A stretch of 64,000 nt of DNA from Escherichia coli. Lineage in GTDB: Bacteria > Pseudomonadota > Gammaproteobacteria > Enterobacterales > Enterobacteriaceae. Below the pieces are notes generated by a model, which was given only the letters and a program-made list of their open reading frames with translations, was not told the DNA's origin and ran no database searches. How positions within the stretch are numbered: position 1 is the first letter of the stretch; the number at the start of each line of letters is the position of its first letter. The position numbers and the translations under genes were made by a program. The DNA lies in NCBI RefSeq assembly GCF_003334255.1, contig NZ_QOWU01000001.1. One strand, given 5' to 3'. This document shows positions 1 to 64,000 of the stretch, piece by piece.

Positions 1-14305: not shown

Positions 14306-14929
14306 ATGCTCGTCTATTGGCTGGATATAGTCGGCACAGCGGTATTTGCCATCTCCGGCGTTTTGTTAGCCGGAAAATTGCGTATGGACCCTTTTGGTGT
14401 TCTGGTACTGGGCGTGGTAACCGCAGTAGGCGGCGGGACAATTCGCGACATGGCGCTGGATCACGGCCCGGTATTTTGGGTGAAAGATCCCACCGATCTG
14501 GTCGTTGCAATGGTCACCAGCATGCTGACCATCGTGCTGGTGCGCCAGCCAAGACGCTTACCAAAATGGATGTTGCCGGTGCTGGACGCCGTTGGTCTGG
14601 CGGTGTTTGTCGGCATTGGCGTGAATAAAGCCTTTAATGCGGAAGCCGGTCCGTTAATCGCGGTTTGTATGGGCGTCATTACTGGCGTTGGCGGCGGGAT
14701 CATTCGTGATGTTCTGGCCCGCGAAATCCCCATGATTTTACGTACAGAAATCTACGCAACTGCCTGTATTATCGGCGGTATTGTCCACGCTACGGCTTAT
14801 TACACATTTTCCGTACCACTGGAAACAGCCAGTATGATGGGCATGGTCGTGACGCTATTGATTCGGCTGGCGGCTATTCGTTGGCATCTTAAGCTACCGA
14901 CGTTTGCGCTGGATGAGAATGGGCGTTGA
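14306..14929 (+). CDS. yadS: Inner-membrane protein YadS (UPF0126 family, function unknown)
   Basis: 207-aa hydrophobic ORF MLVYWLDIVGTAVFAISGVLLAGKLRMDPFGVLVLG... with an internally duplicated glycine-rich motif. Confidence 0.85.
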   Translation: MLVYWLDIVGTAVFAISGVLLAGKLRMDPFGVLVLGVVTAVGGGTIRDMALDHGPVFWVKDPTDLVVAMVTSMLTIVLVRQPRRLPKWMLPVLDAVGLAVFVGIGVNKAFNAEAGPLIAVCMGVITGVGGGIIRDVLAREIPMILRTEIYATACIIGGIVHATAYYTFSVPLETASMMGMVVTLLIRLAAIRWHLKLPTFALDENGR

Positions 14930-14975
14930 AGAGAGAAGATGTGCCGGATAGTTTATCCGGCACATGAACAACAGA

Positions 14976-15320
14976 TTAGATACTAAAGGAAGAACCGCAA
15001 CCGCAGGTGCTTTTCGCGTTCGGGTTGGTCACGATGAAACGAGAACCTTCCAGACCTTCGGTATAATCAACGGAACCGCCGACCAGATATTGCAGGCTCA
15101 TCGGATCAACCACCAGGCCAACGCCCTGTTTTTCGATGGTCATATCGCCTTCGTTCACCTGATCATCAAAGGTGAAACCATACTGGAAGCCGCTGCAACC
15201 GCCACCGGTGATATACACGCGTAATTTCAGATTCGGGTTATCTTCGTCAGCGATCAGGCTTTTAACTTTGTTGGCTGCTGCGTCGGTAAACTCCAGCGGC
15301 AGTGCTACGTCATCACTCAT
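14976..15320 (-). CDS. erpA: Iron-sulfur cluster insertion protein (A-type carrier)
   Basis: ORF-track entry 14976..15353 contains [49 protein letters not shown]...CGCGSSFSI; trimmed to 114 aa. Confidence 0.9.
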
Positions 15321-15401
15321 ATTTTGCTCCAAACGACATCGGCAATTGGGCAAATTCTAACCCAATAATAATCGCCATTATCTAATACCCTGGTATTTCG
15401 T

Positions 15402-16841
<1,440 letters not shown>

Positions 16842-17047
16842 TCATACAAATAAGATGACGGCATTTTACTCGCACGTTCCATGAAAATCCTTTGCAAAGC
16901 GTAATGTTTCAAATGCACAAAACTTTTATACTCTAAGAAATCAGGATTGCACCAGTACAAGCAGCCTGATGTTTGACGAGTATTTAACTTGTTATGAATA
17001 ACATAGAATAGCAGCCATTCACTTTTTCTACGAATCAGGAACCCTCC

Positions 17048-18328
17048 ATGAGTAAGTCTGAAAATCTTTACAGCGCAGCGCGCGAGCTGATCCCTGGCGG
17101 TGTGAACTCCCCTGTTCGCGCCTTTACTGGCGTGGGCGGCACTCCACTGTTTATCGAAAAAGCGGACGGCGCTTATCTGTACGATGTTGATGGCAAAGCC
17201 TATATCGATTATGTCGGTTCCTGGGGGCCGATGGTGCTGGGCCATAACCATCCGGCAATCCGCAATGCCGTGATTGAAGCCGCCGAGCGTGGTTTAAGCT
17301 TTGGTGCACCAACCGAAATGGAAGTGAAAATGGCGCAACTGGTGACCGAACTGGTCCCGACCATGGATATGGTGCGCATGGTGAACTCCGGCACTGAAGC
17401 GACCATGAGCGCCATCCGCCTGGCCCGTGGTTTTACCGGTCGCGACAAAATTATTAAATTTGAAGGGTGTTACCATGGTCACGCTGACTGCCTGCTGGTG
17501 AAAGCCGGTTCTGGCGCACTCACGTTAGGCCAGCCAAACTCGCCGGGCGTTCCGGCAGATTTCGCCAAACATACCTTAACCTGTACTTATAATGATCTGG
17601 CTTCTGTACGCGCCGCATTTGAGCAATACCCGCAAGAGATTGCCTGTATTATCGTCGAGCCGGTGGCAGGCAATATGAACTGTGTTCCGCCGCTGCCAGA
17701 GTTCCTGCCAGGTCTGCGCGCGCTGTGCGACGAATTTGGCGCGTTGCTGATCATCGATGAAGTGATGACCGGTTTCCGCGTAGCGCTAGCTGGCGCACAG
17801 GATTATTACGGCGTAGTGCCAGATTTAACCTGCCTCGGCAAAATCATCGGCGGTGGAATGCCGGTAGGCGCATTCGGTGGTCGTCGTGATGTAATGGATG
17901 CGCTGGCCCCGACGGGTCCGGTCTATCAGGCGGGTACGCTTTCCGGTAACCCGATTGCGATGGCAGCGGGTTTCGCCTGTCTGAATGAAGTCGCGCAGCC
18001 GGGCGTTCACGAAACGCTGGATGAGCTGACAACACGTCTGGCAGAAGGTCTGCTGGAAGCGGCAGAAGAAGCCGGAATTCCGCTGGTCGTTAACCACGTT
18101 GGCGGCATGTTCGGTATTTTCTTTACCGACGCCGAGTCCGTGACGTGCTATCAGGATGTGATGGCCTGTGACGTGGAACGCTTTAAGCGTTTCTTCCATA
18201 TGATGCTGGACGAAGGTGTTTACCTGGCACCGTCAGCGTTTGAAGCGGGCTTTATGTCCGTGGCGCACAGCATGGAAGATATCAATAACACCATCGATGC
18301 TGCACGTCGGGTGTTTGCGAAGTTGTGA
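17048..18328 (+). CDS. hemL: Glutamate-1-semialdehyde 2,1-aminomutase
   Basis: 426-aa [52 protein letters not shown]... Confidence 0.97.
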
Positions 18329-18337
18329 TCCAGCATG

Positions 18338-18470
<133 letters not shown>

Positions 18471-18485
18471 CGTTATATGGAAAAA

Positions 18486-20468
18486 TTAACGGCTCTGCTT
18501 TCTCAACAAATAGATAAAATATGGCGCGCCGATAAAGGTTGACAGCAGCCCCGCCGGGATCTGGAATGGAAACAGCACCATCCGCCCACACCAGTCAGCG
18601 AACACCAGCAGTAAACCACCCACCAGCGCCGAAATTACGATGTGTGGCATCGTCCGTCGAAAGCCCATCATCCGCGCAATATGCGGTGCCATTAAACCAA
18701 CAAAACTCAACGGTCCAATAGTCATCGTCGCGGTCGCCGTCAGGCAAGCCGCTAACAGCAGCAGCGCAATTCGCGTCGGCGTCAGCGCCATTCCTACGGC
18801 TCGGGCGGTATCACCACCCAGCGGTAAAATGGTCAGCCAGCGGCGGCACAGCGGGGTAATCGCCAGCAAAATCACCATCACAATTCCGGTGCGCCAGACC
18901 TGCGCATCGGTCGCGTTGTAGGTCGAACCGGAAATCCAGGTCAGCACTTGCGCCATTCGCGGGTCACCACTTGCCTGCAACATCATCAAAAGCATGGTGA
19001 ACGCGGTGCTTAACGCCATCCCCGCCAGTAACATACGGTGTGGGGAAAATCCACCGCGGCCGGCGGCGATCATAATGATCAACAGCGTCACCGCCGCGCC
19101 GAGACTGCCTGCAGGTAACAGCCAGCCAAAGGCATTACCCGGCACCAGAAACAGCATCAACACCACGCCAAACGCCGCGCCGGAGCTAATCCCCAGCACT
19201 TCCGGGCTTGCCATCGGGTTTCCGGTCAGTCGCTGAATAATACAGCCCGCCACCGCCAGCATGACGCCCGCAAACAGCGCCGCCATAATTCGCGGCCAGC
19301 GCCAGGGCATTAAATCCTCGAGCAACGCCCCGCTCGCCCACGTCCAGCCGTGCGCATCACGACCAAACGACAGCGCCACCACCACAGCCATCAACAGCAG
19401 CACGCCGCCCGCGAGGGCAAACGCCAGCACATGTTGGCGTTCAGCCGCGACACGATCGTTGACCTTCATATCCGGCGCGCTAATGCTGCGTAAACGCGGC
19501 AACAGCCACAGTAGCAGCGGCGCACCGATCAACGCAGTGACCGAACCGGTGGACACTTCCATCCACACGCGAGTCAGCCAGAGGATGATTTGATCGGAAA
19601 GCCAGAGGATCAGCGCACCAATCAACGACGCCAGCATCAGTCGTGGCAGCAGACGCCGCGCCCCCAGCATTTTTGCCAGCAGCGGCGCGAACAACCCGAT
19701 AAAGCCGATAATCCCCACAGCGTTCACCAGCAGCGCACTGATGACAATCGCCAGCGACAGCGCCGCCAGACGCGCAAGCGACAAGGCCAGCCCGAGATTG
19801 CGCGCCACGCCATCATCAAGCCCCATCAGGGTTAACGGACGAAGTAGCAGCAACGTCAGCATCACACCGCCCAGCAGCTGCGGCCATAAACGCTCAACGC
19901 CGCCCCAGTCGGTTTGCGTCAGCGTTCCAGTGCTCCACAGAAACATGCTTTGCAGTTGGTCATGATGGAAGATAACCAGTAACTGATTGATTGCGCCGCA
20001 ATAAAGGCTCACTACCAACCCCGCGAGAATCAGCGTTACCGGCGACAGCCGTTTCCCCCACGCGACGCCAAAGACAATTAAGCCAACAACACAAGCCCCT
20101 GCCAGCGCAGCAAACTGGCTCGCCATCGCACCAGGGATCGCCCAGAGCGTAGTGACGGTAATCCCCAGTTGCGCGCCTGTAGCAACGCCAAGCGTCGTCG
20201 GCTCCGCCAGCGGGTTACGCAGCACTTGCTGAAACAGCACGCCCACCAGCCCCAGACCCGCGCCCACCAGCAGCGAAATCGCCAGACGCGGCAACAAGCT
20301 GTAGTGAAAAATCATCTGCTCGATGACGTCAATATCCGGCGACCAGGCAGCCTGCGCCCACTGGCTACGCGGCAGCGCCTGCGAGAAGTTCATCCAGGTG
20401 AGCGCCGTAGCGACAATCACTAACAGCGCCAGCAATAACGCCGGGAAAAGCGCAATTCGTTTACTCAC
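18486..20468 (-). CDS. fhuB: Ferric hydroxamate ABC transporter permease (fused double-domain)
   Basis: 660-aa highly hydrophobic ORF MSKRIALFPALLLALLVIVATALTWMNFSQALPRSQW... Confidence 0.95.
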   Translation of the reverse strand: MSKRIALFPALLLALLVIVATALTWMNFSQALPRSQWAQAAWSPDIDVIEQMIFHYSLLPRLAISLLVGAGLGLVGVLFQQVLRNPLAEPTTLGVATGAQLGITVTTLWAIPGAMASQFAALAGACVVGLIVFGVAWGKRLSPVTLILAGLVVSLYCGAINQLLVIFHHDQLQSMFLWSTGTLTQTDWGGVERLWPQLLGGVMLTLLLLRPLTLMGLDDGVARNLGLALSLARLAALSLAIVISALLVNAVGIIGFIGLFAPLLAKMLGARRLLPRLMLASLIGALILWLSDQIILWLTRVWMEVSTGSVTALIGAPLLLWLLPRLRSISAPDMKVNDRVAAERQHVLAFALAGGVLLLMAVVVALSFGRDAHGWTWASGALLEDLMPWRWPRIMAALFAGVMLAVAGCIIQRLTGNPMASPEVLGISSGAAFGVVLMLFLVPGNAFGWLLPAGSLGAAVTLLIIMIAAGRGGFSPHRMLLAGMALSTAFTMLLMMLQASGDPRMAQVLTWISGSTYNATDAQVWRTGIVMVILLAITPLCRRWLTILPLGGDTARAVGMALTPTRIALLLLAACLTATATMTIGPLSFVGLMAPHIARMMGFRRTMPHIVISALVGGLLLVFADWCGRMVLFPFQIPAGLLSTFIGAPYFIYLLRKQSR

Positions 20469-21355
20469 GCTTTACCTCCGATGGCGTTATCCAGAACGCG
20501 CACAAAGTGCATTGCCGAGAGCGTCGCACCATAAAACCAGACTGCAGGTACGCGCTGAAAGCGTCCGGCGCGGACAAACGGCATGGCCTGCCACAGCGGC
20601 GTTGCCATTAGCGCATCCATGTCTTTGCTGTTGTCGTGATCAAAACAGAGCACATCAACGTCTTTATACGCCGCCAGACGATCGATACTGACGGCGGTAC
20701 TGCCCCAGAAGTTGGTTTCCCCTTGCCAGGCATTTGGGATGCCGTACTCATCAAGAATTTCCTGGAACAAGCTGTTTGGACCGAAGACCAGCATATGGCG
20801 CGGATCGATAAGCGTCGTCAGCAATAACGGACGCGCACCACGCTTCACAAAGCGGGGTTTCATGCTGCGGATAAAGTCTTCATATTGCGCTAAATGCGTT
20901 TCCGCTGCGCTTTGCAGGTTAAGTAAATCTGCCATTTCCGTCAGCGATTTACGCGCCATCGCCAACGGCTGTTTGCCGTCACTGAAGTTAAATCCGCGAC
21001 CCGGCGCAATACGAGCCAGCATTTCTGGTGAAGGGCCATATCCTGCCGACCAGACCATAAACGATGGTTTCATTTCGGTCAGCAGTTCAAGGTTAGGTTC
21101 TGTGCGCAAACCGACGTCGATCACTGAGTCCGGCAATGGTGGTTCGCTGACCCACAGGCGATAGTTGATGGTATCCGCCACGCCGTAAGGCACGATGCCG
21201 AGCGCCAGCAGTAATTCCACCGGCAACCACTCCAGCGCCACAATACGATTGGGATCAATAGCCGCCGCGTGGGCGGTATTCATCTGCCATAACAACGGAG
21301 AAAGCGCCATCGCCGTTAACAGTCGACGGCGCGAAATAAGAGGTAAGCCGCTCAT
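20465..21355 (-). CDS. fhuD: Ferric hydroxamate periplasmic binding protein
   Basis: ORF-track entry 20465..21358 contains MSGLPLISRRRLLTAMALSPLLWQMNTAHA...; trimmed to the ATG giving 296 aa. Confidence 0.93.
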   Translation of the reverse strand: MSGLPLISRRRLLTAMALSPLLWQMNTAHAAAIDPNRIVALEWLPVELLLALGIVPYGVADTINYRLWVSEPPLPDSVIDVGLRTEPNLELLTEMKPSFMVWSAGYGPSPEMLARIAPGRGFNFSDGKQPLAMARKSLTEMADLLNLQSAAETHLAQYEDFIRSMKPRFVKRGARPLLLTTLIDPRHMLVFGPNSLFQEILDEYGIPNAWQGETNFWGSTAVSIDRLAAYKDVDVLCFDHDNSKDMDALMATPLWQAMPFVRAGRFQRVPAVWFYGATLSAMHFVRVLDNAIGGKA

Positions 21356-22152
21356 CAATAAACAAAACTCACAGGTGCAGCACCCGCCGGATGCGGCAAA
21401 ATACCCATCGGGATGCCATAAATCATTTCGAGGGTTTCGCCGCGCATAATTTCCGCAGGCGTTCCCTGAGCAATCATTTCACCGCCGCGCAGGGCGACCA
21501 GATAATCACAGTAGCGTGCCGCCATATTGATATCGTGCAACACGGCAATGACCGTCAGGCCACGCTCCTGACTTAAACGGTGCACCAGCGACAGCACATC
21601 AACCTGGTGGGCGATATCCAGCGCCGAGGTCGGTTCGTCGAGCAACAGACAACGGCTATCCTGCGCCACCAGCATGGCGATCCACGCCCGCTGACGTTCG
21701 CCGCCAGAGAGACTATCGACCAGCCGATGCGCCAGCGGTTTTAAGCCAACCAGCGAGATAGCTTCCTCGACTTTTTCGCGATCTGCCGCCCCAAAGCGCC
21801 CCAGCGCGCCATGCCACGGGTAACGACCAATCGCCACCAGTTCACGCACGGTCATCCCTTCTGCCGGAGGAAGCTGCTGCGGCAAATAAGCCACTTTGCG
21901 GGCAAACGCTTTGCTGCTCCAGCTTTCCAGCGGTTGGGCATCAAGAAGAATCTCCCCTTCCGACGGCGGCTGATGACGGCCAAGCATTTTGAGCAGAGTG
22001 GATTTACCAGAACCGTTGTGACCAATCAGACCGGTCACTTTCCCGGCAGGAAAGGTTAACGACAGCGGATGCAAAAGCGTGCGCCCGGGCACACGAAAGG
22101 AGATATTACGCAGTGCAAAAGTGGTATCGGAATGATTCGTGTATTCCTGCAT
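21355..22152 (-). CDS. fhuC: Ferric hydroxamate ABC transporter ATP-binding protein
   Basis: ORF-track entry 21355..22194 contains MQEYTNHSDTTFALRNISFRVPGRTLL... with Walker A GHNGSGKST; trimmed to 265 aa. Confidence 0.93.
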   Translation of the reverse strand: MQEYTNHSDTTFALRNISFRVPGRTLLHPLSLTFPAGKVTGLIGHNGSGKSTLLKMLGRHQPPSEGEILLDAQPLESWSSKAFARKVAYLPQQLPPAEGMTVRELVAIGRYPWHGALGRFGAADREKVEEAISLVGLKPLAHRLVDSLSGGERQRAWIAMLVAQDSRCLLLDEPTSALDIAHQVDVLSLVHRLSQERGLTVIAVLHDINMAARYCDYLVALRGGEMIAQGTPAEIMRGETLEMIYGIPMGILPHPAGAAPVSFVY

Positions 22153-22202
22153 AACAGCCAACTTGTGAAATGGGCACGGAAATCCGTGCCCCAAAAGAGA
22201 AA

Positions 22203-24446
22203 TTAGAAACGGAAGGTTGCGGTTGCAACGACCTGACGTTCTGCGCCCCAGAAGCAGCCATAAGTGTTAAAGCAGCTGGCGACGTATTCACGATCGAACA
22301 GGTTGTTAACATGCAGCGCCACGTTGGAGCCAGCCATGCCGACTCGCGCCAGATCATAACGTACTAACGCATCCACGACCGTATAACTTCCCACTTTAAA
22401 GGAGTTAGCCGGATCACCATAACTGGAGCCAGTATAACGACCACCGGTGCCCAGCGTCAGACCTGAAAGCGGACCGTCAAAGAAGGTGTAGTCAGCCCAC
22501 AACGAAGCCATGTGTTTTGGCACCTGTGCAGGCGTATTGCCTTTATAGGTAGTATCGGTGGTGTATTCCGCATCGGTGTAAGTATAAGAACCGACTACGT
22601 TAACACTCGCCGACAGCGCCGCTTTCGCTTCGATTTCTACGCCACGTGCGCGGATCTCGCCACCTTCAACCGAGAAGAAGGAACCCTCAGGGTCCGCCAT
22701 CAGGTTGTTGGTTTTAGTGAGATTATACACGGCACCAGTAACTACAATCGGACGATCTTCCGGTACATATTTCACGCCGACTTCATACTGCTTACCTTTA
22801 GACGGTGCGAAAATATTACCATCCTTCCCAACTTGCGAAGAAGGTTCAAACGATTCGCTATAGCTGAAGTAAGGTGTTACACCATTATCAAACAGGTAGT
22901 TAACACCACCACGCCAGGTAAACTGTTTGTCATCACGTTTATCGGTCGTCCCGGCAACGCGGTTAAGAGATTCTTGATCTGCCCAGTCATAACGACCGCC
23001 TAGGGTGACCAGCACTTTATCCCACTGCGCCTGATCCTGAACATAAACGCCCGTTTGTTTCTGTTTATTCAGAATGCGGTAAGGGCCGGAGTTTGCCGGA
23101 TCTTTGGCATTGAAGTCGAAATCGGTATTCACCGGATTGTACAGATTGAGCAGTGGCACAGAGTCGTCGTAACCAAACCAGGCGTTGATGTCATTACGCA
23201 TACGCATAAAGTCGACACCGGTCAGCAGGGTGTGGTCGATATCGCCAGTGGCAAACTTGCTCTGCAACTGGGTATCAACGGAGAAGTTTTGCAGCTTCTC
23301 ATCATCAACGACGTATTTACGTGCCAGATAATGGCCTTTATCCGCTGGCGCTAATGCCGCACACTGTTTGCTGTAAGCATTCGCCGGATCGGAGCAGACG
23401 CCGTAACCATAAACGCTGTTTTGCGAGGTTTTGTTTTCAGCAAAGCGCAGGTTCTGACGCACAGTAAAGGTGTCGTTAAATTCGTGATCGAAGCTGTAGC
23501 CGACCATCTTCTCATTACGAGAATAGGTGTTGTTCTTCGCCCCTTCATTAAAGTCTGTCGGCAGACGCTTACCGTTCGGCAGCGGCTCAACGGTTCCCTC
23601 TTTCGGCAACCAGCCGTAATAACCGGTTTCCGGCTCGTTCTGGAAGTAAGAAAGGAAGGTAAAATTGGTTTTATCATCCGGACGCCAGGTGAACGCCGGT
23701 GCAATAGCATAACGCTGCTCTTCTGACCCTTTCTGCTGGGCATTGGCAGAACGCGCAAGACCGGTCAGGCGATAAGAGTAAACACCGTCATCATCCAACG
23801 AATCGCTAAAGTCAAAACCAGTCTGGAACAGGCTGTCAGTACCGGCTTTAAACTGAACTTCTTTCAGCGGTTCGGTGGTCGGACGCTTGCTGACCATATT
23901 CAACAGGCCGCCAGGACTGCTTTTACCGTAAAGCACGGAAACCGGGCCACGCATAATTTCAGCGCGTTCCAGCATATACGGGTCAATGACCGCATCGTTA
24001 TAGAAGTTGCCCTGCAACTTCAGGCCATTCAGATAGTTATTCTGGCTTTGGCCTTCTGCCGCAAAGCCGCGAATGATCAGGTGGTCATAGGTGTTGGATG
24101 CGCCACGCGTACCAACAGAGACACCCGGCGTGTAGCTAAGCGCTTCTTTTACCGACTTCGGCTGATGCAGCGCCATCTCTTCGGCGGTCACAACAGAAAT
24201 AGACTGTGGCACTTTTTGAATCGGCGTATCGGTTTTAGTGCCGGTAGCAGACTGTCGCGCCGCAATAGTTGCAGCAGGCCCCCATGCGCTTTCTTGCGGC
24301 GCAGGTGCAGCGGTAACGGTGATAGTGTCTTCTTTCGGTTCAACCGCTGCCTGTGCATAAACAGACATGCCGCTAACCGCTGTGGCTACTACAACTGCGA
24401 TTTTACGCAGTGAGTGTTTTGGCTGAGCAGTTTTGGAACGCGCCAT
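22203..24446 (-). CDS. fhuA: Ferrichrome outer-membrane transporter (TonB-dependent receptor)
   Basis: 747-aa ORF MARSKTAQPKHSLRKIAVVVATAVSGMSVYAQAAVEPKEDTITVTAAPAPQ... ending in the terminal aromatic ...ATATFRF. Confidence 0.97.
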   Translation of the reverse strand: MARSKTAQPKHSLRKIAVVVATAVSGMSVYAQAAVEPKEDTITVTAAPAPQESAWGPAATIAARQSATGTKTDTPIQKVPQSISVVTAEEMALHQPKSVKEALSYTPGVSVGTRGASNTYDHLIIRGFAAEGQSQNNYLNGLKLQGNFYNDAVIDPYMLERAEIMRGPVSVLYGKSSPGGLLNMVSKRPTTEPLKEVQFKAGTDSLFQTGFDFSDSLDDDGVYSYRLTGLARSANAQQKGSEEQRYAIAPAFTWRPDDKTNFTFLSYFQNEPETGYYGWLPKEGTVEPLPNGKRLPTDFNEGAKNNTYSRNEKMVGYSFDHEFNDTFTVRQNLRFAENKTSQNSVYGYGVCSDPANAYSKQCAALAPADKGHYLARKYVVDDEKLQNFSVDTQLQSKFATGDIDHTLLTGVDFMRMRNDINAWFGYDDSVPLLNLYNPVNTDFDFNAKDPANSGPYRILNKQKQTGVYVQDQAQWDKVLVTLGGRYDWADQESLNRVAGTTDKRDDKQFTWRGGVNYLFDNGVTPYFSYSESFEPSSQVGKDGNIFAPSKGKQYEVGVKYVPEDRPIVVTGAVYNLTKTNNLMADPEGSFFSVEGGEIRARGVEIEAKAALSASVNVVGSYTYTDAEYTTDTTYKGNTPAQVPKHMASLWADYTFFDGPLSGLTLGTGGRYTGSSYGDPANSFKVGSYTVVDALVRYDLARVGMAGSNVALHVNNLFDREYVASCFNTYGCFWGAERQVVATATFRF

Positions 24447-24479
24447 TGGTATATCTCTGATGTAAAGTGAATGATAACG

Positions 24480-24520
24480 TAAACGAGAATGATTATTATA
24501 AAGATAAGATAATATTCGAA
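24480..24520 (-). promoter_or_regulatory. Candidate Fur box / fhuA promoter region
   Basis: AT-rich segment with overlapping GATAAT/ATCATT-like hexamers (minus strand reads ...TTATCTTATCTTTATAATAATCATTCTCGTTTACGTTATCATTCAC...) 35-75 nt upstream of the fhuA ATG. Confidence 0.45.
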
Positions 24521-24665
24521 ACGCTGGCGGGTTCGCAAGCGGTACGCAATCTGAGCGTTCCTGAAGGGTTAATAAACAACCAGATGAAAAGAAAGGGTTA
24601 ATATCTTAGATGGGATGTTATTTTACCGGATGGCAACTCGCCATCCGGTATTTCACGCTTAGATG

Positions 24666-27200
24666 TTAATTACTACCAAACATATCCTTGATCCAACCGG
24701 CTACACCGTCGCTGTCTTTCTGCTCTTGCTGAGCAGGTTGCTGTTGCGGCTGTTGCTGCGGCTGAGAAGACTGATCAAACGGATTGCCTGACGGCTGCTG
24801 CTGCATCTCGCTCTGCTGGCACAGCGATTGCGGATCGCTGGTCCAGACCGGCAAGATACGCATGCCACCGCTGCAAACAAAGTTGCCGTCGTAGTCCACG
24901 CCCATATCTGCAATATCTTCTGGCGGAACAAGATTCAGCGGCGTTGGCGTCTGGTTAGCCAGATAACGCTGATAAATCGACATTGCCCCGCTGGCACCAT
25001 ACAGTTTGGTCGGCTGGTTGTTATCACGGCCGACCCAGGTGATGGTCACCGTGCTGCCGTCAATGCCCGCAAACCAGGTATCTACGTTATTGTTGGTAGT
25101 CCCTGTTTTCCCTGCCAGATGCAGGTTCGGGTATTTCGCCCCAAGCTGACGACCCGTACCGCGTTGTACCACCTGCTGCATGGTCCATAGTGTCAGATAC
25201 GCCGCCTGCGCCGGAACAGCGCGTTCCGCCTGCGGGAAGCTCTGATACAGCACTTTGCCATCTTCCGCGATTACCGAACGCAGCGCAGAAAGCGGTGCAC
25301 GGTTACCACCGCTGGCGATGGTCTGGAATGCCTGCGCCACTTCGATTGGCGTTAAGTTCAACGCCCCCAGCAGCATTGCCGGAACCGGATGCAACTGATC
25401 TTTCGGTACGCCCAGTTTAATCCAGGTCTCCGTAACCGCAGGCAGCCCCAGCGCCATCCCCAGATTTACCGTCGGCACGTTCATCGAACGGGTCAACGCA
25501 TCCACCAGCATCACTCTGCCGCTTTCGCTATAACGACGGTCATCATTCTGCGGTGACCAGACCTGGCCATTCGGCTGACGCAGCGCAATTGGCGCATCCG
25601 CAATCCACGTATTCAGACGATAGATTTTCGGCTGGCTTAAGGCCGTCAGATAAGTCGCTGGTTTTGCAAGGGAACCAATCGAACGACGCGCCTGCATCGC
25701 ACGGTTGTAGCCCGCAAACTGCGGCTCAGAACCTCCGACCATCGCACGAACTTCACCACTAAAGCGGTCGACGACCACAATCGCAGTTTCAAGATCGCTC
25801 AACTTACGCTGTTTCTTCAGTGCCGGAATGCCTTCCACGGCGGCTTTTTCTGCCGCGTCCTGGGCCACCGAGTCAAAGGTAGTGAAGATCTTCACGCCGG
25901 AGAGATCTTTTACCTTATCGCCCAGTTTTGCCTGCAGCTCCTGACGCACCAGTTGCATAAAGGCTGGCTGAGGAGAGATCACCCCACCGCGCGGCTGAAC
26001 CCCCAGCGGACGGGCACTCAACATGTCATAGAGTTCTTGATCAATAATCTGTTGCTGTTGCAGCAGACGCAGCACCAGATTACGTCGCTCCAGCGCCAGT
26101 TTTGGGTTACGCCACGGGTTGTAGATGGACGCCCCTTTCACCATACCGACTAACAGCGCCTGCTGGTCGAGGCTTAGCTCTTCTACCGGGCGACCAAAGT
26201 AATACAAGCTTGCCAGCGGGAAGCCGCGGATTTCGTTGTCGCCGCTCTGACCGAGATACACCTCGTTCATATACAGCTCAAGAATACGGTCTTTGCTGTA
26301 ACGCGCGTCCATGATCAGCGCCATGTAAGCTTCGTTCGCTTTACGCCAGTAAGAACGCTCGCTGGAGAGGAACAGGTTTTTCACCAGCTGTTGCGTCAGC
26401 GTACTCGCACCCTGTACCGTGCGTCCGGCGGTCAGGTTTGCCAGCACCGCACGTCCGATTGAGTAGAGACTGATTCCATCATGCTCGTAAAAATGACGGT
26501 CTTCTGTCGCCAGCAAAGTATCCACCAGCAAATCCGGGAAACCACTGCGCGGCACAAACAGACGCTGCTCACCGTTTGGCGAAGAGATCATGGTGATCAG
26601 ACGCGGATCAAGACGGAAGAAACCGAACTGACGGTTGTTCTCCATATTGACGATCGTCGCCAGATGATCGCCATCAAAGGTCAGACGCGCGCGCACCTGT
26701 CCTTCTTTACTGTCCGGGAAATCAAACGGACGGCGAATCATCTCAATGCTGTTGGCCTGCACGGTAAATTCGCCAGGACGGGTCATTTTCGACACCTGAC
26801 GATACTGGGTCGCCTCCAGCAGCTTCACCATCTCGTTCTTGCTGATGGTCATGTCTGGCTCAAGATTGACCATTCGGCCATAAACTGCCGCAGGCAGTTG
26901 CCAGACCTTGCCATCAATACGGCTACGAATTTTTTGATCGAGATAAACGCCGTAAATGGCGATCAGCACGGCAAAAACGATAGCCAGTTTTAGCAGTAGC
27001 CATAGCCAGCCGCGTTTGCCACGAGGCTTACGCCCTTTGCCTTTGCCCTTACCTTTGCGCGGCATCGGTTCTTCATCCTCATAGTCATCATAATCGTCGT
27101 AATCATCGTCATCTTCGTAACGACGACGGCTTACCTTTTGTTTGACCGGACGCGTCGGTTTCCCTTTGCGTCCAATTGGCTCGCGGTCATTCCCGGCCAT
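24666..27200 (-). CDS. mrcB: Penicillin-binding protein 1B (bifunctional glycosyltransferase/transpeptidase)
   Basis: ORF-track entry 24666..27215 contains [56 protein letters not shown]...; trimmed to 844 aa. Confidence 0.95.
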
Positions 27201-27296
27201 GCTTTTTCTCCGCAATATTCAGGCGCAAAAGCCCGATTTTCTGTTCTTCTGTTACAAGACAGAAGAAGATATCTCTCAAAATTTGTGCTCGATCGG

Positions 27297-27385
27297 TCCC
27301 CTCTCCCTTGAGGGAGAGGGTTAGGGTGAGGGTGAACGTGCGCGCTGATGCCCTCACCCCGGCCCTCTCCCACAGGGAGAGGGAG
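27297..27385. repeat. GC-rich nested palindromic intergenic repeat (three consecutive hairpins; boxC/RSA-like, family not verified)
   Basis: CCCTCTCCC-TTG-AGGGAGAGGG, then GGGTGAGGGTGA...CCCTCACCCC, then CCCTCTCCC-ACAG-GGAGAGGGAG, in the hrpB-mrcB spacer. Confidence 0.5.
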
Positions 27386-27395
27386 AAAACCAACC

Positions 27396-29825
27396 TTACG
27401 AATACTTTTTCGTCCGTCGCGTCGGTGCAGTATTTGCCGGGTCGTCCGGCCAGACATGTTTGGGATAACGCCCTTTCATCTCTTTTTGCACCTCACGGTA
27501 CGCTCCTTTCCAGAAGGCGCTCAAATCTCGTGTGATTTGTAATGGCCTTTGGGCAGGTGAAAGCAACTCCAGCACCAGCGGCACGCGCCCCTGGGCGATC
27601 GTCGGATTGGTGGCCTCGCCAAACATCTCTTGCATTCTCACCGCCAGCGCGGGCGGGTTATCTTCATGATAACGAATGGCGATCCGGCTTCCCGTCGGCA
27701 CAGTGTAATGCGCAGGCAATTCACTATCCAGACGTTGCTGCATTCCCCAATCAAGTAATCCGCGTAGTGCCTGATAAATGTCGAGTGATTTCAGGCCGCG
27801 TAGTGAATGTACGCCAGTCATATGTGGCAGCAGCCACGTTTCCAGCGCTGCCAATAAACTTTCATCATCAACCGCTGGCCAGTCATATTCCGGCAACCAC
27901 TTTGCGGCGCATAACAAACGCAAGCGTAGCTGTTCCGCTTCCGCCGTCCAGTTGAGCACGCTTAAACCTTTATCACGGATGCCATTAAGCATCGCCTGAT
28001 GCAACTCGTCTTCTGACGGTTTCGCCAGCGGCTGCATTTTCACCGTCAACTGACCGATTTGTAGCCGACGCCAGGCTTTCAGCGTACCTTGCGCGTCATC
28101 CCACTCCACAGTGTCAGACTGCTGTACCAGCTGCGGGCAGCGTTGTACTAACTCATCAATATCGACCAGCAGCGCCAGTAAAATCCGCGCATCCGGCGAG
28201 GCGCTGCCCTGCAATAATAACGGTGCGATCAACCATTCGTGGCGGCTTAGCGCGTCGTTGGCATCGAGCATCGCTCCCATGCCGTTTGCCAGTTGATAGC
28301 GTCCATCTTGCCCACGGCGACGAGCAATGCGATCGGCAAACGCCCCGGCAAGTAGCGGCGCGATAAGCGAACTGTCTGCCTCACCGCCACGTACGTTTAA
28401 GCGTTTTAACAGTTGCTGACTACGTTGCTGCCAGGCTGGTTGATTGCGCGAAAACGCCACGCCCAGGTCACTATTGCCCATCCGTGGCGGCTCTTCGAGA
28501 ATGGCGGCAATTTTTGCCGCGGTAGCAGCTTCGTCGTCGTTCTTCGCGCTAACCAGCATTGCCGCTAAACGCGGATCGTTACCCAGCGCTGCCATTTTTT
28601 GCCCTTGCGCACTAAGCCGTTCACCCTCCAGTGCCCCCAGCATTTGTAACAGACGTTTCGCGGCCAGTAGATTCACTACTGGCGGTTGATCCAGCCAGCT
28701 CATCTGCGCCGGATCGCTGCATCCCCATTGCAGTAATTCCATCAGCAAACCGGAAAGATCGCTTTGTAAGATCTCCGGTTCACTTTGCGCCGCGGCGCGT
28801 TCTGCTTGTTCTTTGGCGATTAAATGCAGGCTGATACCCGGCTCCAGACGCCCGGCGCGCCCGGCACGCTGCGTCATGGATGCCTGGCTAACGCGTTGAG
28901 TAATCAGTCGCGTAAGCCCCGTGCGCGGATCAAAACGCGCCACACGCTCCTGGGCACAATCCACCACCAGACGAATACCTTCAATGGTTAAACTGGTTTC
29001 AGCAATATTGGTCGCCAGCACCACTTTGCGCATCCCTTGCGGTGCCGGGAGGATCGCTTTTCGCTGATCGTTCAGCGACAACGCGCCATACAGCGGGCAG
29101 AGCAATACATCACTGCCGATGCGCGAAGCCAGTTGTTCCTGCACACGCTGAATTTCTCCGACGCCAGGTAAAAATAACAGTAATGATCCGCTTTCCTGAC
29201 GCAGCATTTCAGCGGTGGCTACCGCAACGGCATCGTCAAAACGCTGATGCGCGGGCAGCGGTAAATAACGGCGTTCAACCGGAAACGAGCGCCCTTCTGA
29301 GATGACGACAGGCGCTTCTGGCAGCATTTGCTGCAAGCGGTCGTTGTCCAGGGTAGCCGACATAATCAGCAGTTTAAGGTCATCACGCAGACCTTGTTGC
29401 ACATCGAGTAACAGCGCCAACGCCAAATCCGCCTGCAAGCTGCGCTCATGAAATTCATCAAGGATCACCAGTCCAACACCGCTCAGTTCCGGGTCACGCT
29501 GGATCATGCGCGTCAGCACGCCTTCGGTAACCACTTCCAGGCGGGTATTCGGCCCGACGCAGTTTTGCGCACGCATCCGGTAGCCAACGGTATCGCCTGG
29601 CTTTTCGTTAAGCAGCTCCGCCAGCCGTTGCGCGACGTTACGCGCCGCCAGACGACGCGGCTCCAGCAGGATAATTTTCCCGTTAATGCCGGGATGCGCC
29701 AGCAGTTGCAGCGGCAGCCAGGTTGATTTCCCGGCCCCGGTCGGCGCACTTAATAATACCTGCGGCGCACAATCGAGAGCGGTAAGTAATTCAGGTAAGA
29801 CGGCAGCAACGGGCAACGACGACAC
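27396..29825 (-). CDS. hrpB: ATP-dependent RNA helicase HrpB (DEAH-box)
   Basis: ORF-track entry 27396..29870 contains ...SSLPVAAVLPELLTALDCAPQVLLSAPTGAGKST...DEFHERS...; trimmed to a GTG start giving 809 aa. Confidence 0.9.
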   Translation of the reverse strand: MSSLPVAAVLPELLTALDCAPQVLLSAPTGAGKSTWLPLQLLAHPGINGKIILLEPRRLAARNVAQRLAELLNEKPGDTVGYRMRAQNCVGPNTRLEVVTEGVLTRMIQRDPELSGVGLVILDEFHERSLQADLALALLLDVQQGLRDDLKLLIMSATLDNDRLQQMLPEAPVVISEGRSFPVERRYLPLPAHQRFDDAVAVATAEMLRQESGSLLLFLPGVGEIQRVQEQLASRIGSDVLLCPLYGALSLNDQRKAILPAPQGMRKVVLATNIAETSLTIEGIRLVVDCAQERVARFDPRTGLTRLITQRVSQASMTQRAGRAGRLEPGISLHLIAKEQAERAAAQSEPEILQSDLSGLLMELLQWGCSDPAQMSWLDQPPVVNLLAAKRLLQMLGALEGERLSAQGQKMAALGNDPRLAAMLVSAKNDDEAATAAKIAAILEEPPRMGNSDLGVAFSRNQPAWQQRSQQLLKRLNVRGGEADSSLIAPLLAGAFADRIARRRGQDGRYQLANGMGAMLDANDALSRHEWLIAPLLLQGSASPDARILLALLVDIDELVQRCPQLVQQSDTVEWDDAQGTLKAWRRLQIGQLTVKMQPLAKPSEDELHQAMLNGIRDKGLSVLNWTAEAEQLRLRLLCAAKWLPEYDWPAVDDESLLAALETWLLPHMTGVHSLRGLKSLDIYQALRGLLDWGMQQRLDSELPAHYTVPTGSRIAIRYHEDNPPALAVRMQEMFGEATNPTIAQGRVPLVLELLSPAQRPLQITRDLSAFWKGAYREVQKEMKGRYPKHVWPDDPANTAPTRRTKKYS

Positions 29826-29898
29826 AAAACGCTCCAGAGGGTTAACATTCTTCGCGCCACATTGTAGCATCGCGGTAATTCATAACCGAGTGCCTCAC

Positions 29899-31148
<1,250 letters not shown>

Positions 31149-31325
31149 TAAAGTAAGTAACTGGTTAATTTACATTCTGGTCGCGTGCACAAATACGCTT
31201 TTCCTCACACAGTTGTCAAGTGTTACGTTTAGATAATTGCTATCCGGAAAAGCATCTGCTATTTATAGCGGCCTCATTTTTCCCCCGAACATGGGGATCG
31301 ATAGTGCGTGTTAAGGAGAAGCAAC

Positions 31326-31781
31326 ATGCAAGAAGGGCAAAACCGTAAAACATCGTCCCTGAGTATTCTCGCCATCGCTGGGGTGGAACCATATCAGGAG
31401 AAGCCGGGCGAAGAGTATATGAATGAAGCCCAGCTGGCGCACTTCCGTCGTATTCTGGAAGCATGGCGTAATCAACTCAGGGATGAAGTCGATCGCACCG
31501 TTACACATATGCAGGATGAAGCAGCCAACTTCCCGGACCCGGTAGACCGTGCAGCCCAGGAAGAAGAGTTCAGCCTCGAACTGCGTAACCGCGATCGCGA
31601 GCGTAAGCTGATCAAAAAGATCGAGAAGACGCTGAAAAAAGTGGAAGACGAAGATTTCGGCTACTGCGAATCCTGCGGTGTTGAAATTGGTATTCGCCGT
31701 CTGGAAGCGCGCCCGACAGCCGATCTGTGCATCGACTGCAAAACGCTGGCTGAAATTCGCGAAAAACAGATGGCTGGCTAA
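31326..31781 (+). CDS. dksA: RNA polymerase-binding transcription factor DksA
   Basis: ORF-track entry 31308..31781 contains [51 protein letters not shown]... with C4 zinc finger [25 protein letters not shown]; trimmed to 151 aa. Confidence 0.95.
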
Positions 31782-31847
31782 TTACAGCCGTTCCATCACG
31801 TTTACCACAGGCGGGAAATGCTCCCGCCTTATTTTTTGTTCAAAGAG

Positions 31848-32744
31848 ATGACAGACACACAGTATATTGGCCGCTTCGCCCCCTCTCCTTCCGGCGAGCT
31901 TCATTTTGGCTCTCTGATCGCCGCGCTCGGCAGCTATTTGCAGGCTCGCGCCCGGCAAGGTCGCTGGCTGGTACGCATAGAAGATATCGACCCGCCTCGT
32001 GAAGTTCCCGGTGCCGCAGAAACTATCCTGCGCCAGCTGGAACATTACGGTCTGCACTGGGACGGCGATGTTCTCTGGCAATCGCAACGTCACGACGCCT
32101 ATCGTGAAGCACTCGCCTGGTTACATGAACAAGGACTAAGTTATTACTGCACCTGTACGCGTGCGCGTATTCAAAGCATTGGCGGTATTTACGACGGTCA
32201 TTGCCGGGTGTTGCATCATGGACCAGACAACGCCGCAGTGCGTATCCGCCAGCAGCATCCGGTCACGCAATTTACTGACCAGCTGCGCGGCATTATTCAC
32301 GCCGACGAAAAACTGGCACGGGAAGATTTTATCATTCATCGCCGTGATGGGTTGTTCGCCTACAACCTGGCTGTTGTGGTTGATGATCATTTCCAGGGCG
32401 TTACAGAAATAGTGCGTGGGGCTGATCTGATTGAACCAACAGTAAGGCAAATCTCGCTGTACCAGCTTTTTGGCTGGAAAGTGCCAGATTACATTCATCT
32501 GCCGCTGGCGCTTAATCCACAAGGCGCTAAACTTTCCAAGCAGAATCATGCGCCTGCGTTGCCGAAAGGCGATCCACGCCCGGTACTAATCGCGGCACTT
32601 CAATTTCTGGGGCAGCAGGCAGAAGCACACTGGCAGGATTTCAGCGTCGAGCAAATCCTTCAGTCAGCCGTCAAAAACTGGCGGCTTACCGCCGTGCCCG
32701 AGTCGGCAATTGTAAATTCAACATTCTCAAATGCGTCATGCTGA
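31848..32744 (+). CDS. gluQ: Glutamyl-Q tRNA(Asp) synthetase
   Basis: ORF-track entry 31818..32744 contains [35 protein letters not shown]...; start could be either 31818 or the ATG at 31848. Confidence 0.85.
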
Positions 32745-32803
32745 GCTATGATTAGCCGCTATTTTTTTGTCCTGAATGATGTTTGACACTACCGAGGTGT
32801 ACT

Positions 32804-34201
32804 ATTTTTACCCGAGTCGCTAATTTTTGCCGCAAGGTGCTAAGCCGCGAGGAAAGCGAGGCTGAACAGGCAGTCGCCCGTCCACAGGTGACGGTGATCC
32901 CGCGTGAGCAGCATGCTATTTCCCGCAAAGATATCAGTGAAAATGCCCTGAAGGTAATGTACAGGCTCAATAAAGCGGGATACGAAGCCTGGCTGGTTGG
33001 CGGCGGCGTGCGCGACCTGTTACTTGGCAAAAAGCCGAAAGATTTTGACGTAACCACTAACGCCACGCCTGAGCAGGTGCGCAAACTGTTCCGTAACTGC
33101 CGCCTGGTGGGTCGCCGTTTCCGTCTGGCTCATGTAATGTTTGGCCCGGAGATTATCGAAGTTGCGACCTTCCGTGGACACCACGAAGGTAACGTCAGCG
33201 ACCGCACGACCTCCCAACGCGGGCAAAACGGCATGTTGCTGCGCGACAACATTTTCGGCTCCATCGAAGAAGACGCCCAGCGCCGCGATTTCACTATCAA
33301 CAGCCTGTATTACAGCGTAGCGGATTTTACCGTCCGTGATTACGTTGGCGGCATGAAGGATCTGAAGGACGGCGTTATCCGTCTGATTGGTAACCCGGAA
33401 ACGCGCTACCGTGAAGATCCGGTACGTATGCTGCGCGCGGTACGTTTTGCCGCCAAATTGGGTATGCGCATCAGCCCGGAAACCGCAGAACCGATCCCTC
33501 GCCTCGCTACCCTGCTGAACGATATCCCACCGGCACGCCTGTTTGAAGAATCGCTTAAACTGCTACAAGCGGGCTACGGTTACGAAACCTATAAGCTGTT
33601 GTGTGAATATCATCTGTTCCAGCCGCTGTTCCCGACCATTACCCGCTACTTCACGGAAAATGGCGACAGCCCGATGGAGCGGATCATTGAACAGGTGCTG
33701 AAGAATACCGATACGCGTATCCATAACGATATGCGCGTGAACCCGGCGTTCCTGTTTGCCGCCATGTTCTGGTACCCACTGCTGGAGACGGCACAGAAGA
33801 TCGCCCAGGAAAGCGGCCTGACCTATCACGACGCTTTCGCGCTGGCGATGAACGACGTGCTGGACGAAGCCTGCCGTTCACTGGCAATCCCGAAACGTCT
33901 GACGACATTAACCCGCGATATCTGGCAGTTGCAGTTGCGTATGTCCCGTCGTCAGGGTAAACGCGCATGGAAACTGCTGGAGCATCCTAAGTTCCGTGCG
34001 GCTTATGACCTGTTGGCCTTGCGAGCTGAAGTTGAGCGTAACGCTGAACTGCAGCGTCTGGTGAAATGGTGGGGTGAGTTCCAGGTTTCCGCGCCACCAG
34101 ACCAAAAAGGGATGCTCAACGAGCTGGATGAAGAACCGTCACCGCGTCGTCGTACTCGTCGTCCACGCAAACGCGCACCACGTCGTGAGGGTACCGCATG
34201 A
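32804..34201 (+). CDS. pcnB: Poly(A) polymerase I
   Basis: Frame contains (I)[35 protein letters not shown]...[20 protein letters not shown]; no in-frame ATG near the N-terminus, so start placed at the ATT at 32804 (the ORF track begins at TTG 32783). Confidence 0.88.
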
Positions 34202-34677
34202 CAGTGGCGTATATTGCCATAGGCAGCAATCTGGCCTCTCCGCTGGAGCAGGTCAATGCTGCCCTGAAAGCATTAGGCGATATCCCTGAAAGCCACATTC
34301 TTACCGTTTCTTCGTTTTACCGCACCCCACCGCTGGGGCCGCAAGATCAACCCGATTACTTAAACGCAGCCGTGGCGCTGGAAACCTCTCTTGCACCTGA
34401 AGAGCTACTCAATCACACACAGCGTATTGAATTGCAGCAAGGTCGCGTCCGCAAAGCTGAACGCTGGGGACCACGCACGCTGGATCTCGACATCATGCTG
34501 TTTGGTAATGAAGTGATAAATACTGAACGCCTGACCGTTCCGCACTACGATATGAAGAATCGTGGATTTATGCTGTGGCCGCTGTTTGAAATCGCGCCGG
34601 AGTTGGTGTTTCCTGATGGGGAGATGTTGCGTCAAATCTTACATACAAGAGCATTTGACAAATTAAACAAATGGTAA
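34198..34677 (+). CDS. folK: 2-amino-4-hydroxy-6-hydroxymethyldihydropteridine pyrophosphokinase
   Basis: 159-aa [68 protein letters not shown]...; its ATG overlaps the pcnB stop (ATGA). Confidence 0.95.
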
Positions 34678-35046
34678 TTTATTTATATTGCGAATATAAA
34701 TATTTTCTGAAAATCATATCTCATCTCTTTCCTTAATTACGATTTTAGTTTAAACATCTCTTTGCGGAAATAATATAACTTCCTATAAATAAATATCAAT
34801 CCCATCTCCATACCCTAACCAATTGCACTTGTGAACTTATTTTTACTTAATTTTGAATTAAGTAAATTTAATTTGTTCAAAAGCTTCTAAAGTGCACAAT
34901 AGGCGACCTAATGAACAATGGTTGTAAATTTGGGTAACAAATATCATTGCTCATTAATATCTAACATTTGTTTCTCCTATTTGTGTCATGAATAGTCATT
35001 CTTCAAACATGTAGTCTGACTAATGGAATTTTATTAAAGGATTTTT

Positions 35047-35631
35047 ATGTCTAAAAAATTAGGTTTTGCCCTGTCTGGTCTTATGCTGGCGATGGTTGCA
35101 GGTACTGCTTCTGCTGATATGGACGGCGGTCAGTTAAATATCAGTGGTCTGGTTGTTGATAACACCTGTGAAACCCGCGTTGACGGCGGTAACAAGGATG
35201 GTCTGATCCTGCTGCAAACCGCAACCGTTGGTGAAATCGATGCTGGCGTACTGAATGACACCGTTGGCGCTAAAGCTAAACCTTTCAGCATCACCGTTGA
35301 CTGCAGCAAAGCAAATCCGAATCCAGGTAGCACGGCTAAAATGACCTTCGGTTCTGTTTTCTTTGGTAACAGCAAAGGGACTTTGAACAACGACATGTCT
35401 ATTAACAACCCATCTGACGGCGTTAATATCGCTCTACACAATATTGATGGTTCCACTATCAAACAGGTTCAAATTAACAACCCTGGCGATGTGTATACTA
35501 AAGCCCTGGATGCAACGACAAAATCTGCTGTTTATGATTTTAAAGCGTCTTACGTTCGTGCCGTCGCAGACCAAACAGCAACTGCTGGTTATGTAAAAAC
35601 TAACACTGCATACACCATTACTTATCAGTAA
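35047..35631 (+). CDS. yadN: Fimbrial major subunit-like protein
   Basis: 194-aa ORF with signal peptide [23 protein letters not shown] and C-terminal ...[10 protein letters not shown] typical of chaperone-usher pilins; first gene after an AT-rich leader. Confidence 0.85.
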
Positions 35632-35728
35632 GTATTCACCAGTTAAATTGATTGAATGAATATACAGGGAATAATAATTTCTATTTTATATTATTCCCTG
35701 TTTTAATTAACTCTATCAGGGATGGTTT

Positions 35729-36469
35729 ATGTTTTTTAACACCAAACATACAACAGCTTTATGCTTCGTAACCTGTATGGCTTTTAGTTCATCGTCTATT
35801 GCGGACATTGTCATTTCGGGTACTCGCGTAATATATAAAAGCGATCAAAAAAGTGTCAACGTACGTCTGGAAAATAAAGGGAATAACCCGTTGCTTGTCC
35901 AGAGTTGGTTAGATACTGGCGATGACAACGCTGAGCCTGGCAGTATTACAGTCCCTTTTACTGCTACGCCGCCAGTATCGCGTATTGATGCCAAACGTGG
36001 GCAAACAATCAAATTAATGTACACAGCCAGCACCTCACTGCCTAAAGACAGAGAGAGCGTGTTCTGGTTTAACGTACTGGAAGTTCCACCAAAACCAGAT
36101 GCAGAAAAGGTCGCGAATCAAAGCCTGCTGCAACTGGCATTTCGCACACGTATAAAACTTTTCTATCGCCCGGATGGATTGAAGGGAAATCCCTCTGAAG
36201 CCCCGTTAGCCCTGAAGTGGTTCTGGTCAGGTTCAGAAGGTAAGGCGTCATTACGAGTGACCAATCCAACCCCTTACTACGTCTCTTTTAGCAGTGGTGA
36301 TTTAGAAGCTAGCGGTAAACGCTATCCGATTGATGTGAAAATGATTGCACCATTTAGTGATGAGGTCATGAAAGTCAATGGCCTTAATGGCAAAGCGAAT
36401 TCTGCAAAAGTGCATTTTTACGCCATTAATGACTTTGGTGGCGCAATTGAAGGTAATGCCAGGCTGTAA
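35729..36469 (+). CDS. yadV: Periplasmic fimbrial chaperone (PapD-like)
   Basis: 246-aa ORF with signal peptide and a conserved PapD-fold motif (...RVIYKSDQKSVNVRLENKGNNPLLVQSW...). Confidence 0.9.
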   Translation: MFFNTKHTTALCFVTCMAFSSSSIADIVISGTRVIYKSDQKSVNVRLENKGNNPLLVQSWLDTGDDNAEPGSITVPFTATPPVSRIDAKRGQTIKLMYTASTSLPKDRESVFWFNVLEVPPKPDAEKVANQSLLQLAFRTRIKLFYRPDGLKGNPSEAPLALKWFWSGSEGKASLRVTNPTPYYVSFSSGDLEASGKRYPIDVKMIAPFSDEVMKVNGLNGKANSAKVHFYAINDFGGAIEGNARL

Positions 36470-36503
36470 TCAGGCAAGGATATAATTCCGCAGGAAGCAT
36501 AGC

Positions 36504-39101
36504 GTGACTATAGAATATACTAAAAATTATCATCATCTGACCCGTATCGCCACGTTTTGCGCGCTGCTGTATTGCAATACTGCTTTCAGTGCTGAACTCG
36601 TTGAATATGACCATACCTTCCTGATGGGGCAGAATGCATCTAATATTGATCTCAGCCGGTACAGTGAAGGTAACCCCGCTATACCGGGTGTTTACGACGT
36701 CAGTGTTTATGTAAACGACCAACCAATCATTAACCAAAGTATTACATTTGTCGCAATTGAAGGAAAAAAGAACGCCCAGGCTTGTATCACATTAAAGAAT
36801 TTATTGCAGTTTCATATTAATTCTCCCGATATAAATAACGAAAAAGCCGTTCTGCTTGCCAGGGATGAAACGCTCGGCAATTGCCTCAATTTGACGGAAA
36901 TTATCCCTCAGGCTTCTGTTCGTTATGACGTTAACGATCAACGTCTGGATATAGACGTTCCTCAAGCCTGGGTAATGAAAAATTACCAAAACTATGTTGA
37001 TCCATCGTTATGGGAAAACGGCATTAATGCGGCCATGTTGTCATACAACCTCAACGGATATCATAGTGAAACCCCTGGTCGAAAAAATGAAAGCATTTAT
37101 GCTGCATTTAACGGTGGGATGAATTTAGGTGCATGGCGACTGCGTGCCTCGGGCAACTACAACTGGATGACCGATTCTGGCAGTAATTATGATTTTAAGA
37201 ATCGGTATGTTCAGCGTGATATCGCCTCGCTGCGTTCTCAACTCATTCTTGGTGAGTCTTATACGACGGGCGAAACCTTTGATTCCGTCAGTATCCGAGG
37301 CATTCGTTTATACAGTGACAGCCGCATGTTGCCTCCGACTTTAGCCAGCTTTGCGCCTATCATTCATGGCGTTGCCAATACCAACGCCAAAGTCACTATT
37401 ACGCAAGGTGGCTATAAGATTTATGAAACGACGGTGCCGCCAGGCGCTTTCGTCATTGATGATCTGAGTCCGTCAGGGTACGGCAGCGAGCTTATTGTTA
37501 CCATCGAAGAATCCGATGGCTCAAAGCGGACATTCTCGCAACCTTTCTCATCCGTTGTTCAAATGTTACGCCCTGGCGTTGGACGTTGGGATATTAGCGG
37601 CGGTCAGGTCTTAAAAGATGATATTCAGGATGAGCCTAATTTATTTCAAGCAAGCTACTACTACGGCCTGAATAACTATCTGACGGGTTATACCGGTATT
37701 CAGATAACCGATAATAACTATACCGCTGGTTTGTTAGGTCTTGGTCTGAATACTTCAGTTGGTGCATTTTCTTTCGATGTGACTCATTCCAATGTTCGTA
37801 TCCCGGATGATAAAACATACCAGGGGCAAAGTTATCGTGTTTCCTGGAACAAGTTATTCGAAGAAACAAGTACTTCACTGAATATCGCGGCCTATCGCTA
37901 TTCGACACAGAATTACCTTGGTCTTAATGATGCACTAACTCTAATTGATGAAGTGAAACATCCCGAACAAGATCTTGAACCGAAATCCATGCGTAATTAC
38001 TCACGCATGAAAAATCAGGTTACGGTCAGTATTAACCAACCGTTGAAATTTGAGAAAAAAGATTACGGTTCATTTTATCTTTCCGGAAGTTGGTCCGATT
38101 ACTGGGCTTCCGGACAAAATCGTAGCAATTACTCTATTGGCTACAGTAACAGTACATCCTGGGGCAGCTACAGTGTCAGTGCCCAGCGTTCATGGAATGA
38201 AGACGGCGACACTGACGATAGCGTTTATCTTAGTTTCACCATTCCAATTGAAAAATTACTTGGCACTGAACAACGTACTTCAGGTTTCCAGAGTATTGAT
38301 ACTCAAATAAGCAGTGACTTTAAGGGTAATAACCAACTCAACGTTAGCAGCAGTGGCTATAGCGATAACGCTCGCGTCAGTTATAGCGTGAATACTGGCT
38401 ATACGATGAATAAAGCCAGCAAAGATTTGAGTTATGTTGGGGGTTATGCCAGCTATGAGTCACCATTGGGAACGCTGGCAGGTTCAATTTCTGCAAATAG
38501 CGATAACAGCCGTCAAGTTTCTCTCAGCACCGACGGTGGTTTTGTATTGCATAGCGGTGGACTGACTTTCAGTAATGATAGTTTTAGCGACTCCGATACA
38601 CTGGCGGTAGTTCAGGCTCCAGGTGCTCAAGGAGCGCGAATAAATTATGGCAACAGTACTATCGATCGATGGGGTTATGGTGTCACCAGCGCTCTTTCTC
38701 CTTATCATGAAAACCGTATCGCGCTGGATATCAACGATCTTGAGAACGATGTTGAATTAAAAAGTACCAGTGCAGTAGCTGTACCGCGTCAGGGTTCAGT
38801 CGTCTTTGCTGATTTTGAAACCGTGCAAGGGCAATCAGCCATTATGAACATCACACGAAGTGATGGTAAAAATATTCCATTTGCTGCAGATATTTATGAT
38901 GAGCAAGGCAATGTCATTGGTAATGTTGGACAGGGTGGACAAGCATTTGTTCGTGGTATTGAGCAGCAGGGAAATATCAGCATTAAATGGCTCGAACAAA
39001 GTAAACCCGTAAGTTGTCTTGCGCATTATCAACAAAGCCCAGAAGCAGAAAAAATAGCACAATCTATTATTCTGAATGGAATTCGGTGTCAGATTCAGTA
39101 A
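36504..39101 (+). CDS. htrE: Outer-membrane fimbrial usher
   Basis: 865-aa ORF; size and position between the chaperone and minor pilin genes fit a PapC/FimD-type usher. Confidence 0.9.
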   Translation: MTIEYTKNYHHLTRIATFCALLYCNTAFSAELVEYDHTFLMGQNASNIDLSRYSEGNPAIPGVYDVSVYVNDQPIINQSITFVAIEGKKNAQACITLKNLLQFHINSPDINNEKAVLLARDETLGNCLNLTEIIPQASVRYDVNDQRLDIDVPQAWVMKNYQNYVDPSLWENGINAAMLSYNLNGYHSETPGRKNESIYAAFNGGMNLGAWRLRASGNYNWMTDSGSNYDFKNRYVQRDIASLRSQLILGESYTTGETFDSVSIRGIRLYSDSRMLPPTLASFAPIIHGVANTNAKVTITQGGYKIYETTVPPGAFVIDDLSPSGYGSELIVTIEESDGSKRTFSQPFSSVVQMLRPGVGRWDISGGQVLKDDIQDEPNLFQASYYYGLNNYLTGYTGIQITDNNYTAGLLGLGLNTSVGAFSFDVTHSNVRIPDDKTYQGQSYRVSWNKLFEETSTSLNIAAYRYSTQNYLGLNDALTLIDEVKHPEQDLEPKSMRNYSRMKNQVTVSINQPLKFEKKDYGSFYLSGSWSDYWASGQNRSNYSIGYSNSTSWGSYSVSAQRSWNEDGDTDDSVYLSFTIPIEKLLGTEQRTSGFQSIDTQISSDFKGNNQLNVSSSGYSDNARVSYSVNTGYTMNKASKDLSYVGGYASYESPLGTLAGSISANSDNSRQVSLSTDGGFVLHSGGLTFSNDSFSDSDTLAVVQAPGAQGARINYGNSTIDRWGYGVTSALSPYHENRIALDINDLENDVELKSTSAVAVPRQGSVVFADFETVQGQSAIMNITRSDGKNIPFAADIYDEQGNVIGNVGQGGQAFVRGIEQQGNISIKWLEQSKPVSCLAHYQQSPEAEKIAQSIILNGIRCQIQ

Positions 39102-39117
39102 CTACAAGGGACGTCAA

Positions 39118-39687
39118 ATGATAAAAACAACGCCACATAAAATAGTGATACTGATGGGAATATTATTATCACCCTCAGTATTTGCAACGGATATTAATGT
39201 AGAGTTTACAGCCACTGTCAAAGCGACAACCTGTAACATCACACTTACTGGTAATAACGTCACGAATGATGGCAATAATAACTACACATTGAGAATCCCT
39301 AAGATGGGTCTGGATAAGATCGCGAATAAAACGACAGAATCTCAGGCTGATTTTAAACTGGTTGCCAGTGGGTGCAGCAGTGGCATCAGTTGGATTGATA
39401 CCACTCTGACCGGAAATGCATCATCAAGCTCACCTAAGCTTATTATACCGCAGTCTGGTGATTCATCTTCGACGACAAGTAATATCGGTATGGGTTTCAA
39501 AAAACGGACTACTGATGATGCCACTTTCCTTAAACCTAACAGTGCGGAAAAGATACGCTGGAGCACAGACGAGATGCAGCCCGATAAGGGTCTTGAAATG
39601 ACCGTTGCGCTACGTGAAACAGATGCAGGGCAAGGCGTACCGGGGAATTTTCGTGCACTGGCGACGTTTAATTTCATCTATCAATAA
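39118..39687 (+). CDS. yadM: Fimbrial minor subunit-like protein
   Basis: ORF-track entry 39076..39687 contains MIKTTPHKIVILMGILLSPSVFATDINVEFTATVKATTCNI...; trimmed to 189 aa. Confidence 0.8.
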   Translation: MIKTTPHKIVILMGILLSPSVFATDINVEFTATVKATTCNITLTGNNVTNDGNNNYTLRIPKMGLDKIANKTTESQADFKLVASGCSSGISWIDTTLTGNASSSSPKLIIPQSGDSSSTTSNIGMGFKKRTTDDATFLKPNSAEKIRWSTDEMQPDKGLEMTVALRETDAGQGVPGNFRALATFNFIYQ

Positions 39688-39698
39688 GAAGGATAATT

Positions 39699-50704: not shown

Positions 50705-53095
50705 ATGGCAATTAACAATACAGGCTCGCGACGATTACTCGTCACGCTAACAGCCCTTTTTGCAGCGCTTTGCGGGCTGTATCTACTCATTGGCGGAGGC
50801 TGGCTGGTCGCGATTGGCGGCTCCTGGTACTACCCTATCGCTGGCCTTGTGATGCTCGGCGTCGCCTGGATGCTGTGGCGCAGTAAACGCGCCGCGCTTT
50901 GGCTATACGCAGCCCTGCTGCTCGGCACCATGATTTGGGGCGTCTGGGAAGTTGGTTTCGACTTCTGGGCGCTGACTCCGCGCAGCGACATTCTGGTCTT
51001 CTTCGGCATCTGGCTGATCCTGCCGTTTGTCTGGCGTCGCCTGGTCATTCCTGCCAGCGGCGCAGTTGCCGCACTGGTGGTCGCACTGCTGATTAGCGGT
51101 GGTATCCTGACCTGGGCCGGATTTAACGATCCGCAGGAGATCAACGGCACCTTAAGCGCCGATGCCACACCTGCTGAAGCTATCTCCCCCGTAGCCGATC
51201 AGGACTGGCCTGCCTATGGTCGTAATCAGGAAGGTCAACGCTTTTCGCCGCTGAAACAAATTAACGCCGATAACGTCCATAATCTGAAAGAAGCCTGGGT
51301 GTTCCGTACTGGCGATGTGAAGCAGCCGAACGATCCGGGTGAAATCACCAATGAAGTGACGCCGATTAAAGTGGGCGACACCCTTTACCTGTGTACCGCT
51401 CACCAGCGCCTGTTTGCGCTTGATGCCGCCAGCGGCAAAGAGAAATGGCATTACGATCCTGAGCTGAAAACCAACGAGTCTTTCCAGCACGTAACCTGCC
51501 GTGGTGTCTCTTATCATGAAGCCAAAGCAGAAACCGCTTCGCCGGAAGTGATGGCGGATTGCCCGCGTCGTATCATTCTTCCGGTCAATGATGGTCGACT
51601 GATTGCGATTAACGCTGAAAACGGCAAACTGTGCGAAACCTTCGCCAATAAAGGCGTGCTCAATCTGCAAAGCAATATGCCAGACACCAAACCGGGTCTG
51701 TATGAACCGACTTCGCCACCGATTATCACCGATAAAACCATCGTGATGGCCGGTTCAGTTACCGATAACTTCTCAACCCGCGAAACGTCTGGCGTGATCC
51801 GTGGTTTTGATGTCAACACCGGGGAGCTGCTGTGGGCTTTTGATCCCGGCGCGAAAGATCCGAACGCAATCCCGTCTGACGAACACACCTTTACCTTTAA
51901 CTCGCCAAACTCCTGGGCACCAGCGGCCTATGACGCGAAGCTGGATCTGGTCTATCTGCCGATGGGCGTGACCACGCCGGATATCTGGGGCGGTAACCGC
52001 ACACCGGAACAGGAACGTTATGCCAGCTCGATTCTGGCGCTGAATGCCACTACCGGGAAACTGGCGTGGAGCTACCAGACCGTTCACCACGACCTGTGGG
52101 ACATGGATCTTCCGGCACAGCCGACGCTGGCGGACATCACCGTTAATGGTCAGAAAGTGCCAGTTATTTACGCTCCGGCGAAAACCGGCAACATTTTTGT
52201 GCTCGATCGTCGTAATGGCGAACTGGTGGTTCCGGCACCGGAAAAACCGGTTCCCCAAGGTGCAGCGAAAGGCGATTACGTAACCCCAACTCAACCGTTT
52301 TCTGAACTGAGCTTCCGTCCGACGAAAGATTTGAGCGGTGCGGATATGTGGGGAGCCACCATGTTTGACCAACTGGTGTGCCGCGTGATGTTCCACCAGA
52401 TGCGCTATGAAGGCATTTTCACCCCGCCATCTGAACAGGGTACGCTGGTCTTCCCGGGTAACCTGGGGATGTTCGAATGGGGCGGGATTTCCGTTGATCC
52501 AAATCGTGAAGTGGCGATTGCCAACCCAATGGCACTGCCGTTTGTTTCGAAACTGATCCCGCGTGGTCCTGGCAACCCGATGGAGCAGCCGAAAGATGCC
52601 AAAGGCACGGGTACGGAATCCGGCATTCAGCCACAGTACGGTGTACCGTATGGTGTCACGCTCAACCCGTTCCTCTCACCATTTGGTCTGCCATGTAAAC
52701 AGCCAGCATGGGGTTATATCTCGGCGCTGGATCTGAAAACTAATGAAGTGGTGTGGAAGAAACGTATTGGTACGCCGCAGGACAGTATGCCGTTCCCGAT
52801 GCCGGTTCCGGTGCCGTTCAATATGGGTATGCCGATGCTGGGCGGGCCAATCTCCACGGCGGGTAACGTGCTGTTTATCGCCGCTACGGCAGATAACTAC
52901 CTGCGCGCTTACAACATGAGCAACGGTGAAAAACTGTGGCAGGGTCGTTTACCAGCGGGTGGTCAGGCTACGCCAATGACCTATGAAGTGAATGGTAAGC
53001 AGTATGTGGTGATCTCCGCAGGCGGTCACGGTTCATTTGGTACGAAGATGGGCGACTATATTGTGGCTTATGCGCTGCCGGATGATGTGAAGTAA
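50705..53095 (+). CDS. gcd: Membrane-bound PQQ-dependent glucose dehydrogenase
   Basis: ORF-track entry 50687..53095 contains MAINNTGSRRLLVTLTALFAALCGLYLLIGGGWLVAIGGSWYYPIAG..., N-terminal transmembrane helices plus a periplasmic beta-propeller domain; trimmed to 796 aa. Confidence 0.95.
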   Translation: MAINNTGSRRLLVTLTALFAALCGLYLLIGGGWLVAIGGSWYYPIAGLVMLGVAWMLWRSKRAALWLYAALLLGTMIWGVWEVGFDFWALTPRSDILVFFGIWLILPFVWRRLVIPASGAVAALVVALLISGGILTWAGFNDPQEINGTLSADATPAEAISPVADQDWPAYGRNQEGQRFSPLKQINADNVHNLKEAWVFRTGDVKQPNDPGEITNEVTPIKVGDTLYLCTAHQRLFALDAASGKEKWHYDPELKTNESFQHVTCRGVSYHEAKAETASPEVMADCPRRIILPVNDGRLIAINAENGKLCETFANKGVLNLQSNMPDTKPGLYEPTSPPIITDKTIVMAGSVTDNFSTRETSGVIRGFDVNTGELLWAFDPGAKDPNAIPSDEHTFTFNSPNSWAPAAYDAKLDLVYLPMGVTTPDIWGGNRTPEQERYASSILALNATTGKLAWSYQTVHHDLWDMDLPAQPTLADITVNGQKVPVIYAPAKTGNIFVLDRRNGELVVPAPEKPVPQGAAKGDYVTPTQPFSELSFRPTKDLSGADMWGATMFDQLVCRVMFHQMRYEGIFTPPSEQGTLVFPGNLGMFEWGGISVDPNREVAIANPMALPFVSKLIPRGPGNPMEQPKDAKGTGTESGIQPQYGVPYGVTLNPFLSPFGLPCKQPAWGYISALDLKTNEVVWKKRIGTPQDSMPFPMPVPVPFNMGMPMLGGPISTAGNVLFIAATADNYLRAYNMSNGEKLWQGRLPAGGQATPMTYEVNGKQYVVISAGGHGSFGTKMGDYIVAYALPDDVK

Positions 53096-53129
53096 GACTT
53101 GCTCAGATTGCTGACAACGTGCGCGTTGT

Positions 53130-53232
53130 TCATGCCGGATGCGGCGTGAACGCCTTATCCAGCCTACAAAATTGTGCAAAATCAATGGATTGCACAGCTA
53201 GCGTAGGCCTGATAAGCGTAGCGCATCAGGCA
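53130..53232. repeat. REP/BIME cluster between convergent gcd and cueO
   Basis: CATGCCGGATGCGGCGTGAACGCCTTATCCAGCCTAC and inverted GTAGGCCTGATAAGCGTAGCGCATCAGGCA fit the REP consensus. Confidence 0.65.
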
Positions 53233-53296
53233 GATTTGCGTTTGTCATCAGTTTAATGCCCGGAGAGATCCGGGCATATTTCCGAATACGGTCTTT

Positions 53297-54847
53297 TTAT
53301 ACCGTAAACCCTAACATCATCCCCGTATCTTCATGCTCCAGCAGATGGCAGTGCGCCATATAAGCATGTTCTTTCGGTGCATCGTGATTAAACTTCACCA
53401 GCACTTCGCTGACATTACCTTCTACCTTAACGGTATCTTTCCAGCCCGCGCGATGAGCCGCTGGCGGTTTGCCATTTTCTGACAAGATACGGAACTGCGT
53501 GCCGTGGATATGGAACGGATGCAGCATCATGTCGCCCACGCCAGAGATAACCCAACGTTCGTATTGCCCTTTCGCCGCCGCAAACATCGGCTTGTTCATA
53601 TCAAACGCCTGACCGTTGATTTTGTTGGCATGGTGGAAATCGAACTTCCCGCCGTGGTTCATATGATTCATATTGCCGTGCCCCATATGGCCCATCATCT
53701 GGCTGTGATCCATCCCGGCCATCGCCTGATCGCCATATTTCTCCATTAGCATCTGCATCCCCATCATATCGAGCATCGGGTCCATAGAGAGTTGCAGCTT
53801 GCGTACCGTCAGCCCTTCCAGCGAAGGTAACGCAGGCAGGCTACTTAATGTGTCTGGCAAAGCACCGGAGGCACTAATAGCAATCGGCTGAATCCGCATT
53901 ACCGGATGAGGCTTATCAAACGGCGCAATCGCCATCCCCATCTGGCTGACCGGCAGCGTCACCAGGTCAAAGGGTTTGTTATCGTTAACCTCCACCAGCA
54001 CTTCAAAACGCTCGCCCATCAGCACCGGCAGTTCGCTCACCTTCACTGGTTCAGGTAGCAGACCACCGTCGCTGGCAATCACATACAGCGGGCGATTGTC
54101 GCTGGTGGCGAAATTGAGCGAACGGGCATTACAGCCATTGAGCAAACGCAGGCGCAGCCAACCACGCGGGGCAGCGTGTTGCGGGTAGATTGCACCGTTG
54201 GTCAGCAACGTATCGCCAAACCAGCCCACGGCGGCGGTCATCACATCCAGTTGATAATCAATCTGCCCGTCGGCGCTAAATTTCTTATCCTGAACGATCA
54301 CCGGAACATCATCGATACCCCACTGTTTTGGCAGCATTAATTTCAGGATCTCGTCATCTTCAATCACCACCAGCCCAGCCAGCCCCATCGCCACCTGTCG
54401 CCCGGTTTTGCCGTGCTGATGCGGATGGAACCAGCAGGTAGCGGCAGGTTGATCAACGTTCAACGTCACCGAGCGCTTGCCACCTGGCGGAATAATTCCC
54501 TGCGGGCCGCCGTCGACTTCACCCGGTACTTCCAGCCCGTGCCAGTGCAACGTTGTCTCTTCCGTCAGTTGGTTGTAGATATCAACCGTTACCGCTTTGC
54601 CGCGCTGTAATTTCACCGCCGGCCCCAGCAGATTGCCGTTATAGCCCCAGGTAGTTGCAGTTTTCCCGCCAAAGGTGGACTGGCCTGCGCCAATAGTTAA
54701 CTGAATGCGATTACGGGCATCGGTCGTGAGCAAATCAGGGATCGGTAACGTTGGGCGTTCTGCCGCAAATACTGCGCGGCTCCACAGCGGCAAAGCCGAA
54801 GCCACACCCAGCGCGACGGAATATTTTAAGAAATCACGACGTTGCAT
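53297..54847 (-). CDS. cueO: Multicopper oxidase CueO (periplasmic cuprous oxidase), Tat-secreted
   Basis: ORF-track entry 53297..54886 contains [28 protein letters not shown] (twin-arginine signal), HWHG/HPH copper-site motifs and a Met-rich insert; trimmed to 516 aa. Confidence 0.95.
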
Positions 54848-54900
54848 AGTTATTTCCTTATTCTTAAGCAGGCGAAACAAAATCAAACGTTGAGCATAGT

Positions 54901-54919
54901 CCTTCCCCTTACGGGAAGG
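54901..54919. promoter_or_regulatory. Candidate CueR (MerR-family) operator in the cueO promoter
   Basis: Perfect dyad CCTTCC-N7-GGAAGG (CCTTCCCCTTACGGGAAGG) 54 nt upstream of the cueO ATG, matching the CueR-box consensus. Confidence 0.55.
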
Positions 54920-55012
54920 TCAAGCCGCAGACACAATTTAATCGACAATAATGGTCGTCGCCTCGCTCGCAGTGTGCTAACGTTTATCTTCTTTAAGCCC
55001 CTGGTAGAAGCA

Positions 55013-55360
55013 ATGAAGACGTTTTTCAGAACAGTGTTATTCGGCAGCCTGATGGCCGTCTGCGCAAACAGTTACGCGCTCAGCGAGTCTGAAGCCGAAG
55101 ATATGGCCGATTTAACGGCAGTTTTTGTCTTTCTGAAGAACGATTGTGGTTACCAGAACTTACCTAACGGGCAAATTCGTCGCGCACTGGTCTTTTTCGC
55201 TCAGCAAAACCAGTGGGACCTCAGTAATTACGACACCTTCGACATGAAAGCCCTCGGTGAAGACAGCTACCGCGATCTCAGCGGCATTGGCATTCCCGTC
55301 GCTAAAAAATGCAAAGCCCTGGCCCGCGATTCCTTAAGCCTGCTTGCCTACGTCAAATAA
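55013..55360 (+). CDS. yacC: Small secreted protein YacC (function unknown)
   Basis: ORF-track entry 54842..55360 contains MKTFFRTVLFGSLMAVCANSYALSESEAEDMADLTAVF... with signal peptide; trimmed to 115 aa. Confidence 0.8.
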   Translation: MKTFFRTVLFGSLMAVCANSYALSESEAEDMADLTAVFVFLKNDCGYQNLPNGQIRRALVFFAQQNQWDLSNYDTFDMKALGEDSYRDLSGIGIPVAKKCKALARDSLSLLAYVK

Positions 55361-55465
55361 TCCCTGATACCTTTTTGTAGAAATATTGACCGTGCATCCG
55401 CGGTCAATGTTAGCTATTATGTTGCGCCCTTTTTTTACGGGTGTTAACAAAGGAGGTATCAACCC

Positions 55466-56332
55466 ATGGCCGAAAAAAAACAGTGGCATGAAACGCTACA
55501 CGACCAGTTTGGGCAGTACTTTGCGGTAGATAACGTTCTGTATCATGAAAAGACCGATCACCAGGATCTGATCATTTTTGAGAACGCTGCATTTGGTCGC
55601 GTAATGGCGCTGGATGGCGTAGTACAAACCACCGAGCGCGACGAGTTTATCTATCATGAGATGATGACCCATGTTCCGCTACTGGCCCATGGTCACGCGA
55701 AACATGTGCTGATTATCGGCGGCGGCGACGGTGCCATGCTGCGTGAAGTAACCCGACATAAAAACGTTGAGTCAATCACGATGGTGGAAATCGATGCGGG
55801 TGTCGTATCGTTCTGCCGTCAGTATCTACCCAACCATAACGCCGGTAGCTACGACGATCCGCGCTTTAAGCTGGTGATCGACGATGGCGTCAATTTCGTT
55901 AATCAAACCAGCCAGACCTTTGATGTCATTATCTCCGACTGCACCGATCCTATCGGTCCCGGCGAAAGCCTTTTCACTTCGGCATTTTATGAAGGCTGCA
56001 AACGTTGCCTGAATCCTGGCGGTATCTTCGTCGCACAAAACGGCGTCTGCTTTTTACAGCAGGAAGAAGCCATCGACAGCCATCGCAAACTCAGCCATTA
56101 CTTCAGCGACGTTGGCTTTTATCAGGCGGCGATCCCGACCTATTACGGCGGTATCATGACTTTTGCATGGGCGACAGATAACGACGCCTTACGCCATCTC
56201 TCAACCGAAATTATTCAGGTGCGTTTTCTCGCCTCTGGCCTGAAATGCCGTTATTACAATCCGGCAATCCATACGGCAGCTTTTGCCTTACCTCAGTATC
56301 TGCAAGACGCACTGGCTTCACAGCCGTCCTAA
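55466..56332 (+). CDS. speE: Spermidine synthase
   Basis: 288-aa [70 protein letters not shown]... Confidence 0.97.
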
Positions 56333-56347
56333 GGAGAAGATAAGAAA

Positions 56348-57142
56348 TTGAAAAAACTGAAACTGCATGGCTTTAATAATCTGACCAAAAGTCTGAGTTT
56401 TTGTATTTACGATATCTGCTACGCCAAAACTGCCGAAGAGCGCGACGGTTATATTGCTTATATCGATGAACTCTATAATGCCAACCGTCTGACCGAAATC
56501 CTGTCAGAAACCTGTTCCATTATCGGGGCTAATATTCTTAACATCGCCCGCCAGGATTACGAACCACAGGGTGCCAGCGTCACTATTCTGGTGAGTGAAG
56601 AACCGGTTGACCCGAAACTCATCGACAAAACAGAACACCCCGGCCCACTGCCAGAAACGGTCGTTGCCCATCTTGATAAAAGTCATATTTGCGTACATAC
56701 CTACCCGGAAAGTCATCCTGAAGGCGGTTTATGTACCTTCCGCGCCGATATTGAAGTCTCTACCTGCGGCGTGATTTCTCCGCTGAAGGCGCTGAATTAC
56801 CTGATCCACCAGCTTGAGTCCGATATCGTAACCATTGATTATCGCGTGCGCGGTTTTACCCGCGACATTAACGGTATGAAGCACTTTATCGACCATGAGA
56901 TTAATTCGATTCAGAACTTTATGTCTGACGATATGAAGGCGCTGTATGACATGGTGGATGTGAACGTCTATCAGGAAAATATCTTCCATACCAAGATGTT
57001 GCTTAAAGAGTTCGACCTTAAGCACTACATGTTCCACACCAAACCGGAAGACTTAACCGACAGCGAGCGCCAGGAAATTACCGCTGCGCTGTGGAAAGAA
57101 ATGCGCGAGATTTATTACGGGCGCAATATGCCAGCTGTTTAA
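56348..57142 (+). CDS. speD: S-adenosylmethionine decarboxylase proenzyme (apparent TTG start)
   Basis: 264-aa ORF (M)[47 protein letters not shown]...; the first codon in the sequence is TTG. Confidence 0.95.
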
Positions 57143-57147
57143 CGGCT

Positions 57148-57173
57148 CTGGCGGAGCTCCCAGGCTCCGCCAG
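57148..57173. terminator. Hairpin between convergent speD and yacL (candidate bidirectional terminator)
   Basis: CTGGCGGAGC-TCCCAG-GCTCCGCCAG 10-bp stem, followed on the plus strand by ATTTATTTA. Confidence 0.45.
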
Positions 57174-57179
57174 ATTTAT

Positions 57180-57542
57180 TTACTTCTGCTGCACGAAATT
57201 GCGGTAAGCCGCCACGACCTGCAGAAAATCCTCAACGCCGCATAGCGACAGGCTTTCTTCGTCGTAGTAGTTCATCCCCTCTTCCATTTCATCGCCAGCG
57301 AATTCCAGTTGATTGGCGCGAACCATCACCTCTTCACCGTCCATCCACAGGGTGTATTCATGCCCTGCCCGTTGCCAGGACCGTTCGCTACCTTTCAGTG
57401 CGTGCGCTGCTTGTTCCACTTCATCAAGCAAGGCCAGGTTTTCTTTCACCTCTTCATTAAACCAGTGCCCGACCACTTCATGCCCCATGGACATACGCAC
57501 CTTTACCACTCCGGTAATATCGCGCAGAAATTCGTAATCCAT
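57180..57542 (-). CDS. yacL: UPF0231-family protein YacL (function unknown)
   Basis: ORF-track entry 57180..57590 contains [57 protein letters not shown]...; trimmed to 120 aa. Confidence 0.85.
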
Positions 57543-57717
57543 AGTGTGTTCCTCTGCTCCCGGCAATGCACCGAAATCGCATTGCGCCATTGATGTAATT
57601 ATCGCAGCCTTACCGGAGAAAAACAGCGGAACGGCGATGGTTTAGAAATAAAAAAATGCCCGGGAATCTCATTCACCGGGCATTGTGTCGTTTATGCGCA
57701 GCGCGTGCGCTGACTTT

Positions 57718-60315
57718 TTAAACCGCAGTCTGGAAAATCACCCCATCGGCTTTCTCGGTGTACTGAGAAAGCTGGTTGAAGTTCAGATAACGGTAAGTAT
57801 CAACGGCTGTTTTATCTACCTGCGCCACGTAGGTCTGGTACTCTTCCGGCGTCGGCAGTTTGCCAATCAGCGCCGCAACAGCCGCCAGTTCCGCAGAAGC
57901 CAGGAAGACATTCGCGCCAGTACCCAGACGGTTCGGGAAGTTACGGGTAGAGGTGGAAACCACCGTTGCACCGTCCGCCACACGCGCCTGGTTACCCATA
58001 CACAGGGAACAGCCAGGGATCTCGATACGCGCACCACTCTTACCGAAGACGCTGTAGTAGCCTTCTTCGGTCAACTGTGCGGCGTCCATACGGGTTGGCG
58101 GTGCCACCCACAGGCGGGTCGGCAACTGACCTTTATGCGCATCCAGCAGTTTACCCGCAGCACGGAAGTGACCGATGTTGGTCATGCAGGAACCGATAAA
58201 CACTTCGTCGATCTTCTCACCCTGTACCGCAGACAGCGGACGCGCGTCATCCGGGTCGTTCGGAGCACACAGGATTGGCTCTTTAATATCCGCCAGATCG
58301 ATGTCGATCACTGCCGCGTATTCCGCATCTGCATCGGCTTCCAGCAGCTCAGGATTCGCCAGCCATTTTTCCATGCCCTGAATACGACGTTCCAGGGTAC
58401 GACGATCGCCGTAACCTTCCGCGATCATCCACTTCAGCAGGACGATGTTAGAGTTCAGGTATTCGATGATCGGTTCTTTGTTCAGCTTGATGGTACAACC
58501 AGCGGCAGAACGCTCGGCGGACGCATCGGTTAGCTCAAAGGCCTGCTCAACTTTCAGATCCGGCAGACCTTCAATTTCCAGGATGCGGCCAGAGAAGATG
58601 TTTTTCTTGCCTTTCTTCTCAACGGTCAGCAGACCTTGTTTGATCGCATACAGCGGAATAGCGTGTACCAGATCGCGCAGGGTGATGCCCGGCTGCATTT
58701 TGCCTTTGAAGCGCACCAGAACGGATTCCGGCATATCAAGCGGCATTACGCCAGTTGCGGCAGCAAACGCCACCAGACCAGAACCCGCCGGGAAAGAGAT
58801 ACCGATCGGGAAACGGGTATGGGAGTCACCACCGGTACCGACGGTATCCGGCAGCAGCATACGGTTCAGCCAGGAGTGAATGACGCCGTCACCCGGACGC
58901 AGCGACACACCGCCACGGTTCATAATGAAGTCCGGCAGCGTGTGGTGCGTGTTCACGTCAACTGGCTTCGGATACGCCGCGGTGTGGCAGAAAGACTGCA
59001 TCACCAGGTCAGCCGAGAAGCCCAGGCACGCCAGGTCTTTCAGTTCATCACGGGTCATCGGGCCGGTGGTGTCCTGGGAACCTACAGAAGTCATTTTCGG
59101 TTCACAGTACGCGCCCGGACGAATGCCTTTCACGCCACAGGCACGGCCTACCATTTTTTGCGCCAGCGAGAAGCCGCGATCGCTCTCAGCGACATCTTTC
59201 GCCTGACGGAACACATCACTGTGCGGCAGACCAAGTGCTTCACGCGCTTTGGTGGTCAGGCCACGCCCGATAATCAGCGGAATACGGCCACCAGCACGCA
59301 CTTCATCAATCAGCACGTCGGTTTTCAGTTCGAAGGTCGCCAGCAGTTCGCCGGTTTCGTGGTTACGCACTTCACCTTTGTACGGGTAAACGTCAATCAC
59401 GTCGCCCATGTTCAGGTTAGAGACGTCGACTTCGATTGGCAGTGCACCCGCGTCTTCCATCGTGTTAAAGAAGATGGGTGCAATTTTACCGCCGAGGCAC
59501 AAACCACCGCCGCGTTTGTTCGGCACATGTGGAATATCATCGCCCATAAACCACAGAACGGAGTTAGTGGCGGATTTACGCGAAGAACCCGTACCCACAA
59601 CGTCACCGACGTACGCCAGCGGGAAACCTTTCTGTTGCAGAGCTTCGATTTGCTTGATCGGACCAACAACACCAGGCTGGTCTGGCTCAATACCTTCACG
59701 GGCGTTTTTCAGCATCGCCAGCGCGTGCAGTGGGATATCCGGGCGTGACCACGCATCCGGTGCCGGAGAAAGGTCATCGGTGTTAGTTTCGCCAGTGACT
59801 TTGAAGACAGTAACGGTCAGTTTTTCAGCCAGCGCCGGGCGATTCAGGAACCATTCGGCATCCGCCCAGGACTGCATAACCTGCTTCGCATATTCGTTGC
59901 CTGCTTTCGCTTTCTCTTCTACGTCATAGAAGTTATCGAACATCAGCAGCGTGTGAGAAAGTGCTTTGGCAGCAATAGGTGCCAGTTTGGCATCATCCAG
60001 CGCGTCGATCAGCGGATGAATGTTGTAACCACCCTGCATGGTGCCCAGCAGTTCGATGGCTTTTTCCGGAGTCAGCAGAGGGGATTTGGCTTCGCCTTTC
60101 GCGATAGCAGCCAGGAAGCCTGCTTTGACATAGGCGGCTTCATCGACGCCTGGGGGAACACGGTTGGTTAACAGATCTAACAGGAATTCTTCTTCGCCCG
60201 CGGGCGGGTTTTTCAGCAGCTCTACAAGTGCGGCCATTTGGTTTGCATCCAGGGGTTTGGGCGCAATCCCCTCAGCGGCACGCTCAGCTACGTGCTTACG
60301 GTATTCTTCTAGCAC
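57718..60315 (-). CDS. acnB: Aconitate hydratase B (bifunctional aconitase / 2-methylisocitrate dehydratase)
   Basis: ORF-track entry 57718..60468 contains (V)[48 protein letters not shown]...; trimmed to a GTG start giving 865 aa. Confidence 0.95.
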
Positions 60316-60669
60316 GACGGTTCTCCTCGCTCTCATTGTCATAGTGCGGCAGGCGATTCTCTTCACGCTCCTGTGAGACAGCAGTTTGTAGGGTAAATGC
60401 CCAGTACCGCAACGGGCAGAATAGCAGGATTTTGACGAGGTGTTAATCTGTTTACAAAAAAGCAACATAAAAAAGTGGCTGAATCGTTAAGGATGGTCTA
60501 GAGATTGTTTCCCTCCGTAAAAACTTCGTTAATTCGCATGGTGATAATCACCTTTCTCAACGAATCCCAAGATTAGTCAAAATTTAAACTACCGCCTCTT
60601 TATACTCGGATTCACAGCACCTGCGGGTGGCAGTTCGCCGACCATTGCGATTTCCTTGAGATCCGAATT

Positions 60670-62523
60670 ATGAAAATGACTTTGCCGTTTAAACCCCATG
60701 TGCTGGCGCTAATTTGCAGTGCCGGGCTTTGTGCCGCCTCTACCGGGCTATATATAAAAAGCCGCACAGTGGAAGCGCCTGTGGAACCGCAATCGACACA
60801 ACTGGCTGTGTCTGACGCTGCCGCGGTTACGTTTCCTGCAACGGTTTCCGCACCTCCCGTAACACCCGCCGTCGTCAAATCCGCATTCAGCACTGCACAA
60901 ATAGATCAATGGGTCGCGCCCGTCGCGCTGTATCCCGACGCCCTACTTTCGCAGGTGCTGATGGCATCAACCTATCCGACAAACGTTGCTCAAGCAGTGC
61001 AATGGTCGCACGATAATCCACTTAAACAAGGCGATGCTGCTATTCAGGCGGTATCTGACCAGCCGTGGGACGCCAGCGTTAAATCACTGGTGGCCTTTCC
61101 ACAATTGATGGCATTGATGGGCGAAAACCCGCAATGGGTGCAAAACCTGGGCGATGCTTTTCTGGCCCAGCCGCAGGACGTGATGGACTCGGTACAGCGA
61201 TTGCGGCAACTGGCGCAACAAACCGGCTCGCTGAAGTCATCAACCGAACAGAAAGTTATTACCACAACGAAGAAAGCTGTACCGGTAAAACAGACAGTCA
61301 CGGCACCCGTCATACCATCCAATACAGTTTTAACTGCCAACCCCGTCATTACAGAGCCGGCAACAACCGTCATTTCCATTGAGCCCGCCAATCCTGATGT
61401 GGTCTATATTCCCAACTACAACCCAACCGTGGTTTACGGGAACTGGGCCAATACTGCGTATCCGCCGGTTTATCTGCCACCACCAGCCGGAGAACCGTTT
61501 GTTGACAGCTTTGTACGCGGATTCGGCTATAGCATGGGCGTTGCTACCACGTACGCACTATTCAGCAGCATCGACTGGGACGACGACGATCATGACCATC
61601 ATCATCATGACAATGATGATTATCATCACCACGATGGCGGTCATCGTGACGGTAATGGCTGGCAACACAACGGCGACAACATCAATATCGACGTCAACAA
61701 TTTCAACCGTATCACCGGTGAGCATCTTACTGATAAGAATATGGCATGGCGGCACAATCCAAACTACCGTAATGGTGTGCCCTATCATGATCAGGATATG
61801 GCAAAGCGGTTTCATCAAACCGATGTCAACGGCGGAATGAGCGCCACGCAATTACCTGCCCCAACGCGCGACAGCCAGCGTCAGGCGGCAGCAAATCAGT
61901 TTCAGCAACGAACACACGCCGCACCAGTCATTACACGAGATACCCAACGTCAGGCAGCGGCACAGCGGTTTAATGAAGCTGAACACTATGGGAGCTATGA
62001 CGACTTCCACGACTTCAGCCGTCGCCAACCACTGACCCAGCAACAAAAGGACGCCGCTCGTCAGCGTTATCAGTCCGCCTCGCCTGAGCAGCGCCAGGCA
62101 GTTCGCGAGAGAATGCAGACTAACCCGAAGATCCAGCAGCGAAGAGAGGCAGCGCGTGAGCGCATTCAGTCCGCCTCGCCTGAGCAGCGCCAGGCGGTTC
62201 GCGAGAAAATGCAGACTAACCCGCAGAACCAGCAGCGAAGAGACGCAGCGCGTGAGCGTATTCAGTCCGCATCACCAGAGCAGCGCCAGGTGTTTAAGGA
62301 AAAAGTACAGCAGCGCCCACTGAATCAACAGCAACGTGATAACGCCCGCCAGCGTGTTCAATCGGCATCACCTGAACAACGTCAGGTTTTTCGGGAGAAA
62401 GTTCAGGAGAGCCGCCCACAACGTCTAAACGACAGTAACCATACTGTCAGGCTGAATAACGAGCAACGGTCAGCAGTATGCGAACGTCTCTCTGAACGTG
62501 GAGCAAGAAGACTGGAAAGGTAA
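60670..62523 (+). CDS. yacH: Secreted repeat-containing protein YacH (function unknown)
   Basis: 617-aa ORF with signal peptide MKMTLPFKPHVLALICSAGLCAAS, a His/Asp-rich segment and C-terminal tandem ~29-aa repeats (...SASPEQRQAVRE[K/R]MQTNP...). Confidence 0.85.
   Translation: MKMTLPFKPHVLALICSAGLCAASTGLYIKSRTVEAPVEPQSTQLAVSDAAAVTFPATVSAPPVTPAVVKSAFSTAQIDQWVAPVALYPDALLSQVLMASTYPTNVAQAVQWSHDNPLKQGDAAIQAVSDQPWDASVKSLVAFPQLMALMGENPQWVQNLGDAFLAQPQDVMDSVQRLRQLAQQTGSLKSSTEQKVITTTKKAVPVKQTVTAPVIPSNTVLTANPVITEPATTVISIEPANPDVVYIPNYNPTVVYGNWANTAYPPVYLPPPAGEPFVDSFVRGFGYSMGVATTYALFSSIDWDDDDHDHHHHDNDDYHHHDGGHRDGNGWQHNGDNINIDVNNFNRITGEHLTDKNMAWRHNPNYRNGVPYHDQDMAKRFHQTDVNGGMSATQLPAPTRDSQRQAAANQFQQRTHAAPVITRDTQRQAAAQRFNEAEHYGSYDDFHDFSRRQPLTQQQKDAARQRYQSASPEQRQAVRERMQTNPKIQQRREAARERIQSASPEQRQAVREKMQTNPQNQQRRDAARERIQSASPEQRQVFKEKVQQRPLNQQQRDNARQRVQSASPEQRQVFREKVQESRPQRLNDSNHTVRLNNEQRSAVCERLSERGARRLER
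62050..62405 (+). repeat. Tandem ~87-bp coding repeats (about 4 copies) inside yacH
   Basis: Near-identical consecutive units containing CAGTCCGCCTCGCCTGAGCAGCGCCAGGC[A/G]GTTCGCGAGA[G/A]AATGCAGACTAACCCG; the first two copies are nearly identical at the DNA level. Confidence 0.6.
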
Positions 62524-62533
62524 ATTGCAGACG

Positions 62534-64000: not shown

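Follow-up and report, generated by a model that had tools for sequence, protein, structure and literature searches.

The locus described here is almost certainly fhuACDB, the Fur-repressed operon for ferric-hydroxamate uptake, on the chromosome of an Escherichia coli that is phylogroup-A-like and lies very near K-12. Both the operon and its Fur control are textbook material; the copy at hand is the K-12 allele and adds nothing new to what is already known. The window—the whole stretch of DNA analysed, 64,000 nucleotides (64 kb) in length—is 99.96% identical to positions 127930..191940 of MG1655, and the 6.4-kb fhu region within it is 99.97% identical, with fhuA, fhuC, fhuD and the mrcB-fhuA intergenic region all at 100% nucleotide identity. 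The same four genes are annotated by RefSeq in thousands of genomes (identical hits). An earlier note, made from the sequence alone, had called the operon well-known biology; that observation is correct, its reading is supported, and its content is fully known. The operon comprises the following genes.

22203..24446, minus strand: fhuA, TonB-dependent ferrichrome transporter of the outer membrane and predicted phage and colicin M receptor (747 aa; 100% nucleotide identity to MG1655 b0150)
21355..22152, minus strand: fhuC, ABC transporter ATPase (265 aa; 100% identical to b0151)
20465..21355, minus strand: fhuD, periplasmic hydroxamate-binding protein (296 aa; 100% identical to b0152)
18486..20468, minus strand: fhuB, fused double permease with a GTG start (660 aa; two SNPs relative to MG1655)

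The lengths, starts and stops of these genes match those of b0150-b0153 in MG1655, in line with the earlier description of the gene lengths as canonical. The same description had given the operon a span of 20465..24520; the genes were placed correctly, but the body of fhuB (18486..20464) was left out and the promoter is included only to about -32.

The identities of the four genes are borne out both by the DNA, which is 99.97% identical to fhuACDB of MG1655, and by the proteins, which score above their NCBIfam equivalog cut-offs. FhuA reaches 1473 bits against NF007465 (cut-off 803), with residues 1-747 covered, and 688 bits against TIGR01783 (cut-off 223.5); it matches the PDB chains 1by3, 2fcp and 8a60, and its residues 34-747 align with the mature FhuA chains 1by3 and 2fcp. 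A TonB box, defined as an N-terminal DTITV following the signal peptide, is present—gaagacactatcaccgtt, some 38 codons into the reading frame, encodes EDTITV. FhuC scores 577 bits against NF007863 (cut-off 433) and has the Walker A motif GHNGSGKST encoded at about 22023..21997, while FhuD scores 553 bits against NF007864 (cut-off 252). FhuB scores 1422 bits against NF007865 (cut-off 1107) and matches chain B of PDB 7lb8, which is FhuB in the FhuCDB complex, across residues 1-660; FecC, FecD and BtuC each match one half of FhuB only. In such a system FhuA would import ferrichrome through the outer membrane using TonB, FhuD would ferry it across the periplasm, and the FhuB/FhuC ABC transporter would carry it over the inner membrane.

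This combination of TonB-dependent receptor, periplasmic binding protein and ABC transporter is shared with other Fur-repressed siderophore-uptake operons, namely fepA-entD, fecABCDE, cirA and fhuE (PMC2189734, PMC10864483), where a Fur-box array likewise lies over the core promoter. In contrast to these, the fhu operon serves hydroxamate siderophores specifically, the receptor gene and the ABC transporter genes share a transcript, and FhuB is a 660-aa fused double permease rather than two separate polypeptides.

The closest known counterpart is the MG1655 operon (b0150-b0153, promoter fhuAp), which has the same gene order, gene lengths, start and stop codons and 50-nt fhuA-fhuC spacer, and also the same TGATG and GTGA gene junctions, promoter and Fur operator. 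Only two bases differ, both in fhuB. At position 20104, codon 122 reads CTG (Leu) in the window, against CAG (Gln) in MG1655 (Q122L), and at position 19764 there is a synonymous change at codon 235. Each of the eight other E. coli sequences examined has Leu122; since seven divergent alleles and the 7lb8 structure carry it, the MG1655 glutamine is the outlier.

Our conservation comparisons cover eight E. coli alleles, seven of them described as divergent. FhuA falls to 62% protein identity across the compared strains, whereas hardly any variation is seen in FhuC, FhuD, the promoter or the gene junctions; the contrast points to sharply unlike selection within a single operon. Divergent FhuA beside a near-invariant remainder of the operon is a pattern already known. 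A search for substitutions in the receptor loops, which the earlier note had proposed, gave none, because fhuA is identical to its MG1655 counterpart at every nucleotide. On the strength of this identity to the K-12 protein, FhuA is expected to transport ferrichrome and to serve as the phage and colicin M receptor here; the strain should thus be K-12-like in its sensitivity to phages T1, T5 and phi80, colicin M, microcin J25 and albomycin, as well as in ferrichrome uptake.

Expression of the operon is controlled from the region between mrcB and fhuA, in which a single sigma-70 promoter would drive fhuACDB. The elements that we recognise in and around this promoter are given below, with positions relative to the start site in brackets.

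24585..24599, minus strand: homologue of the distal HypT site, AACCCTTTCTTTTCA (-111..-97)
24479..24509, no strand assigned: Fur operator, overlapping Fur-box 19-mers at 6-nt spacing in a 31-bp cluster, from a consensus scan with shuffles
24495..24500, minus strand: -10 hexamer TATAAT of the fhuA promoter (-12..-7), read directly from the sequence and positioned by way of the inferred start site
24488, minus strand: inferred fhuA transcription start, giving a 42-nt leader
24468..24482, minus strand: proximal HypT site, TTACGTTATCATTCA (+7..+21)

The start site was back-calculated from the HypT footprints published for Salmonella (PMC6397515). The footprinted intervals +7..+21 and -111..-97 map to 24482..24468 and 24599..24585, and both imply the same start. 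This route runs through a Salmonella paper with numbering taken from E. coli; position 24488 would be precise to about 1-2 nt. The proximal site is an exact match, unique in the window, to a sequence footprinted in Salmonella (PMC6397515), and the distal site differs from its footprinted equivalent by one mismatch and is the sole match in the window (PMC6397515). Both sites of the Salmonella Typhimurium fhuA promoter are therefore present here, with equal spacing to each other and to the gene; HypT binding is known only from the Salmonella protein and DNA, and for our sequence it is a prediction from the matches. A generic promoter scan favours a different pair, TTGCGA-18-TATTAT at 24538..24509, with an implied start near 24502; we give it less weight because it conflicts with the literature-derived start site. 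The same scan performed at chance level in this region (5 promoter-like sites against 3.8 +/- 2.0 expected), as did a terminator scan (11 terminator-like sites against 8.2 expected). The segment from 24540 to the fhuA ATG, including the -10 TATAAT, is conserved in the eight alleles, with variation at just two bases, 24505..24506.

A Fur-box-like array had been noted 35-75 nt upstream of fhuA (24481..24521), and it is indeed there. We took as a Fur box either a match to the 19-bp consensus GATAATGATAATCATTATC or at least three GATAAT-like hexamers in an array. The best 19-mer, CTTTATAATAATCATTCTC at 24503..24485, matches the consensus at 14 of 19 positions and spans -15..+4; it is flanked by further matches offset by 6 nt, on both strands, which together form the three-site, 31-bp cluster at 24479..24509. 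Counting consensus matches alone proved non-discriminating, with many sites in the window at 12-15 of 19, and the three-site cluster score was therefore assessed against shuffles. Over 2000 dinucleotide-shuffled versions of the 219-bp mrcB-fhuA intergenic region (exactly 24447..24665), an equal or better single 19-mer arose with P = 0.023 and an equal or better three-site cluster with P = 0.001; elsewhere in the 64-kb window an equal score is found only in a GAT/CAT-rich coding repeat within yacH.

Could the resemblance have arisen by chance from the A+T richness of the promoter region, with no working operator behind it? The intergenic region is 61% A+T, and a single 14/19 match is unremarkable, since the window holds about a dozen 19-mers with at least 14 matches. 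The cluster, however, is better than 99.9% of the shuffles, and the array is unchanged across divergent alleles bar the two bases at 24505..24506. More directly, Chen et al. (2007) place the fhuA Fur cluster at K-12 coordinate 167439, position -45, as three sites over 31 bp, and confirmed it by a gel shift of the identical sequence with purified Fur (PMC2189734). This K-12 coordinate corresponds to 24491 in the window, so that the array found here coincides with the experimentally confirmed one. Promoter-lacZ fusions and RT-qPCR in delta-fur strains also show that fhuA is derepressed without Fur (PMC4676285, PMC7315122). A chance origin is in effect refuted by these published data on the identical sequence, and we consider its probability negligible. 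We discarded one further source as evidence for this sequence, in that the 'PfhuA' of PMC3621691 is a Vibrio cholerae promoter. A working operator is thus the reading that we retain, and none of our observations speaks against it or against the gene assignments. The best 19-mer covers both the -10 TATAAT and the inferred start site, and the operator hence overlaps the core promoter. With ample iron, Fe2+-Fur would occupy the overlapping boxes at 24479..24509, which extend over the -10 hexamer and the start site, and so exclude RNA polymerase; under iron limitation, Fur would depart and fhuACDB would be transcribed.

Classical genetics treats the four fhu genes as one Fur-regulated operon. Within it, the 50-nt spacer between fhuA and fhuC holds a conserved structure.

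22172..22191, minus strand: GC-rich hairpin GGGCACGG-AUUU-CCGUGCCC in the fhuA-fhuC spacer (fold of the whole spacer -22.1 kcal/mol, z = -3.0)

The hairpin has an 8-bp GC stem, invariant in the eight alleles, and this conserved structure 3' of fhuA may cut read-through or stabilise the fhuA message. It raises the question of whether fhuA and fhuCDB are partly separate units, with the hairpin terminating or processing most transcripts and fhuCDB expressed by read-through or from an internal promoter. A weak promoter-like site in the 3' part of fhuA (22460..22431, 9 of 12 positions) fits such an arrangement, but promoter-like sites occur at the chance count given above, and the hairpin has no T-run (U-tract) after its stem and was not called by the terminator scan. 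The classical genetics also speaks for a single unit, as does the joint response of fhuA and fhuC to HypT in Salmonella (PMC6397515). We regard partly separate units as quite unlikely and keep to a single fhuACDB operon.

Within this operon, two gene pairs overlap, as had been reported earlier, by 1 nt at fhuC/fhuD and by 4 nt at fhuD/fhuB; both overlaps are real.

21353..21357, minus strand: fhuC/fhuD junction TGATG, where the fhuC TGA (21357..21355) and the fhuD ATG (21355..21353) share base 21355
20465..20479, minus strand: fhuD/fhuB junction, with a Shine-Dalgarno GGAGG at 20479..20475, a 6-nt spacer and the overlap GTGA at 20468..20465 (fhuB GTG 20468..20466; fhuD TGA 20467..20465)

From these arrangements, translational coupling in fhuCDB is plausible, and the two junctions differ in what they suggest. 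There is no detectable Shine-Dalgarno sequence upstream of fhuD (-2.2 kcal/mol, the operon background being -2.8 +/- 2.1 kcal/mol), whereas fhuB has a strong GGAGG within fhuD, with an anti-Shine-Dalgarno duplex of -10.8 kcal/mol; values of -9 kcal/mol or lower occur in only 0.5% of the 22-mers of the operon. The lack of a Shine-Dalgarno sequence at fhuD, with an ATG whose first base is also the last of the fhuC stop, favours reinitiation; most likely, ribosomes finishing fhuC restart there to translate fhuD. The fhuB overlap is no proof of dependence and need not be functional, since the gene has its own strong Shine-Dalgarno sequence; initiation there would probably occur both by coupling and de novo.

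The overlaps may instead reflect mere genome compaction, with FhuD and FhuB initiated independently and no functional coupling. Such overlaps are commonplace—by the K-12 annotation, four other gene pairs in the window overlap, two by 4 nt (yadG/yadH, folK/pcnB) and two by 8 nt (btuF/mtn, yadW/erpA)—and the strong Shine-Dalgarno sequence of fhuB fits independent initiation. Folding of the two junctions is no stronger than that of shuffled sequence (z = -0.15 and -0.65), and structure masking either start codon thus receives no support; a literature search found no paper testing coupling in fhuCDB. What compaction leaves unexplained is fhuD, with Shine-Dalgarno energy at background level and its ATG set directly on the fhuC stop. 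Both junctions are also strictly invariant in the eight alleles, a point of little weight given that FhuC and FhuD are highly conserved overall. On balance we judge compaction alone to be unlikely, and continue to favour coupling, chiefly at fhuD.

A further possibility combines the two features: subunit ratios could be set purely post-transcriptionally, with the hairpin either terminating part of the transcription or providing a 3' end that stabilises the mRNA (FhuA in excess of FhuCDB) and fhuD wholly dependent on reinitiation. We offer this as a tentative and rather doubtful proposal; in the literature searched, neither the role of the hairpin nor the reinitiation dependence of fhuD appears to have been directly tested.

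An Rfam scan of 17000..28000 (E-value mode) gave no RNA family in the fhu operon or its leader; the only matches were to REP-like elements (naRNA4), downstream of fhuB and below threshold, and to microRNAs by chance. Outside the fhu operon, the most unusual thing seen in the window is in dgt, which carries, in the interval 11800..11900, an apparent 10-bp frameshifting deletion, real or an assembly error, that has no counterpart among 5,422 complete E. coli genomes.

The fhuACDB ferrichrome-uptake system is already known, and the copy in the window is the K-12 allele. Its four genes, called from an ORF listing together with direct reading of the sequence, are as follows:

24446..22203, minus strand: fhuA, 747 aa
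22152..21355, minus strand: fhuC, 265 aa
21355..20465, minus strand: fhuD, 296 aa
20468..18486, minus strand: fhuB, 660 aa, GTG start

In the mechanical ORF list, fhuC and fhuD begin farther upstream, at TTG codons; their canonical lengths come from the annotated ATG starts. MG1655 gene coordinates give equal lengths and equal 1-nt and 4-nt overlaps, so the canonical gene lengths reported in the earlier note hold. That note's operon is likewise borne out by observation and supported in interpretation—its span, however, omits fhuB, and the minus strand should be added. All four products pass the NCBIfam equivalog cut-off, each for its own named family; FhuA matches solved FhuA structures, FhuB matches an FhuCDB cryo-EM entry, and a TonB box in FhuA and a Walker A motif in FhuC can be read in the sequence. 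The operon is flanked upstream by mrcB, which ends at 24666, and downstream by hemL on the opposite strand. By megablast, 18400..24700 is found in 5,425 of 5,426 complete E. coli genomes, with many matches 100% identical and all annotated mrcB-fhuA-fhuC-fhuD-fhuB.

The window as a whole is 99.96% identical to MG1655 127930..191940, with which it aligns in reverse orientation. Every base of fhuA, fhuC, fhuD, and mrcB is identical to MG1655; hence the receptor-loop substitutions in FhuA for which a check had been suggested are absent relative to K-12. The 6.4-kb region contains two base differences from MG1655, both in fhuB: a synonymous change at 19764, and codon 122 (window 20104), which reads Leu (CTG) in the window versus Gln (CAG) in MG1655. 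Seven divergent E. coli alleles likewise carry Leu122, as does the solved FhuB structure 7lb8, which makes MG1655, and not the window, the outlier at this position.

Across those seven alleles FhuA is hypervariable (729-752 aa, with protein identity to the window down to 62%), its variable columns lying mostly past residue 60 and peaking near 340-380 and 420-460, while FhuC and FhuD retain at least 97.6% identity in the same strains. In the DH5alpha assembly NZ_CP026085.1, the match falls in two pieces with an IS4-like ISVsa5-family transposase annotated within the fhuA region; an insertion sequence appears to disrupt fhuA there.

Both proposed gene overlaps can be read directly: the fhuC stop TGA (21357..21355) and the fhuD ATG (21355..21353) have one base in common, and the fhuB GTG (20468..20466) and the fhuD TGA (20467..20465) give an overlap of 4 nt. 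The two junction sequences are unchanged across the seven divergent alleles, and neither junction region folds more stably than its shuffled counterparts. Such overlaps are commonplace—four more annotated pairs in the window have overlaps of 4 or 8 nt. The junctions are told apart by pairing energy with the 16S rRNA 3' end, our measure of Shine-Dalgarno strength (operon background -2.8 +/- 2.1 kcal/mol):

fhuA start: -2.9 kcal/mol, weak
fhuC start: -3.3 kcal/mol, weak
fhuD start: -2.2 kcal/mol, no recognisable Shine-Dalgarno
fhuB start: -10.8 kcal/mol, strong GGAGG six bases 5' of the GTG

Judged from these sequence features, ribosomes ending fhuC very probably have to reinitiate for fhuD to be translated, whereas coupling at fhuB would be optional; the tight translational coupling proposed earlier is thus well founded for fhuD, which has no recognisable Shine-Dalgarno, but only optional for fhuB with its GGAGG. 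Our literature search found no direct test of fhuCDB translational coupling.

The Fur-box-like region described upstream of fhuA is a shuffle-significant cluster that coincides with a published gel-shift site. The best intergenic match to GATAATGATAATCATTATC lies at 24503..24485 (14/19), and matches offset by 6 nt on both strands build a 31-bp cluster at 24479..24509. A lone 14/19 match is not rare across the window; the three-site cluster is (P = 0.001, 2000 dinucleotide shuffles of the intergenic region). In Chen et al. 2007, a fhuA cluster of three Fur sites over 31 bp is listed at K-12 167439 (position -45 relative to the gene) and confirmed by gel shift; this coordinate is window 24491. 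Promoter-lacZ fusions and delta-fur RT-qPCR have established that fhuA repression is Fur-dependent. In the 64 kb the fhuA cluster is the top non-repeat cluster, equalled only by a GAT/CAT-rich coding repeat in yacH.

In yacH (61579..61640 and 62070..62413), that Asp/His repeat reaches 15/19 and cluster scores of 39-40, as high as a true Fur box, and near it lies a separate internal repeat with a 96-nt offset and 80% identity. Together, the yacH repeats give rise to false positives when a sequence is scanned for Fur boxes.

The position of the start site follows from two HypT sites footprinted on the Salmonella fhuA promoter at +7..+21 and -111..-97, in numbering whose start site was taken over from E. 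coli (PMC6397515). Each occurs once in the window, the proximal site exactly (24482..24468) and the distal site with one mismatch (24599..24585), and both positions give one common inferred fhuA start, 24488. This start sets the -10 hexamer as TATAAT at 24500..24495, a leader of 42 nt, and the Fur 19-mer at -15..+4. A generic promoter scan also offers the pair TTGCGA-18-TATTAT, which we regard as a formal possibility. With the start at 24488, the Fur 19-mer lies over the -10 and start site—classic promoter occlusion. Folding of the fhuA leader gave no structure. From 24540 to the fhuA ATG the sequence is nearly invariant in the eight alleles compared, including two strains with a fimbrial gene, not mrcB, upstream.

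In those two strains, S21EC (L003 1..422) and the EPEC E2348/69-derived EPEC1 (L006 1..439), the fimbrial protein gene takes the place of mrcB directly 5' of fhuA, and likeness to the window is confined on this side to roughly the last 150 nt before the fhuA ATG. Just past the mrcB stop, 24625..24649 (minus strand) holds a perfect 10-bp stem, ACCGGATGGC-GAGTT-GCCATCCGGT, without a U-tract; it may be an mrcB terminator or a REP-like hairpin, and is missing from the alleles with the fimbrial gene upstream of fhuA.

Within the operon, the fhuA-fhuC spacer contains an 8-bp GC stem at 22191..22172 (spacer fold z = -3.0) that is invariant in the eight alleles; because no U-tract follows, any attenuating or stabilising role is conjectural. 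Between fhuB and hemL, at the operon's 3' end, 18337..18457 gives sub-threshold Rfam matches to naRNA4 on both strands; naRNA4 derives from REP elements, and this region is a REP cluster.

Elsewhere in the window, dgt (minus strand, about 12693..11186) has a 10-bp deletion relative to MG1655 at 11851/11852. Loss of GAGAAAAGAA (MG1655 180079..180088) shifts the frame, and the 505-aa dGTPase is broken into two ORFs, one of 320 aa (11731..12693) and another of 211 aa (11186..11821). When a 120-nt probe spanning the junction was compared with 5,422 complete E. coli genomes, none matched it exactly, and the deletion is therefore private to the window sequence; all 5,422 align to the probe at 92.3%, equivalent to a 10-nt gap, and the best 25-kb matches are identical to the window apart from this deletion. 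Either this is truly a dGTPase-null mutant or the deletion is an error of assembly. A 1-nt deletion at 3281, in the glnD-map intergenic region (MG1655 188660 G), looks like an ordinary polymorphism; by record spans, the state seen in the window (25010 bases) appears to be shared by some near-identical genomes and not by KL53 (25011).

Follow-up and report, generated by a model that had tools for sequence, protein, structure and literature searches.

A catalogued BoxC pair and a separate, conserved putative leader hairpin in the hrpB-mrcB spacer of Escherichia coli

Introduction

What is a long GC-rich palindrome doing in the short spacer between hrpB and mrcB of Escherichia coli, and does it serve either gene? 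The window, by which we mean the whole 64,000-nt stretch of DNA that was analysed, is K-12-like E. coli DNA in reverse complement relative to MG1655, and its minus strand carries fhuA, mrcB and hrpB. Given that all three genes lie on the minus strand, the feature is the entire 195-bp hrpB-to-mrcB spacer, inside which the RefSeq K-12 annotation has no feature. An initial annotation made from the sequence alone had placed the repeat in this spacer, which agrees with the gene boundaries given below, and had offered a terminator, an mRNA-stability element or an influence on mrcB expression as its possible roles.

27396..29825, minus strand: hrpB coding sequence, stop codon 27396-27398 (ORF list; RefSeq K-12 hrpB, 162105-164534, mapped to the window)
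24666..27200, minus strand: mrcB (PBP1b) coding sequence, ATG 27200-27198, Shine-Dalgarno GGAG 27208-27211

Results

Fold of the palindrome

The repeat had been described as a nested palindrome built from two GC-rich motifs, and both motifs are present at the positions named. The CCCTCTCCC/GGGAGAGGG motif occurs four times in the 64-kb window, always within 27299-27383 (expected 0.22; none of 100 shuffles reaches four), and GGGTGAGGG/CCCTCACCC occurs twice in the window, at 27324-27332 and 27351-27359. A repeat finder returned three local hairpins, formed by 27299-27308/27311-27320, by 27363-27371/27375-27383 and by the central arms, together with an imperfect 27-nt inverted repeat (27306-27332/27351-27377). 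On the minus (transcribed) strand the sequence folds into the stable structure that had been anticipated, at -74.2 kcal/mol (z = -8.4; none of 200 shuffles was equally stable). The minimum-energy fold is a single long nested hairpin, whereas the alternative with three separate hairpins reaches only -53.5 kcal/mol. The three consecutive hairpins of the initial annotation thus exist as local hairpins but are not the preferred fold.

No REP core, GCC(G/T)GATG(A/C)G(A/G)CG with up to two mismatches, was found within 27201-27395, and the REP clusters of the window are located elsewhere (18342-18426, 21385-21398 and 53134-53163), in line with the earlier statement that the repeat does not fit the REP consensus. 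At a permissive threshold, Rfam gave sub-threshold microRNA-precursor matches to the long hairpin alone (at most 29 bits, where the threshold is 74), which we rejected as false positives on a long hairpin. A promoter scan of the spacer returned no promoter-like site.

Identity of the repeat

The BoxC family has been known since the 1990s. By sequence identity, the palindrome is almost certainly a convergent pair of its members (also named PIT, TMECO or HPGQ), which together with conserved flanks makes up a 106-bp quasi-palindrome right after the hrpB stop codon.

27285..27390, minus strand: composite BoxC unit, 106 bp; in the hrpB-to-mrcB direction, GTTTTCT flank, type B, spacer, inverted type A, GACCGATCGAGCAC flank
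27350..27383, minus strand: BoxC/TMECO type B (CCG loop), CCCTCTCCCTGTGGGAGAGGGCCGGGGTGAGGGC; TMECO no. 1, HPGQ no. 5; found by consensus regex
27334..27349, no strand: inter-arm spacer, 16 nt, GAACGTGCGCGCTGAT, between the type A and type B arms
27299..27333, plus strand: BoxC/TMECO type A (TTA loop), CCCTCTCCCTTGAGGGAGAGGGTTAGGGTGAGGGT; TMECO no. 2, HPGQ no. 6; found by consensus regex

The published consensus, CCCTCNCCC-N3-6-GGGNGAGGG-N3-GGGNGAGGG (Holder et al. 2015 NAR, PMC4666352), matches one copy per strand, at 27299-27333 (+) and 27383-27350 (-), and is also present at five other K-12 loci. Table 1 of that study lists 23 TMECO copies in MG1655, with no. 1 at 164,547-164,580 (+, type B) and no. 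2 at 164,631-164,597 (-, type A), and the arms in the window are letter for letter no. 1 (27383-27350, -) and no. 2 (27299-27333, +). Putative conserved G-quadruplexes HPGQ no. 5 (midpoint 164569) and no. 6 (164608) have likewise been placed between hrpB and mrcB (Kaplan et al. 2016 NAR, PMC5100583). Inverted pairs are reported at five K-12 sites, each with one type A and one type B copy (PMC4666352), and at hrpB-mrcB, too, a type A copy (TTA loop) faces a type B copy (CCG loop). Both copies are therefore already catalogued in published tables of 2015-2016, and the palindrome is ordinary because it is a catalogued E. coli BoxC pair.

Alignment of four convergent K-12 pairs indicates that the repeat unit exceeds the 34-37-nt motif and extends from GTTTTC(T/C) to GGGGACYGATCGAGCAC, here 27390-27285, with an inter-arm spacer of 16 nt at this locus compared with 26-27 nt in the other three pairs (10-11 nt shorter). 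The proposed BLASTN count shows the element to be multi-copy: the 106-nt core matches 62,846 places, spread over 5337 of the 5426 complete E. coli genomes (median 12 and maximum 26 places in a genome), and all K-12 BoxC copies fetched are intergenic. The initial annotation had suspected the boxC/RSA class. RSA repeats have a consensus of about 150 bp, and given the complete match to BoxC nothing remains to be assigned to RSA. An association of BoxC with phages was rejected, with four weak matches among 50,697 phage records. Among plasmid records, 343 of 72,556 match BoxC, mostly in part, and several of the top matches are megabase-sized records.

Alleles within Escherichia

A 501-bp query across the spacer has a match in all 5,426 E. 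coli genomes, and at least 80% of this locus lies in one place in only 3536 of the 5426, the remainder being, among the matches listed, a 399-bp allele with a 93-nt spacer that lacks BoxC (about 35% of E. coli genomes). This empty 93-nt spacer is seen in the aligned alleles of E. coli SK1144 and FDAARGOS_1371, and also in E. albertii and Escherichia sp. MOD1-EC7003. Occupied alleles vary in turn. The O157:H7 allele has a few substitutions, O145 RM9872 has lost one 12-bp unit (GGGAGAGGGTTA), and O111:H8 SF4-1 has lost 64 bp between the two direct copies of CCCTCTCCC, so that one hairpin remains; Escherichia sp. E1V33 carries the 64-bp-deleted form as well. Both the 12-bp and the 64-bp deletion lie between direct repeats, and they fit, at the DNA level, the strain-to-strain instability of TMECO described by Holder et al. 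(PMC4666352).

In E. coli 2018-05-2CC (locus L010, 300-450), the entire unit with its flanks occupies the same place in the opposite orientation. A minority of E. coli carries this allele, 34 genomes at 99% identity or more, with strain 88-3493 (H71) among the entries, and another Escherichia genome (L016) has a deleted derivative of it. We rejected a simple in-situ inversion as the origin of the opposite allele, because the outer flanks travel with the element and differ in sequence. No target duplication stands out clearly when the empty, full and inverted junctions are compared, and the empty site, GAAGACCAAAG, bears a weak likeness to the element ends. We infer an empty ancestral state in Escherichia, with the element arriving later, an order that rests on three empty-allele lineages and that recombination could blur. 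An old deletion instead of an insertion is also possible, given the lack of a clear target duplication and the weak likeness of the empty site to the element ends. Other BoxC pairs also vary across the 5,426 genomes: those at alx-sstT (L005) and ygfF-gcvP (L004) fall into several allele classes, including a 75-bp shorter form, a ~220-bp longer form and a one-sided loss of similarity. When these two loci were examined for empty sites, their alleles proved complex, with partial deletions and replacements.

It is likely that this dispersed repeat is dispensable, entered part of the E. coli lineage by insertion and has been decaying via slippage between its internal direct repeats, and that it is not a dedicated regulator of mrcB. 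The initial annotation had raised an influence on mrcB expression. A required role is unlikely, since about a third of E. coli (~35%) and E. albertii lack the element while the mrcB-proximal 80 nt are unchanged, and since both orientations occur.

The same slot in other genera

We compared 80 loci across genera, fetched with MrcB as the query. All loci examined conserve the 80 nt that precede the mrcB ATG, and the stretch right after the hrpB stop is variable. Nothing occupies this slot in Citrobacter youngae, Lelliottia nimipressuralis or Buttiauxella. A solo type B BoxC, oriented opposite to K-12, fills it in many Enterobacter, Huaxiibacter and Leclercia, and Lelliottia sp. V86_10 has a full pair, again opposite to K-12. 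Pseudocitrobacter has a pair of the K-12 type, with the K-12 orientation and short spacer, in 2.5 tandem copies, and two other genomes have longer arrays, the tandem arrays reaching five motifs. BoxC-occupied slots are found upstream of position 1201 in loci L027-L076 (for example L035, L046, L052 and L061).

The K-12 unit and the Pseudocitrobacter faecalis unit at the same locus are identical at 101 of 106 positions, whereas the K-12 unit matches its own K-12 paralogs at just 86-92 of ~103 aligned positions. Between Escherichia and Pseudocitrobacter, the C-terminal 150 residues of HrpB are ~83% identical and MrcB is ~88% identical. The slot has thus been occupied repeatedly, either by site-preferring insertion or through ancient presence with many losses.

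Judged by eye, the slot is REP-like (GCC.GATAAGGCG...CGCC.TCCGGC) in Salmonella (L017/L082), some Citrobacter (L019) and Leclercia (L043/L044), and the slot after the hrpB stop may collect different intergenic repeats. In several genomes of Enterobacter, Leclercia and Kosakonia, a hairpin with a T-run, resembling a terminator, lies between the BoxC remnant and the mrcB leader. Such a hairpin directly upstream of the leader block was confirmed by a terminator scan in Enterobacter L029 (1087-1121); similar ones were noted by eye in L027, L034, L037, L044, L061, L070 and L073, and the scan of L027 returned no terminator-like site.

A separate hairpin in the mrcB leader

The AT-rich hairpin reported alongside the repeat is present as a perfect 9-bp stem with a 6-nt loop (27244-27252/27259-27267; the earlier 27248-27268 was approximate). 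It had rightly been set apart from the repeat, as it belongs to a conserved mrcB leader and not to BoxC. The leader block of ~80 nt is conserved across Enterobacteriaceae and consists of TTGAGAGAT, a stem, GA(A/G)AATC, a second stem, GGAG and the ATG.

27201..27279, minus strand: mrcB-proximal leader, TTGAGAGAT, hairpin 1, GA(A/G)AATC, hairpin 2, GGAG, ATG (49-sequence alignment and 80-locus spacer comparison)
27244..27267, minus strand: leader helix 1, the AT-rich hairpin, 9-bp stem and 6-nt loop
27220..27235, minus strand: leader helix 2, 5-bp GC-rich stem, nearly invariant

Covariation in helix 1 (9 bp) and helix 2 was tested in 49 sequences of different genera (alignment A3, loci L014-L090). 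For both helices together, 93% of cells are paired, compared with ~50% after a shift of the partners by 1-3 columns, and two-sided changes occur in 46 cells against 15 +/- 4 in shuffles, with none of 500 shuffles reaching 46. Helix 1 alone is 92% paired; its inner four pairs have 9-17 compensatory cells each, and compensatory changes are found in four or five pairs. Read on the sense strand, G-U pairs (47 cells) are far above A-C pairs (8 cells), which points to an RNA stem of the sense strand and not to a DNA or antisense structure. Helix 2 is nearly invariant, so these data say little for or against it. The covariation pattern therefore points to an RNA structure for the AT-rich hairpin, a conserved stem of the mrcB leader on the sense strand.

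Rfam had no match on the mrcB leader, and the literature searched contained no paper describing a conserved mrcB leader hairpin. For the mrcB transcription start, the Cappable-seq and SMRT-Cappable-seq supplements held no match to these coordinates or gene names, and no useful report of an mrcB promoter came out of literature phrase searches. A predicted promoter, TTGAGA-17-TGTAAC, is listed in the spacer by Shimada et al. 2014; this promoter (hexamers at 27279-27274 and 27256-27251) overlaps the AT-rich hairpin, and other genera do not conserve its -10 hexamer, TGTAAC. Genomic SELEX has also placed in-vitro binding of holoenzymes with RpoD, RpoH, RpoF and RpoE in the spacer (Shimada et al.), which suggests a sigma-independent affinity. 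The SELEX probe position, 164,658 (about 27272 in the window), is given by the 2017 study only (Shimada et al.).

The leader and the slot can be read together in a bolder way, as a previously undescribed, conserved cis-acting mrcB RNA leader of Enterobacteriaceae next to a recurrent BoxC landing slot after the hrpB stop. This joint reading of the comparative data is possible, though we lean against it. Its landing-slot part builds on the whole units that sit there, in one orientation or the other, in Escherichia, Enterobacter, Leclercia, Lelliottia and Pseudocitrobacter, and if it is true, BoxC is a mobile, site-preferring element and goes beyond a mere unstable motif.

Transcript 3' ends at the hairpin

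A curated, published Term-seq set (Adams et al. 2021, PMC7815308) places an RNA 3' end at K-12 164,636 (+), on the M63 0.4 sheet (minimal glucose), with 987 reads and the class 'orphan'. Converted to the window, this end lies 5 nt beyond the last stem G and 102 nt past the hrpB stop. It was called in one of three growth conditions only, and 987 reads is a low count (PMC7815308).

27294, minus strand: Term-seq RNA 3' end (K-12 164,636, plus strand; coordinate converted in this analysis)

Given that this end falls 5 nt past the hairpin foot, the hairpin is probably an incidental 3'-end barrier for hrpB mRNA. By analogy with REP hairpins, transcription of hrpB would turn the BoxC unit into the hrpB 3' UTR, where it would fold as one very stable hairpin. 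Longer transcripts would then be trimmed back by 3'-to-5' exonucleases as far as the hairpin foot or, as an alternative step, RNA polymerase would be released at the foot without a U-tract, and either trimming or release would leave a 3' end 5 nt past the stem. Whether the hairpin acts at hrpB-mrcB as an occasional exonuclease barrier or release point for weakly expressed hrpB transcripts is an even call. We are similarly divided on whether such a barrier effect might be a by-product of hairpin stability and not a selected function.

Other BoxC loci give a mixed picture. At lldD, the 3' end at 3,781,065 has an intrinsic-terminator score of 1.3 (cut-off 3.0) in a region scored as Rho-terminated (PMC7815308), and it falls 4 nt past the BoxC hairpin. 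For 10 other K-12 BoxC loci, the curated Term-seq data have no 3' end at the foot position predicted, and ilvC transcripts read through BoxC and end at the following hairpin. Earlier reporter work on PIT elements, as summarised by Holder et al. (PMC4666352), detected no promoter or terminator activity.

Two further sites lie next to BoxC elements. A strong Term-seq 3' end in the fepB leader (L003; K-12 624,680, -; ~103,000 reads) lies 4 nt before the fepB-entC BoxC pair, and thus 5' of the element and not at its 3' foot. After the ppiC terminator hairpin (K-12 3,959,499, -) comes GTTTTCTCCC, where the adjacent BoxC begins with its left flank, and the BoxC flank may supply part of the ppiC terminator T-run.

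Could the element instead be an intrinsic, Rho-independent terminator of hrpB? A very stable transcribed-strand hairpin does stand right after the hrpB stop, an RNA 3' end does lie 5 nt past the stem, and the K-12 spacer has no other terminator-like structure, while some Enterobacter have a classical one there. However, an intrinsic terminator has a GC-rich stem followed by a U-run, and here the U-tract is missing after the stem (GGGGACCGAUCGAGCACAAAUUUUGAG; the tail 3' of the stem is GACCGAUCGAGCAC). A terminator scan of both strands of 27100-27500 returned no terminator-like site, and PIT elements were inactive as terminators in the work cited by Holder et al. (PMC4666352). In addition, the ilvC transcript, which is highly expressed, runs past a solo BoxC, and the lldD 3' end is below the cut-off and Rho-associated. 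This makes an intrinsic terminator improbable. For the terminator or mRNA-stability role put forward at the outset, the 3'-end or stability idea has some support from the Term-seq end at the hairpin foot, and the terminator is not supported, with neither a U-tract nor a terminator-like site.

Non-B DNA and the spacer reading frame

Each arm contains a canonical G3N3G3N3G3N3G3 run, a motif that the 64-kb window has only three times in all; the arms have the three blocks and four G3 runs that an intrastrand triplex or G-quadruplex requires. The third canonical four-run G-quadruplex motif of the window lies at 20242-20265 (-), GGGCGCGGGTCTGGGGCTGGTGGG. The G-rich arms could therefore be proposed to work as a regulatory switch, in which a triplex or G-quadruplex tunes hrpB or mrcB transcription, all the more as consensus oligonucleotides adopt a triplex or G4 in vitro (PMC4666352, PMC5100583) and RNA polymerase holoenzymes with four sigma factors bind the spacer in vitro. 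Against this, in-vivo DMS footprinting showed no triplex, addition of the complementary strand gave duplex, and the copies follow no regulatory pattern by position or gene class (all PMC4666352). Moreover, the SELEX probe centre (~27272) falls in the conserved leader and outside BoxC, and the ~35% of E. coli that lack the element, the two orientations and the unchanged mrcB leader count against a switch as they do against a required role in mrcB expression. We consider such a switch very doubtful.

A 68-codon open reading frame also crosses the spacer.

27187..27393, minus strand: 68-codon ORF with a TTG start, crossing the BoxC pair and entering mrcB (ORF list)

Some GenBank records annotate this ORF as a hypothetical protein, and a 2024 paper (PMC10869245), which names it D8B36_18480, reports a curli and adhesion phenotype, with lowered curli expression, for the fragment expressed from pUC19. 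That the ORF encodes a real 68-aa protein that lowers curli production is scarcely credible, since natural alleles destroy the ORF (the 93-nt allele lacks it, the 64-bp deletion shifts its frame and the inverted allele has lost it), it starts with TTG and is mostly translated BoxC repeat and mrcB leader, RefSeq does not annotate it, its database relatives are E. coli and Shigella hypothetical proteins only, and the multicopy phenotype could equally come from RNA, a DNA element or titration of an mrcB-leader binder. We therefore rejected it as a gene; judging from the alleles, it is probably not a gene and a possible mis-annotation, and the pUC19 curli effect may arise from the RNA or from the DNA element.

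Discussion

Our analysis gives a fairly confident answer to the question posed by the hrpB-mrcB spacer: a BoxC pair that is probably a dispensable insert and perhaps an incidental 3'-end barrier, beside a separate leader hairpin. What may be new is the conserved mrcB leader hairpin, which could bear on the control of PBP1b synthesis, together with the recurrent occupancy of the slot in either orientation. The hrpB-mrcB locus is a compact natural experiment on BoxC function and spread, as empty, full, internally deleted and inverted alleles occur in one species and other genera show independent occupancy.

Several known systems invite comparison. ERIC/IRU-type miniature inverted-repeat elements are likewise short, non-coding and quasi-palindromic, with presence/absence polymorphism and both orientations at one site, but in the BoxC unit neither a target-site duplication nor terminal inverted repeats distinct from the body can be defined. 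To our knowledge, BoxC has no mobilising enzyme, and we know of no dedicated transposase of the RAYT kind for it. REP/BIME elements are also dispersed GC-rich palindromes after stop codons, with RNA 3' ends at the hairpin foot. They are nevertheless another sequence family, whose core is absent from the hrpB-mrcB spacer, and the role of 3' stabiliser of the upstream mRNA is that of REP/BIME. The closest likeness is to the catalogued BoxC/PIT/TMECO/HPGQ copies, with which the hrpB-mrcB element shares its sequence, consensus, inverted pairing of types A and B, intergenic position, multi-copy nature and deletions between strains. It differs from them in having perfect arms without a mismatch triplet and a shorter inter-arm spacer, and in nothing essential.

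Follow-up and report, generated by a model that had tools for sequence, protein, structure and literature searches.

The AUU start codon of pcnB, the Escherichia coli gene for poly(A) polymerase I, is credited to Binns & Masters 2002 (Mol Microbiol 44:1287) in several later papers (PMC2939334, PMC3561954, PMC9764084), and in papers citing that work it ranks as the second AUU start on the E. coli chromosome, that of infC being the first. As summarized by Mohanty & Kushner (PMC3561954), the 2002 study showed PcnB synthesis to be limited by both the AUU codon and the ribosome binding site, and it included a phylogenetic argument based on AUU starts in many proteobacterial homologues. PMC3561954 also gives a figure of approximately 30-50 molecules of poly(A) polymerase I per cell and states that deregulation is lethal, and both PMC3561954 and PMC9764084 describe the pcnB ribosome binding site as 'poor'. 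According to PMC9764084, a 17-residue N-terminal leader (472-aa numbering) is removed from mature PcnB, in which case sequencing the N-terminus of the mature protein would not be enough to identify the start codon.

Transcription of the locus has also been described. PMC2939334 reports the pB promoter of pcnB and the pS2 promoter, which has the -10 box TAAACT and lies 263-265 nt upstream of the 'translation start codon ATT'. A pcnB-folK transcription unit with the transcription start site (TSS) S-159171 was found using RNA-seq (PMC4161252), and Fig. 3 of PMC1636475 shows the ATGA overlap of the two genes, a dicistronic pcnB-folK mRNA and Rho-dependent termination. Among the overlapping gene junctions of bacterial operons, ATGA is the most frequent, and re-initiation is measurable at d = -4 in model operons (PMC4538824). 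Our searches of the literature found no retapamulin-type start-site mapping for pcnB and no measurement of FolK synthesis or expression, and dependence of pcnB on initiation factor 3 (IF3) was not found in the literature surveyed.

The window, namely the whole stretch of 64 000 nt of E. coli DNA that was analysed, includes the dksA-gluQRS-pcnB-folK region of E. coli K-12. In the RefSeq record for MG1655, the gene order is dksA, gluQRS, pcnB, folK, yadN, and the RefSeq pcnB CDS (locus positions 1705-3102) corresponds to window positions 32804-34201 and folK to 34198-34677. When a 1.8-kb query covering the pcnB locus was used, a match was found in 5425 of 5426 complete E. coli genomes. MG1655 was 100 % identical, and most E. 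coli genomes were only 95-99 % identical over the full 1.8 kb. We note that three of the 5425 matches sit on RefSeq records labelled as plasmids, which are probably replicons with a wrong label or pieces of chromosome. The two coding regions are:

32804..34201, + strand: pcnB CDS, poly(A) polymerase I, 465 codons plus TGA (NF008634, Pfam and PDB matches)
34198..34677, + strand: folK CDS, HPPK, 159 aa (NF007595; RefSeq agrees)

PcnB scored 997 bits against the NCBIfam equivalog NF008634 (cut-off 702), with residues 1-464 aligned to model positions 1-468. The Pfam families PF01743, PF12627 and PF12626 all matched in the expected three-domain layout, with the head at residues 62-193, the RNA-binding region at 220-280 and the arginine-rich C-terminus at 338-457. 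The structures in PDB 3AQK-3AQN span residues 28/29-442, and 3AQM is identical over 28-442. FolK scored 342 bits against NCBIfam NF007595 / TIGR01498 (cut-off 252) over residues 1-159 of 159. There was no Rfam family match within 32700-34700. Elsewhere in the window, Rfam matches above the gathering score were the CssrA sRNA (1147-1256, - strand), t44 RNA (2095-2181, - strand) and the HtrA 5′ UTR thermometer (11051-11096, - strand), all of which are known E. coli/Shigella elements.

For comparison, the locus was collected from 80 Enterobacteriaceae species, each represented by one genome, and some of the counts below are for 79 species. More distant PcnB proteins were obtained using a cluster-representative search, and eight of the corresponding loci were examined. 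In the six-frame ORF list, the pcnB frame is 32783..34201 (+ strand, 472 aa) and opens at a TTG, which is the mechanical opening given in the original prediction. An in-frame TGA stop (32777-32779) is found just 5′ of this TTG, and the ATT at 32804-32806 is in the same frame, 7 codons downstream of the TTG. It had also been claimed that there is no ATG near the N-terminus of PcnB, and indeed the first in-frame ATG (32957-32959) is codon 52 when the ATT is counted as codon 1, i.e. 51 codons downstream. Other in-frame GTGs, which that prediction did not list, are at codons 12 (32837), 29 (32888) and 31 (32894). The positions relevant to initiation are:

32804..32806, + strand: ATT (AUU) initiation codon of pcnB (RefSeq and the literature; at the aligned position in 80/80 species; NF008634 aligns from residue 1)
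32794..32799, + strand: GAGGTG, Shine-Dalgarno (SD) sequence for the AUU, 4-nt spacer (at -10 to -5 in 80/80 species; anti-SD pairing)
32783..32785, + strand: TTG, mechanical ORF opening, not a start codon (no anti-SD pairing; absent in more than half of the 80 species)
32837..32839, + strand: in-frame GTG, codon 12, the start in the 454-aa models of some gene callers (invariant in 80/80 species; no SD)
32957..32959, + strand: first in-frame ATG, codon 52 (Met in 23/79 and Leu in 56/79 species; weak SD; not a conserved start)

Codon 29 (32888-32890) is GTG in the window and ATG in 72 of 79 other Enterobacteriaceae, and hence the first in-frame ATG in most relatives is at codon 29, not codon 52. 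No convincing SD precedes it (-2.6 kcal/mol). Separately, an out-of-frame tandem ATGATG opens a 15-codon ORF (32776-32823) that spans the pcnB SD and the ATT. As an upstream ORF this was rejected, because it is not conserved outside Escherichia.

The assignment of the pcnB start to the AUU at 32804, made in the original prediction, agrees with the literature, the RefSeq CDS and the comparative data. The TAAACT of pS2 is found at 32528-32533, and the ATT of PMC2939334 is therefore the one at 32804 in the window. Around the invariant ATT and GAGGTG, all four bases of the spacer and the sequence further upstream vary among the 80 species, and indels are present. On the other side, there are five variable columns in codons 2-11 and all of them are synonymous third positions, which indicates that this stretch is read in the pcnB frame. 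Within the species, the 61-mer centred on the ATT was found exactly in at least 5417 of 5425 E. coli genomes (99.85 %), and a variant with ATG was found in none. Such a pattern is not accidental. The calculated pairing of GAGGTG with the 3′ end of 16S rRNA, -9.7 kcal/mol, is in the top 0.6 % of positions and on a par with that of dksA. The locus thus has the features of the AUU class, namely an in-frame AUU at the conserved N-terminal edge, an SD at a working distance and no canonical start that accounts for the N-terminus.

The conservation extends beyond the Enterobacteriaceae set. In four relatives with PcnB at 55-67 % identity, ATT is found at the aligned codon and is preceded by GAGGTG or GAGGAT, and the GAGGTG SD occurs in L082, L083 and L086 too, all of them distant relatives. 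One relative at 54 % identity has ATC at the aligned codon, and its conserved N-terminal motif is not preceded by any canonical start; three at 48-53 % identity start with ATG or GTG. Where E. coli PcnB has a 12-residue stretch, distant PcnB proteins (P0128, P0148, P0164 and P0232; loci L087-L089) have a short basic N-terminal motif, e.g. MLIIKKLFKKIF, and its retention in distant proteins indicates that the segment is protein. This motif looks amphipathic; the crystal structures omit residues 1-27. Overall, the comparative data support initiation of pcnB at the AUU at 32804 with GAGGTG as its SD.

The transcript that would carry this start was also considered. S-159171, which we take from the MG1655 coordinates to be at approximately 32759 in the window, fits a -10 box ending at 32752. 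Most of the 80 species share the block at the pB site, gctgagctatgattagccgct, and a few differ there; the most synonymously constrained window of gluQRS is its last codons, where pB lies (32706-32752). The promoter and leader are:

32724..32752, + strand: promoter-like TTCTCA-17-TATGAT in the 3′ end of gluQRS (consensus scan; fits the published main pcnB promoter pB)
32759..32803, + strand: inferred 5′ UTR of the pB transcript, ~45 nt, including the unused TTG (TSS S-159171, PMC4161252)

The unused TTG is also part of a perfect -35 hexamer, TTGACA (32783-32788). A consensus scan and inspection found no -10 box at a usable spacing from it, and it was rejected as a -35 box.

The original prediction stated that inefficient initiation at the AUU limits the level of poly(A) polymerase I, and this matches what has been reported in papers citing Binns & Masters 2002. 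It further described pcnB as weakly translated. Among the rows listed in a published ribosome-profiling data set, pcnB has a translation efficiency of 0.50, which is approximately the 30th percentile of those rows, compared with 1.45 for dksA and 1.96 for panB. The pcnB row has the length based on the ATT and an upstream distance of 60 nt. The description can be kept to the extent that this efficiency is low to middling, but it is not extreme and the SD is strong by sequence. Together, the efficiency of 0.50 and the strong SD suggest that the AUU lowers pcnB output substantially rather than drastically. They also sit awkwardly with the wording 'poor' used for the ribosome binding site in secondary sources. 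A hairpin between the SD and codons 2-4 was examined as an explanation for that wording and rejected, as its stability is low (-4.7 kcal/mol, z = -0.5) and the distant relative L083 lacks it.

Within pcnB, synonymous variation among the 80 species is not evenly distributed, and two blocks stand out:

32807..32830, + strand: codons 2-9, almost no synonymous variation (80 species)
32909..32944, + strand: codons 36-47, second block of suppressed synonymous change (80 species), including the invariant CGCAAAGATATC

The mean synonymous diversity for the gene is 0.39. For 10-codon windows it is 0.06-0.13 in those starting at codons 1-5 and 0.12-0.18 in those starting at codons 33-41, and these are the lowest of 456 windows. 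The window of codons 2-11 (0.084) ranks first of 455. The second block includes an invariant 12-mer, CGCAAAGATATC (32924-32935). The 5′ end of dksA is constrained in the same way in these genomes, whereas gluQRS and folK show no such effect, and the constraint in pcnB is therefore real and gene-specific but not unique to pcnB. Candidate causes were not upheld. Long-range pairing of codons 5-9 with codons 41-46, taken from a consensus fold, gives a duplex that does no better than 73 % of shuffles and is not kept in loci L083-L085; as nearly all of the pairs are invariant, covariation is uninformative (three double-changed pairs versus 2.5 expected). The whole 5′ region of pcnB folds no better than shuffled sequences (z = -0.03). 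The second block was also not explained by the sigma-S promoter pS1 within the gene, for which only one match, the weak GTGACG-18-CATGCT, was found, with CACGCT or a close variant as the -10 box in most species. The low-variation blocks (codons 1-9 and 36-47) and the conserved 61-mer could mark an undescribed cis-acting RNA element that sets the frequency of AUU initiation, beyond the ordinary constraint on an initiation region, but we consider this doubtful. Such a candidate element might be a protein or small-RNA binding site, or a hidden structure.

At the other end of pcnB, the original prediction placed an overlap of the pcnB stop and the folK start in the ATGA at 34198-34201, and this is correct, with the TGA at 34199-34201 and the folK ATG at 34198-34200:

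34198..34201, + strand: ATGA, folK ATG overlapping pcnB TGA (ORF coordinates; PMC1636475 Fig. 3)
34187..34191, + strand: GAGGG, folK SD within the pcnB Arg-Glu-Gly codons, 6 nt before the ATG (anti-SD -6.2 kcal/mol, top 8 % of positions)

GAGGG or GAAGG is kept at the position of the folK SD in most species. The 4-base overlap is found in 74 of 79 species, as ATGA in 38, GTGA in 35 and TTGA in one, and the alternation of ATG and GTG at the folK start arises because the final codon of pcnB is GCA or GCG, a synonymous difference. The overlap has been lost in the remaining five (L007, L014, L035, L040 and L056). Two database proteins, P0017 (630 aa) and P0106 (584 aa), combine the PcnB domains with that of FolK (PF01288) in a single chain, and the probable cause is a frameshift or a lost stop codon at the ATGA, or else sequencing error.

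Starts other than the AUU have been used or proposed. Translation from the TTG at 32783 would yield the 472-aa protein that is given in older annotations and in some still in use. No canonical start comes earlier after the in-frame stop, PcnB models of 472 aa are indeed found in the databases, and in Salmonella the corresponding position is occupied by an ATG. However, this TTG has no SD (+0.4 kcal/mol), no in-frame ATG, GTG or TTG lies between the upstream stop and the ATT in 43 of the 80 species, and the TTG itself is found in only a minority. The segment from the TTG to the ATT contains indels and non-synonymous changes, and both RefSeq and NCBIfam use the ATT. We consider a TTG start to be extremely improbable. 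Almost as improbable is the GTG at codon 12 as the real or main start, with the conserved sequence upstream of it being a non-coding regulatory leader. Many gene-caller models of PcnB (454 aa) do start there, the codon is invariant although valine has four codons, and the leader removal described in PMC9764084 would leave the mature N-terminus adjoining it. Against this, the GTG has no SD (+1.4 kcal/mol), the exclusively synonymous changes in codons 2-11 are those expected of translated sequence, and the NCBIfam equivalog includes PcnB residues 1-11. In distant PcnB proteins that start at an ordinary ATG or GTG, the homologous basic motif is found upstream of the point corresponding to codon 12. 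Codon 12 probably does not serve for initiation. A start at the ATG of codon 52 was proposed in 1989, and a possible truncated form arising from pS1 has been discussed (PMC2939334). In that work, pS1 was active in vitro and in ppGpp-null cells, and two bands were seen on anti-PAP I western blots, but the authors themselves doubt the truncated form. Codon 52 encodes Met in only 23 of 79 species and Leu in the other 56, the SD in front of it is weak (-2.9 kcal/mol), the -10 sequence most like that of pS1 is not conserved, and the product would lack residues 28-51 of the crystallized core. A second, N-terminally truncated enzyme translated from 32957 on pS1 transcripts is thus unlikely, and initiation at the AUU is the reading we retain.

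For folK, the question is whether the overlap matters for its translation. The gene could be translated essentially independently via its own SD, with the ATGA reflecting only compact gene packing, and we treat this as a serious contender, though one we tend not to favour. Consistent with it, the folK SD is well spaced and pairs at -6.2 kcal/mol, and folK is essential, whereas pcnB is kept low. Moreover, in four of the five species that have lost the overlap, the distance from the pcnB stop to folK is 78-137 nt (in the fifth, L056, none was found within 1.8 kb), and among distant relatives there are gaps of 16-143 nt in three and overlaps of 1, 4 and 14 nt in three others. In the window, the junction can fold into a stem (34182-34187 with 34197-34202; -21.6 kcal/mol, z = -1.7) that pairs both the folK SD and the AUG, which argues against independent translation. 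However, a conserved stem masking the folK start was rejected, as the key pair shows no covariation (U-A in 17, C-G in 16, U.G in 13 and C.A in 19) and the mean z is +0.23 in 74 species. A masking structure is not required for coupling by re-initiation. The retention of the 4-base overlap in 74 of 79 species while the folK start switches between ATG, GTG and TTG also points away from mere packing. As re-initiation has been measured at such d = -4 junctions in model operons (PMC4538824), translational coupling of folK to pcnB, as judged from the overlap, is plausible.

We are confident in the account as a whole, namely a pcnB-folK operon, transcribed from pB, in which an AUU start limits poly(A) polymerase I and an AUGA junction leads to folK. 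The pB transcript, from a promoter within the end of gluQRS, would carry a 5′ leader of ~45 nt. Ribosomes would bind at the strong SD, GAGGUG (32794-32799), and initiate at the near-cognate AUU (32804). Poor reading of AUU by fMet-tRNA, and discrimination against it by IF3, would keep the amount of poly(A) polymerase I low, and this matters because excess enzyme is toxic; the role of IF3 at the pcnB AUU is one that we infer. The TTG at 32783 would mark only where the frame happens to open and would be unused. With both genes on one mRNA and the UGA of pcnB overlapping the AUG of folK, ribosomes that end pcnB probably re-initiate at folK and others probably load at its own GAGGG; that some share of folK translation depends on coupling is likewise inferred.

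The original reading of the locus is correct but was already known, as the AUU start, the overlap and the dicistronic mRNA have all been published and both the AUU start and the overlap are part of the RefSeq annotation. The limiting effect of the AUU also belongs to prior work. What is added here is the conservation of the ATT, the SD and the overlap, the lack of conservation of the TTG and of the internal ATG, and the evidence, from sequence comparison, that codons 2-11 are read in the pcnB frame. The enzyme is toxic in excess, and among the devices that keep it scarce is this start codon, one of only two confirmed AUU starts in E. coli. The known biology is unchanged, and the locus is ordinary and correctly read, but there is a practical lesson for annotation. 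Public gene models for this one protein have lengths of 472, 465, 454 and 447 aa and, together with the mechanical TTG start, these discordant lengths indicate that automatic pipelines still mis-start pcnB outside RefSeq.

Compared with the pcnB described by Binns & Masters 2002, the gene, the codon and the proposed role are the same and there is no difference; counts over 80 species and 5425 genomes have been added. The other confirmed AUU-initiated gene in E. coli is infC, which encodes IF3 and whose expression, like that of pcnB, is limited by the rare codon. However, infC is autoregulated, as its own product, IF3, discriminates against AUU, whereas PcnB does not act on its own start codon. 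Like the coupled operons with AUGA overlaps, pcnB and folK are on the same strand and on one mRNA with d = -4, and this arrangement is conserved in 74 of 79 species. They differ from those operons in that folK has its own SD and no conserved inhibitory structure, and coupling in this case is plausible only.

Follow-up and report, generated by a model that had tools for sequence, protein, structure and literature searches.

The 165-bp region between the divergent genes cueO and yacC of Escherichia coli contains a perfect inverted repeat, and this raises two questions: whether the repeat is an operator through which the copper sensor CueR controls cueO, and whether yacC shares that control. The window analyzed here is a stretch of 64,000 nucleotides of E. 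coli DNA. The preliminary description of this DNA read the repeat as a CueR operator of the MerR family and proposed that yacC could come under the same copper-dependent control.

The identities of the two genes are clear, and their coding sequences are placed as follows.

53297..54847, minus strand: cueO, a multicopper oxidase of 516 amino acids with a twin-arginine signal (MQRRDFLK...), assigned from the open reading frame, NF008205 and the RefSeq annotation
55013..55360, plus strand: yacC, a signal-peptide-bearing PulS/OutS pilotin-like protein of 115 amino acids

The region between them spans 54848..55012, exactly the segment that had been described as the cueO/yacC control region. The cueO ATG lies at 54847 on the minus strand, with 53 nt between it and the repeat, and the yacC ATG lies at 55013, with 93 nt between; the earlier figures of 54 and about 95 nt were right to within a base or two. 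A longer cueO reading frame initiated at TTG was rejected as a mechanical artefact, and the ATG at 54847 was taken as the start. The same locus is found throughout the species. Of 5426 complete E. coli genomes, 5425 contain a match to a 701-bp query around the repeat, and in them the flanking genes are annotated as multicopper oxidase CueO and YacC family pilotin-like protein. In K-12 MG1655, the 801 bp at 136500..137300 are found exactly in the window, and the repeat falls between b0122 (yacC) and b0123 (cueO). Among plasmid-labelled records of complete E. coli assemblies there are ten matches to the cueO-yacC region (54600..55300) and three to the 45-bp promoter core.

CueO scores 983 bits against the NCBIfam equivalog NF008205 (cutoff 525). 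Its Met-rich insert, placed earlier at about 53640..53790, comprises residues 353-403 (window 53639..53791) and has 14 Met and 5 His in 51 residues, against 15 Met in the other 465 residues of the protein. YacC scores 197 bits against NF037975 (cutoff 80), has a weak PulS/OutS pilotin domain (PF09691, E 3e-9), and finds OutS and PulS among its distant structural matches. It is named a putative lipoprotein in the K-12 annotation and pilotin-like in RefSeq. The N-terminus (MKTFFRTVLFGSLMAVCANSYA/LSE; window 55013..55081) lacks a canonical lipobox (MAVC is found) and has an A-x-A-like signal peptidase I site, so YacC may be a soluble periplasmic protein rather than a lipoprotein.

The inverted repeat is unique in the window. 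The exact pattern CCTTCC-N7-GGAAGG has a single match, at the position first reported, and none of 100 dinucleotide-preserving shuffles yields any. When one mismatch is allowed, there is still a single site, and 10 of the 100 shuffles yield at least one. The arms can be extended to 7 bp (CCTTCCC-N5-GGGAAGG). The gene for the regulator, cueR, is absent from the window.

The repeat lies inside a promoter that faces cueO. Read on the minus strand, the promoter region is CTTGACCTTCCCGTAAGGGGAAGGACTATGCT, and it contains the following elements.

54918..54923, minus strand: -35 hexamer of cueO, TTGACC, overlapping the outer 2 bp of the repeat
54899..54917, minus strand: overlong 19-bp spacer, holding most of the repeat
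54901..54919, no strand assigned: inverted repeat CCTTCC-N7-GGAAGG (CCTTCCCCTTACGGGAAGG), read as the CueR operator, with its centre at 54910; K-12 137011..137029
54893..54898, minus strand: -10 hexamer of cueO, TATGCT, read from the sequence
54848..54886, minus strand: predicted 5' untranslated region of cueO, about 39 nt, with the start placed at about 54886, K-12 about 137044, from the position of the -10
54854..54859, minus strand: putative Shine-Dalgarno sequence of cueO, AAGGAA

The repeat is thus located between the -35 and -10 of cueO. An overlong spacer that holds a dyad is the hallmark of MerR-family promoters, and such promoters normally have 19-20 bp between the hexamers; the spacer of cueO has 19. 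A scan of 54700..55150 for standard promoters, with spacers of 16-18 bp, found none. It misses the cueO promoter because of the 19-bp spacer, as expected for a promoter of the MerR type. The gene downstream belongs to copper homeostasis, as shown by the equivalog match, the Tat signal and the Met-rich insert of CueO.

The closest counterpart of the cueO promoter within E. coli is that of copA. In MG1655 the copA promoter reads TTGACC-TTCCCCTTGCTGGAAGGTT-TAACCT. It shares with cueO the -35 hexamer TTGACC, the 19-bp spacer, the arms CCTTCC and GGAAGG in the same register, and regulation by CueR, and the cueO repeat matches the pattern of the validated copA CueR box, CCTTCC-N7-GGAAGG, exactly. 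The two promoters differ in the central 7 bp, which on the coding strand are CCTTGCT in copA and CGTAAGG in cueO, and in the -10, which is TAACCT in copA and TATGCT in cueO. Unlike cueO, copA does not have a close divergent neighbor, the start of glsA being about 260 bp away. The founding example of the mechanism is the mer operator of Tn21/Tn501, at which MerR acts on PmerT and PmerR. There too the dyad sits in a 19-bp spacer, the activator reshapes the DNA upon metal binding, and the genes are divergent. However, the divergent mer promoter, PmerR, shares DNA with its operator and for that reason comes under repression by MerR, while the predicted yacC promoter does not overlap the repeat and lies about 70-80 bp from its center.

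The overlong spacer is common to all metal-sensing MerR promoters, and on layout alone the site could belong to a MerR paralogue such as ZntR or SoxR, or to some other regulator. The half-sites do not differ from those at copA, which is the other accepted target of CueR; the gene downstream encodes a copper oxidase; and the literature assigns cueO to CueR. There is hence almost no chance that another regulator is the cognate one, and nothing was found against the CueR assignment in E. coli.

The cueO site belongs to the pair of classical CueR operators in E. coli K-12. Activation of cueO by CueR and copper was published as early as 2000, and papers and regulatory databases have covered the site from that year on. 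Binding of CueR, dependence on copper and distortion of the DNA are taken here from published work. CueR is a Cu(I)- and Ag(I)-sensing protein of the MerR family that activates exactly two genes, copA and cueO (PMC9396075, citing Outten 2000, Stoyanov 2001, Yamamoto and Ishihama 2005, and Philips 2015), and crystal and cryo-EM structures back activation through allosteric distortion of the DNA (PMC9396075). A cueO-lacZ fusion is induced by copper (PMC12510620), and in RNA-seq of MG1655 at 2 mM Cu, cueO was up 44-fold and copA 115-fold (bioRxiv 10.64898/2026.03.12.711415). A comparative study of 2006 named the "yacC-yacK divergon" and described in it a candidate CueR site whose spacer is 19 nt long (PMC1526738). 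The same study described the CueR cassette of Salmonella cueO (cuiD) (PMC1526738). The Salmonella cassette is the orthologous site. In S. enterica subsp. arizonae it reads TTGACC-19 bp-TAAGCT with the repeat CCTTCC-N7-GGAGGG, and it is unlike the window in having one arm mismatch (GGAGGG) and a longer gap of 200 bp to yacC.

Comparison of the site across the Enterobacteriaceae shows which of its features are kept. One genome per species with CueO gave 80 loci. In 78 of these species yacC is divergent from cueO, with a gap of 140-200 bp, and the counts that follow refer to the window and the 78 other species with divergent yacC (n=79 sequences). The -35 of cueO is TTGACC in 77 sequences and TTGACG in two, and none of the 79 departs from a spacer of 19 bp. 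For the -10, 40 sequences have TATGCT and 37 have TAAGCT, with TATCCT and TAGGCT found once each. Within the repeat, no variation is seen in the pairs at ±9, ±6 and ±4, and of 42 distinct sequences 41 keep complementary bases at ±8. At ±7, at ±5 and around the center (±1 to ±3), the bases differ between sequences and frequently fail to pair. Perfect arms are present in just 13 sequences. A single mismatch, typically giving GGAGGG, is seen in 47, two mismatches in 12 and three in 7, and CCTTCC-N7-GGAGGG is the form carried by most genera. The conserved property is the geometry of the promoter, with its 19-bp spacer, and four positions of the dyad. The perfect palindrome is a detail of the lineage, which corrects the emphasis that the preliminary description had placed on it. 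The TTCC/TTATT block adjoining the cueO ATG is also conserved. Of 5423 E. coli records, 5260 have the 45-bp promoter core without a single difference.

The box is present at the orthologous loci of 79 of the 80 species, namely the 78 that could be aligned and one further locus (L044) on a short contig that has no yacC match, yet carries the CueR box. In the remaining species, Intestinirhabdus alba (L075, 2240..2500), cueO does not have yacC upstream and the upstream DNA is G+C-rich and repeat-like; no recognizable CueR box or promoter with a 19-bp spacer was found there within 260 nt of cueO.

The same data bear on the proposal that the palindrome works through a hairpin in RNA or DNA (a terminator, an attenuator or a REP-like element, for example) and not as a protein operator. 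A G+C-rich stem of 7 bp with a loop of 5 nt could form. On the other hand, no run of T follows the palindrome, and a terminator scan of 54700..55150 found none. An Rfam scan of 54600..55200 yielded no family, only a meaningless sub-threshold viral match. Placed between the promoter hexamers of cueO and, on the other side, ahead of the predicted start of yacC, the palindrome would not be part of either transcript. Hairpin-type covariation was considered and rejected, since bases near the center frequently do not pair, while particular bases farther out never change. This pattern is consistent with base-specific recognition by a dimeric protein rather than with a hairpin, and the hairpin reading is extremely improbable.

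The explanation that best accounts for the whole is that the repeat is a CueR operator in a sigma-70 promoter of cueO, that Cu(I)-bound CueR switches cueO on, and that yacC stays outside the switch. This explanation is held with high confidence. The present analysis contributes the anatomy of the sequence, the identity of its layout with copA and its conservation. In this mechanism, the 19-bp spacer is about 2 bp too long, which puts the -35 and -10 out of phase and leaves the cueO promoter weak on its own. A CueR dimer would sit on the dyad within the spacer, and upon binding Cu(I), or also Ag(I) or Au(I), it would kink and undertwist the DNA. The distortion would realign the hexamers, allowing RNA polymerase to open the promoter and transcribe cueO. 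The product is exported by the Tat system to the periplasm, where this multicopper oxidase, with its Met-rich insert recruiting copper, oxidizes Cu(I) to Cu(II). The yacC gene would be transcribed in the opposite direction from its own promoter about 100 bp away. The assignment of the site to CueR and cueO, as first described, is upheld by the copA-identical arms, the 19-bp spacer, the conservation in Enterobacteriaceae and the published activation by CueR and copper.

The yacC gene appears to have a separate promoter, for which two conserved signals were found.

54975..54983, plus strand: predicted extended -10 of yacC, TGcTAACGT, with a predicted start at about 54990, K-12 about 136940, 7 nt past the -10
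54946..54960, plus strand: A/T-rich block followed by TCGTCG (CAATAATGGTCGTCG), conserved upstream of the yacC -10

The motif TGnTAAC(G/T)T is shared by all 79 sequences and keeps a distance of 28-29 nt upstream of the yacC ATG. It is predicted to be an extended -10 with C at -13 and to mark a separate, conserved promoter of yacC; like the start of cueO, that of yacC is predicted from the sequence. The C at -13 may favor sigma-S. Across species the upstream block takes the form AATAA(A/T)G..TCGTCG, and TCGTCG stands at a 17-bp spacing from the -10 in 32 of the 79 sequences. No consensus -35 is found among the conserved upstream signals, and the block with TCGTCG may represent an UP-like element with a weak -35. 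The stretch that separates the cueO -35 from this block (54920..54945) is about 10 bases longer in Escherichia than in most genera.

The position of the CueR site relative to this promoter bears on whether yacC shares copper control. Sharing could come about if CueR, bound upstream of the yacC promoter, acted on it from there, or indirectly through the negative supercoiling or polymerase crowding that strong induction of cueO, back-to-back with yacC, would cause. The near-universal divergence of the two genes across a short gap is in keeping with such an arrangement, as is the term "divergon" applied to the locus in the 2006 study (PMC1526738). In most genera, hardly any sequence separates the cueO -35 from the A/T-rich block upstream of yacC. 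Measured from the center of the dyad to the yacC -10, the distances fall mostly into classes of 58/59, 68-70 and 79 bp, about one helical turn apart, and such a spacing of about 10 bp would keep the helical phase. However, outliers at 55, 65, 103 and 114 bp break the phase, the classes may reflect just two or three insertion or deletion events, and the synteny of core genes is generally conserved in Enterobacteriaceae.

The geometry also argues against sharing. In the window, 68 bp separate the center of the dyad from the yacC -10 downstream of it. Relative to the predicted yacC start, the center is at about -80 in Escherichia and at about -70 in most genera, and the CueR box therefore falls outside the spacer of the yacC promoter as predicted. 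Activation by MerR-family proteins, which proceeds through a change in the shape of the spacer, is known only at promoters whose own spacer holds the site.

Expression data point in the same direction. In the MG1655 RNA-seq in which cueO rose 44-fold, yacC (b0122) appears on neither of the complete lists of genes raised 2-fold or more, the one for 2 mM Cu (487 genes) and the one for 8 mM Cu. Nor is it among those named of the 28 genes that Yamamoto and Ishihama found to be induced by copper, in a partial list that leaves "several additional genes" unnamed. One sheet of a coinage-metal RNA-seq supplement gives both yacC and cueO as non-significant, which is uninformative, since cueO itself was not induced there. 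When the literature was searched for links of yacC to copper, CueR or RpoS, only the 2006 comparative paper was found to tie yacC to CueR. A search for CueR ChIP-exo data turned up only spurious text matches. The Reg-Seq preprint has yacC among its targets and reports no result for it, and its supplement makes no mention of the gene. In a proteomics table YacC falls alongside curli proteins, which is uninformative on copper.

Copper induction of yacC together with cueO is unsupported, because the CueR site lies outside the yacC promoter spacer and yacC is missing from the lists of induced genes. The suggestion that yacC shares copper control consequently lacks support, and sharing by either route is unlikely. 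A subtler version would have the two back-to-back promoters coupled, with CueR occupancy or the burst of cueO transcription tuning yacC modestly, by less than 2-fold or downwards. Such coupling, which would proceed through DNA bending, supercoiling or competition for upstream DNA, is likewise doubtful. Selection for it would explain the near-universal divergence and the spacing classes of about 10 bp, but these hints are weak. The preferred reading remains that CueR switches cueO and leaves yacC to its own promoter.

Mobile and repeated elements are found around the locus. In E. coli HB101 (NZ_CP184671.1), a 768-bp IS1A is inserted at the ribosome-binding site and start codon of yacC (55007..55015), with a 9-bp target duplication, GAAGCAATG; the insertion cuts yacC off from the intergenic control region. 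On the other side of cueO, the convergent gap between gcd and cueO (53096..53296) contains two REP-like palindromic units (GCCGGATGCGGCGTGAACGCCTTATCC... and ...GGCCTGATAAGCGTAGCGCATCAGGC) and a G+C hairpin, GCCCGGAGAGATCCGGGC, which is probably a terminator region shared by the two genes. In E. coli 503025 (locus L001, 1..1653), an IS3-family element and IS621 lie directly downstream of cueO, where the window has gcd.

For cueO, these results are a rediscovery of a classical, already known CueR operator, which is real, conserved and ordinary. They add little beyond confirmation, and the comparative result is of minor value. If it were true that yacC responds to copper or CueR, this would be the first functional clue for a y-gene, but the available expression data argue against induction of yacC by copper. 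What the analysis offers for this uncharacterized pilotin-like gene is the prediction of a separate, conserved extended -10 promoter.

Follow-up and report, generated by a model that had tools for sequence, protein, structure and literature searches.

Is the repetitive C-terminal half of YacH a variable module, and what kind of protein carries it? The yacH gene occupies 60670..62523 (+ strand) of the window, by which is meant the whole 64,000-nucleotide stretch of an Escherichia coli contig that was analysed. RefSeq annotation of E. coli lists the gene as yacH or as a DUF3300 domain-containing protein. Its identification as YacH in an earlier, sequence-only reading is confirmed by the open reading frame of 617 aa plus stop and by a match to Pfam DUF3300 (PF11737) at E=1.5e-78. 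This match covers aa 75–333 (60892..61668, +) and model positions 2–227 of 227, which places the protein in the family. The gene is flanked by acnB on one side and lpdA on the other. A bidirectional terminator-like hairpin common to the convergent yacH and lpdA genes (62534..62565, assigned to neither strand) consists of an A-run, a GC hairpin and a T-run; it folds at -17 kcal/mol with a z-score of -2.1 and is missing from the output of a consensus terminator scan. Reports on expression describe yacH as CpxR-regulated, with a deletion mutant that survives protamine better (PMC9600279), as induced at its promoter by ampicillin (PMC8865558) and as down-regulated in a rob mutant (PMC7537768). The papers found to mention yacH give no localisation, structure or biochemistry, and no metal-binding or partner experiment. 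DUF3300 is seldom mentioned, and some papers place YacH in the outer membrane or outside the cell by prediction only.

The N-terminal half has the features of an exported family protein. The segment at 60670..60744 (+), approximately aa 1–25 (MKMTLPFKPH-VLALICSAGLCAAS), resembles a signal peptide, in keeping with the earlier reading of YacH as secreted: its Kyte–Doolittle hydropathy (19-residue window) peaks at 1.91 at aa 11, it contains a small-x-small motif (AAS/AAA/AVA), and the segment with this site is kept across 12 enterobacterial orthologues. This putative signal peptide would be cleaved and would direct export of YacH. The helical core of the domain (aa 70–199) is modelled confidently and has no neighbour in the PDB. 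A Gly/Ser/Thr-rich hydrophobic segment, FVRGFGYSMGVATTYALFS, found family-wide and predicted to be helical, lies at 61507..61563 (+; aa 280–298). The motifs NGDNINIDVNNFN and WRHNPNYRNGVPY (61657..61785, +; aa 330–372) are conserved among enterobacterial orthologues and can still be made out in Cupriavidus and Paraburkholderia (DVNINVN, WQHNPANRGNVPY); aa 360–379 are modelled at pLDDT 78–84.

Between the Gly-rich helix and these motifs lies the first of two low-complexity features. The His/Asp tract DDDDHDHHHHDNDDYHHHDGGH occupies 61579..61644 (+; aa 304–325), close to the approximate position 61570..61640 first given for a metal-binding-like tract, and comprises 22 residues, among them 9 Asp and 9 His; runs of GAY/CAY codons encode it. 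Strains do not all have the same tract length: alleles differ by -13, -8, -5, -2, +2, +4, +7, +8 and +14 residues, giving tracts of about 9–36 residues. This variation was absent from the predictions of the sequence-only reading. A D/H-rich tract of differing sequence is present in all enterobacterial orthologues examined. A PDB search with the region brings up only His-tags and, from ZnuA and CbiX, their His-rich parts, none at a significant E-value; the likeness is one of composition, not homology.

The second feature is an array of four tandem repeats at 62050..62433 (+), with the consensus [DE]AAR[EQ]RIQSASPEQRQAVREKMQTNPQNQQRR. The repeats had been proposed to measure 87 bp (29 aa). Four copies in register are indeed present, at 62050–62145, 62146–62241, 62242–62337 and 62338–62433, with SASPEQRQ starting at 62074, 62170, 62266 and 62362, but they recur every 96 nt (32 aa). 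This period is the one reported by Tandem Repeats Finder (92% matches, score 379), and a second repeat search likewise finds 4 copies at 96-nt spacing. Self-comparison, the check proposed for tandem periodicity, yields a peak at lag 96 (identity 0.626, against at most 0.393 at any lag among 1000 codon-shuffled sequences), whereas lag 87 is at background (0.326). The first two copies, described as nearly identical, agree at 85 of 96 nt and 26 of 32 aa, so that the similarity is real and its wording slightly too strong; across the array the direct repeats are ~65–90% identical. Each 32-aa unit comprises two related 16-aa halves, and the array carries a net charge of +13 over 128 aa. A unit is predicted as two helices broken at SASP and TNP, a helix-turn-helix picture that is weak because the repeats are modelled at a pLDDT of 50–60 only. 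The array ends in a degenerate 29-aa fifth copy that includes the C-terminus (62434..62520, +; SNHTVRLNNEQRSAVCERLSERGARRLER, containing NNEQRSAVCERL). Its Cys604 occurs in the K-12-type allele only, and orthologues share the terminal [LS]xEQRSAxRE motif. Two TRDxQRQAAAxxF motifs farther upstream (61864..61980, +; aa 399 and 422), also conserved in orthologues, are related to the repeat motif; Cupriavidus has the counterpart SRDAARDRAAQSFQGRT.

Copy number varies between strains, as had been anticipated, and the refuting case named beforehand, an invariant number, does not apply. Population data come from two systematic samples of 60 genomes each, rank-spaced among the 5,417 complete E. coli genomes in RefSeq. 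In sample 1, 33, 25 and 1 genomes carry four, three and two copies, respectively, and one further gene is disrupted; in sample 2 the corresponding counts are ~33, 26 and 1. Overall frequencies are ~55% for four copies, ~42% for three and ~2% for two, in a design that is not a population sample and with copy number for partial alignments inferred from representative loci. The split between 4 and 3 copies may do no more than reflect phylogroup. The single disruption in sample 1 (1/60 genomes) is annotated as caused by an RHS element; yacH is otherwise kept intact in that sample. A search for protein homologues adds rarer alleles, namely a 5-copy form present in the protein database, a 45-aa duplication, a 17-aa duplication and a DDDDYHH expansion. 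When twelve alleles are compared residue by residue, the differences are exact 32-aa units, and alleles of 2, 3, 4 and 5 copies are thus related by whole steps. Since these are complete genomes and the steps are exactly 96 nt, the length classes are unlikely to be assembly artefacts.

The alleles also retain traces of how they arose. Hybrid units, one joining the start of unit 1 to the end of unit 2 (L001) and another combining units 1 and 3 (L003), mark recombination joints. Locus L003, with 2 copies and a 21-residue His/Asp tract, differs from L006, with 4 copies and an 8-residue tract, at only 1 of 900 upstream nucleotides, and 2-copy alleles occur in two unrelated haplotypes. Near-identical haplotypes differ in both repeats and tract, and the changes are therefore recent and recurrent. 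The indels seen measure 6, 12, 15, 21, 24, 39, 42, 51, 96, 135 and 192 nt, all multiples of three. The locus is thus a coding variable-number tandem repeat (VNTR), with head-to-tail copies at 96-nt spacing and isolates differing by whole units; the shift of frame or promoter spacing that characterizes a phase-variable contingency locus is not seen, all indels being in frame. YacH length variation is ordinary repeat polymorphism.

The phylogenetic distribution of these features is narrow. A search of 1.84 billion representatives with the C-terminal 228 aa retrieves no more than 25 proteins, and comparison of the C-terminal region with PDB chains, NCBIfam and PADLOC yields nothing significant. 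A contig scan reaches 11 loci only because its peptide patterns are E. coli-specific. Enterobacterial orthologues retain the D/H tract and the Q/R tail with differing repeat periods. Distant DUF3300 homologues, reached by tblastn against plasmids and chromids, instead combine an acidic patch, DW(D)n, with a basic tail rich in Arg and Gly. No comparable poly-His run occurs in those examined, Rhodobacter (L027) having only a short DDDDDHWH. Each DUF3300 protein examined has its domain closing with the Gly-rich hydrophobic helix, behind which stand, in order, the acidic patch, a D-x-N-I-N-V-N motif and a long low-complexity tail. In all family members examined this tail is strongly basic, R/G- or R/Q-rich, and ends in RR. 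Judged from these comparisons, the poly-His tract and Q/R-rich repeats are confined to Enterobacteriaceae, and only Escherichia has the 32-aa unit. Escherichia differs in gene context as well. DUF3300 genes normally lie directly upstream of a DUF2950 (PF11453) gene (PMC4653623), and a downstream DUF2950 gene is present at L015–L025 and L027–L029, including Kluyvera, Klebsiella grimontii, Enterobacter sp. and the distant homologues. Escherichia, by contrast, is without it: no DUF2950 gene is found in the window, in E. coli L013 or in E. albertii L014, so that the gene pair is absent there, blastn finds no DUF2950 match in 5,426 E. coli genomes, and the yacH–lpdA spacer holds no DUF2950 remnant. 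The partner has been lost in Escherichia.

The explanation that we favour, and regard as reasonably probable, is that YacH is a Sec-exported DUF3300 envelope protein in which both features are lineage-specific low-complexity modules of a flexible, charged tail, gaining and losing units in frame. In Enterobacteriaceae the acidic patch would have grown into the His/Asp tract while the basic tail turned Gln/Arg-rich; in Escherichia the tail would have been built by duplicating a 96-nt unit whose product is a pair of short helices with S-P-E-Q and T-N-P as N-caps. Because both modules are repetitive DNA (96-nt direct repeats and GAY/CAY runs), whole units can be gained or lost by replication slippage or unequal recombination. 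Change is always in frame and therefore yields YacH proteins with 2–5 repeats and a His/Asp tract of about 9–36 residues. The resulting tail would be a flexible appendage of opposite charges: divalent metal ions or protons could be ligands of the His/Asp patch, and anionic envelope material or unfolded clients those of the cationic helical array. In that case the number of repeats would determine how long and how charged the tail is and would not turn expression on or off. The length variation is most likely near-neutral, neutrality being assumed here.

On which side of the inner membrane such a tail lies depends on the Gly-rich helix. In distant homologues this segment is transmembrane-like (Kyte–Doolittle, 19 residues: 2.15 in Cupriavidus, 1.89 in Paraburkholderia, 1.69 in Ensifer and 1.58 in Rhodobacter), and the tail could accordingly be cytoplasmic, with other binding partners. 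YacH would then be a bitopic inner-membrane protein with a cleaved signal peptide, a periplasmic DUF3300 core, a membrane-spanning Gly-rich helix and a cytoplasmic His/Asp tract and repeat array that bind anionic phospholipid, nucleic acid or polyphosphate. The strongly basic tails found across the family, more usual on the cytoplasmic side, agree with this arrangement, which we nevertheless consider unlikely. The helix scores below 0.9 in E. coli (<0.9–1.2 for E. coli and Klebsiella), the ~20 residues after it are strongly acidic and without Lys or Arg, contrary to the positive-inside rule, and overproduced YacH served as a non-DNA-damaging control in one screen. A periplasmic tail is favoured because similar [ST]PEQR repeats sit in proteins that have a signal peptide only. 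The polymorphism itself might instead suggest a contingency locus, at which repeat number is selected to change a surface epitope in antigenic or phage-receptor variation. Copy number and His-tract length do change recurrently within near-identical haplotypes, and the outer-membrane or extracellular listing in some papers, although prediction only, would fit. Yet each event is in frame and hence without on/off switching, just 2–5 copies in two dominant classes are seen, surface exposure is unsupported, and models of anti-phage defence give no match. Long (96 nt), diverged units moreover lead one to expect mutation at a lower rate than in true contingency loci, and selection of this kind is very improbable.

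A functional alternative concerns the array as a Spy/CpxP/ZraP-like (LTXXQ-type) module. Each SPEQRQ..RE.MQ unit would form a helix start, the His/Asp tract would correspond to the metal-sensing His-rich ends of ZraP, and the whole would act as a holdase under Cpx control, its capacity scaling with the number of repeats. The few distant matches of the C-terminal region are signal-peptide proteins built of [LM][ST]PEQRxxMRERMQQ repeats; one of these has a Pfam LTXXQ hit at 4e-5, and two have DUF3106 hits at 1e-3 or better. Profile–profile alignment of these proteins to the YacH tail reaches 96–98% probability, with reversed and column-shuffled controls at E >0.1, but this hhalign score is circular because the comparison set was picked as the best YacH matches. 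CpxR regulation (PMC9600279) would also fit. YacH itself and the C-terminal regions of 9 orthologues, however, show no match to Pfam LTXXQ (PF07813) at E up to 10; the best independent E-values for DUF3106 (PF11304), 0.062 in E. coli and 0.0094 in one orthologue, are below significance; and Spy, CpxP and ZraP are absent from PDB matches at E up to 10 with either a sequence or a profile query. The repeats are poor in hydrophobic residues, and since S/T-P-E-Q is a generic helix N-cap, convergence is likely. An LTXXQ-type chaperone or sensor is thus doubtful. Still less probable is a combined scheme in which DUF3300 proteins form a widespread, structurally unassigned class of envelope proteins that normally act with a secreted DUF2950 partner. 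Escherichia YacH, having lost this partner, would have rebuilt its tail as an LTXXQ-like capped-helix array beside a His/Asp metal site; it would be a periplasmic holdase or binder of polyanions that responds to Cpx and is gated by metal or pH, and the number of repeats would set its capacity.

Taken on its own the finding is small: it adds a coding tandem-repeat polymorphism, along with another in the His/Asp tract, to one gene. The repeat locus could be used as a typing marker, and its variation accounts for differences in YacH length that might be taken for errors of assembly. Starting points for DUF3300 function are offered by the lost DUF2950 partner, the succession of acidic patch and basic tail, the core without a PDB neighbour and the likeness to secreted [ST]PEQR-repeat proteins. 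Natural alleles with 2 to 5 repeats are ready reagents for the effect of tail length on the reported protamine and envelope-stress phenotypes.

Several known systems invite comparison. Like the coding VNTRs used in E. coli MLVA, for example ms11, whose unit is also 96 bp, the yacH repeat is in frame, long in unit and strain-variable in copy number; it differs from them in being another locus, with only 2–5 copies seen. Identity with published MLVA loci was considered and rejected, none of the ms06–ms32 and CVN001–CVN017/CCR001 primers mapping in the window. His-rich metal-binding loops or tails are found in ZnuA (loop) and CbiX (tail), and further in SlyD, HypB and ZinT. The YacH tract is like those of ZnuA and CbiX in composition and in lying in a region without confident predicted structure, but its high Asp content and length polymorphism are atypical of such loops. 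With the LTXXQ proteins CpxP, Spy and ZraP and with DUF3106, YacH has in common repeated [ST]PEQ(R/Q)Q..(M/V)RE.(M/V)Q helix starts, a likely periplasmic location, basic character and reported Cpx regulation; unlike these families, its array is joined to a DUF3300 domain and shows 16- and 32-aa tandem periodicity. There is also resemblance to the DUF3300 homologues of Beta- and Alphaproteobacteria, which share with YacH the putative signal peptide, the helical core, the Gly-rich helix, the acidic DW(D)n patch, the DxNINVN motif and a basic low-complexity tail.

In YacH, an envelope protein that is known but uncharacterised, the tandem repeats and the His/Asp tract are ordinary low-complexity modules, prone to slippage, within the lineage-specific tail. 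The yacH gene (60670..62523, plus strand; an ORF call of 617 aa) is flanked by acnB (57718..60468, minus strand, ORF call) and lpdA (62594..63991, minus strand). K-12-type genomes contain 100% identical DNA, annotated as yacH or as encoding a DUF3300 domain-containing protein. The DUF3300 match spans aa 75-333 (Pfam, E=1.5e-78), and no other Pfam family is matched at E up to 10. The mechanical acnB ORF encodes 916 aa, about 51 codons more at the 5' end than the annotated 865-aa AcnB (RefSeq, 2598-nt CDS); this extension is an artefact of ORF calling. The yacH-lpdA spacer measures 70 bp in the window versus 242 bp in three compared loci, L004 (2429..2669), L005 (2453..2693) and L030. These loci are from B2-type strains, by alignment pattern including Nissle 1917, and the added DNA carries a REP-like sequence (GCCGGATGCGGCGTAAACGCCTTATCCGACCTACAA, opposite strand).

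Published data on yacH concern expression and deletion phenotypes, and no function for YacH was found in this literature. The gene is regulated by CpxR, its mRNA is lowered by protamine, and a deletion mutant survives protamine better (PMC9600279). Ampicillin induces the promoter (PMC8865558), a cathelicidin-derived peptide raises the mRNA (PMC6737244), and a rob mutant shows lower yacH expression (PMC7537768). Deletion of yacH also gives a higher yield of recombinant protein (PMC7376861).

The sequence-only reading had proposed about four tandem repeats of 29 aa (87 bp). The repeats are real; the period is 96 nt, not 87. The motif SASPEQRQ starts at 62074, 62170, 62266 and 62362, a spacing of exactly 96 nt. 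Tandem Repeats Finder reports period 96 (92% matches, score 379), and a separate repeat search returned four 96-nt copies at the same spacing. Compared with itself, 62014..62523 has an identity of 0.626 at lag 96 and of 0.326 at lag 87; the maximum over all lags in a codon-shuffle control (n=1000) was 0.393. The four units occupy aa 461-492, 493-524, 525-556 and 557-588 (62050..62433, plus strand), and a fifth, degenerate copy makes up the final 29 residues of the protein. Between units 1 and 2, 85 of 96 nt are identical. Each 32-aa unit can be split into two 16-aa halves that are related to each other, AARxRxQSASPEQRQ and AVRExMQTNPxxQQRR, and the motif TRDxQRQAAA occurs twice more upstream of the array (aa 399 and 422). 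Modelling of the full-length protein from 12 sequences gave a poor result (pLDDT 41.9), in which each repeat is predicted as two helices with breaks at SASP and TNP. The terminal degenerate repeat of the K-12-type allele contains Cys604 (TGC, 62479..62481), the only cysteine besides two in the N-terminal signal-like segment; all other alleles compared have Arg at this position.

Copy number varies between strains, as had been predicted. Of the complete E. coli genomes (n=5,426), 5,417 were matched by a megablast query of 61500..62560, and copies were counted in a rank-spaced sample of 60 matched genomes. The full span of four copies was present in 33; 25 were one unit shorter or fell in allele classes checked as three-copy, one was two units shorter, and one had yacH cut by an RHS element. 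A second sample, drawn with a different query, gave four copies in 33, three in about 26 and two in one. Aligned residue by residue, the alleles differ by exact 32-aa blocks. The junction unit left in shortened alleles is a hybrid of both flanking units, the outcome expected of unequal recombination or slippage between repeats. The protein database adds a five-copy allele (648 aa), a 17-aa duplication allele and P0001 (662 aa, on 19 contigs), in which 45 aa upstream of the 32-aa array are duplicated as tandem AAPVITRDTQRQAAAQRFNEAEHYGSYDDFHDFSRRQPLTQQQKD; larger out-of-register duplications thus also happen in this region. Length changes in yacH are recent and recurrent. A locus with two repeats and a 21-residue tract (L003) and another with four repeats and an 8-residue tract (L006) show one difference in their first 900 nt, and two-copy alleles are found in two unrelated haplotypes. 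All indels observed are multiples of 3 nt, and annotated disruption was seen in only one of the 60 genomes of the first sample. In E. coli IH5 (L010, 1069..2514) an RHS element truncates yacH within the first repeat; the annotation calls the gene a partial pseudogene and places RHS dsORF-h1 beside it. The yacH locus is not among published E. coli MLVA markers, though the ms11 unit is likewise 96 bp.

The His/Asp tract, DDDDHDHHHHDNDDYHHHDGGH (aa 304-325; 61579..61644, plus strand), lies near the position first assigned to it. Across strains and the protein database its length differs by -13, -8, -5, -2, +2, +4, +7, +8 and +14 residues. One extra DDDDYHH unit accounts for the +7 allele and two for the +14 allele. 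Metal or ligand binding is a plausible but putative activity of YacH.

Weak distant matches of the tail are signal-peptide proteins built of [LM][ST]PEQRxxMRERMQQ repeats, of which one fits Pfam LTXXQ at 4e-5 and two fit DUF3106 at E up to 1e-3. Profiles of the YacH tail and of these proteins align with 96-98% probability, in a comparison set picked by similarity to YacH. Reversed and column-shuffled controls gave E above 0.1, so the resemblance is at motif level and not mere composition. S/T-P-E-Q is a generic helix cap, which limits the weight of the match. YacH itself does not match the LTXXQ model, and its E-value for DUF3106 is no better than 0.06 (Pfam); sequence searches of the PDB returned no Spy, CpxP or ZraP chain. 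For these reasons, YacH is not assigned to either family. Since similar repeats occur in proteins with a signal peptide only, the analysis favours a periplasmic tail. A bitopic YacH with a cytoplasmic tail is less likely. The Gly-rich helix before the tract is transmembrane-like in distant homologues (hydropathy 1.5-2.15) but falls below 0.9 in E. coli, and the segment right after it is strongly acidic.

A search with the C-terminal 228 aa against 1.84 billion cluster representatives retrieved just 25 proteins (E up to 1e-3), mostly Escherichia fragments. Orthologues were compared from E. albertii, Kluyvera, Klebsiella grimontii, an Enterobacter species and other Enterobacteriaceae. They share a signal-like N-terminus, the DUF3300 domain and a Q/R-rich tail, and keep the motifs NGDNININVNNFN and WQHNPxYRN as well as a D/H-rich tract of variable sequence. 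Their tail repeats have a period of about 17-18 aa, which marks the 32-aa unit as an Escherichia construction. A DUF2950 gene lies directly 3' of the DUF3300 gene in non-Escherichia enterobacterial loci (L015-L023, for example L017 5645..6439; Kluyvera, Klebsiella grimontii, Enterobacter sp. and other Enterobacteriaceae) and next to the distant homologues of Beta- and Alphaproteobacteria, in agreement with PMC4653623. This partner has been lost in Escherichia. It is absent after yacH in E. coli and E. albertii, the yacH-lpdA spacer (62524..62593) holds no DUF2950 remnant, and the Kluyvera gene has no blastn-level match in the 5,426 E. coli genomes.

Distant homologues, reached by tblastn against plasmids and chromids, come from Cupriavidus, Paraburkholderia, Ralstonia, Rhodobacter, Ensifer, Sinorhizobium and Rhizobium. 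In the GC-rich, unannotated Cupriavidus campinensis chromid record (L024, 2917..4152) the homologue's frame stays open for 877 codons without a stop, and its true C-terminus could not be located; further on, at 4367..5122, lies a DUF2950 homologue. Unlike E. coli YacH, the distant proteins have no comparable poly-His tract, Rhodobacter having only a short DDDDDHWH. Their layout is that of YacH: a signal peptide (in YacH a signal-like N-terminus), DUF3300, a Gly-rich hydrophobic helix, an acidic DW(D)n patch, a DxNINVN motif and then a basic tail, which in these proteins is Arg/Gly-rich and has RR at its end. Along with the DUF2950 loss and natural length alleles for experiments, this family-wide passage from acidic patch to basic tail is among the most useful by-products of the analysis.
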